A stretch of DNA of 58,876 nucleotides, the filler included, from Sphacelaria rigidula (Eukaryota): assembly GCA_964200075.2 (NCBI GenBank). It is 8 parts of 8 records of this genome, joined end to end, with 100 filler letters (N's around TTAATTAATTAA, not from the genome) between each part and the next. Parts side by side here need not be neighbours in the genome. Positions count along the whole stretch, not along the records: positions 7,374 to 14,646 come from CAXNAA020015680.1; 7 more parts are not named here. One strand, given 5' to 3'. The translations under genes were made by a program, and so were the position numbers. Of this stretch, positions 1 to 58,876 are shown one piece after another. A model generated the notes under the pieces. The model was not told the origin of the DNA and searched no databases. It was given only the letters and a program-made list of their open reading frames with translations. Each line of letters begins with the position of its first letter. The first letter of the stretch is position 1.

Positions 1-713
1 GTGGCAGGCCATCGGTCGTGTGGCCTTGCCAACCCTCGCCGTAAACACCCCCCCCCCCCCCCCCACCCCCCAACGTCCGAGTCCGGTCCGGCGAGAACCC
101 GGCGTACTCCGTCCCGCCCTGCAGGGACGAGAGATCGATGACCTTATGACTACGGCATGTTAGACCATGAGTACACCTCTCTCCCTCCTTTCCTCGGGAC
201 GAGTCCGTGGTCTCAAGGGACCAACCCATCTCTTCCTCGTACATGCCTTGCATTTTGGTCTCGTGGATTGGATCATGACCAACGCTTCTGTACCGCACCG
301 ACTCTCGTGTAGCACACTCAGTCAAACAAATCCATCTTGCTACTCGATTCAGTTCCACGTACGTTCTCACGCTTCAACGACAGAAATCACATACTGTCAA
401 GAAAAACCCAAATAGGCCTAACAGGATTAGGGCCCGCATTTTTCCCACCGTAATGGCGTCAGTCGGACCATTTGAATTTATAACGCTGGGACGCGGCGGC
501 AATGCTCTACCCTATCTCGAGGTTCCCTCCAGTCAGTGTCTGCGTTCAATTCACCTCGGGTATATACATATCTCATCTGATGACCAAGGGTTACATTCGT
601 AGAGGATGGCTTCATGCACCACAACTCGTTCGTCAATCACTCGGCTCAATTCTCCCGTCAGACGTGTCGCCAACCGGATGAGTAACGTCGATAACGCCGA
701 CATATGATGTTAC

Positions 714-734
714 TGGTGGTGGTGGTGGTGATGG

Positions 735-768
<34 letters not shown>
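714..768 (+). repeat. (GGT)n(GAT)n microsatellite
   Basis: Directly visible trinucleotide run. Confidence 0.9.
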
Positions 769-769
<1 letters not shown>

Positions 770-1140
770 TGTGCTTTGCATCATACTATGAGACGCTTCT
801 TTTGCAGTAGCTTCGGAACATAACCCCAGCCCATGTTTCCCTTTGTCGCACGAATGGGTGTTTTTTCGGCGGGGGCTTGCTTCAGCATCATCGCGTGTGC
901 GCGCGCGCGTAGATCATACATTTTTCGCCAAGTGAAACTGACCGATCCATCATGCAACGCAACAACCCATCCGCCCCTTTCTCCCGGTCCCCTTGCCCAT
1001 ATTCGCCTCCGAGTGCGTTTTGTACCAGTTCAAAAAAAAGTGAAAATGTGACCTTGAGCCAAGAACCAAGAATCGCAGCAGAACCGGACGCCAAAACAGA
1101 AAAAAAGAAGGAAAAAAAAGGCGCTCCATTTCACACTTAC

Positions 1141-4100
1141 CACGTGATCATTCAGCCCTTCCGCGAACACACCGTCTCCGGTCCTCGGTTCCCCCATCGT
1201 GTAAAGCACCACCCTATCCCCGGCGATACCCAGGCGCTGCGTCAAATCGGCTGCGCAAACGCTAGCAGCCGCCGCCCCCAACGAGTGTCCCGTAACGAAA
1301 ATAGTGTAGTCCGGGTTATCCCGGGCGAGGGCGAGCATACGCTCGGCGAAGCCCTCCGAGACGACGCTCTGGTAGTACTGGCAGAACCCGAAGTGCACGT
1401 TCCCTATGAGCAAATCGTCGCCCCCGTCATCATCACTACCGGTTTCGCTGCCGCCGTCGACACCTTCAGCGGCGGCAGCAGGTCCTTCTTTTTCATCGTC
1501 CATATCGTAATCGTTGCGCCTTTTCTCCAAGAAGGCGCCCTCGACTCGCGGTGGCTCTTCTTGCTTCATTTCCTTCCGTCCGTCACGTGGTTGTGATAAC
1601 CGCTTCGTCTCGCCCACCCCTTGTTCTTTCCCATCTTGTGCACCGCGACTGCCATCCGCCAGTGTCTCATCGTCGACACCGCCGCCGCCGAGTCTGTTGC
1701 TTGCATTGCCCAGTCCTCGTTCGTCAGTTGGCTCCAGTACTCCGTCCTCCAACGCACCCTCGACTAGCAGTCGTCGTTCGCCTCCTACGTATCGTCGCCT
1801 TCCAAATTCTCCTATGTCAAACTCCTCCCCTAATCGTCCTTCACCATCACCATGCCCACTATCGACACCATATTTACTGCCATCGCCACCGTCAGTGTTG
1901 ACGTACCATTCTTTCCTTACACCCGTCGGCGGCGGCGATGCGCCTGCTCGAGCATCGTCGCGAGCAACGTCGCCCGAGGGCAGAGCAGAAGAAAACTCGT
2001 TGGAAGACTTCGCTGCCAGAGCCGGAGCGCACCGTTTGTTGTACGTGAGCCAAGTACGCAAGTCTGTCATCTGTGCGACAAAAATAGGAGAAATACACAC
2101 GAAACGGGGAAGGGACAGGGACAGAGCAATACATGTATCGAAGAGGTCAATGTACGCGCTTGAGGTATGTATGTGTATATATATACATATGACATGATAT
2201 GTACAGGAGCGGTGGAAGTGCGTTGTGTTGTACTGTGCTGCTGAACTTTGTATCTGTTCTTGCACTGAAATACGAGAACCTACGCGACGAGAAGGAGAGC
2301 TGTAAGGTTCGCAAGCGGCGGACAAAATTTACTCTCCTTGAAATCAGTCGACCGACAAAACTAGTGCTTGATGCTCCTCAACGAGGTCCGAGGTGTACGT
2401 GCACACAACAACGCTGGGAGATATTGCCAGCAAAAACAGGTATCAAAAGACGATGCACAGAGAGTTCTTTACCTACCGAGCTAGATCCGAAACTTGACTC
2501 TTTTCACGGAGCACAGAGGTAGCGGGCCTGTATATATCAATGAACGACGAACCCTGCAAGAACAAATCGACGCACCATGGGAATCGCAGTCGTGTGTGTG
2601 TGGGGGGAAAGGGGAACACAATAAACGACTACCGTACACATGCGCACATCTGCACCCCACGCCCGTGCTCACCCAGTCCTTTAGGTCGCTGGTGCCCTTG
2701 AAGGCTGCCACTATTCTCTTGTTCTCAGGATCTAGACCGATGTAACCAAACGCGTCCGTCCCTTCTCCCACGTACGTCTTTTGTTCGTATTGATGATGTT
2801 TTCATTCAAAGACGCAGCGAAAAACAAAGTCCAGGAATGACGGGCAAACCGAGAGAGACCGTGTGGATGCACTGTAAGTAAAAATAGAAAAACTGAGGAT
2901 GAGGCGGAGAGAAAAAACCAAAGTGAGAACAAATACACGTTGCGCATTTTCCCAGAAAGGAAAAAAAGCGACGTGCGCACGGGTCGGCATTGTCAAAGTG
3001 TTTTTCTGACCGCAGAGTAGAAAATACACATGCACGAGAGCCAAATGCAGTACGGCAGCAGTCCATGGGCTTCCTATAATCGTTGTTTCAACACAGTACT
3101 CGTATGTGCCGCAGCTGGCAACGCGCGTGGGAGACAAAACACAATTTCTATGAGGACTTTCTTGTTCTTATGAAATTATACACCTCGTTGATGATGAACC
3201 CTTCCGTCCTCTCATTACATTCCGGATTGACAAAGGACCAGTTCGCGACGTATGGATCCCTGGCGTATGCAGCACTGCTGTACACCTGTGCACCAAAAAC
3301 AGGGGGGGGGGGGGAAGAGGGAGGCGCATTAATTTGCTGCTTGCCCCAGTCGTTGGACCATTCACCATCCATCCCCTTCGAGACGGAGCACTGGGGAGAG
3401 GGAGCGGGCGGGAATCTCCATATACTGTTCTTGTTCCGAGGTTCAAGGACGCCGCAAATGTTCACATGTACGAACCACACAGTAGTAGACGTTTTGCACA
3501 AGCCGTACAGTATAGCGACGCGGCTTCAATCACTCATCTACTCTACTATTAATAGGCAGTACAGTGACTCAGGACCTTGGCTTGTTTCTCGACCCTTGTA
3601 AGCCCAAGAGCCATTAGTGCTGTCGTGCGAGGGGGGACGGGAAACTGAACTTTGTTTTATTCACCTTGTCAATGGAGACTCAAGATAAGAAAACACTACT
3701 CACTGACTTCTCGCGGACTGGAAACGAGTCTTGTCCTGTGGACCACGACCCTTCCTTCCAACACCGGGAGCAAGTACCCGTTTCATGTACTCGATCAGAA
3801 GAGCACATGTGATGCTAACGCCAGAGCAACTAGCCCAAACACGGGTGTATGGGCAACGTTGCGGTATGCTCACGGCGCGGAAGTGCGGCGCCTGAGTGCT
3901 GGCCGTACAACAATCTACCGAATGAGGAAAGACATTCAGACGCGACATCATCTGCATTAAATATTAAATCCATCCTCTCTGGTGACTTCAGATCCAGACA
4001 CAAGATAAGGCGGCGAATCGGATACCCCTTTCTTCTAGCGGTCAGAGATAGCATCTCGCAGGATAGGGGTTTGTGGTCACACGCGGCAAGTGCGCAGTGC

Positions 4101-4849
4101 CATTTTTTCTTCGTTGAGAGAGTCCACCACGTGTGATATCAGAAAAACAGCGAACCTGGGCTTCCTCACGTACGAGAATTTAGGAAACTCAACAACGAAG
4201 CGAAAAGAAGATGCGGATAGTTTTCACTGTACTTGGATGTTAGCGAAAAGTCTCACCATTCAAGTGCCGACGCTATGTGTATAATGTGACGCAGCGTCAC
4301 GGACCCACGGGGTGCATGCGACACAGATATCAAACGCACAGCACGACGCACGTTGGTTGGCAACTTCACGAAGCAAGTCCTAGTGACTGCTCTCGAGATT
4401 ACTCATCTTGATCTGGACATCATGGGAGTAGAGAACCCGCCCTCGCAACGTTCCACAGTTGAAATTCAACCCCTCTATTATGATCACTACTACGGCTCCT
4501 GCCTGTACTGTTTGTTGTATTGAAATATGTCACCAGTTATTGCTGCTGCGTAGGCAATCATCCCACCACATCTCTTGCCCTGTACGTAGCTCTGGCCTCT
4601 CATAATATACTTGGAACCTGGGGCACGCTGCAACTGCTGTTTTCTACTGTAGTATGCTTCACTGTTGTGCTGTGCTCCACGTAGGTATCGCGAACTCACC
4701 ACTGATAACTTGGCGAGGTCCTCGTCGTAATCGAACTCTTGGCGTCTTATTGTTGGTGTCCCGTCTCCGTCATCACTGCTACCACCTACCGACAGAGCCG
4801 AGCATTCTCCGAGAAGAAGCATTTTTATTAGCAGCAGCAAGAGCCACAT
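1141..4849 (-). CDS. Secreted class 3 (fungal-type) lipase, 3'-partial; exons 4849-4700, 3285-3184, 2777-2673, 2070-1141
   Basis: All four exons have GT/AG borders and join in phase 0. Hydrophobic N-terminus (MWLLLLLIKMLLLG), YSSAAY, IVAAFKGT..DW-MTDL lid, VHFGF, nucleophile elbow IFVTGHSLG, YTMGEPRTG. Exons with the catalytic Asp/His were not found in this contig. Confidence 0.9.
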
Positions 4850-6409
4850 CTCCCACCCCGCTCAACCTCCACTGCTAACTGTGCCAGCTGAGCTGTGCTG
4901 CACTGTGCTGTCGAATCGGGCTGTGCTGTCGACAACGATGTTTTCGTGTTCAACAAGACCGCCCGCCAATATCATTTTACAATCATGTTCATGAATCACT
5001 TTGTTATTTTCCAGAATCGCACAACGTCATGTACAATTTCTCTGCAAAAATGATGATGCAAGCACCCGCGCCCCAAAAATACCTGGGTGATAATGTTTTT
5101 CATGCTCTAGATGTCCAGTGATGCGCGAGAAGCGCAAACGCTGCCGTGCTGTCATTTATTGACACTTTCTTTAGAAAACAACACGAGTACAAAATAGTTG
5201 GAGCATGACGAAAACAACGTTGGGTATATCTTTCTTTCTTGCTGTTGCTTCCCTCCGAGCTCTTCCAAGAATCCAATTCAAAGTGGATACTAACGAGTAT
5301 AATGAGTCTGCGCTTCCCGAGCTTTGGGTTGGGTGATCACATCCAGGGAGCACATAATCCTTTCGAACAATTGTGAGTAGATTTAAATACGTTGTAAATG
5401 ATATAGCTGCGCGCTGGTGCAGGGTGTGTATCGGAACCGAGCGGGCCAGAGCGAATCCTTCCGTGAATTCATTGATACCCAGTGTTTGTTGAGCTTGATC
5501 CCGTCGCGCGGTTGCCTCGTTTGTTCAGGCTCTTTCGGCTGTTGCACTACGTCCATGACCAGCACTATTCGACCTAGATACATAGATTACTAGGGATATA
5601 TGATCAACAAAGCGCGCGTGAAGTGTAAGCGCAAGCTGAGAGCTCCCTCCAACGCCCACCATGCATTTTTGGGTATAATTCCTCACCCTCATTGTTCAAG
5701 CTTCACCTGCAAATAATGATGATTTTTGATGCCCAACCGCGGCTCAAGGCAAGCTATACTGTGGAATATACTGCAGTATTGCTGACGTCGACTCTCCGAC
5801 GCTTTACGATGTGCAGCTCTCGTCTGTGTATCTTGGTGCATGCATGCGGTGGTTGATGCAAGTAGAATTTCTGGCCGTGCCATATCATTGGCACAAGGTC
5901 GTCTCGCACGACTGCCGAGAATTTGAACGACTGTATCTTGCGTGTCCTGTTGTGTCACGACGGTCTTCCGCCCATCATCCTCCGCCGGCGTTCCGCAGAC
6001 AAAAACCTCAGCCTCTCCCGGTGGAGATCCAACTCGGATCCAACTCTGTGCGGCTAACACGAGACGGCTGGAAGCTCGGTGGGTTATTCATAAATAGATG
6101 TGCATATACGTATACGCATCGCTTTGCGTTTGAGTAATTGAATGTCTATACTGCTGTGTGTGTGAGCTCTTACGAAGCGACTGTACAATACGACCCACGT
6201 GATCTATGCGGCCAAGAGCCACCCATTGATAAGGTGCGCGATTCATCTATCGAAGCATTCAAGCATAGGGTCAAAGAAAACCCCAGACTCGTAGCCCCCT
6301 TTTCATTTTCGCCCCAACAGGGGGGGGGGGGATAGTAACTTCTCTACGAAAGTGTTTCCACGCTAATTCACACAGAACGAGTAATAATATAGTCCAAGAG
6401 TAGGGGAGA

Positions 6410-6815
6410 GGCAAGTTACTTGAATTGAGTATAGGTGAGCCAGGTCACTTGATCTCTCAGAGTAGCTGAGGTCAAATATAGGTGACCAAGTCACGTGATT
6501 CAAGAATAGCTGAGGCAAGCCACCTGATCTTAGAGTGGGGTCCAAATTACTTGAATTGGGTAAAGGTGAACCACGTCACTTGATTGTAGACTAACTGACG
6601 CAAGCTACTCGAACTGAGTATATAGGTGGACCACGTCACTCGATTTTAGGCTAGCTGAGACAGGTTGTATGATCTTAGATTTGAAGGGGTGAGTTACTTG
6701 AACTAAGTACAGGTGAACCGCGTCACTTGATTCTAGAATGGCGGAGGCAAGTGGCTTGATCCGAGTATACAGTTGAACCAAGTTGCTTGATATCAGACTG
6801 GCTGAGCAGGTTACT
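6410..6815. repeat. Degenerate ~29-bp minisatellite (~14 units)
   Basis: Recurring units like CAAGTCACTTGATTCTAGAATAGCTGAGG and CAAGTTACTTGAATTGAGTATAGGTGAAC. Confidence 0.75.
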
Positions 6816-7273
6816 AGGTCGTGCAGTTGAAACTTGGTAGGTTAGGCAAGTTATACTCAAACTATTTACAGCTACTGCGGCAGGCTGCGGTGAAAAAGAA
6901 ACTCTCTGCCGCGGCAGGCTGAAATATTGAAGACGCGTTGAGAATATTACTGCCGAGCACACCTAGCATAGCTGGGGAATCCCACGCTTGGGATCGTATT
7001 CGCCGATGTCGCAATTATGAGCCCCCCCATGCAGTCTCAGCCAGCTATCATGAAGCGATTGACACCACATCACTAGATGAGCTGAAAATATCTGCAAAAA
7101 CGGTTAGACAATGAATGAGTGCTTGCTGAACTTTACGAAAAATTGAATGACAACCAACAGGATCAAACATCAACTAACATCCGATTTTGAATCTTGGGGT
7201 TCAACACTAAAATGGGGCTGAAGTCGCATTTTTCTATTGCAGGGAAGATACGAGAGAGTAACACAGAGCGAAA

Positions 7274-7373
7274 NNNNNNNNNNNNNNNNNNNNNNNNNNN
7301 NNNNNNNNNNNNNNNNNTTAATTAATTAANNNNNNNNNNNNNNNNNNNNNNNNNNNNNNNNNNNNNNNNNNNN
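7274..7373. other. Artificial contig linker (also 14647-14746, 22020-22119, 29392-29491, 36764-36863, 44135-44234, 51506-51605)
   Basis: Identical 100-bp N44-TTAATTAATTAA-N44 blocks (stops in all six frames); contig lengths never increase, 7273 down to 7271. Confidence 0.97.
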
Positions 7374-7541
7374 TTAGCGTGGACTACTTACTTAGCGGAC
7401 TGTATCAACGGTTTCCTTTTTGTGTATGTAGCGTAACGACGGCTGCATTATGAGCATACTTTGTTTTTGCTTCGCCTTTCCTTCTTTTCTTCTGACGGTC
7501 AGGACATCGGTAATGATATTTGTCAGCGTGCCTGTTCAACC

Positions 7542-8153
7542 TGTTGGAATAGCTCGTGTTGACAGGCACTGTCGTCAAGACAGGCCAACCACTTATTCAG
7601 AGAATAGTGGTCTTTGCAGACGATGCACCAGTGATCGTCAGATCACTTGCTCCTGCAGCACAGATAAACTCAGTTGAAACAAATGATTGTGGGGCTCTTC
7701 ATCCGGCCAAGACAAAACAGAATGCACAGTTCCTTCAGCAAGCAGGAACTGGAGGTAATGGAGGAGAGTGAGAGAGTATAGGCGATCGAGGTGACCGAGT
7801 CCATGCTCATCAATTCCTGGAACAAAAACAAATCGCTATACGTACGTAGCAAAAAGGCTTCCACGTCACTTGCATGGCGTGGCGCCAGCTCACACACAAC
7901 AGGATACACTGCAAGCTGTGCTACCCTCCTACTTCTACAGCATACTACTGTATAACAACTCCTGGCAGCACACTGTCATTCTCAAAGCCTTACGTGGCAA
8001 CAAGATACTATCTACTGTACCGGCAATAAACTGTAAATACGGCGTTTGGCGTGAGCGGGTTCAACCGTAACTAATTTCGCCGCTATTTGCTGCAGAGTTT
8101 GAACTCATAGATACAACAAGCAGCTGAGGTACAGGCTGCGTAGAATTCCAACA
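7542..8153 (-). repeat. 3' LTR (612 bp)
   Basis: TG..CA ends with perfect 9-bp inverted termini TGTTGGAAT/ATTCCAACA; first 144 bp match 14503-14646 with 4 differences. Confidence 0.93.
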
Positions 8154-8160
8154 TCCCCTC
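8154..8160 (-). other. Polypurine tract
   Basis: Minus strand GAGGGGA abuts TGTTGG of the 3' LTR. Confidence 0.8.
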
Positions 8161-8189
8161 ATGAGTTCAACGTCATGGAAAATCTACTT

Positions 8190-9398
8190 TCAATCAAACT
8201 GAAAATCAAGTACACAAACAGGAGAAATGGCAAGGTACATCTTGCTGATGTGTAGGCAGCAGTCTGCATGCAAAATTGCATATTTACCTCGTAAACAGAC
8301 GCCAGTATAAAACTTGCTACACATTCCGTTTCGTCTCGAAACATACACATGCTTGTTCACTGCACAGGCATCAGCCATTTTGAGCCTGCAGTAACCTAAG
8401 GAACGATCTCTTGTGATACGTCTCGGCTTATTCGTAGAGACATAAAAAATAGGGAGAAAAAGAGTCAGTGTGGAAGAATTAATCCACCAGTATAAAAAAA
8501 CAAATACGGTGAGGTGAAGCTCACCAGATACCCTCCGCACAACAAACATGGAAACATCCGTTCCACAAAGATCATTCTTCGAATTGATACTTTGCATAGG
8601 AGAATCAATTTCGTACCCTATGCAAGTACTGTACACATGCCAAAGTACGCACGGCACTTATGCTACCAATCTTATTGAACGAGGTACCTTCCTGTACACA
8701 AGAAGAAACGTGAATTTCACATGAACCAACTCCTGACCCAACAGCACTCGTATGTTAGTTCAAATTTCGATCGATACATCCAAGTCTCTTCCGTATTTGG
8801 AGGGTCGCGTAGGTACTGATGACGACACCCCTACCTTGGCTAGTCGAAAGGTTAGAAGGTCATGAACCCTCTTCGTAAGGAGGACATCAAAATCGTCCGG
8901 TGTCTCATGAATCTAACCTTTTATCAAAACATTTAGTACTCTTAAATCCAAGAAAAAACAGATGTCTGCTGTAAAGTAAAGCTGCTTGAGGGAACGTAAA
9001 AAGTCGAATATGGTAGGATATTCACTTTCGTCAAAAAACCCGAAGCGTCTTAGATTTGCTGCCATTCTCCTCCTCGCCGTCCAGCTTTTTCCTGGTACTC
9101 CGACGTGTTGTAAGTATCTTCTTCGGCAACCCCGGTCGATCGTGGATCCTTGTACGATGTATGGTAGCTGAGCTGGTTAGTTCCCGAGGCGGTCACTAGC
9201 GCGTGGAGTAACACCGGTAGGTTGTTGTACGGGTGTATTTCCGAGGCGCGCTCTGGCGCGAGGAGTAATGCCGGTGGATTGAGTGTTATTACGACATGCG
9301 TTCCTGCGCGAATTACGGTTTGCGCCTGTGCGGGAGTCACCAGTGTTGTTGTTAATGCAGGCGATACGTGTGTTGCGGGCGTCGCGGTTTCCACTCAT
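8190..9398 (-). pseudogene. Decayed extra ORF between pol and the 3' LTR
   Basis: One frame from ATG 9398 to the stop at 8190 (403 codons) with only 4 internal stops (9177, 8913, 8760, 8658). Confidence 0.5.
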
Positions 9399-9591
9399 GT
9401 TTGGTAGTGGTTTGTGAAGGGTCGGTTTGTAGATGGGGATGAAGTGATGTGTTGTCGGAAGGTGGATGGTGAGTTGTGATGTGGTGGGGGCGATGGGTCG
9501 CCCGACTTTGGCTCCTTGACTAAATGGACGTATGTAAGTTGATACGTCACTCTTGACGATGACGTACAGCAGCCGCTTCCGTAAGTACGTA

Positions 9592-11342
9592 TTACTTTCC
9601 AGAATTCATGACTGCGTCCACAAGTCGGTGGTGGGTTGTCCTATCGCAATGTTTGGTGAGTATATCAGCCAGTTGCGCGGTAGTTCTGATGTAGTTGATG
9701 GTAATCTTGCCGTTGGTGATGAGGTCCTTCAAGCTGAAAAAACGAATCGCGAGATGTTTACTTTCGTTTCGGAAGTTCGCATTTGAAGAAAGATGGGAGA
9801 GCTCCCTAGGAATTGGAGAGGATGATTGGAGGCCGACAGACGACCACCCGAGCTCTCGCAGAAGATTAAAAAGGTAGGTACCGAACTTTCCTCCTCTCGC
9901 CAGGGCTATGAGTTCGGCCTCTGTAGTAGAAGTAACTGTTATCCGTTGTAGGCTTGAATAAAAATGCACTAGTCCGTTAGATAAAAAAAACATCGTTCCA
10001 GTTGTAGATTTCATTTTTCCTTCGATGCCACTGTTGCCGTAGGAGCTATCGCAAAAGCCTCGTAGATCCAAATTGTTGCCGGAAGAGCGGTAGATGATGG
10101 GCAGGTCCGGAGTTCCTTTTAGATAGCGGAAAATGCGTTTCACAGCCGCTAAGTGCTGTGTCGTAGGCTTACTCATGTAGCGCGCAACCTGGGTAACGCT
10201 GAAGGCGATGTCGAATCTCGTACACTGAGACAGGAAAATCAAACTACCCACCATAGCTTGGTACTTCTCTATAACTTGCTGATCTAGGAGATGTTCCTCC
10301 GAGTCTGGTAGGATACTATTGGTGATCCCAGGTGTGTGTACCGAGTTGCAGGATTCCATATTGAACTTTTGAAGTAAGGAGATGACGTATTTATGCTGTG
10401 ACAGTTTCAACGTTCCACGCTCTCCCTCGAGACTTCAATACCCAGGATGAGGGAAACGGGTCCCAGATCCGAAAAAGCAAATTTATTCTTGAGCGTGTCT
10501 TGAACATCTTGTAGAAGCTTGATAGAGGATCCGGTTAGGACAATGTCATCGACGAATAACGTGAGCATGACATACTTGTCATTTTATTCTCTCGTGTAGA
10601 CGCAAGGGTCGCTTGCTGTCGCAGTAAATACCAGTTTCCTCAACTCGGAAACGATGGTGAAGTTCCCGACGTTAGGAGATTGCCTGAGACCATAAATCGC
10701 TCTAGACAGGGGCATTACATGAGGTTGTCCGGTAGCAGGGTCCGTCGTCTCGAAGCCCGGTGGCTGTTTGAAAAATAGTGTTTCTCTCAGTTTTCCATTT
10801 AGAAAGGCTGTCTGTACATCAAGCGCAACTACTGGCCAGCTTTTTGCAGTGGCAATCGCGAGAAGAATTCGCTGCCTTTCGAGTCGGCAGACCGGTGCAA
10901 AAGTACTGCCGCAATCGAAGCCATGTCGTTGTGCCCAGCCTTGAACAACGAGTCTTGCCTTGAAGCGTCCATCCGCCTTGACTTTATATACCCATCGCGT
11001 GCCAATTATGTTGGTGTTCGGTGGAACTGCTCCAGCTGGAATAATGTCAGCCACACGATGGTCTTTGATACTGCGGAGCTCATCGAGCATGGCTGCTTTC
11101 CACTTTGAGGCATATGGTGAGGAAGAGGCCTGTTTGAAATTATTCGGGACGAAGATGGATGCAGGGGGCACGACACGTTTGATCCCGACTGTCCCAATAT
11201 AGTTTGAAACTGATTCCAATGCCATGGATGAATTCCGCGGAGCTTCGATCGCCAAAGCTAGTTTTTGGAGTTCTCGGAATTGACGTTGGTTGGTAGGAGA
11301 TGAAGTAGTGCTGGCCGCAGTTCCGGCGGAGCGGAGTCGCAT
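9592..11342 (-). pseudogene. Copia reverse transcriptase + RNase H (disrupted)
   Basis: WKAAMLDEL, KARLVVQG, LDVQTAFLNG, LFVDDI (~10545-10562, after the premature stop at 10584), RFDIAF, GFCDSSY, STTEAE, ADILTK; frameshift near 10430. Confidence 0.95.
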
Positions 11343-11359
11343 AGGATGAGTAGATGTGG

Positions 11360-12717
11360 TTGAGCTCTCGCCGCGGTCTCAGCTGTGAAATGCCATCAAA
11401 GACGTTGCTGTTGAAATCAATGTTGTCTTGTTGTAGGTGGTCTTGATCATGATGAAGTTGGTCTTCGACTTGTTGATCTTGATGAAGGTGCTGCATGTTA
11501 ATATTTTCCCCCGAAGCAGTTGGAGTTGAGTCCGTCCGTAGGTTTGTTGCTCCGTCTGCTTGTTCGATGGAGGTAACATTTCCGGAACTGTAGATTTTTC
11601 CGGAATACCTATCGTAAATCCGATATGTAGGACTATCATTATCATATCCAATCAGTACTCCTTCCCAAGCTTTATCCTCTAGCTTGTTAATGTGCCCCTC
11701 CTTGTGCACGAACGCTCGTGATCCTATGATGCGTAGAAATGCTAGATTCGTCTGTTTACCAAACATCCTGTAGTACGGAGTTTCTCCGTTGATGCTCCGA
11801 CGTGGTAGACGATCCATCAAAAATACTGAAGTGGCAACTATTTCCCCCCAAAGAAACTTGGGCAATCCCGCCTCGTTTAGAAGGCAACGAGTAATATTAA
11901 AAACTGTTCTCCCATCCCTCTCACTCATGCCGTTTTGCTGAGGTGAATGTGGGGAACTGAATTCCTGAAGGATGCGTGTCGTCTTACAATACCGACGAAA
12001 GTAGTCTGCAATGTATTCACCCCCACGATCTGACCGTAGGCGGTGTACCCTAAGTCCTAAGGGAATCGCCACGTCTTGGATGTACTTGACAAGTGTTGAG
12101 AGCGCCTCATTTTTTGCCTTGATGAAGTATACAACTTTTAGTCGACTGTATTGGCCAGTGAACTTCGCCATGTACTTGTAACCACCTAATGCAGTCGGTG
12201 AGAATGGACCCGGGAGGTCGGTAGTTACCAGTTGCAGACGTTCTGTCACTGACAAAGAGTCCGAGGTTTTTGGATGATTCTTCTGGGCGCTTTTATTTAT
12301 CATGCAGGTGTTACAGAAGGAAAGGGACCCCGTAAATTTCACACCTGTTTCGGGAATATTCATAACCCGACGCATCGCTGGCTCCGCGGGATGCCCCAGT
12401 CTCCGATGCCAAACTCCTGCAGTCATAGTAGTAGAAAGAGCTGAAGCGTCTCCCGCAATCGTCATAAAAGTTAAAGCTGTCCCCATGCCCATATGTTCTC
12501 CGGACACTACCTCAGCCGCTAGTGCTGACCCAGTTCTTGAGTCGACGGGTTTGTAATTCCGGATGATCTTCATGTCGATGTAGTGGAGCAAGCTGTTGTC
12601 ATCAGGGCGAAGTGGTACTCTAAAACGTCCAAGATCAACATAAGAGTTGACACCAAACGTTGTTCCGACCCTCTTTGTTCGTAATGCGTAAACAGGAGAA
12701 AAGAGATGCTGTCCCAA
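11360..12717 (-). pseudogene. Copia GAG-pre-integrase and integrase
   Basis: WHRRLGH..CNTC zinc finger, TDLPGP, LRSDRGGEY, QQNGMSER (DDE triad), GKQ..GSRAF/IGY SH3-like region; frameshifted relative to both gag-PR and RT. Confidence 0.95.
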
Positions 12718-12719
12718 CC

Positions 12720-14324
12720 CCGGAACGCGAGGGCTGGGAGCCGGATGGTATGCTCATTCCCCTGCTGATCACAGACGATGGAGTGGAGTACTTCGTTTCC
12801 TGTTCTACTCAGGATATGACGACCTGCTGTCAGAATTCTCATGGGAGGATCGAGTTTCACATAATCAAACATCTCCTCCTCAATATTAGGGAGTAGCTGA
12901 TCGTCGATGTAGTGATGACTGGCCCCGGAGTCGCATACCATCTTAAATGATATCGACACCGGTAGCCGAGTGTTGTCCTTGTCTGCAGGATCAGCAAAAA
13001 AGCTACAGCCTATGCCGCTTGATGGCGAGCTTGCGCCAGTCGCTGTTGGTGCTGCCGATTCGCTAGTCTCTTGACCTCGGATGTTGGATGGTGCTGTCGT
13101 CGATGCAAAATCCACTGTGACGGTGTTTGCTTGGCGTTGATGTTCGTTGATGTTGTTGTTGTCTCTACTATTGTTGCAGTTGATGTCGTTGTTATCGTTC
13201 CTGTCGTTGTTCTTGAACGTTCTACCATTACCGATTTGATTCTTACATTCTGAGTTGTCATGTTTATCTGTACGTTGCAGACTGCACCATTTGACAGACC
13301 TGCTCCTGCTGTTGGACTGTCTTTCTGAACGACAGTTACGCGAAACGTGTCCTGGTCTACCGCAGGAATAACACTTTGCAGCGAATCTTGAAGGTGTTGC
13401 AGATGAATCGAGCGGCGATGCCGCTATCATGGCGGAATCACGACCGCGTACTCCCTTCGACAAAATTCCGCGGGCGACGCGATTTGAATACATATTCCTC
13501 AATGTTACTTCGATGCCGGAGATGCTGAAGTCTGGGTCAAGCTCCGCATCATACTCTATCCTGTCGTATTCATCTGTTAAGCCTTCGACCACGATGTCCG
13601 TAAGTCTATCATCTGAAATGGGCTCACCCATGTACACCAGCTGATCACGTAGTTCATAGATCTTGGTCAAAAACACGTCAGGACCTTGGCCAGGTGATAT
13701 CATCTTGATGATATTCAGCTGACGCATAAGAATACGCCGCCATTGCTTCGAAATGTTCTCGTATTTATCGACCAGTGCCTCCCATGCAATTTTGCCATCC
13801 GCTCTTGCGTGGCCCTCCGGCTCGAAGCGAAGAAGAAAACTACCCGCTGGGCCTGTAGTTGTCAAGTATAGTATATTGAACAACTGTTCGTTGCAGCGAT
13901 CCCTAACATCAACTTCAAATCTGTTCACCACAACTCTCACATGTGTATCCTCCCGAAAGGAGTCCACTCCGCTGCCAGCCAGCGGGTCCCCAACTGGATC
14001 ACTTGTTTCGGCTGCCTCTTCAGATGAAGACGGCGCCGCTGCTTGGGAGCGGGTGTGTGGCGGAGTTGATCTTGACCTGGGTCGTGCAATTGGAACTGAT
14101 TGGGCACCTTGAGTGTGCTCCACGTCATCAAAAGTTTCCGCGGAACGTTTACTTTCATTGATTATATCCGAAATCCCAGGATGTGTGAGGGAAATCATTG
14201 CGCGCGTGCTGCGCTTCCATTCGAGGGAATGTTTTCCGTCGAATTTCCTGATGCTCCTGATGAGCTGTGCAACAGATGGCTGTCCTTGATTATTCATCTT
14301 GTTACAGTATGTGTGAGAATTCAT
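12720..14324 (-). pseudogene. Copia gag + aspartic protease
   Basis: KFDG motif, UBN2-like gag core, CCHC knuckle CYSCGRPGHVSRNC, second degenerate knuckle WCSLQRTDKHDNSEC, protease VCDSGASHH. Confidence 0.92.
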
Positions 14325-14487
14325 CACACCTAAAACCTTGATCAAATAAGATGTATAGAGATAGGACTCCTCTCACTTTTTACCTGCCGTGACCGTGACG
14401 ACCTTGATGGGAAGTCCCCTCGCTGGTGCTGACCGACGTAGTCTCGAAGCGAAGGCTGATGACCTGAAGACCTACGTGGTCGCGAAT

Positions 14488-14502
14488 CGATGGCTCAAAA
14501 CC
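14488..14502 (-). other. Primer binding site, copia half-tRNA-iMet type
   Basis: Minus strand GGTTTTGAGCCATCG directly follows the LTR end ..CCAACA; resembles the GGTTATG(A/G)GCCC PBS. Confidence 0.65.
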
Positions 14503-14646
14503 TGTTGGAATAGCTCGTGTTGACAGGCACTGTCGTCAAGACAGGCCAACCACTTATTCAGAGAATAGTGGTCTTTGCAGACGATGCACCAGTGATCGTC
14601 AGATCACTTTCTTCTGCAGCACAGATAAACTCAGTTGAAGCAAACG
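14503..14646 (-). repeat. 5' LTR (partial)
   Basis: ~97% identical to 7542-7685. Confidence 0.93.
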
Positions 14647-16259
14647 NNNNNNNNNNNNNNNNNNNNNNNNNNNNNNNNNNNNNNNNNNNNTTAATTAATT
14701 AANNNNNNNNNNNNNNNNNNNNNNNNNNNNNNNNNNNNNNNNNNNNCAAGCGAATCTGAAAAGTGGGCTAGGCTCCTCTCGGTGGGGTGATACAAAGTGT
14801 CCAAGACGTGTGGTGGCGGTTTTCCCTGTTTGGGGGTCAAAAACCTTGTCAAATGTCCTAAAAGTGGAAAAATCGAGCCAAACGAAATACGAACCGGAAG
14901 AAACGGCCTCAGATCGAGAGTTTTGTTTTCCACTGCCCTTTTTCAAGCGAAAAATGATTTGCTGAGGCAGTGTTCTAGTAAATCATTTTTCGATCGAAAA
15001 GGTGCGATGGAATGCAAAAATCTCGATCTGATAGGTCCTGAATTTAACCACCTACAAAATTCACGACGATGGTTGAAATTACGACTCATCAGATCGGGTT
15101 TTTTGTTTTCCACCGCACAATTTTGATCGAAAACTGATGTGCTGAGACAGGCCTTGAGACACGGTCTGAGTGCTTGAGAGAGAACAAAGTTGACCGCGGG
15201 TCAAACACATGACGCAATTTATGCGTCATTCCACGTGCCTGGGGTGAGCGTACGTCGGGTGCAATTCTGAAAACGAGGCCCAAGGAGTGATTCGTACGAC
15301 ACGAATTAATCACACTAGACTCGTTGTCCGTCCGCCCTCGGAAAATATGACGGTCTACTCTGACACCGAGAATGTACTCAATCATCACTCATTTGTGCTG
15401 AGCCGGGATAACCCCAAAAAGGCAAAGAGGGGGGGAAAGCAAGCAGAGCCAGATGTGGTCGCCTCGACAAACAAAGTCGGGCGGTAAGATTGTGGTACAA
15501 CGTAGAATCCGCTGTCAGGTTTCTTGTTCAAGCCACTGATTGGAGATTCCTTCACTCCACAACATCCATCAACATGCGAACACACGGAACGTCGACGGCG
15601 AGCAACGAAAACGCGTATAAAACGACAACCCTTGCCTGCATCTACACAGGCGGGGCAGTACCCTACTGAATGCGAGCCGTAAAAAAGTAATGCCACTAGT
15701 AAACTAATATTTGATCAATCAGATTTCTCTACGGAAAAAAAGAGTTGATCCATCAAAAAACAATACGCGTCTGCACACGGTACGAATGTATATCTCGAGG
15801 AAGCAGATTTGGCCCTTGTAACGTGAAAAACGGCATGGCTGCAGCATACGCCTTGCTCCCTTCCTCTCTCCCCAAGTCAAGGGAAAACACAGGAGAGCAT
15901 TTGACTCGAAAAAACCAAGCCTCGAAGAGAGGGTGCAAAAAACTCGACAAAAAATACAGGCACAAAACACAACACGTCCACTCTAAGCGTACAAACACGC
16001 ACGGGATAAGCTATATACCTCGTCATGTTTCGTTTCAATCGGAGCCCTCTCCCCTCCGGACTACCCTCTCTGTACGTCACATACACCCTAGTAGAATAAT
16101 ATACAGCCATCGTTTCTAGTCGCTTTAGCACACGGAACAGTCCACAGGAATGCTCCTTACCGCAAGATTCACACATACAGAAATGGCCACCTTGTGAGGC
16201 CAGATGGCATCAGCCAACTTGCAAAACGTAAAAAGGGGATTCTTTAGGGTAACCAATCG

Positions 16260-19200
16260 CTATGATCGCTGCGCGGCACCCTGTTGCTGCCTCTGTTGTT
16301 GTGATCCCCGCCCTCCCCCATTACCCCTTCTCCTATTTGCCGCGGGCGCTCTATTCTTGCGCATGCCCGACCCGTGCCCCCCTCCGTCACCACCCCCGTT
16401 TACCATGCGCCCGTTGCTCCCATCCTGTCCTCCCTTGGACCTGCCTCCGCCACCGGTGCCACTAGTTACAGTTGCATCACCTTGCAACTGTTGACTCCGT
16501 TCGCTATTACTATTGCCGTTACCGCTACCTCCACTCCTGCCGTGGAACGGCGCCTGCTGCGCGCCGCGAGGCTTCGAAACGCCGTTCCCACCGAACCCAC
16601 CCCCGCCGCTTCCGTTGGCGTCTACTGCGCCATTGCTGCGAACTCCCGAACCTTGGCGATGACCGTTTGATCGTCCGCCATGATCGTGACGCGACGACAC
16701 GGTAGAGCCGTGCCCTTGAGACTCTTGTGTGTGCTGCTGCGAGCTCTGACCGTCGCCGACTGAGGCAGACGGGGACGTCTTGTGGTGGGAAGCCTGGCGA
16801 CTACGCCGCCCTCCGGCTCCGGTGCCGGTGGTTCGCTGGGGAGGCGCAGGACTGGGCTCCCCGAATGCCTCGTCATCGGCCCAGCTTGCCGAGGGGGCAC
16901 GTGCTTGGGTAGGCAGCGCTGGTGGTTGCGCGCCGGCTTGAGAAAAAGATCTTGATGCTGCCGCAGGAGTCCCGCCGCCTCCCCCGCCGTCGTTACTCCA
17001 GCCGTTCTTCGAGGTGTGGGCGCGCGGCGACGCTCCTGCAGCGTGGTTCTTCACGTGTCGCAGCGACTGATTATTGTTGCTGCTGCTGCTACTATTGCTA
17101 CTGCTGTGACTGCTATTGTTGATCTGGCCGTTGTTGGAGCTTGTCCTTCCCTTGGGGTGCTGAGGTTGAATGACGGGCGACGAGGTTTGCTTTTGCCCAA
17201 CACCAACGCTGCCACTGCTCGCGGCTTGCTGGTGTTCCGGCTTGTGGGCCTGACCCCGCCCGTGTTCTCGGGGGCGCCGTTGGGGCTTGCCGCTTCTTTG
17301 ACCATGGTCTTGTCTGGGTGCGTGATCTTGCCTAGCTGCCTGCACTTGCTTCGGTGCCTGTTGTTGTTGTTGCTGCTGCTGCTGCTGCGCAGCTGTCGTC
17401 ACCACGGCGCGTTCGCTGGCCCCAGAGCCAGCCGCAGATTGCTGTTTGTTGGAAGGCTGATCATCTCCGACCTTTGCCCCGTGCCCCGCCGTAGAGTTTT
17501 TCCGGTCGTCGACCCTCGCTTCCCCCCTTCCCCTCCCCCTCCCACGTGTACGCGATCCTGGTCCGCGCCCCCTCCCATTCCCGCTCCGACCCTTGGTACC
17601 GACCGTGGTGTCTCCCCCAGCGGATGCATCAGCCCCCGTTCCGTTCACGACGTCCGAATTGTTGGTGCTGGTTTGCCCTTTGGCGTCAGGAGATGACTCC
17701 GCAAGGGTTGGCGGGGCCTGGGAAAGCAGTGGAGAACAACGGGGAGAAAATATACTCAATACTCAGTATTTTCGAAGAGTCATACTTTCAGTACTCAAAT
17801 TTGAGTCGAGTATTTGAGGTCGTACTCAGCCTACTCGAAATTTGAGTAGAGTATTGAGGTCATACTCAACTGATACTCTATACACAGGCATTACTGAGAG
17901 TGCTTACTCAATATTTGAGTAGAATATTTGAGGTCATACCTGATCTACTCAAAGTTTGAGTAGAGTATGTGAGGTCATACCCGAGTGATAGTCTATACTC
18001 AAGTATTCCCAGAGTTGCCTATCCATGATTGGTGCTGAAACTTCAGCAAACATTCGGATACAGTATATTCGAAAAAGAATTTGAATCATAACCAAAAGGT
18101 ACAAAAATAGGGTAGAACGAATATTGGGGTTTTGTCGAAGGGCGTTCGGATTGTACCGTGTAGCCTGGCGGGGGTACTGGAAAGCGTAAAAATTATATTG
18201 CAGTATTGTGCAGTCGAAGCCTTGCCCTGTTCGTTCACCTGCACGCTTCTTTTAATTTTATTTCATGGCCACAATTCGCTCATACTCTTTGAAGCCTGTA
18301 ACGTAACGCCACCCATCTAATTGATGGCCATCGTTCGCCCATGTATTCAAAATAGTCCGTGGAGTGACGTCTTGAGGTCGCCGACGGTCACGGATACTCA
18401 CCATACCCAAGTGATACTTTAAACTCAAGTATTACTGAGAGTGCTTACTCAATATTTGAGTAGAGTATTTGAGGTCGTACTCGATCTACTCATTACGTGA
18501 GTCCGCTCGAAGACTCATTTTGAATTATTTCACAAATACAGAGTCAACCCTGTATTAGTCGGGGGTCGGTCCCAAAAGGGTTGATGAAATAAAATGAAGG
18601 AGAAAAAAAAAGGGGAAAAATAGCGAAAAAACAATCGAACAAATGAACACGTCGGGTGTCCAACCCATTTGTACCAGTTGCTGACGTACCTACCCTGTCA
18701 ACTGGAGTATAGAGGCATTAGGCTTCAGCATGAAATGCTTTCCTGTACAGTTACTGGTAATTTGTTATTTTCCCGTTTCGTTAGTGCCGTAACGAGAAAT
18801 GACGGGAATTTCGATAGTTGCCGAGTAATTTTTTCCGTGTGATTGGGAAGATGTTTTGCTTTGGATAGGAAGGGTAATTCCAATTCATCACGGTAACGTC
18901 ATGGTAACCTCGAATCCTCTCGACGGTTGGGTAATGGGTTCGAATATCGGTGCATTCACTAAAACATAAGCCAAGCACCGCAAAAGGAATGTGGAGTACT
19001 GAAACGAGACGAAAAAGGAAAAAAACTTCTGTGTTGGCCTTTCTCCTGTGTGACCCCGGCTGATGCGCCCACATATGCCGAAAGGGGGAGACACGCGTCT
19101 CCAGAATAGATGGGGTTAACAACACACACAAGCCAAATATTCTCGTGGTGAATTCACTGAGATCCTTGGAATTTCCGAACCTCGAAATTGAGTTCGGTGA

Positions 19201-21450
19201 GTTTCCGGTTGATTTGGGAACGCGCACTCGGATTCCTACTCGCCACACTCCGTCACGTTTCCACATCGGTATACGGTAGGCTCATCCTCCTCGGGAACAT
19301 CAGTTCTTGATTGTCTCAGAGGTAGTTATTTGACTACTTCGTCACATCAGGTGGCACAGGTTCAAAGGTAGATTGATAGGTTTTCAGTGGAAAATAAGGC
19401 TCATGTACGGGCCACGACTTGCTCAACAACTACAATATGTCTATCCAGGAGTACTTGTCTTCATTTGAAGTCCGTTCTCGTCCAGTATGTGGTGTCGGTA
19501 CACTTCGACGCCCTAACCTCACAATTATAATTCTCTAAGGGAGAATAATTGTCGACGGGTACTGTGAATAACTCACTCCTTGCACCATCGCAGCTGGGTT
19601 TACATTCGAAGACAGCACCTGCGATGGTTGCTGCTGCTGCTGCTGCTGCTGTCCCGCCACTCTCGCATCCTCTCCCAACCCCGTCCCATTCGAGCGACCC
19701 CCCCCTGGTGCGTCCGCTGGCGCCGCCGGTGCTGTGCCCGCATCCTGTGGTAAGCCCTGCCAAGGGCTGGTCATTCCTCTCTCCAAATCAAGTACATTCG
19801 CAGCTGGTTGCGATGCAGCAGGCACTGCTGACCCCACGACCGCACCGTTGCCGTTCGCGCTACTCCACTGCCCCTGCCCCGGTGGTCGCATCACGTTTTT
19901 CGTCGGCGGCGAGGTGTTCGGCATTGTCATTGCCGCCGGTGGGGGGCCTGCGGGCGGCGGCGGCGGCGGCTGCTGCTGCTGCACCCGCGACACACTGGGT
20001 GTAACCTGAACATTGTCTCTTGCAAGGCTGAACCCGCCCACTAGTGTCTCTTGGGTCCTGTCAACAGTGCCGCCTAGCGGAGGCGACGGTGTGGATCGGG
20101 CTGCGGTCAAAGCGGCCGGGTACATTGGTGGCGAAGTGTCGCCCCACGGCGGGCCGACCGTGGGTTGATCGTGGCCGCGCTCCATGCTCGCGGGATTCGG
20201 GTGAACAGGAAGCCTGTTGTTTGCGTGTTGTTGATAAGGCTGCTGGTGCTGGTGCTGCTGTGAGATGAGCGGCGCTTGCGGTGGCGGCAACGGCTGGGGG
20301 TAACCCCAACCACCGCCGTTGTAGTTTTGATTCGGAGAGCCCCGCGGCCCGCCCGCCGATGGCAGGGTACCCTCGGGGGGGCTCAGAGAAGGCACGGGAG
20401 GAGCCATTCCTTGCGCTATTGTGACTGGCGTCAGAGGTGGAGTGGGCTGCTGCTGGAATGGCGATTGCACGTGAAGCGGGTGAGGCAACGGCGGAGAAAC
20501 CATTCCCGATTGCTGTGGGTGGGGGGTGTAGTAGTGGGTTGCCGTGGGCGGCAGCGGTGCCTGGGGATAGTTCTGGACTGGTCTAGGGCGGGACTTAGCC
20601 ACACGCGGCTCCCGCTGGGGGAGCGCTGACCGTGCGCTTGACGCCGCCGCCGGCGGTGCTGCTAATTGCGCCTGGGAAACGACGGGGGGAAGAACACCTT
20701 CTTCCATTTCCGAGGGCTGCCGCTCGTGATGCCGTTCGCGATGCCTTATGGCGACAGCATCCGCCTCTCTCTCGTCTCCCGCCCCAGCTCCCTGTGACGA
20801 AGGAGCAATCCCAGAAACGGCACTATTGCCACTACCGCCCGAAGCACCAGAGGCGACCATCGATTGGGCGGGAGGTGGCAGCAGCGGTCCAGGCAAAGGA
20901 AGAACCATTGACCGGTCATCAGCGCTGTCGCCACCTGGGGGCAACGCCGCCTGGAATCCTGCCGCGTTTTGCGCCACCGACACGCCGTTCGGCACCCCAC
21001 CAGTCGCTGGGGGGACGGGTGTGGATAGAGAGGAGGTCTGCTCATTCCCGTTGGTCGGTGGCCGCGTCGACGGGACGCTCCCTGCGGCGGTCTCGCCGTC
21101 TTGATCTTCACCTTCCCTCCGAGATTCACCGTCACGCTGCTGTTGCCTTGGGGGTGACGCGTCTCCAAAGAAGTTGAAAACCGGGGCTTGGGAGGCGGGA
21201 GGTGGGGCGACGATCTGGTCGCGAAGTGCAGACACGATTTCCTCTAGCCGTTGAAAGTTCACCCCCGGGGCAACTTCCCTGCTGCTGCTCTCGGGGTTCA
21301 GATACAGCACCGCCCGCTCCACGCTTTGGTCCAAGCAGCCATCGAAGTCTGCCTCGTCGGGTGGTACAGTCTTGCCCAAGAGAACCTGCTTTGCCACCAC
21401 GGAACCATGTGGACGGGACGGGGAGACCTTTAGGTCCAAGGGGATATACT
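16260..21450 (-). CDS. Large disordered Pro/Gln/Gly/RG-rich protein, possibly Caprin-like; last two exons ~21450-19577 and 17717-16260 (5'-partial)
   Basis: Two long ORFs join in phase 0 via GGA|GTGAGT and CAG|GCC. Short folded N-terminal segment CLDQSVERAVLYL..VAPGVNFQRLEEIV..FNFF, RGRGRGRG motif, polyQ tracts. Confidence 0.75.
17750..18500. repeat. Intronic TACTC/GAGTA-rich repeat element: two arrays around a unique spacer
   Basis: Arrays at ~17750-18015 and ~18390-18500 share a ~50-bp direct repeat (ATTACTGAGAGTGCTTACTCAATATTTGAGTAGA..). Confidence 0.65.
18900..19131 (+). mobile_element. SINE copy (partial tRNA head, internal deletion)
   Basis: Homologous to 57611-57960; B box GGTTCGAAT, shared 3' tail, (AC)n end. 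Confidence 0.7.
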
Positions 21451-22216
21451 CTGTAATGCAGCTTTTCCAAGAGTGCAGTGCATTTGTTTTGGGCATGCCT
21501 TACCCAGGAATTGCATGACCAAAGAGGTGGTTACTCGAACACGGATATTTCAACCTAGCCACCGCATCATGCCTGTCTGCACGACGTTAGGGGTTTTCAT
21601 TCAGAGTAGCGCCCACTAATGAAGGAAACAAATAAAGAAGAACTGCGACGCTTCAGTTGACCTGCCACAGTGCATCCAGCCCCACGCTGCTGGAAGTCGT
21701 CGCAACATTTGCTGCCTGACCGAACAACAGTCATGATTCACTCACAAGAGAAACAAAATGGGGCTTCATACAGGGAGAGACAAAAGGTTGGGGACATTTC
21801 AGACGCACAACTCATTTCCCGTGGTCCACGGAGTATTATTTTTCGGTGAAGGGGAGTTGTGGCCTGAAAAGAAACGCACTGCACGACAGAACAATGGCTC
21901 GTAGCAAACCTCGATAGCTACTCAACCACATGTTGCCACAACCCAAACTGATCTCGCTGGAATGGTCCACTCCCTCCTAGGTTCCGATGGCTATACTAGG
22001 AGATGGATGGTGGCCAGAGNNNNNNNNNNNNNNNNNNNNNNNNNNNNNNNNNNNNNNNNNNNNTTAATTAATTAANNNNNNNNNNNNNNNNNNNNNNNNN
22101 NNNNNNNNNNNNNNNNNNNTGACCAGCCTCATTGGTCGTTCTGGAGGCCCGGTCCCAAAAGGGCTAATCCCTTGAGACTGCGGACTGGTCCCGAGAAACG
22201 GGATAATGACAATTTA

Positions 22217-22408
22217 TGGTCAAAAGATGCAATAGACAAGGAGTGTACTGGGTAAAGTATAGTTCTATTGCAACTGTTGTCGGCCGTCAATAGTTGCAAT
22301 AGAACTATACTTTACCCAGTATACTTGTCTCTTGCACCCAGCCGTCAATAGTTGCATTAGGTCCAAACTGTATCCAGTATATTTCTTGTCTATTGCATCT
22401 TTTGACCA
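22217..22408. mobile_element. MITE with perfect 24-bp TIRs flanked by TA (Tc1/mariner-like)
   Basis: TGGTCAAAAGATGCAATAGACAAG / CTTGTCTATTGCATCTTTTGACCA; internal hairpin with ~30-bp arms at ~22246-22321. Confidence 0.8.
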
Positions 22409-23763
22409 TATACTGTCCAGGGTGTGGAGGGGTTAGAATATATGAAGGATAAGATGGGTGTTATTTGACGTCCTTGGTACGTACTCAAGAGGGTACGCTG
22501 TACAGACAGGAGCACCGTTGCTTTTAGCCACCACTCCTAGCGGCCGTCTCTGGGCCGATTCTATTCGCACAAGTAAGAAGACGCGCTAACGGCGAGTGGT
22601 TCGACCGTCATCGGCGAACTGTTTTTTGTAGTCAGCACATACTGCAGTACGCTTTTGCGAAACCTTCCACTGCTAGTCCATATCTTCGACAAATTCTTGA
22701 CTGAAATATGTAAAGCCTCAATTTTCACCTTTCGTGAGGTTCACGTGGTTCCGGTGGTTTAGTTCTTCGTATGGTGGAATCTAGATTTGCTGGTTCTCGC
22801 TCTGAATCTTGCGAAAACGCATTCGGAGGTGAACGCCCGAGAGAGACACGGACATCAAGTATACGTGCTGAGATGATGAGCAAAAGTTCTTATCGTGTAT
22901 GGGAATGGTGACGGTGGAATTAACTCGGGATCCCCGGTGACTGGACGCTACAAGCTCACGTGCTGTTCGAGCATATCTGGGAGGGGAGCCCTTGATTTTG
23001 TCTCCGGGGAGGGGGATCTTTCATTTTACCTCACTATTATTCCTCATTTCCGTAGCCCTTCGCACCTCCTCCACGTTGTCGAAGGTCATCGATATGGCTT
23101 TACAATAGCCAAGCAAAATATGGAAAGTTCGTGGATTACGGTGTTAATCACCCCCGGAAACTGCTGCCTCCTGCCCCCGCTCCTCCACTGAGGGATGCAC
23201 CCCTTGACCGAGTTGAACTTTGAGCTTACCCCTTTGCGCGCCAGGTCTCCTTTTAAAAAAATATCACCGCAGTATTTCGCAATCTCGGTACGCTGGACGC
23301 TTTAACAGAGTAGTGGGTTTTGTCTGTAGGCGAGCGTCACCATCACTGACATCTTTCGTGTACTGTACCTCATGGTCACTAATCCCCGATTTCTATTGTT
23401 TGTAAGAAAGAGATGGTCTGTATTGTTTTGTAATAATGATGTTGGTTGATCAAGGATCGATCTGGGGCATGTGCCACAGCTGGAGGGTATGGTTTAGTTG
23501 ACGTTTGTCGAGATCTGTGATGGTGACGACTGTATTGATCGAACAAGACACCCAGAGCAAAGCGAACGCAAGTGCCCAGCTATAGTGAAGTGACAGCGAT
23601 TGCCCTTTTGTCGTGGGTGGAAGGCCATATATTTGTCGAGAGCTATGACTGCAGTAATGCGAATTACAAAATACCTGATGTGATTTTTTGAGCACATTGA
23701 AGTCTTGAAACATGAACACTTCGCTACGCCTGTTTCTCTTCTGAATCGTCGTCACTTTCGCAG

Positions 23764-26700
23764 GTTCCCCCACAACTACGTCCAGGCTTCGTTTCAGCCT
23801 CTGCCGGGCATGCACGAGCTCAAACAAAGGATCCTTATCAAGAAGGTGTGTATGAGTTTTTGTTCTAGTGTTTTTTTCTCAACTGTGTATTCGCATTATT
23901 GCTGGTCGATGTGTCTGTGTTGGGGGGACGTGCTTGGCAACTCATATCTGAACTAGATCGCGCAAGCTCAAGCTGTCTGGAGCGGGAATTGGATTAGGTG
24001 TCCTCTGTGTCTGTGTCTGCTCTTGTCTGCGTTCATTTATGCATGTGGAAGCCCCTGCTCAATAGTCCGGGGGCCGGGGGGCATCCCACGCCTTGAAAAG
24101 TGCGCTGGACCAGCTTGAGCTTTGGCAGCACTGGTGTGTCCGCCTGTCCACCTGTCGGCATGTCCATGACTGTGTCTTTCACGTTGTGCAGGATCAGCGA
24201 TCAGAGCAACCAAATTGACAGCTAACTATCCCCCTCCTTTCTCTTGTTCGCTTTTTCGACACCCATTCGATTCCCGTTTGCTATTCCCGCCCCTGGCCAC
24301 AAGGCACGAGAGGAGGCAATCGCTCGGGGAGAGGACCCCGACTTGGCGGAACAGATGATCTTGAACGGAGGCGTTTTGCCGCAGCAGCAGACAGCTGCCG
24401 AAGTGGTCGCCCCAGCACCGGCGCAGTCAACGGGACTCGAGTCCGGTGCTGGATTGAACCTCTCCACTCAGGTGCGGGCATCGCGACCCTGCTGAATAAT
24501 CGAGCCTCTGCACTGAACAACCTGAACTTCTTGGGCATGTGCACCCGTACTGTGAATATTGAGCATCATGAATCGAACGCATGCAAGAATGTAAGAAGCA
24601 TACAGGGAAAAGACCTGTAGTTCTAGTGTCGTACGGTAACACGACATTGGTCGCAAGCCTCAAGGCGGAAGAGTCAAGCTACCTGCCATCCATGTTGTTG
24701 TGAGAACAAATTCATGTCAACATGAAAAATGATGATGAGAAAAAAAATCAACGCACAGTATCTCGCACGTCGAGGCTTATCAGCTACCTAAAATATGTAA
24801 TCAAACAGGACTCTCAGATCCCTTGTGAAAAAACACGAGAATCGTGACGGCAGGGTCAGAGAAGCTAAAGCACTACCCTTCCGCTACTCCACATCTTCGG
24901 CGTCCAGCGCTGTAGGGAAAACACATGGTAAAAAAAGGGGGTAAATGAGGCATCTCAGAATCCGCATCAGTGAAGTAATAAAGGGTAATATTGAGGTACC
25001 TCATGACCTGTCCGACGTGTGCAATATTTTACTCGTGTACTTGTCACTTTCTCGTACAAGCTCTACCGTGACTTCACCAGCACTCTTAACTTCGAAGCTG
25101 CGCTTTGGATCATGACCCTGATTCGTTTCATTCACGCACGTGTCTGCTTCACCTACATTGCAGAGACGAGTCTTTTTTTTTTCCTTTACTTCATTGCTTG
25201 TGTCTCATGTCTCGGCTCTCATTTATTTCTCTTCTATTTGTTTTTGACGTCTCTCGCTCGAACATGAACATATGTCGCCCTTTTCCGTGCATGAACAGGA
25301 TTGGGATTGGGATTCTCTTGGGACGGGGCTAGGCACATCAGGCGCGGCACCCATGGCCATGATGGAACCGCCAAAGCCTGATGGGGTGAGCGTCAAAGTT
25401 TGTTGGTTCAGGATGGTTAATTTTGACTTCTTTTTCTTGTAAAATCTTTTTGAACAGGAAATTATTCAAGTTGTAACGGCTGTATATATATATTTATTTT
25501 TTTCTCGTGGGTGTGGGCGGGAGGGCTGGGGGCGGGGGAGCGGGGCGGGTTTCCTGAGAGTTCGTCTTCGAGAGAATGGGCGTGTGAGATCCTCCACGGG
25601 CCGGTCCACTGAAGAAAGGAAAGAGTTTCCACGGCCATTCCCCGCGTCGTTTTCAAGAGTGGGGCGGCGGAATGTCATGGATGCTCCTGAAGTCACACGG
25701 GAGGTTGTCCGTACATGTGGCGGTTGAGTTCCCCTCGTATTTTTAGGGTTCCGGCTTTTTCCCCGCGGAAGAGGACCGCCAAGAAATCGATGAAAACCAA
25801 ACGAAACTCATCGTGCAAATACTGGCGACGCTGGGCATGACTGCAGAAGTTCGTGTGTGAAATTCAGTTCCCCGATTCCAGAAAACGTTGTGAGTGAGTG
25901 ATTGAGAGATGGAACCTTGAAACTGTTCCAGGCATGTCGGGGTGGGCACCCAGGACCTTCCGGCGGGTGATAATGGTTAACCCGACCGAAACTCCTGAAG
26001 AGTCAGCCAGCTACTAGCGACCTCCAGCATGCCGTCGGAAACACGTGTGTAAAATCATGCCTCCCAACTCCTCAACCCGGCGGGATTAAGGGAGCAAACG
26101 AGAAAATAATATTTCGGAAACGTGAGTGTCCTGGCCACTCCTGGCGGCTCATGACCCGAAGAAATCGGTAAACGCGGTCCACAATCCGAGCGTCCAAACG
26201 CTTGTGACCTCGGGCTTTCGTACAAAAGAAACTTGTATGAAATTTCGTCTCCTAAGTTTTTGAAAGTACGTGGGAGTTGGAGCAAACGTGTTATTTGTTG
26301 CCTTGTTTTGTCCTGGACCTGCTTCGTGTGGTTGCCGAAGACGTTGGTTGACAATTTTCTCTTGTTTCTTGGGCGGACCAATCGATATGCGAATCTCTAC
26401 ACTGAAAGAGGAACGCAGCGGCAGGATTGTTGGTGTGTATTGTGTTAAATGCTTGTTTGGCGGGCTTTGTGGCAGAGAATACGAGAGACATTTTGCGTCA
26501 ACTTTTCAAGGTGTCACCTGCATGGCATTTCCTGGTGAAGATATGGCTATCATGTACCAAGTGGTTTATCCTAGTTTATGATTATTCTGTTTTTTTTTCC
26601 TTCATTTTTTCTTCTTCTTGTAAGTGATGATATTTCCACACTGTGGTCCGTTTGTCCTGTTGTGCTGCAGCCGAACAACGGGATGGGGTGGGGCGCCGCA

Positions 26701-27417
26701 AACATGGGCGGTGACCCGGACTTCGGCATGTGGATGGACGACCTGGGAGAGAATCAGAGCAGCATAGACCAAGACGATGTGAGTTCACAATTAAGCACAC
26801 GTCGGACAATTCAACTCAAGTTAACTCAAGTTAACTCTTTTCCCGATCACTGAGCTGTGAGTTATATCATAGTAATTTAAGTCAGCGGTGCAGATTCTAG
26901 TCGGGTGAGTTTTACAACATAACTCAGCGATGCATGTTTTGGGTCGGTGAGCTATGCAACATAACTGAATGAACCCATGGGTATATTCAGCAGACATTGT
27001 GTGATATTCGGATTTATGTATAGCCAAGCGCTTTTTGTAACATTTTCGGGTATATCTCCGTCACAACATCAAATGACGCAAATACGGTCGCCTTTCACCG
27101 CTGAGCCAGAGGACAAGATTCACAGCTTTACACGTAATTTGTTTATACACATGGTCTATATATTGTAAGTTTCAACGCCTGGCTCTTGCAGTAGTGGTGC
27201 AAGTTCACGTGCAAGTATCGTCATCATCCCACCAGTCGCGCGTTTACGACTTCGACGTCTATCCGTCTTATTCTTCCTGATCTGTTCGCGTATACATTTA
27301 CCTTGATTTTATTTCTATTTAGAACGAAAGCGTGGCCTCTGCGACAAGCTCGGACCGGGATCGAAGGCGAAGAGAGCGGAAGAATATCGCTCGCGAGCTG
27401 CTGGATACCGAAGACAA
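23764..27417 (+). CDS. Partial SH3 + DH (RhoGEF)-like protein; exons 23764-23845, 24304-24471, 25299-25385, 26671-26778, 27323-27417
   Basis: Five AG/GT exons join in frame. First begins FPHNYVQ (SH3 C-terminal FPxNYV signature); last ends RKNIARELLDTED (DH helix-1 motif ELLxTE). Confidence 0.72.
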
Positions 27418-27909
27418 GTGAGTATACTGCCCCTCATGAAAGATGAAAGGGTGCCGCACCCTGGATAATGCCAATGAATTCTCTCGTGAAATATGTACTG
27501 CGTACAGTATGGAATCTAATGTCTGCTGCTATAGGCGCAATAGTCGATACTGTACACAGTATACTTTCTGACAGGGTGCTTTTGTCCAGGGTAACGAGGT
27601 AACATGCCAGAAAAAGCCATAGGCATACATGTGACGGATGAAAAAACGTGACTCCGGGTTATTTAACGCGACGTACGGGTAGATGTTTTGGATGAGACAA
27701 ATGTACCGTAACGTGATGTAACGTGTGGTCCTTCGAATGAAGCCTTTTTTCATCTATATTAGGAAATTCCAACATGACACTGCTTCAAGGACAACACGTT
27801 ACGCTGCATTCTTGTCCCACCCAAGAAATGAAACCTTACATTAAATGACCTGAAGTCCCGTTTTTTCAAATGTGCCACGTGTATATCTATGGGAAAGAGC
27901 AAGATTATA

Positions 27910-28105
27910 GGGTATACCCGGAGGTGAGGGATGTTTGATTGGCATACGAAGCCGTACCGAAATGTGTACCGAACAATCCGGTATGGTCTGGCAGGGGTGT
28001 CGAGCCTTGTTCCGAACAATCCGACATGTTTCGGGACGGCATTTCCCGATAGAATTCCTCTTTTATACGTACGGAAATAGCCGAATATCAGCCGGTACAC
28101 CCTAC
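27910..28105. repeat. GTACC/TACCG-rich interspersed repeat fragment
   Basis: Motif composition similar to the 52909-54169 arrays. Confidence 0.4.
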
Positions 28106-30649
28106 AAAACACAACCTTGGGGAAAAAACACATCTGCACGTGGAAACGAATGCCTGCGGAGAAATCAAGGTATGCCTTGATTATACAGAAAAGTTTACGT
28201 ATACATTCGATGTCTGCTACTCGGAGGCATTTGGGCGAGATTTTCGTGAGCCACGGGGGAGGTGCGCCGCTCGGCGATATTGTGTACTTGTTCTGGTTTC
28301 CGTCATTGTCTAGTGGGTGTTGACTTGGACTCGGGGGAGCAGTAAAAGTCGTGATGGACAGGGGCGAACCTGTGTGCTTCGCCATCCTTTGGACTGTCTT
28401 TTGGTGCATGTTGTGTTCGCTGAGTTTGCGGTACCCTTTTTTCGTTCTAAAAACAAAAGGGTGTACCCCCTTTATGTATACTACTCTTGTTTTTGTCCTC
28501 CGAGTCACGGCTATGATGCGTTGGACATTCGATGCAGGAATTCTGGTTGAAAAATGTGACTCCTGGATTTGTCATGCCCCAGACGACACCTCGAGAATAA
28601 GTGATGTTTTTGTTTCAAATTGTTTTTCTTCGGTATTTCCGTCCATATGTTCGTCGGATCATGTACGTTCATCTGTGAAAAATCCCATACCCTACCGAAG
28701 ACGCCCGTACCCTACAGAAGACAACCTTGCAATTTTCGGCAGATGTTGGACATGGAATCGAAACCATCACCCACTTATGTATGCACCTTTTTGTATTTTT
28801 TTTTTGAGTCAGAGTTTTATTTTTTTCTTGGAGGCCTCCGCTTGAGGCAAGCAGAAAGAAATGTTCCAAAGCTACCTCTTCGATCCTTCTGAGTCGTTTC
28901 ACGCCCCCAAAATAAAGCTAGGCGAACGTTGTCCAACATCTGCCAAGCCGAGAAAAAAAACGCCAGTTTTTCCTGGACCTGACCGCTCTTGGACAAAGAT
29001 GCAAGTTTGGCTAGGACAGAATCAACTGCGGCCACAGGAAACGCGATGTTGTTCTGAAACCGTCTCAACGAGTAGAGCGAGTCATGTCAAGGTGTCAAAA
29101 GCCACAAAGCCCGTTTGTAGGGCGTACAATGGCGCAGAAGTACCAAAAATGCAGTTTTATGTTTGTTTGTTTTTTCTTGTCGTCATAAGCAGCCCAGTGC
29201 CATTTTTCATCTCTCTTGATTTTTCGTTCGATGTTGTTGTTGTCGTGTAACTTTGCTACCGCTGTCCTGGTCATTGAATACTTTTGTTTTTGTTGATTCC
29301 CCCCCCCCCCCCCCCCACGCCCTCGAAAGTTCGTGGTGGTGTTTCGTCTCTCCCATTTCGTCCGGGCTGTTTGGGGGGGGTGGGAAGGAAGNNNNNNNNN
29401 NNNNNNNNNNNNNNNNNNNNNNNNNNNNNNNNNNNTTAATTAATTAANNNNNNNNNNNNNNNNNNNNNNNNNNNNNNNNNNNNNNNNNNNNCATACCACG
29501 TGTCTGGGCTGCGTTTGCCTGGGTTGTAACGCTGAGATAAAGCCTAGGGATTGATTCGTCACGAGTCGACGCATCATACTAAAACCAAATAATTTACAGA
29601 CGAATCATTATTTGTCCGACCCTTGCAACATTTCCGACTAAAGGGGCATTCAGGCACCCCATCGCGACACGCAAGCTTAAAGCGCATGCTGAATGGAACA
29701 CACAGTACAAAGTATGTGCCACCCGTGGAACACTCCAACAGCCCGGTGGAACATGGCAGTGTAACGATACTCCGCACATCTAGGCGAGTCAATAGTGCAT
29801 TGGCGCACAACGTTTGTCTGTCATATTATCGACACGAACGGTCGACCAACAAAGGGAGGAGCCACAAGAAACGGAGAAGTGCTGTATACTCTGCGCATGC
29901 CTTTGCCGCCCTGCGTGGAGACTTTGAGTTTTGGTCCCGGAATGGTGGCAAAGGACCCCATGATTACGTTTCCCGCTAGTCGTCATCGCGAGGACGGCTG
30001 CTACTTTAGGGGAGCAGTTATGCTCGTTTAATCACTAACGCCTCCCGGAACAAACGCTTTGCTTTCGCGATGGGATCGCTGACTACCACGTACACAGAAA
30101 GCTTGCGGAATTTGCGATAACCAGCAGATGTTCCGTGGCTCAACGTGGTACATTGGACATTGAGGGAGTGAGATGCGCCGAGGAGGCAGATTTCTATGCT
30201 GGCGGATAACAGAATCAGTTTCCGTTCGTATCTTCAATCTCCCTTCTCCAGCCCCCTCGGGACGAGCCCATGTTCTCCTGGGTCAACCCATCTCTACTCT
30301 GGTAGCTGTCTCGCACTTCGTCGTGGGCCATTGGACTACTAACCCGCAGCCAGTCGACTTTGATGGTTTTTTTTTTTTAATATTCTGGGCAAATCTCTCC
30401 TTCTCACGTCTCCAGACGACGAAAACCAGAAACAAGAATGTTGTCGGGATTCCAAAACACGCAAGGAATCCGCCCAACTTCGAGGTGCTGCATCGCTCTG
30501 ACCACCGGGACGCGGCGGCTAAGGGGGAAGAATATCAGGAGGCCAGTTTGACATACCAAAGGCATGGGCTCATGATTTGAGTGGAGCAGAAAGGTCTTGT
30601 TGGCGGTACGGAGGCAAGAGTTTGCGTGCTGCTTGTTTCCTGCTCGCAG

Positions 30650-33600
30650 ACACTAGAGAATGTACTACGCAGGCTCAGTCTCGCCGCCTCAATGACAGCA
30701 CTCGATTACTGCAGATCACTTTATGTCGGGTCCCAAGTTCATTTTACACATTCTGCAAGCTCGTATATCGTCACGAGCTCTCTGCGCATGTGCCACGATG
30801 TAACGAGCCAGGGAAGGCACATGAAGTAAGTGGGCTCGTCCACGAACCTACCTTACCCTACGGGGAGGGGGGGGGGGCTTGTGACCTCACCTCGCCGCCA
30901 TCCTTGTCCGAAGTTATGAAACCTACCCGCCCACCGTCGGATACGCCATCTTCGAGGCTCGCCGACAGCGGGTGGAGGCAGCGTGCTCTTGGTTTCGGTT
31001 GCAACATACCACACCTGATCCTACAGTAAGCCCCGATACCGACGGCATTCGAGCTCCCGACTGTGGAAGAGAAAAATTATGCATCAAAAGGGGAAATTCC
31101 GCTGAACGCACGAGCAGGGGAGCAGATTCTCTCATATCCCAGTGGGTGGGAGTGTCACACCGCAAATGACTGTCATGCCCTGTCGCAGTGTGGTACGCTG
31201 TGTCGGCGGGTTGCCTGTGCTGTTGGTGACAGACGACACAACCTGTACGAGGCTGCTTTGTGTGAAGGCCCATTATTATCGACATTACTTTTTCGGAGAT
31301 CTCCGAAATTGTCGGGACTGGTGAGGTACCTGATGATTCCCGAGAGCTAGCGAGCGCCCCGGCGTTTTCATAGGGCAGCTCTCCGAAGTGCTGTGTTACA
31401 GTCTGAATTTGTCGGACTTCTCCAAAAATGAAGCTTCGAAGAAAAATCGAGTCGCTTCATTCTCGGAGCAGTCTGAACGAACGCAGTCTAAAAACTCTAA
31501 ACTATGTGAATTTCTGACATGTCCCAACCAAACACTGTCGATCCTGTAGCAAGGCCCCTGATATTACATGTCAACTCTCATAATAGTAGTGGGCCGATAA
31601 CAGCCTGTCTGCGTGCACTGCGGCTGAATGTACAAAAGCCGGGATGAAATCGGCCCACCAAGATGATCGTTGACAGAAACGAGAGGGCATGGTCAACAGT
31701 TCTGATACCATATTGCACTCAACTGCATTCGTGGTGATAATGACTACCAGCGATGGTCATGGCCTATCTACCCATTTAGTGAGCGCTACCGCACATGGGC
31801 GGGCAGGGCGCATGAAACGCGCGGAGCACATGCGCAACAAGTTGAACTTATCGAACATCGGCAAATATATCACGAACAACTGTGCACCTGAAATAAAAGC
31901 AAGTGCTACCCTGCAATTGACGAAAAATAGGGCGCCAGCAGCAGCTCTGAAGCCGCCCATGATCATTCACCAGCAGCTAACATCAGGTTCGACCCAAGCT
32001 GTTCAAACCGTCCTGCGGGATACATCATGTCGCAGAACGTTAAAAAATGACATTTTCTGAAAATAGTCACAAATAATGACACGGTGCTCCTGTATGGGTG
32101 GGCGGAGAGACACTACTCCTAATCATACATACTGATCAAGCCGGAGAGGATTGAGGGTATAAGGCGTGTGAGGCGCAATGTATATGGACAGCGGAGGTCG
32201 ACATGTCAACAAGAAACAGGTACCACCACGAAATCAAGTACATTAGTCTATGAGAAATGAAGTGCGTCGCTGGATAACAATACAACAACAGTACAGTAGC
32301 GCAATCTGATTTGAAAATTCAAATCAGACCGCAAGGTGACCTCTTGACCGAGGCTCGCCTTTTGCTCTGCTCATGTACAATACCGCCAGTGAAATCTCTG
32401 CTTAATTGAGGTGCCCAATATAGAGGTCGTGTGACCGTGGGATCATCTTAAAGTGAGTAAATTCGTCAATTGTATGCGTCATGTGTGTCACAATTTGCCT
32501 GTACTGCCTCCGATGATTGTATGATTGTACTTGTGCTATACTGCGCTATTTCCTGCAGTGTGGGAGTTGCCCTGTCTCTTGTATATTACCGCGTCCGTAG
32601 TGAATCCATTGTATACCTGGATGAGGCTGGCTTGATCACTGAAACCGTGTTGCATCCAACAATCAAAGCGGGTCGCGCTTCTCCATAGGTGTATCGATGT
32701 AACTGCTCTTCCAACCTCGCACAGAATCATCTAGAGTGTGCATGCAAACATCGACTGGATAGCGCCAACTTTAGCGTTGTTGAAGCCCTAACAGCCCTGC
32801 GTCCGGGCAGCGAGGGGAGAAGTACTGGCTTGAGCAGACCCATGAACATCTTGCGAGACTCGCATCCAACCGCGTCCAGCCCAAATGCCTGCGCCCCCCA
32901 TACTTCCGCCGCATGTAGCGCTGACCTACTGGCCCTTGAAATGCCCTTCACCGTACCACGGTACCAGTACCAATAGCTATGTTTTCGTGATATTCAAGCT
33001 TTTTTTTTCTTCTGTTCCTTCTTTTCTTCAGAGCGTGTTTCAGTTTCGTTTTTCTTGGGTATGTCTGTCATGAGACCACGGCTGGACCCCTGGGGGATCA
33101 GTTAAAGTGCGAGAATCAATCAATCAAATCAAGCTGAACTGCAGCTGCCTTCTTACTGTTGTATCGTCTGGAATCAACGAACAAATATGTCAGAGGGAGG
33201 GGGTATGCAGTCGCGCCGAGCACGGCGTAAATTCCGCGTCTGTCTCCAGGGGAATGGCGCCTCTGCCTTCGAAAGAGCACATGGCCTCCAAGGGCCTGGA
33301 GGCTAAGGTATGCATGCATGCATACCGTATGAGTTAGGTGGTGTCCATGACGGAGGGGCATCATTCGCGCGCGTCGGGGGTGGGGTGGGGGGGTTCCACT
33401 TCGATTGTGTTGAGGGGGAATGGTATCTACTTTACACGGGACAACGACGCCGCATCCTCCGTCCACGAAGTTTTTCGCCAAGCCATAGCTGTGGGCACCG
33501 TAGATGTAAGGGCTGGCAGCCGCAGTTGGGAAAGCAAAGATGAAAAGTCATCCTCGCATGTATTAAGACCAAAATCGCTCACAGAACGTGTACCGCGCGG

Positions 33601-34036
33601 TCTGATTCTTGTGCAGGTGGACATGGCAACTTACGGTCGAGACTCGTGGGCACTCACGAGTCTAGGTGTATGGCGAGATCGGTCCTTGCATGGCACAGAA
33701 AAGTCCGCCGAATTCGTCAAGAGCAAGCAACGCGAAGCGCGGAGAACTATGCTTTCCCTAAGCAACAGCATGAAATCTCGACCACCTTTACTGAGAGGCA
33801 ACACAAGCAATTGCGAGAGTACGATGGATACGAAAGACTCGTCGTTGAGCAAGGTTGACACTAGGTCACTTGACAAGCAGTGTGCAATATCAGACCCGCG
33901 ACGGGAGTCGAATGGGAATAGTATCAGTGATGACGAGTCGGGTCGGTTGCTGGAAGCATCATCAGCCGGAGGTGGGACATGTTTCGTAACCCAAGACGCT
34001 CCAGCTGACATGGTCGTCGAGGAGATGGAGTCCTGA
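30650..34036 (+). CDS. Hypothetical protein, 3' exons (candidates ~30650-30825, ~33250-33307, 33617-34036)
   Basis: CAG/GT-bounded open segments (TRECTTQAQ..PGKAHE; GMAPLPSKEHMASKGLEAK; VDMATYGRDSW..EEMES*). No family recognised; only the last junction was checked. Confidence 0.4.
32990..33131 (+). mobile_element. Possible non-LTR retroelement 3' remnant with (ATCA)n tail
   Basis: T-rich tract followed by ..GAGAATCAATCAATCAAATCAA tandem tail. Confidence 0.35.
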
Positions 34037-35691
34037 CATGACGGCAGTACCATTAGATATATAATACATGAATTATATAATGCGTACTTGGTTGTTTTGA
34101 TCAATTAGACGATTTTGATGGCATGTGTGAATGATGTTCTCGGCGAATGCTTCAGGGGCTGATTCCTCCTCGTAGTCCGATACTTGATTGTCTTCGCTGT
34201 TGAATTGAATTGAGGCTTCTCCTGTTTCAACGGCGCTCATGGTCTCGTTTCCCCGTTTCCAGTGAGACCAGTCAACACAAACGTTTCCTGTTGAATTTTC
34301 TTACTTTTTCGTCAAAGCTCAGGTTTTTGTGATCTCTTTTCGTGCTGAAAAACGTTGAATATCAACAACACGAAGTAATCTCAAACCCAGGCATTGGACG
34401 CGTTCCTTCGTTCATAGCACTCATCGCACAAACCACCCCTGGTTCCCTACGGCACTCATTCGCAACACTAGACGCCAGTCAAAAAAATTAGGGAAGGAGC
34501 TCCCTTACCGTAGTTGCTGACCAGTTGATGTCCCCGCGCTTTGTCTCACCAATTCCGAAGTGATGTGCTCCGCAAAAAAGCGACCCGGAATGGCCATTTT
34601 TTGTATTCGCAATCGAAGGGTATTCCGAAATCAGGGGAGTATGCAACTCTTACTTCGTGAAATGGCAAATGCACCTGTGCCACACAATGCCTTGAATCCT
34701 CGCGCATGTACTTGAGGCTACAATCACGACAATCAATCCTGGAACGGGGCAGCTGGGCGGCCCGTTCGAGGCTTCGTTAGTAGCAGTACAGGCACCGCAG
34801 ATGCTGCCAGTACATAGCCGGAGTCGGCGAACCCAAGTGTAGTACCCATGAGGAGAAAACTCCACGATGTTTATTCTGGGATGCAGTCAAACGCAGCGCA
34901 CGTTTCTGGGTCCTGCAATCAACGCGTGAAGATTCGGGACGAACAAGCTCGAGAATTGTGCCCGTGGACCGGTCGAAAACATCACAGCGGACTTCACACT
35001 CATCTGTGCAGAAAAATATACAAAACCTCGCTCAAGTCCTTCTGAACCGACATGCATAACACGTTTCGAATTCGAGACACTTTGGTATTTTTATAGGCAG
35101 TTCAATCAGTGAAGGTACCTCTTTTCATTGGTACTTTCGCACAATTTTCGGCCTATTTGACAATGCCCCGCTTGTCCAGAAGCAGGCACAAGGAAGGGCA
35201 TGTACCACTATATTTTACACTAAAGAAATACTTTTTCCTGCTGAAACGATTAGTTGCATCTTCATGCACTACCACCACCAACTTTTGAAGTAGATCCACA
35301 CTATTTGTGAGCAACTCATATTTTTAATTGCATCACGGGATACAGGGAAAGCTGCGAGAAAGTCGAAATACACGGGGAAGTACAGCACAAAGGCAGCCCT
35401 TGGTGGAATTTAACACACACACACACACACGCGCGCACCGTACTACAGTACTACCGACGTCATACCGCAGGACTACGATGCAAAACCAAACGTGATCGCC
35501 ATCACAGGATGCTCCGGTGGCCCGCGCACATCACGCACCGCGCTCACAGAATATCCCGCTTTTTGCCAGTTTGAAAGCCTAGTGCTAAATATTTTGCGAT
35601 TCTCGTGTTCTTGTGGACTTTTGAGGACCCACTGGTGGTGGTCTACAGTTTCGGGAAGCTTTGAGAAGGCCACCACTCGTAACTTAATAGC

Positions 35692-36515
35692 TTAATGAGA
35701 TAGCCGCTGGCTTTTAGTCCTCTTGCTCCAGGCGCAGTACACGATTCCCACGAAAAGCACCGGGACAGAGGCAACAGCTAGCGAGGATATTTTCGAGTCG
35801 TGCTCGGGAGATTTGGCCCCCACCTTCCCCTCCCCCTCCAGGCCCCCCTTCGGCCCCCTTGAAAGCGCACCGTAAAGCGACTCAAGCACTGGATCATTTT
35901 CTTGGAGCTCGTTCATGCTCGCCGCTCCCATCACTGGCTCAGGACCGTCGATATCCCTCACCACACGACACTCCTTGAAGTATGATAACAACGGAAACTC
36001 CGCGCTGAGGGAAGCGGGGCGAAGTAGGGGCACGTGGTGATACTAGTGCTCAACGAGGTGTGAATGATCTGTTGTTACAAATTTTATCGAGGTATTCATC
36101 AACATAAATCCTAATGAAAATTCCCGCCGTGTTCATCTCGAAAGCACAACAGAAATCATAGCCAATTCGATTTTGGGTAACAAGGTAGAGAGTGCTCTTT
36201 CGTACGTGGACGTGAGCACTCGGCGAATAAGTGATGAATGTGACAACTGGACGTACAGCGATCAGATTGGTGAGATCTAGGACCCTGCCACCGTACATCA
36301 ACTTTCACGCAGAAATCTCACCGTAAGTAGGCGTTGCCATCTGTCTGGACCTTGCGTTGGTCGACTCCACCGGGGTTGAAACCTTTCTGATCACCGTAGC
36401 CCTTGTATAGCTTATCCACCACGGTATTCATGCCCCGCGTTACAACACCGAGCGGTGTTTCCCACGGTGCATCGGGAGAACCCAGATGCGGCAAATCGCG
36501 GAAAGTTATAAACAT
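35692..36515 (-). CDS. Cyclophilin-type peptidyl-prolyl isomerase, last two exons (36515-36322, 36004-35692)
   Basis: MFI..WETPLGVVTRGMNTVVDKLYKGYG..GNAYLR-AEFPLLSY matches a cyclophilin C-terminal half; splice phases are compatible; hydrophobic C-terminal segment. Confidence 0.8.
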
Positions 36516-37269
36516 CTGAGGAAAAAATCAAGGCAACATGGCGACGAAAATCGTGGAAGAGAAGGGTTGTGAAAGTGATCTACAAAAATAAGTAGAAAAA
36601 AAACGAACAAACCCGAGACAGTTACTGTGCCGAAATGACGAAAGGAGAAGGTACATGAGCAGTCAGAAAACGCAGAAGACGCGAAAGGGATGTGGGGGGG
36701 GGGGGGGAATAGAACAAAAAAAAGAAGGCAAACGAAGTGGGAACATGGACCTGCCAGCCATCANNNNNNNNNNNNNNNNNNNNNNNNNNNNNNNNNNNNN
36801 NNNNNNNTTAATTAATTAANNNNNNNNNNNNNNNNNNNNNNNNNNNNNNNNNNNNNNNNNNNNGTGATTCTCCACACCAAAATTCGTCGCCATCCGCTAA
36901 ATGCATCGGTCGGGAGTTTCATAGAGATTTTAATATTGGCGCTATCTCCCTTAGGTATAGGAATTACTAGACATGGGGTTTAATCAACGAAAAATATGGA
37001 CCCAAACTTTTGAGCAGATGGGCACCTTCCCCTTGATAAGACGATTAATACGATATGCGGATCACGGCCCGACTCGTCTCGATGAGATATTGCTCTTAGA
37101 GCTTAAACCCGTTTTTAGGCTGGCCCAGCTCGTACGCATTCCGTTATGGCTTAGAATGTCAACCAAAATTCCCCCCCTACAGTTCGCCTGGTCCGGCGAA
37201 AATCCGGCGTGCTCCTTCCCGGCTATGTAGGGGTGGACCCACTCCGGGGTTGGCCTCGGTTGGCGATGA

Positions 37270-38000
37270 CGCTGTAAAACACGCCACTCACTGCGTAAGC
37301 TAGGCAACCAGACTACTTATTTTTTTGGGGCGCTTGCGTTTTTTTTGCGGTAACCATGATGGTGGTCGGTCGAGCTAGATCATATTGTGCGGTGTGCGAC
37401 AACCTCAACTTCGCGCAAAGGAGATGACCGTACTACGTAGTGTTTAAATTGCGAGACACCCATGAGGCAGTGTATAAGCCGTGCCTGTCTCTGGAAGTGG
37501 GGATACCAGAAAATGAAGCATTTCATTGTAGGTTGTCATCCGAATGCAAGATAATCAGTAGGCTTTGGGCCGGGCAATGATGGCAGGATGCAGTTCATCC
37601 TTCAGAGCAATGCTACGGTAGGGGTACACTTTTTTCGCTAAATATTGTCTAGTTCAGAGGCTCCTGACGATTCTAGATGCACAAGAATATGGGTCAGGGC
37701 ATCCCCGTTTGCAAATTCATTCGGGATATCCTCAGCACATTGGAGTAGTAATCCTGGCGTACTTTTGTATATTTTCATAAGTGGTGTTTTGCATGAGATT
37801 TAAGGGCTCCTAACAATTCTAACCTCTCAGAAAATATTTGTGCACCCCTACCGTAGCATCACTTTTCATGCGACTCGCCGAACACATCACGGAGCTTTGC
37901 GCTTGGTGATTGAGTGCGAGCCTGGTCCCTCGAAAACCCGGCGTGCTCCGTACCGCCTTTGTAGGGATGCGAGGTCAATGGTAATATGACTACGGCATGC
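37270..38000 (+). repeat. Old interspersed repeat, split by a MITE
   Basis: Aligns with 43580-44045; its 3' end also aligns with ~80-165 in contig 1. Confidence 0.75.
37605..37864. mobile_element. Sola2-like MITE copy 1, TSD TTCA
   Basis: TIRs GAGCAATGCTACGGTAGGGG../..CCCCTACCGTAGCATCACTT; 4-bp direct flanks. Confidence 0.85.
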
Positions 38001-38301
38001 GGTATCGTGAGCACCCCCCCCCTGCAGTACACAACCTTGCCTTTTACCTCTGGATGAGCTATACGGTATAACTTAGCGGCACCTATTTTCACTGGAAAAG
38101 TTGTACAACGTCATTGAGCGAACTCATTAATTGTCCGACGTGAAAAAGATTTGGCTAGTTGGCATCAGTGCCTTGGCGTTCGGCACGACAAGCTAGCTCA
38201 CCGACAGTTTTACACGAGATATTTCGGTGTTGAAAATGAACGTATGTTTCCTCAGCAAACCCTTCAAGGGGGGGGGTGAGGGATGTACAGGGAGCACGCA
38301 C

Positions 38302-41300
38302 CTTGTAGACCTCGCCGAGCATGCCCGCCTTGGCCCTGGCTAGGTCGTCCGGGGAGGCTTTGCTCTCCACCATTGCCCGCAACTTCAACGCGTATTCTCG
38401 AAGCTTGGAGGTCAGGAAGCGGTTAACCCTGCCGCGCGATCATGCGTTTGCCGTACAGGTCCCGCGAGGGAGTTATAATACTTGCCGTAACACATTCGCT
38501 GCTGCTTTGAAGTCACTCGAGCTGTTACAGACACAACCAAATGCACGGGACCAAAAATCATACGGAGTATGTATTTGTTGCAGTATTTCCAATCATTAGC
38601 ATTTGTAGGTCTTGGAACCAAGACTGTGCTTTCGTTATCGATCGAGATGGGAAACATATATATATATATATATCAAGAACGAAGAAAATTCTCCAGCGTG
38701 TGACCTTCCTCCCGAGTGATCCCAGCTGACGCCCTCACAAGACACCGAAAGGTGTAGACTGGCGTCCGGAATAGATAAGATTACAACATAACACACACAG
38801 ACACGTGCCCGATACACAGAAAGGAGACAAGACCAAAAAACAGCAGGGGAAGAATTATGAGACAAGAAACAGGCGAACAGGAAAATAGAAAAAGCGGGGA
38901 TGAAAGAAGGAAGACAAAACAAGGCAAGAGGAAAGAAAATAAATAAATAAATAAATAAATAAGAAGAAATAATAAAAAAATAAAAAAGGGCGGGGCGGGG
39001 AGGGGGGGGGGGGGGGGCACATGATAAGGCAAGAGCAGAATATACCGAGGCATAAGCGGCATGAGCTCGAATGGCCGCTTTACTCGACCAACTGACTGGC
39101 TTAGACTCATATGATTTTACCAGAGCGAGGCGGATGACGTCTTGCTCTCGGGGAAAGCGCTCTTCGGCACCACGCCGTACTTGCTGACCAGATTCGTCAC
39201 CATGTCCCACTGGCCTGACACAACAACAGGCGCACGACCAACACCATGGCGGCAGTGAGCTAGCTAGCAATAAAAGAACACGTGTAATATACGTAACCGA
39301 ATCTTGAGGAACAGAACAAATGAGCTGAAAGTGTGCGCCAAGACTAGAAACGCAGGTCTGGAGAGGCATCACGACTGCACACAAAAACACACAAATCAGG
39401 ACCGCTATGCCTGGGAGATGACTACGTGTGCAATATTTCGGAAATGTGGGGAAAATGACCAGCGACCCGGGGCAAAATACGAAATATCCCCACTCGAGGG
39501 AATACGCGCTTTGGAGGAGCGGGAGAAAAAATATATAAGCACCCAAATAAATCAACTGCATTGAAATACGACTCATCATCTGTTTGAGGTGACGAATCTT
39601 AAACATGATCCAAGAGGGTCTGCGCTTGGAATGGAGCAACGCTACGATAGCGGGGTACACTTTTTCCGCGAAATGTTGTCTACTTCAGGGGCTCCTAAAG
39701 ATTCTAGAAGCACAAGAATATGGGTCAGGGCATCTCCCCGTTTGCAAATTCATTCGGGATATCCCCAGCACATTGGAGTAGTAATCCTGGCGTACTTTTA
39801 CATATTTTCATGAGCGGTGGTTTGCATGAGATCAAGGGCTCCTAACAATTCCAACCTCTCAGAAAATATTTGTGCACCCCTACCGTAGCATCACTCAATG
39901 CCTCGCCGGTGATACCAAGCATGGAAAATATGTTGTCAAATACTGCACTGGGAGCTTGGTCGGCAGATGCACTTCTTAACAGCATAAGCTGCGGAACGCC
40001 AGCATCAACGGCCAGTCAGTTTCTGGTTCGAGTGCAGTAAACACAATCGTGGAACGGCTGTGCACGACCGGAGTACTGTACTGTAGTACTGCGAGGATTT
40101 GCATCGTTCCGTATATTTGTGGATCGCGTTCACAAAAAATTCTGCAGAGTAGGCGGCCTCGGGTACCGTAGGCGATGTAGAGGACCCCGACAACGCAGCG
40201 GAATAGCCACTCGGGGGTAAATACCGCCAAAGACCATGTACATGATACCGACGACCGCCACAGACAGCCTCTGTGATGAAGATGTTCAAAACACCGCCCG
40301 GGTATCACTTAGCAACTCCAAAAACAGGCAGGGGGCTTGTCGCGGGTTCTCTCGACACCGCTCTTGGCGTGACGTCTTTGCGTCAGTTCGTTCTGTGTTT
40401 GTTTGTTCCCTCTTTTTACATCTTCCCCGTCGTGTTTGAGCCACGCAAGAGGGTGCTTGAGCAGTGGGGTGCTTCCTCCTCAAACCTCAAGCTTGGGTGC
40501 ATCTATCTCGCCCCATTACATCTGCGTTTGATTTCGTAGGGGATTCGCTCATCGTTCATCTGACGCAATCGATCGACCTATGGATCAATCAACCAATGAA
40601 TCAATCACTTAAGGTTAGGGTTAGGGCTGGCTCGGGCGACAAATGACATGCCAAGTTGCTGGGAAATCCCGTCGTATGCATCGTATCCTCCGCATGACAC
40701 GTCCTCACCGCCGTCGGATATGGGCTCCTTCAGAAGATGCTGGACCAGGCGCCCGTCCAGCCGCTGGTTCGCCGTGAGCAGAACATTCTCCAGGAAATAG
40801 TTGCACTTCTCGAACTTATCCCAAAAAAATAAATAGCTCTGTGACTGTGTGTACGTGTGTGCGCGTATGTGTGTGTGTTTCCGGTGTTGGGAGGGAGGGG
40901 GAGGGGGGGGGGTGTTCAGGGCTGTTTTTCAAGCAACCACAAGAGAAGAAAAGAAAACGAAGACAAACGCAACCACAGGAGGAGCGGCTAGGGTAAAACA
41001 CGATGCAGAGGGCACATGGTTCCTTCTTTTTAGTACGAAGAAGCCGTTGGTCATGTATTGCTGTGTTAACTCTGCTTTTTTTCGAGTTTCTCACTGTAAA
41101 ATTAATAGACTTGTCGCGGCCAGGACAATCGAGTCCGTCGACCTCCGGACAACATCAACTCTCTGTCTGTCTCGTCCTCTCTTCCCATCGCCCCGACGAC
41201 GAGCAATGCTACAGTAGGGGTTGAGCATTTGGGCCCAGATCCTTCTCATTTAGGGGGCTCCTAACTTTGCGAGCTACACAATAAAATGGGTTAAGACATT

Positions 41301-41658
41301 TCCCGTTTTGAAACTCAGTCGGGATATCCTTAACCCCACTGAAATACTCAACATGGCGGTTTCTTACATATTTCATCAAGTTTTTTTTTTTAATTTATTA
41401 CGAGATAGAGCGCTCGTAACAATTCGAGCCTCGGAAAGTATTTTTGCACGCACCCCTACTGTAGTAACACCACTCCGACAGCAACAAACAACCAGAAGGA
41501 ATCAAGTACAGGACAACAGTACTGCAGTATGAAGCACTGCTCACCAGTTCGAAGTCATCCGCGAGATTAAATTTCTCCAAAATCCCGAGTCGCATAACGT
41601 TCAGCGCGGCGAAAATCCAGCACCGTCCGGTTTGCTTCTGGTCGGTAGCCTTGCACTC
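38302..41658 (-). CDS. BLMH: Bleomycin hydrolase / cysteine aminopeptidase C (peptidase C1B), internal exons 41658-41545, 40844-40709, 39214-39121, 38428-38302
   Basis: TDQKQTGRCWIFA (catalytic Gln/Cys), SQSYLFFWDKFEKCNYFL, DGGQWDM, KYGVVPKSAFPES, KLREYA; splice phases are consistent. Confidence 0.95.
38690..38805 (+). mobile_element. SINE 3' fragment
   Basis: ACCGAAAGGTGTAGACTGGCGTCCGGAATAGA followed by an AC-rich tail. Confidence 0.65.
39634..39896. mobile_element. Sola2-like MITE copy 2, TSD AATG
   Basis: GAG..CTC termini; closely similar to copy 1 along its length. Confidence 0.87.
41201..41475. mobile_element. Sola2-like MITE copy 3 (diverged subfamily), TSD CGAC
   Basis: GAGCAATGCTACAGTAGGGG../..CCCCTACTGTAGTAACACCACTC. 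Confidence 0.8.
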
Positions 41659-41672
41659 CTGCCGCAACGACG

Positions 41673-41677
<5 letters not shown>

Positions 41678-41714
<37 letters not shown>
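41678..41714 (+). repeat. (CA)n microsatellite near a BLMH splice acceptor
   Basis: Directly visible. Confidence 0.9.
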
Positions 41715-41715
<1 letters not shown>

Positions 41716-42039
41716 CGCACCAGACACGCGCACAAGGCCGTGCATTATCGCGGACAACAAAACAAGAGCAGGATTAGGAACCTTGACTTTATTTTTTCAT
41801 TCACATTTTGAACTCCTCCCCTTCCTCGGTACGTCTCCGTGGCCTGCTAGTCTCAAGGTATCAATTCATCTCACCTCTCCCCGGCACAAGCCTTGCGATG
41901 TGGTCTTGCGGATTGGATGGATCATGACAAAACACTCCCGCAATGGCGTCAACTTTCGTCAAACGAACTCAGTCAAAAGTACTTCGTTGTCTACTCTCAC
42001 GTACACCCGCTTTCGACCGTGGAAATCATATACTTCAAT

Positions 42040-42284
42040 GCCGTGGGTACGCAACATTCGACTTCATGGTCGACGAGGGAAAGGGACTGCTGAACCCCTC
42101 TCGCGATAAATAAAAAAAGGCAAGCACTGCAGAAGGAAGGTGGGGTACTAAAGACAAATAAAAAAGGGGTAAAACAAAAAACTCCTGTGTTGGCCTTCTT
42201 CCTCCTGTGTGACCCCGGCTTGTGCGCCAACCTACACCGAAAGGTGTAGACCGGCGTCCAGAATAGACGGGACGACAACACACT
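42040..42284 (+). mobile_element. SINE copy, 5'-truncated
   Basis: GAGGGAAAGGGACTGCTGAACCCCTCTCGCGAT..GGTGTAGACCGGCGTCCAGAATAGA..ACAACACAC. Confidence 0.8.
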
Positions 42285-42778
42285 TCGAAGAAGAAATCCA
42301 ACGCATCTGGCAGATATCAAACCCGCGTTCTCTCCACCATGACGGTGATAGTCGGAATTATTTTAATTTACACCACCGGGGCGCGGCGGCAATGTTTTCT
42401 CATATTTTGGACCGTGATTGCTCTTCCATTAGTGCTGAGTGAGTCCTAGCTATTCAGAGCACACCGATATTTCCCACATCGCTGTTTCTTGGGCTAGACG
42501 TAGGTCCGTACAACTCTGAATGTCTCGACAGAACTTCTCTGCACTCTGAACCTCCGAATCTTGGTAGCACGAGGACAGTGGCTGAAACACATCAAGCCAG
42601 CACAGCGGGGTCCAAACAGCTAGGGGCAGGCACCCGCTACCCAAGCGCGTTGTATCTCGTGTTAGCCTTTTGTTCACCATTCATACGGCGGTCCACGTCC
42701 CGAGGCAATCCAATGCAGTAGTGTAGGAGGCGCGGCCTTGTGCATGCCAGAGAAGTCGCCAAAATGTACAGTCGTTGG

Positions 42779-42877
42779 CCCCTAGACAGCGAGAGTAGGT
42801 GTCTGTTGAATCGGCAATAATTTCACCCGAAAAAAAAGTATGCATGATCCAGATGGACTACCCTCGCGGTCCAAGGG
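42779..42877. mobile_element. ~100-bp piggyBac-like MITE
   Basis: Reverse-complement homolog of 56115-56213; ends GTCCAAGGG|TTAA. Confidence 0.55.
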
Positions 42878-43469
42878 TTAACCCGATGTCAGTGTTTTTC
42901 GTTTGGAGGATCTGATGCAAACCATCATATTCGCCCTCAACCGAGGACGCCGTGCTGTACTCACCTGATCGACAGCTACGGGCAGAGCCATGCTCTCTTC
43001 AGTCGGGGTCTGTAATCTCTTGTCTAGGGTGTCGTGTGTTCCCCTTTGAGCATTTTTCTTCCGCCAACAGCCGGAACAACAAGCGTTTTAGAAAGCCCCA
43101 AAACACTCTTCGAAAATTAGAATCACGCAAATATAAAAAGTTAGGGTCGATCCTGCTTTCTTTTTCTTTTTCTTGGGGGGTGGGGTGGGGTGGGGGGGGA
43201 GGGTGGTATCGAAGTGACGAATCATATCAGCCTGACTTTTTCGCATCCTCATTGCTGTTTGTTCCGATAAAGCACAGCCTAAAACATGTGCACATGAACA
43301 CTCACAGACCGGAGGGGTGCTTACCGTGTGGTCGTGAGAATGGTTTACGGAGCGTTCTCGGAAATTGATGATTCTGAACTAAAGCTCCCTTTACTGGATT
43401 ATAGGGGCGCGTTCAGCTCTCGAGAAGCTGCAATTTTATCTTCCCTCTCCTCAACCTCCACACCCTCCT

Positions 43470-44050
43470 CCGTGAACCCGTGGCTGTCTCTGGAAGTGGC
43501 GACACCAGAAAATAAAGCAACTCATTGTTGGCTGTCATTCCTCTTTCAAGGATTGGTGTCGGTTGGCAACGGCGCTATAGAACACGCCACTTAACTAGGT
43601 AAGCTAGGCAAACGGGTTACCGGGGGGTTTTCGTCTCCGTTTTTTGTTTGCGGGAACCATGATGGTCGTCGAGCTAGATCATCTTGTACAGGGTGGGAGA
43701 ACCTCAACTCAGCGCAAATGGTATGGCCGTACTGCGTAGTGTTTTAATGGTGAGACACCCATGAGGCAGTGTGTCACCCGTGGCTGTCTCTGGAAGTGGC
43801 GATACCACAAAGCGAGGAGATTCATTGGAGGCTGTCATCCATATGCAAGATGATCAGTACGCTTCGGGTCGAACATTCCTAGCAGGATGCAGGTCACCAT
43901 TCGTGCGACTCGCCAAACACACCACGGCGCTTCGCGCTTGGTCATTGATTGCAAACCTGGTCCGGCGAAAACTCGACGTGCTCCGTTCGCGCTTTGTAGG
44001 GATGCGACGTCAATGGTTACATGACTACAGCATGCAAGATCATGAGTACC
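43470..44050 (+). repeat. Old interspersed repeat, uninterrupted copy
   Basis: Aligns with 37270-38000 minus the MITE. Confidence 0.75.
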
Positions 44051-44365
44051 CCCCCCCCCCCCCCCCCCCCCGCAGCCCGACACAGCACAGATGGCAGCAA
44101 CAGAGAAAATAATAGGATGCTCGAAAACGACGAGNNNNNNNNNNNNNNNNNNNNNNNNNNNNNNNNNNNNNNNNNNNNTTAATTAATTAANNNNNNNNNN
44201 NNNNNNNNNNNNNNNNNNNNNNNNNNNNNNNNNNGTGGTCCTTCCCGGAAGTCTACGCTTTCGCCCTCACTGCCCGGCTTGCTATGGCACCTATGTTCTT
44301 TATCGCACCCCTCCCCCCCCCATTATACCCCTCCTCGCACTTCTCTCGGCGCAATGTATGTCCAG

Positions 44366-47300
44366 GGGCTGGTTCGCGAAGAGGTGGCCACCTCGAGTAA
44401 AATCAGCGGGTATTCAATCGATGATGGTGCGGACGAGCTGTCCGAAGGCGAGCCATTTGAGGCACCCGGAGATGAACATTCTCCATCACCGACCCTGCCG
44501 CTTCATCAAGCGGGTGCGTTGTTTTCGTTCTTATTTTTCGACCAGCCCCTCGATGCTCCCCGAGTATTGTGGGGTGTATGTACACTTGAGACATGAAAGT
44601 GACAATCCGATTGATTCAGTTGCCGCCTGAGGTTACAGAAACAGAATGACCAGGTACGGACCCGCAAATAAGTGTTGGCCTGTTCGGTATTTGCGTGCGT
44701 GATGCTTGTCTTTCAACGCGATGTTTCGCCGCCTTTTACGTTGCGTCGTATGTATTGGTGCTTTGACGTTGTGTTGTAGATCAAAAATGAGGGAGAGAAG
44801 TAATCTTCCCGTCTGGTCTGACTGATCTGTGTATAAAGTTTTAGCTCACTACTTTTCATCATTTCGAGCCACTTGCGGGTGAACTCTCACCCGACGTACC
44901 GGAGCCCTTGTATCTTATCCTGCTGGGCGCGACCCACCTCGGTGCCGGACTTACTACATCCTCTCTTCTTGTCTTACATGTCGAACACACACACACACAC
45001 ACACACACAGCTTGATCTTGACCTTCTCTTGTATTTAACGAACGCATCATCACCAACAGCTGTGCCCTCTTTCGTCCCACAAACCCATGTGACCCACCTG
45101 GTATTCCCGTTCTTGTTTTCATCACCAGACATGGTGGATAATTTCGATTTGCTTTTGCGTAACCATGTCTTCTTCCAATCACCGCTGCCGCCGCAGCCGC
45201 AGCCGTCACCACCACTATTTCACGCCCCTCCCCCCTTTACAGGATGAGGGGTAGGCGCGAGAGAAATGAAACGAACCAAGGGGTCCGAATCGCAGTCTCG
45301 AGTGGGTAGAGGCTTGATGGGCGTCTCACGAAATGTCGTGCGGCAAGCTCATGATGGTCATGGTCGTGACGTACGCTTGTTACATCGTCGAAAGTTCAAA
45401 CAAGTACTGCTCCCTTTCCCCATTTTCATTTGTGAATGTTTCGACATTGTGTGATGCAGCCGACAGCGACGTGAGGGCGGCAGGAGGCGTGTGCTGTCTG
45501 TGCGGAGGCGCAAAGGAGAGTGGCGGGCTCGAACTGTGGGGTGCGGCGGAGATGGACCCTTGGGTGCTCGTTCCGCCGGAACTGAAGGCACTGCCCGACA
45601 AGCTCCTACCCCGTCTGTCCGACTTGCGACGCCGAAGGCAGCCCGGCGCCGCTGCTGTTGTCGACACTACGCCTGCCGAGGGTGCGTTGAGAATCGCTGA
45701 ATGATGTTGGCGGACTTTGAGGTTTCGTGTAGTTTTTTGGGGGGGCGCGGGGGCACAGGGGAGGTGATGCACAATAAATGAACCAAGGGGTGACGGGCAG
45801 GTGACGTGTTTATCCACATAATTTTTGCATCGCGTGTTCATGTTTTTTTTTGTACACCTGAACGATCAGGGGGTATATGATGCAATAGATGAAGAGAAAA
45901 GGGGAAAGTGTAGAGGGTTTTGCCTCTTGACTGGCATATTATAGTTCATCTGTTTAAACGCGTCCATGTTCTGCTTTGTGTGTGTTTCGTCGTACGCTCA
46001 ACATGACATCCTTTCGCGGCAGCCCGGGTTTCATGATCTGAGCGAGCTCATGAATCATTTCCACTGCCATTGATACGTGGCAAGCTGATGTAAAAGGTTC
46101 CACATCAAGGAGTCGCTGGGGTCGCTGAGGGGGCGGGGGGGCGTTGGATAGAGCTCGTGATGCTTCGTGTACCTGTCTTGAACGTTACAAAACGAGGCTT
46201 GCAGCGTGTCTACCACCCGCTAGTATCTGTGTGCGGGTTTTTTTGTCAGGGTAACGACTAGAAACATGTACTGTAGTACGATTCATCCGTTCCTTTTCTC
46301 TTGTTGCGAGCAGGAGCTAATATCCTGTCGTCACCGCTGGGAGCCACCTGGCTGCAGCGTCTCTATCGCTCTCAGAAGTCATCTTCCACCACCGCCGCCG
46401 CCGCCCGAGACAACCGCCGCCCTGTCGGATCTAGGAGCCGCTCGGGTTCCGGTAGCGATAGCGCGGAGGGTGACAGCGATTCCGAGGGGGATAGTGGGGA
46501 GAGCGAGACGGAGGCAAGTAAACAGGGCGACGAGGCGGAGAGCAGAACGGAGAAGACGGAGGTGGTTGACGGGCAAGCGGGGGTTCAGCTAGAGGGGAAC
46601 GATCCTTTCACCGCGCACATTGTGGCACACGCGGGGTGCACGAGGAAGCTGTGGCGGTCGCGGTATCTCGCTTTGCGGGAGGTGAGGTAGTGGTGTGCTC
46701 TGTGTTTAGTTTTCTAACGGTGGAGGGAGTGGTCATACAATACCAGCATGGTGGGGACGCGTTTTGGAGAGGGGGCGGGGGACGACGGTAGGATGTAGTG
46801 TGTGTGTTTGCATGTGTATATATATATGCGCGCGTGTTTCGTTGTTGTTACTTGGTTTCAAGACCCTCCCGAGTCAATTATTGCTGTGTAGCTGCAAGGC
46901 GGACATATGGAGGGAGGGCCGGGGGCAGTTTACCAAGAAATTACTGTGATCGCGTTTTCGCCGGTGGTTCATCCTTATCCCTGTGATGGTGGTGCTGTCT
47001 GTCAGTTTTACTGCTACTGCTTGTCATCCTTGAGTTCAAAGCTTCCTCCCCTCCTCCCATCCCCGCCGCGACACCCCTGTCGCTTGCTGAACTGGCAGGA
47101 ACGGCGACGCAGACGTCGAGAAGAGCGCCTCTTTGCCTTCCCGACTTTCGTCAACCCTGTCGAGCGTCGTGACTATACTCGGTACCAGCGGCAGACTCCT
47201 CAGGCTCCCTTCACTGCTCCTGCTCCTGCTCCTGCTCCAATTCCCCCACCCACACCCGCAGCCGCGCCCGCAGCCGCGTCCCCTCAATCGGTCTATCCCA

Positions 47301-48380
47301 ACACCGCCCCTCCGGCGGGACACGTGGCCGCGCAAGCACAGGTTCGAACAAACTACAGCAGAATTCAGAATCTTGTGTGATGGTACATCAGCGGTGGCGG
47401 TGGCGGCTTGTGCCGTGTACAGGGTTGGAGTGCTACATCGTAATGTGGTATTGGTGTCGAGCGTGCACGCAGAAAAGACGCCGTACTCTGCACCTGGAGA
47501 CGAAGATTGTGCTTGTGTGCGTGTGTGCTTGTTACGTGTGTCCCTCGGAGGGCAAATGGGGATGCGGGGCGGGCGGTTCCTCTTGTGCATTGATGTATAC
47601 TTCGCCGTATATTTTTGGGTATATGCCATGTGATATACGATGGTGCGGTGGGCAGGGGGAACGCGGAGAGGTGTTTCAACCTCACGAGAGTCTTGGGTGT
47701 GTTCATGGGATTCCTTGTGTTGACGGATTTTGCGCGAGCTGAATTGATCTTCCTGATGGGGTCTGAACCTTCGAGATGTGAAGCGATATTTCTCAGATGA
47801 ATGCGAACCTTGCACTTCAAAGTTTTATTAGTCGACAACTGTAGCCACAGAGCGCAAGCTCGAGGTGTCATCCAGAAGAAATGGCTGCTGAGGGTTGACT
47901 ATTTTCTCTTGGACCTGAAAAATGACGTGAAGGACCCTACCTCCAACCTTCCCGCACACGCTTTGTGCATGAGGTGTTGAGCAGGTATAGTAACATGGTC
48001 TTACGTGGAGATGCTGAGTCGTTCCTTCACCTTCCGTCTTCCCGCAGGTTCGAGCGCAAGCACAGGCTCAGGTACAGGCTCACGTGCAAGCGCAGATGCA
48101 CGCACAGGCGCAAATGCACGCACAGGCCCAGTTGCACGCACAGGCGCAAGTGCAGGTTCAAATACATGCCAAACTGCAGCAGCAGGCCCAGGCAGCGCAG
48201 CAGCAGGCTCAGCAGACACAGGCTCAGCAAGCACAGGCGCAGGCACAGGCTGCTGCGGCGGTGCAGGTGCAAGCCCAGATGCAAGCCCAAGCGCAAGCGC
48301 ACGCACACGCACAGGCTGCGGCGGCAGCGCAGATGCAAGCGGCCGCGAGAGCCGCTGCCCAGGCGGCATACTATCTACGT

Positions 48381-48420
<40 letters not shown>

Positions 48421-50359
48421 GCCAAGTGCTGGTGAACGCACAGCAAGGTGGACAAGTTTCTGGGCAAGGAGCGACGGCGCAAGTGACGCCGGCGGCTGTG
48501 GTCTCTCACGGACCCGTCGCCGCTGCTGCCGCCTCGCCCGCGGTGCCTCAACACCCTACGCCTACAGCAATATCGTCCGGCCCCGTCCCGCTCGTGGCGC
48601 CTGCATTGGCTGCCCCTGCGGCGGTGGAGGCAACTGCGGCTGTCTCCAACACAGCAACTCCCTCCGCTGTAGGCGCGCTTCCTGTGACTGCCTCTGGGAC
48701 AGAAATAACGGCGCAACCCACGGCTCCCGCCGCGACCTTGACCGTGGCGGCGCATGCCTCGGCGGCGGGGACCGCCGCGAGCACGACGCCGCTAGTGGCG
48801 GCGACACCGCCGTCAGGAGTCGCCGGAGCGGTTGCGTGTAATGCAGGTGGTGCTGGTGCTGGTGCTGGTGCTACCACAAATGGTACATCTGTGTCCATCG
48901 GGGGGGGCGTTGAGCGGGAACGGGATGTCGTTGGCGGAGCGATGGCGACTGCTGCTGCTCCTGCTGCTCTTGCTGCTACAGTTGAAGGGGTTGGAGAATC
49001 ATCGGAAGTGGTGGAGGTGGAAACTGATGTAGAGAGCGATGTCGACGAAGAGGAGCTTGGGAAGGAGATTCGGGTGAGTTTTCGTGTTGTGGAGAGGGGC
49101 ATTTTTGGTTATTGTGTGTGCGTGTTGAGTGGGCGAGGGGAGGGCGGGTAAGAGTCGGACTTCAGATATTGTTTGGGTTCGTTGCGTTTTATTGTTTTGT
49201 TTTTGTATGTTGCTGTTCATGCAAAGGATTTGATGGAGTACAGAGACGTGCTACCTGGTGGTTGATGTGCAGCTGTTTCGCGCGGTGGATTGTTTGTTTT
49301 GATGTGTGTTCTGGAGTTGGGTGTTTCGTGTTCCCTGCTGAAACCAGCTAGCTTCCGTAACAAAAAACTACTGCACGTACCGGCATGCAAGGACTCCAAA
49401 CATATTCACCAGAACTCCTGTCGCTTCGCTGATGAATTGGTCGAAGTTTATCACCCCCGCGTAGATGTGCCATGTTTACGAGCGTGGCCAAAATAAACGG
49501 ACATCACTTCCTGGCAGCTGCACCATTCTGGTTCCGTATAGTCATTTTTATTCGAAGTGCAGGTTGCATAGTGTTACTTCTTCACGAACCGATGCCAGGA
49601 CACAGTTACACCGCCACACACGTTCGTCGTCACCCGTAGCTTCCCGTTTCCTCGTACCACCGTTTTGGGCATTGTTCACTGATCCCCGCCCACTCCACCT
49701 GCCACTCCTCCTTCCATTTCTTCCCTGTATCCTCCTAACCTTGGGACAAATGATAACACACGCATGCGGATGAACTTCACCTTCGCATGTGGATGAGAAG
49801 AAAGGACACCAGCGGCGCGAGTACACACGTAATCGCCCCCTCGGCCGAGACCGGTATGGCAACGAGTACTGGCGATTCGGCGGGGACACGCGCCTCGTCC
49901 TGGTTCGACGACATGGCTGCTGGTGGGGGCTGTACGACGGGCCGGCGAAGGTATTTGCGTGTGCACGTTGTTTTGTGCGTGTTGCTTTTGACTTGATTGT
50001 GGTTTTAGTCGCTGGTGCGAAGGGAATCGGGCGGGGAACAGAATTGCGTACCGACATGGACAAGGCAGGTTGTTTGATGGTGGAATTTGCACCCGTAAAA
50101 AAGAGTGACCTTGAATTCGTTCGGGAACGACGTTACAACAGAGCAGTTGTCCGAGCCTGAATGTTCGTGTGTGACATGAGTGAGGATACCATGTTGTGTT
50201 GTGTTGGTTGCCTGTTTTTGTGTGCTTGACTGAAGCTGCAGTCTCACGTCCACCCGATTGTGGCGTTTTGTCTTGATATCATGCTATTCTACTCCAGATC
50301 CAGGAGTTGGTGAAGAGCTTGGATGTACAGCTGGACGGCGAGCGGCATCTTCGCAGCAG
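44366..50359 (+). CDS. WHIM2/WHIM3 (WSD)-domain chromatin protein (BAZ/ACF1-like ISWI partner), partial; exons 44366-44513, 45460-45681, 46314-46681, 47099-47341, 48048-49073, 49813-49950, 50298-50359
   Basis: Seven AG/GT exons join in compatible phases. [15 protein letters not shown] (WHIM2), [19 protein letters not shown] (WHIM3), VCCLC..HAGC, (QA)n and polyQ tracts. Confidence 0.82.
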
Positions 50360-51667
50360 GTACAAACTGGGCCAGCCTAGAAACGGGTTTGAGCTCTCAA
50401 AGCAATATCTCATCGGCACAGAGGAGTTGGGCCGTGATCTGCGTATGGTATTAAACGTCTCATCAAGGGGAAGGTGCCCATCTGCTCAGGAGTTGGGCCG
50501 ATATTCTCTCGTTGATTGAACCCCTTGTCTAGTAACTCATGTACCGCACGGAGATAGTGTCCACACGGAAATCGATATGAAACCCCGCACGATACACTCA
50601 GCGGATGGCGGCGATTTCAGGTGTGGAAATTCCCTGGAGCACGGGGAGACGATAGATACTCTCACCTTCACTTAAGTCATTATCTACCTCGAGATATGGC
50701 GCACGCAATGTTTCATACTTGAAGAAATGTATTACGAGCAGAAGCACTATTAATAGATGCCCTAAATCTGGATATCGGTGAGTTTTGAAGAGTTCTATGA
50801 ATTTTTGTAGGAAGAACCGCTAGTGCATAATAAAATGGACTGAAGCAACTTTTTGTCGTTTTTTCGGTATAGTTTATATTTTTTCGTCTTTTGAGGGGAG
50901 TGTTGAGGAGAATTGAACATTAGTTTTGGGCCTTCTATCAATTGTTTCAGAATTGTGATTTAAAACTTAGCATGGAGAACCACAAAGGTATGCTGAATAA
51001 AAAGTAAATGAGCCTTGTTTATTTTTTAGGGGGAGAGGTTCGGGCGTTTTTGTAAAAAAATACGGCCGTCACCATCCTTAAAAGTCCTAAACGAGTGAAA
51101 AAAATGAATATATACCAACCTCACCCACTCTTTTTGGTTCGTTATGCCCTAGCGAGGCTCCACACAAATTCCAGTACAGAAGCACCAAACGTGAGCCGGT
51201 AAGTGGTCTGCAAAATACTGTTCCGAATTTCTACCGACCCGGTTACTGCACGGCCCGTTTGCCGGCCAATATTCAGAGTTGGACCCCAAAAGTTGGTATG
51301 GAATAGGGCATGATGAAAAAATTCACACGTCGGACGAGTCATTACTCGTCGGAACGAGTGCACTCGTGGACGTTTTTTCAAAACACAACGAGCATGACTC
51401 GTGTTCTCGAGTCATTAATTTTTTTTACAACAAGCAATGCTGTGTGGCAAGGTGATGGGGACATTGTTATCATCCAAGGCCACAAGTGGCGGGCGGCCCG
51501 CCGGTNNNNNNNNNNNNNNNNNNNNNNNNNNNNNNNNNNNNNNNNNNNNTTAATTAATTAANNNNNNNNNNNNNNNNNNNNNNNNNNNNNNNNNNNNNNN
51601 NNNNNAATTTCAAGTGAAAAAAAGTATGCATGATCCAGAAAGACTAATCTCGCGGTCTTAAGGTTAA

Positions 51668-51879
51668 CGGTCGACGAAGGAAAGGGACTGCTGAACCCCT
51701 CTCGCGATAAAAAAACGAAAGGTAAGCACCGCAAAAAAAAGTGGAGTAGTAGAAAACAAATGAAAAAGAAAAAACTTCTGTGTTGAATTTCCTCCTGTGT
51801 GACCCCGACTGGTGCGCCCACATATATCGAAAAGTTTAGACCGGCGTCCAAAATACATTGGGCGACTACACACACACAG
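51668..51879 (+). mobile_element. SINE copy, 5'-truncated; next to a partial piggyBac-like MITE end (51606-51663)
   Basis: Same body and (AC)n tail as 42040-42284. Confidence 0.78.
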
Positions 51880-52908
51880 CCTGGTTCACGCTTACTCGCC
51901 CAAGATAGTGTCATTAGCAAGATGCCTTCCGAAATACCTACCCAATAGTCGCGCACATGGCATCATACGGACCGCAATGAGCAGACGAAGAGGGTGACAT
52001 TCGCCGGATTTTTGTTTGGAGACGGCGGTGGCGCTAAGGGCGATGGGGTACCTCGATCAATCAGCGCTCTTCAAATCGTTCTGATATTGAAAACACGATT
52101 TCTTTACGATTTCTACCCAATCTGCACATACGTCGAATAGTAGTGATCGCCATCAGCTCGGGAATCGGACATGGAAAAAAATATATATATCGGAAATGGT
52201 TACTATGGGATGGAGTTATACGATCCAACCGTGATATTTCGGTGACGTGGGGTTTTGCGTCGGATTTCCACTTACGACACAAACGAAAACCAAGGAAGAT
52301 TTCCATCACATCTGTCGTAGAAAAGCTCAACTCACCCTAAAATTTGGCAGTTCCCCAGGTATTGGTGCTCCAAATGGGAAACAGCACTGGTGACAAGATG
52401 TCCTAGTTTCTCCGCTCTCCACTTGGGTCGGAGTTGGGCTTTTGCTCCTCTCATGAACATGAAATATTTGCTATTAATATGAAAATCAAATGTGACGCCA
52501 CGCGAATCAAAGCCAGACCGGAACATTCACATTTGTGCATGTGTTCATCTCTGCTTCTTCATTCCCCACTACACGCCTCTTCTAATTTCCTCTGAAATCG
52601 TACCATACGCAATGCCCGAAGCTTGTCTTTCCCGGTTCGACTACGGTATAAATGTACTATTTACCCCGGTCGTGAATACACGTTGTGATCCAAACGTACC
52701 TAAGCATAAGTCTTGTTTCCTTTCAGTGGCTGTTTCTTCTGTCTTTCTATGTTTCTTTCCTGTTTTTTTTGTTTCTCCTTCTGTTTTTTTTTTTTGCTAC
52801 TCCTGAGCACGGGTTGCATTGTTACAATCAGCTAATTTGAGGTGACCAATCAATCGGAAAGCATCAACATACCCAGGGTGGGTGGGTGGAGAACAGAAAG
52901 AAATATTT

Positions 52909-54169
52909 TACGGGCACCGTAGGGAAGGTAGGTACCCGGTACCGGTGTTTGGGACATCTCATACCCTACCGATACCGGTCCAATCCGATATTTTCAAATA
53001 CCATACCTACAATACATACGATACCACGGTATTTCGAGATTTCAATACCTACCGTACCCGCCAAATCAGTTATTTTCAAGTGTCATACCTACGATACCTG
53101 CGATACCACGGTAGTTGGAGATTTCAATACCTACCGTACCCGCCCAATCCGGTATTTTCAAAACTCATACCTACGATACCTACGCATACCACGGTATGGG
53201 ATACCCCGGTAAATACCGGGGGTATACCCGGTATTTACCGAGCGCGATACACTCCCCACGATGCAGCAGCTGGTGCCAACTCACGCTAAGGCCAGAAGCT
53301 GTCGGAGCAGGCACGTCTTGCTTTCACAAGTAATTAATACTCAGATTCTTCGTATATTGCGTGTTTGAATCAATTCAAATGAATTATTCCCGTGTCCTCT
53401 AATGGTTTTGGTGTGTGGGTATAAATATTAGATTCTCATTTGAAGGTGTACATTGTTTCATGTCGAAGATGTGCATTAGACGCAATAATATTCCACGTGC
53501 AAGCAAACAAGCAGAAACGAGACGAAAATGAGGAAAACCAAAAGAACGAGGGGTCGCAGGAGGCATACAATCTTCACAACAATGTGCCAACATACCAATG
53601 AAAAAACCTTCCATATTTATATACCGTAAATACTGCGCAGTTGCCGGGTGCTCTGAATGAAAAGATACAACTACACACGGACGGGCAACCCCTACTCTTG
53701 CGTACTACTGCACTGAAACGCTTCGCACTACCAGATGACAGTTTTGAATTTGGTATAGAGGGTGAGGCAGGTACCCGGTACCGGTATTTGGGACATCTCA
53801 TACCCTACCGTACCCGCCAAATCAGGTATTTTCAAATGTCATACCTCCAATACCTACGATACCACGGTGTTTCGATATTTCAATACCTACCGTACCCGCC
53901 AAATCCGATATTTTCAAATGTCATACCTACGATACCACGGTATTTCGAGATTTCAATACCTACCGTACCCGCCCAATCAGGTGTTTTCAAACGCCATACC
54001 TACGATACCTACGATACCACGGTATTTAGAGATTTCAGTACCTACCGTACCCGCCCAATCCGGTATTTTCAAATGCCATACCTACCATACCTACGCATAC
54101 CACGGTATGGGATACCCCGGTAAATACCGGGGGTACGCTCGGTACGGTACCTTGCCTACGGTGCCTGTG
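52909..54169. mobile_element. Non-autonomous TIR element (hAT-like) with two internal TACCGTACC/GATAC tandem arrays
   Basis: 22-bp TIRs with 3 mismatches (TACGGGCACCGTAGGGAAGGTA / TACCTTGCCTACGGTGCCTGTG); flanks AAATATTT / AAATAATT; arrays ~52930-53240 and ~53770-54135 in direct orientation. Confidence 0.72.
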
Positions 54170-56114
54170 AAATAATTAAAACTAAGCCGCCGCACTGTCT
54201 TTTCCCGTTGCTCCAAGCTTACAATCTCAACCTCCGTGACTAACCTATTTGTTTGCATCGACCATTCCACGATTGCCCTCACATCAAGCCTAGATTGTTC
54301 ACATTCGTACCCGTTCCACAAACCGCAGATCTCGCTACGCTCCGATCTTTCACGTTAATGTTAGTGTCAGGTTGTAACATTTCGTGATGTTTCCAATCAA
54401 CCGTTGTGTACGAGCATTTCTTCAGGTCCCCTACTTAAATGCCATGGTTTCAACCATCTTCAACATCAACTATTAGTACGATAGTTGAAATCGCGACCTA
54501 TCAGATCGGAGTTTTCCTTTATCACCGCACATTTTCGATCGAAAAATATTGTGCTATGTCAAGACCCGCCCTAAAGCTGCCTCGCAGTCGAGTTGCCGAT
54601 CGAACAGTTTGTGTAACCGTTTGACTGCGGAACTCTGATTGCCGATTGGACTCGTACAGGTACACTATTTTTGTGGAAACCTTCGGGTACCCGAAAAATG
54701 GTGGACGAGACGTTCACTCTTATACTAATTGGGTCCATACGGCATACTAAGTATACGCTATATTTTGTTTCTATTCCCACAGGGGCTAGACCAACTCCAT
54801 GAGCAAGTATTAATGGCATACGGACCAAGCATGACGAGCCACAAAAGTAGAGTCAGTTGTAGGACCCGTGCGTCTCCCATCGTTTTCTAGAATGCGAAGT
54901 TTTCGTTTCATGGCGGCGGCGCGTTCCCCGCCTCCAGCAGAGCTTCCGCAGTGGCCGTAAGTGTGGTTCGATTGCTTGATTTTCGGTCTATCGGAGTGAG
55001 TGAGTGAACATCGATATTTGGTTGCGTGGCTGACAGTCGACAGTCCCGGGTGTTCCTAGTTTGTCCACAATGTGTTGTTGTGAAAATCGGCGGGCGCTGC
55101 AGCTGCCGGTTTGACCGTCTGACCGCCACAGGTGGTCCATTTGTGGATCGGCTAGTGTTGGATATCGTATCGAAATATCGCTTTCGTTGATCATATCGAA
55201 AACTGTTCGATGAAACGATGACGATAAGTTCGATACGATACGATAAGGTATGATAAATGATGACTTTGTACCCGATATAATAGCTGGGAAGGCGTGCTTG
55301 TTAAACTGTTAACCATTCTGCTTCTCGTATTGGCGTTTTCTGCTTCTAAATGTGGGCAAGCGTATGCCCTGACGAGGCATTTGGGCTCCTCCGTCATGGT
55401 ACTTTGCGGTATATAAAAATTTCACGCACCTCTGCTCGATTATATGGGCCAATCATGCCTCTTTTCTTATCCCCTTCGACTTGGCGTTTCATGCATTTTT
55501 GTCATGTCTCTGGGTTCGCGTAGTTATGTTTTAAATCGTCTACCTCGAATTCAACCCCAGGATGATCGACACAATAATCGCGTACTCGTATTTAATTCAG
55601 TATAGACGTGCTTGGAGTGCCTTCATGCCCTCTATCGACCTCTTGTCTTGACGTTCTGCTCAAAACGGAAATATATGGGATAACATCTCCTGTGGTAACG
55701 TGTCCTCGTTATTCTTATTATGACACGGGATTCATACATTGCAGATTAATATTTTGAAGGATCAACCTTGGGAACGTTCACAAGCGAGCATCGGAACACT
55801 TCCGAGGGAAAATGCAAGTGCATTCTCCGGCCGTGACGTGTGGCCTCGCTCACTTGAAAAAAATAGCAAATAGGAAAATCCCGTGTTTTTTCCAAACAAT
55901 TTCGACCTCCGCTTCTTGCTATTTTTCAGAATTCCCTGTTATCACGGAATCTTACAAGTTGCGGATGGATATTTTTTTGAAGATGAGCGAGGCCGCACAT
56001 CACGGTCAGAGAGGACGTCCCATTTTTTTCGAAATATTTCGATTATTAAGAAGGTTTCCAAGGCTCATCCTCGAAAGCAAATCCGTCCGCAATTTGTGAA
56101 ATCCCATGTTTAAA

Positions 56115-56213
56115 CCCTTGGACCGCGAGGGTAGTCCACCTGGATAATGCGTACTTTGTTAAAAGTGAAATTAATGCCGATTCAACAGATGACCTGCTCT
56201 CTCTGTCCAAGGG
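56115..56213. mobile_element. ~100-bp piggyBac-like MITE
   Basis: TIRs CCCTTGGAC/GTCCAAGGG with TTAA-like flanks. Confidence 0.6.
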
Positions 56214-57610
56214 TTAGCCCTCAGACAGCAACCCCCCCGCAGGTGGACTGAGTTGGACTACGCCATATGTGGGGTTCACAAAAATTATTTTGTCACACAA
56301 CACAAAATGCCTTTTTCATGAACACGTGGATATTTGTTATCTATGTAGAAAATAGTACCGGAGAACCCCTGACCAGTTTTGACCCTGCTGTCAATTGCGC
56401 GCAGAGTCGGTATGTATGTGTGCTGTACGTCTTCACTGGATACAACGGCAAGAGACAGTGTAAGTACGTCATCGCTTTCCACTGAAGCACAATTTACTGC
56501 ATGCTGCTGATGCCGCTGCCTAGTGCTCGACAACGACACTACAGATAGTGTGAAGCTATGCTGGCAGCACATGAGAGGTCGGGCAGGCGGCGTAGACCAC
56601 GAGCAGAGCATAATACACCACAAGTTATTTGTACCCCATGTATTTAGTCTACGGTTGATTCCCCATAACCAAAACGAGTCTCGGGGGTGGACAGCAAGTA
56701 AGTTCAGTGTATTCCACCCGAACCGGAAGTACGTGCTCATTTTGACGATCGTGATTGGTCATAATGGGCATCCCGCGCCTCCCGGGCCTCGTGCAAGGCT
56801 CATAGTTTCCCGCGGCAAATCCCTGAACACATGATTGACTTCGTAAGCTTTTCGGCTCCTCTGCGGACAGACAACCCCTCCCCTCGAAAAGCTCCGTCTC
56901 GAAAGAGATGCGTGGTCGATGATGAAACGACTAAGGCAAGCAACAAATAAGTACGCCCCCCCCCCCTCAAAAACCACGCCCCCTGGCAGTTGGAACCCCC
57001 CGAACGCTCCGGTCTGTCAGCCTGTGAAACTGTTCCGAGGCGACGCTCGCTGTCTAAGGGTTAATGCTCCTGACTCTGCTGGAAATGCTCCGAGCACTTC
57101 TGGCAATGTTTTTTTTTTGTCAAACTTGCGTTGGTTGTGCTCGTTTTTCTTTGGTGCACATTTACTCATATTCTGCGGCCATAATGTACAACGGGAGAAA
57201 TCGCCTGTAGATGAGCTGAAATCCTCATAGTTGTAAAAATCGGGACTCGTCGCCATAAAAGTGGGTCTAACCCCGACCCAAGGGATATTGGGAAACCCTC
57301 GGGCTAGAGGGTTGCAAAGGTTGCCCTTGGCAGAGTGTGCGTTGGCAAACCTCAAATCGGCGCCGCTTCGAGGGGAGGAAACGCGTTCTGAGCACGATTG
57401 GAAACGCTGGGGACTGTCAGCCCCATTGAAAGAATCCGAGTCTCCGGTATTCAAACTTGAATCACGTCATGTCAACGGTGCGAAATTCGGAGATCAACTG
57501 GGATAATCTTGACTGCCCTTGGCACAACTGTGGAAGTCAACGAACGCACCGAGGTTTGCGTATGTCAAGGTGTCGCACTATGTTGTCGGTATATTTTGTA
57601 CGCCACTACC

Positions 57611-57960
57611 GGTCCCCCCGGTGGCTCAGTCGGTAACCTCGAAACCCTCTGACGGTTGGGTCGTGGGTTCAAATCTCGGCGCAATCTGGGATTTTTTATT
57701 CATACAACGCCAAACAGTGGAGAGCGACCAGTGTATAATATGTCGTGGGTACACGAGGGAAAGGGGCTGCTGAACCCCTGTCACGATGAAAAATAAAGGC
57801 AAGCACCGTAGAAGGAAGGTGGAGTACTAAAATTAAACAAGCAAAAAAACTCCTGTGTTGACCTTCCTCCTGTGTGACGCTGGCTGGTGCGCCCACATAT
57901 ACCGAAAGGTGTAGACCGGCGTCCAGAATAGATGGGACGGCAACGAAACACACAACACTA
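57611..57960 (+). mobile_element. Full-length tRNA-derived SINE
   Basis: Pol III A box TGGCTCAGTCGG (57622-57633) and B box GGTTCAAATCT (57666-57676), body shared with 4 other copies, AC-rich tail, possible CACTAC TSD. Confidence 0.8.
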
Positions 57961-58377
57961 CTTCCGTGTTGAACGTCTCGGAGCGCTTCGCCGTCGCTGG
58001 GCCTTGGGCAGGCTTGCTGCATGCTCAAGGTGCAATTTTCGTAAAAGACCATTCTTCGATTTTTTGTCGCTTGCCGCCGCTCATGACGGTGAACGTTTGA
58101 TACCAAGATTGGGGATGGGAAGATATCGGTATCCGCTCCTAATTCAAGAAGAGAAATCATTACCTCGATGGATATTGAAAGACTTGCGGGCTGACCGGTC
58201 ATTGAGGGGCCTGGTCTAGATAGCACGAGATTTGACTCTTCGATATGCTCGCTCGTTGGAATCAGTCCCGATCGTTTGGATTTCTAGCTATTAATTACGC
58301 TAGAGCGGAAAAGCCCAAGAACACGAAGTCCCCTCTTGACAAATGGGGTATTTTTCCGTATTGCCCCGTCAACATTC

Positions 58378-58668
58378 AACAATGTTTTCGTGAGATTGAG
58401 AGTGGAGGATACGATTGAGAGTGAAAAGCGGTCGATTAGTGAATGAATCGTTTCAGTTCCGAAATGCTCCTTCACGAGGCCCGATATGCTTTTTGTAGTA
58501 TTATAGCTTGCGACTGAGGCCCTTGATATCCCTCAGTAGGATATCGACGTGTAGCCGTAAGCAAACGCCAGTGACGAAGGGAAATAAAATCACACACGGG
58601 ATGAAAAAGCAATTGATCAAAGCCACTCTCAATCAGCACTCTACTTTCACTCTCACGAAAACGTTGTT
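58378..58668. repeat. Imperfect inverted repeat (MITE-like)
   Basis: AACAATGTTTTCGTGAGA..GATTGAGAGTG versus CACTCTCAATC..TCTCACGAAAACGTTGTT. Confidence 0.5.
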
Positions 58669-58876
58669 ATTCATGTCCTGAGCACAACCTTCTTCTTCCC
58701 CCGATATCTGACGACACTAACGTTTTCACGGTTAGGGCAAATCATCACGACTCAAAATCGCCAAATTCACGATTTCTTCGGCCTGATTGCCCAAAAGGGA
58801 GACAAAGGCTGATCCCTGGTACTAGGGATATCCACGCAACTTTTGCTCCATTCCACGTGTCTGGGCTGCGTGTACC

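What the first reader, a model, noticed from the sequence alone, without database searches (positions are those of the whole stretch)
8190..9398. Copia element carries a hidden, decayed ~400-codon extra ORF at the env position
Seen: RNase H stops at 9592 but the PPT lies ~1.4 kb further on (8154-8160). The ORF track shows only fragments here, but 9177..9398 and 8190..8657 are the same frame. Reading from CAAAC-ATG (9398) gives 403 codons with 4 internal stops, versus ~19 expected at 3/64 per codon. The product has an R/N-rich N-terminus with a duplicated TG(I/V)TPRA..RLGN motif, a protein-like middle (QLPYIVQG..RRMAANLRRFGFFDESEYPTIFDFLRSLKQLYF) and a hydrophobic stretch (LTVFVFLYWWINSSTLTLFLPIFYV). 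Known: most copia elements have a short pol-PPT gap, while plant Sireviruses carry env-like ORFs there. Inference: an accessory (env-like or anti-silencing) gene in an algal copia lineage; I do not know of one described.
Basis: partly seen in the sequence, partly recalled or inferred. Interest (0 to 1): 0.72.

Follow-up and report, generated by a model that had tools for sequence, protein, structure and literature searches.

The report
Brown-algal copia accessory protein gene
A family of jumping genes in a brown alga carries an extra, long-conserved gene for a small soluble protein of no known family; it is about half as long as first reported and does not look like a viral envelope protein.

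The parts
14503..14646 (-). 5' LTR (3' part only; the contig ends at 14646)
   Evidence: Matches the end of the 3' LTR with 3 mismatches in about 142 nt
14492..14502 (-). Primer-binding site directly after the 5' LTR; resembles the half-tRNA-iMet type (type recalled, not tested)
   Evidence: Sequence after the LTR end
9592..14372 (-). gag-pol, broken into four frames (12570-14372, 11140-12753, 10584-11378, 9592-10434): a dead copy
   Evidence: ORF list; Pfam Retrotran_gag_2, zf-CCHC, gag_pre-integrs, rve, SH3_retrovirus, RVT_2
9489..9591 (-). Cluster of four ACGT cores, two of them TGACGT, just after the pol stop: candidate internal promoter (inferred)
   Evidence: 19 ACGT in 10 spacers against 8.1 +/- 2.5 in shuffles, 0 of 1000 reaching it; spacers are related, so not independent
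9399..9488 (-). G-poor, C/A-rich ~90-nt leader before the ATG: candidate 5' UTR of a subgenomic mRNA (inferred)
   Evidence: 2% G, 48% C in the window; 1-11% G in 9 of 10 spacers
8760..9398 (-). ORF2, 212 codons plus stop; broken in this copy at codons 74 (9177-9179) and 162 (8913-8915)
   Evidence: start Met in 4 of 5 sisters, stop at codon 213 in 4 of 4, codons 74 and 162 sense in the sisters that cover them
9144..9398 (-). Basic Arg/Asn-rich low-complexity N-terminal arm, with a TPRARARL-type motif that is doubled in this subfamily (9237-9275, 9180-9218)
   Evidence: Net charge +6 to +12 and 16-24% Arg in 7 natural open copies; strict motif pattern in 16 of 25 loci
8763..9143 (-). Conserved ~125-aa six-helix domain of no known family
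   Evidence: 84 genomic matches; dN/dS 0.18 vs L005, Fisher p 1e-8; AlphaFold pLDDT 81, pTM 0.76
8161..8759 (-).
   Evidence: dN/dS 0.89 (p 0.88) and 6 of 7 indels frame-breaking vs L005; 1 stop against 10.2 expected
8154..8160 (-). Polypurine tract
   Evidence: Directly before the TG of the 3' LTR
7542..8153 (-). 3' LTR, 612 nt, TG...CA

Best explanation
One copia clade in this brown alga carries an old, vertically inherited accessory gene (ORF2, about 170-210 aa) between pol and the PPT. Shown: it is a protein-coding frame under purifying selection. Predicted: the product is soluble, a basic arm plus a compact helical domain. Inferred: it is made from its own short mRNA, started at the ACGT-rich spacer behind the pol stop and ending in the 3' LTR. 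Inferred: it binds nucleic acid, most likely the element's own DNA or chromatin in the nucleus, and acts in trans as a regulator (transactivator or anti-silencing factor). That would let ORF2-less derivatives multiply beside ORF2-bearing copies. Confidence that the gene is real and about 212 codons: 0.97. The figure given is for the nucleic-acid-binding, trans-acting regulator mechanism.
Confidence: 0.45

Rival explanations
1. ORF2 is a cytoplasmic RNA-binding protein: a suppressor of small-RNA silencing, or a chaperone or condensate scaffold for the element's RNA and particle assembly.
For: Arg-rich low-complexity arm and small helical domain. Small RNAs accumulate on Ectocarpus copia elements (PMC12477816, passages). 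Also acts in trans, so it fits the shared deletion.
Against: No match to a viral protein at E<=0.001 in BFVD or to solved structures by sequence. The weak fold leads point to DNA-binding proteins.
Confidence: 0.27
2. ORF2 acts on a host protein (adaptor, decoy or small enzyme), for example against a restriction or chromatin factor, without binding nucleic acid itself.
For: Near-invariant positions include two aspartates and a tyrosine besides core hydrophobics; domain charge is variable. Accessory TE proteins are predicted to have many host contacts in Arabidopsis (PMC13547354, passages).
Against: No enzyme family or fold match; it does not explain the conserved basic arm.
Confidence: 0.18
3. 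One reading: a ~400-aa membrane protein, possibly made by reading through the stop at codon 213, as stop suppression has been reported for Sirevirus env-like genes.
For: The tail has 1 stop against 10.2 expected (P 0.00025 in frame, 0.002 for any of six frames), and sisters have only 2-5. The position matches env-like ORFs (PMC7264820; PMC3414828).
Against: Tail dN/dS 0.69-0.89 in 4 sisters, even spread over codon positions and 6 frame-breaking indels vs L005; a second stop at codon 247 in 3 of 4 sisters. No tail homolog in other subfamilies. Hydropathy maximum 1.38 in the claimed stretch; only 4 of 39 domain sequences exceed 1.6. The N-terminus is polar, not signal-like.
Confidence: 0.04
4. 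The frame is a chance or passively carried sequence with no protein function.
For: This copy is broken; many subfamily-E copies lack ORF2; no named homolog.
Against: Purifying selection with saturated synonymous sites across subfamilies; Fisher p 1e-8; conserved start, stop and position; confident fold; 17 homologs in public data.
Confidence: 0.02

Closest known systems
Sirevirus env-like ORF (plant Ty1/copia; PMC3414828, passages)
   Same: Copia host, sense ORF between pol and the 3' LTR, patchy presence within a lineage, unproven function; an internal promoter is one reported route of expression.
   Different: Sirevirus env-like proteins are described as sharing transmembrane and coiled-coil domains; ORF2 has no conserved hydrophobic segment and is a short soluble domain. 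No Pfam match in 39 members. The host is a brown alga.
Additional ORFs of plant Ty3/gypsy elements, e.g. Grande GENE23, Retand, PvRetro13 ORF2 (PMC7264820, main text)
   Same: Between pol and the 3' LTR, conserved across copies, proposed regulatory accessory role; GENE23 is nuclear and has its own promoter.
   Different: Those are antisense and in gypsy elements; ORF2 is sense, in copia, and matches none of their Pfam domains.
VANC anti-silencing protein of VANDAL DNA transposons (PMC13547354, passages; mechanism recalled)
   Same: Lineage-specific accessory protein that could act in trans on its own family.
   Different: No sequence or fold link found. VANC acts on DNA methylation, which brown algae largely lack (recalled). 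Different class of element.
Tyrosine-recombinase core-binding domain (Cre/Tre N-terminal domain, Ndc10 domain 1, Phi3T SroF)

Membership tests
Ty1/copia LTR retrotransposon | gag, then integrase before RT-RNase H, between LTRs with PBS and PPT | tested here: met
   Pfam order gag/zf-CCHC, rve, RVT_2; LTRs, PBS, PPT
Additional ORF (aORF-3S) of LTR retrotransposons | Sense ORF between pol and 3' LTR, present in many copies | tested here: met
   36 of 50 loci, same strand, 202-719 nt after RNase H
Additional ORF (aORF-3S) of LTR retrotransposons | Coding-level conservation | tested here: met
   dN/dS 0.06-0.25 between subfamilies; 0.18 vs L005
Additional ORF (aORF-3S) of LTR retrotransposons | Own transcript (spliced or from an internal promoter) | tested here: inconclusive
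   Only contigs of runs guessed to be RNA were available; they cannot show starts or strand. The spacer motif enrichment is indirect
env-like protein (Sirevirus/Athila type) | Transmembrane segment(s) conserved in the protein | tested here: not met
   Hydropathy maximum 1.49 in ORF2; above 1.6 in 4 of 39 members; claimed stretch 1.38 and outside the gene. Hydropathy window only; no dedicated predictor was available
env-like protein (Sirevirus/Athila type) | Sequence similarity to known env-like or Athila domains | tested here: not met
   No Pfam family below E 0.09 in 39 members; none for the 402-aa X-read product
Sirevirus lineage | RT clade membership and multiple-PPT signature | not tested
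   No Sirevirus references in the tree; a single PPT is seen
Tyrosine-recombinase core-binding domain | Helical-bundle fold | tested here: inconclusive
Tyrosine-recombinase core-binding domain | Detectable profile homology | tested here: not met
   hhalign against 15 host DIRS-type recombinase N-termini: probability 0.15, score within shuffles; only that one recombinase family was tried
Tyrosine-recombinase core-binding domain | DNA binding | not testable with these tools
   Needs an assay
Anti-silencing factor (VANC-like or viral suppressor) | Relieves silencing of its own family in trans | not testable with these tools
   Only indirect: an ORF2-less derivative amplified

The most novel reading that the evidence does not exclude
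ORF2 is a stand-alone DNA-binding domain of tyrosine-recombinase origin, recruited by a brown-algal copia clade as a trans-acting transactivator or anti-silencing protein. It is expressed from an internal promoter whose TGACGT boxes are read by bZIP factors such as the blue-light aureochromes, and ORF2-less derivatives free-ride on it. That would be a new class of retrotransposon accessory protein, in a host lineage with unusual silencing.
Probability: 0.12. Interest if true: 0.85.

Novelty: new variant of a known kind. Interest (0 to 1): 0.6.

Why it matters
Accessory ORFs of LTR retrotransposons are known mainly from plants and insects, and their functions are mostly open. This is a selected, clade-wide one in a brown-algal copia, with a protein domain that matches no library searched. 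The 23 curated Ectocarpus copia entries mention no such ORF (I did not test whether those families carry it). It gives a small, foldable protein with which to ask how retrotransposons counter host control in brown algae, and natural with/without derivatives in one genome for comparison.

Tried and rejected
403-codon single gene and stop readthrough: rejected.

Known family: Pfam, PHROGs and PDB sequences gave nothing credible. ESM Atlas: best 0.89 to Fungal_trans_2 with 135 shared features, below the tool's lead level, not pursued; no usable hit for P0014. Longer or fused forms: none among 8000 candidates, weak evidence. Foldseek PDB and viral: none at E<=0.001. Link to the host DIRS-type recombinase: null. 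Single-sequence fold of a full-length natural copy: pLDDT 41, uninformative.

Context of outside homologs: no loci in JGI metagenomes with P0011 or in IMG/VR with P0003. So I do not know that the 17 outside homologs lie in copia elements, or in which organisms.

Expression: no RNA holder listed. Contigs of three runs guessed to be RNA cover ORF2 but cannot show a transcript. Their joint 11446-9947 is not GT-AG on the element's strand and matches the RT deletion seen in genomic copies L003 and L004, so it is not a splice.

Self-association was not predicted. Earlier scan findings: none returned.

Literature: searches listed no paper describing this ORF. Repbase, subscription journals, bioRxiv supplements and the Ectocarpus consensus sequence files were not searched and could hold a mention.

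Full report
Setting. The window is a string of ~7.3-kb contigs; the element fills the contig at 7374-14646 on the minus strand. The genome is 244 Mb and has a large EsV-1-7 repeat expansion (4575 candidates, 150 scored, all over cut-off), which I read as a brown alga (the link between that family and brown algae is recalled). The element has gag, integrase, RT and RNase H in copia order, broken into four frames, a 612-nt 3' LTR and a partial 5' LTR differing at 3 of about 142 nt. It is a dead copy.

Checking the observation. The frame 9398-8190 has 403 codons and 4 internal stops, against 20 +/- 4 expected; 0 of 5000 simulations reached 4. A DNA search gave four full sisters at 84-95% identity and partial ones. 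Codons 74 and 162 are sense in every sister that covers them; codon 213 is a stop in 4 of 4, and codon 247 in 3 of 4. Against the most distant sister, L005, codons 86-212 give dN/dS 0.18 (Fisher p 1e-8) with two in-frame indels, while codons 214-402 give 0.89 (p 0.88) with 6 of 7 indels breaking frame. The tail as a protein query finds only those sisters. The gene is therefore 212 codons, and the claimed membrane stretch lies in the 3' untranslated tail. Against this reading, the tail has 1 stop where 10.2 are expected (P 0.00025) and the sisters have 2-5. I cannot explain that; a captured, now neutral coding relic specific to this subfamily is one possibility.

The family. The ~125-aa domain has 84 matches among 95 candidates in the genome, at 27-100% identity. 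Of 50 loci examined, which include the window's own copy, 36 have RNase H 202-719 nt upstream on the same strand and none on the opposite strand. Of the other 14, at least five show RT or integrase sequence just upstream, i.e. internal deletions; the rest were not resolved. For dN/dS I kept the 25 of 50 loci with a stop-free domain (300 pairs). At 60-75% amino-acid identity mean pS is 0.71 and pN 0.19, with dN/dS 0.06-0.25 in the 17 unsaturated of 26 pairs. Below 60% most pairs are saturated. Above 85% the ratio scatters from 0.12 to 1.79, as expected for decay after insertion. In an RNase H tree of 81 sequences, ORF2 occurs in one clade (support 0.982): 36 with, 14 without and 6 too short to call, against 0 of 25 outside. 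The in-clade count is inflated because many loci were chosen for having ORF2. ORF2 and RNase H distances correlate (rho 0.86, 14 loci), which fits vertical inheritance. In one subfamily, 10 of 15 ORF2-less loci share one ~690-nt deletion, so a derivative without ORF2 has multiplied; whether those copies were autonomous was not checked. Outside this genome there are 17 homologs among 1.84 billion representatives; the 10 looked up carry no name, and their genomic context could not be retrieved.

Expression. Behind the pol stop lies a cluster of ACGT cores (19 in 10 spacers against 8.1 shuffled; related sequences, so not independent) and then a G-poor, C-rich leader of about 90 nt. The window has two TGACGT sites, the sequence called the aureo-box in 10.1101/2022.06.05.494858 (one passage); 4 of 10 spacers have that site. 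An internal promoter is inferred, not shown.

Mechanism. Shown: a selected coding frame, its limits, its position, its confinement to one clade, and amplification of copies without it. Predicted: a soluble helical domain behind a basic arm. Inferred: own mRNA, nucleic-acid binding, action in trans. I put 0.45 on a DNA- or chromatin-binding regulator, 0.27 on a cytoplasmic RNA-binding suppressor or chaperone, 0.18 on a host-protein adaptor or enzyme, 0.04 on env-like and 0.02 on no function.

Comparison with print. PMC7264820 (parts 1-2 of 3, the main text) reviews sense env-like and antisense accessory ORFs in plants. PMC3414828 (passages) describes Sirevirus env-like proteins as having transmembrane and coiled-coil domains and patchy presence. 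PMC12477816 (passages, section 5 part 1, supplement file 1 part 1) lists 23 curated Ectocarpus copia entries with no ORF after pol. 10.64898/2025.12.07.692804 (12 of 23 passages) discusses brown-algal copia and has no occurrence of 'ORF'; its supplements were closed. PMC2806351 (passages) mentions only an ORF upstream of the polyprotein in diatom elements. PMC3212892 and PMC13547354 were read as passages. Eight searches listed no description of this ORF; Repbase and subscription journals were not covered.

Verdict. A real, apparently undescribed accessory gene family of a known general kind. Interest 0.6.

Noticed in passing
L013, L016, L018 (G000:C3482, C20789, C4975): Three copies share an internal deletion that fuses the N-terminal half of RT in frame to ORF2 at the same junction (open frames 335-450 aa): a replicated non-autonomous derivative that keeps the ORF2 domain.
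   Followed up: partly
L003, L004; window 9947-11446: Sister copies lack RT (integrase joined to late RNase H) but keep ORF2; the same joint is in contigs of runs X1-X3.
   Followed up: partly
L117, L119, L120, L122, L126, L128, L130, L133, L134, L171: Shared ~690-nt deletion removing ORF2; this subfamily also has a variable 26-nt tandem array right after the pol stop, about 20 units in L134.
   Followed up: partly
L132, L161: The 5' part of ORF2 is inverted relative to pol; L161 looks like a fold-back.
   Followed up: no
window 8193-8759 (-): The 3' tail is low in stops in the ORF2 frame (1 vs 10.2 expected) yet evolves neutrally; unexplained.
   Followed up: partly
L023, L026: About 250-nt insertions in the N-terminal arm of ORF2; in L026 the frame stays open through it.
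   Followed up: no
L061:1375-2640 (-): Open 421-aa tyrosine recombinase frame behind an RNase H-like frame (DIRS type); its N-terminus has 55 matches in the genome.
   Followed up: partly
window 6412-6806: Degenerate ~29/58-nt repeat array at the end of the neighbouring contig.
   Followed up: no
window 19020-19130, 38744-38797, 42063-42289, 51664-51879, 57743-57954: Dispersed short repeat family, 4-5 copies in the window, probably a non-autonomous element.
   Followed up: no
window 48018-49151 (+): 377-codon frame with Gln/Ala-rich 18-nt and 12-nt repeats.
   Followed up: no
window 7274-7373 and every ~7.36 kb: N-run/TTAATTAATTAA/N-run spacers: the window is a concatenation of separate contigs, so neighbours across them are not linked.
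   Followed up: yes
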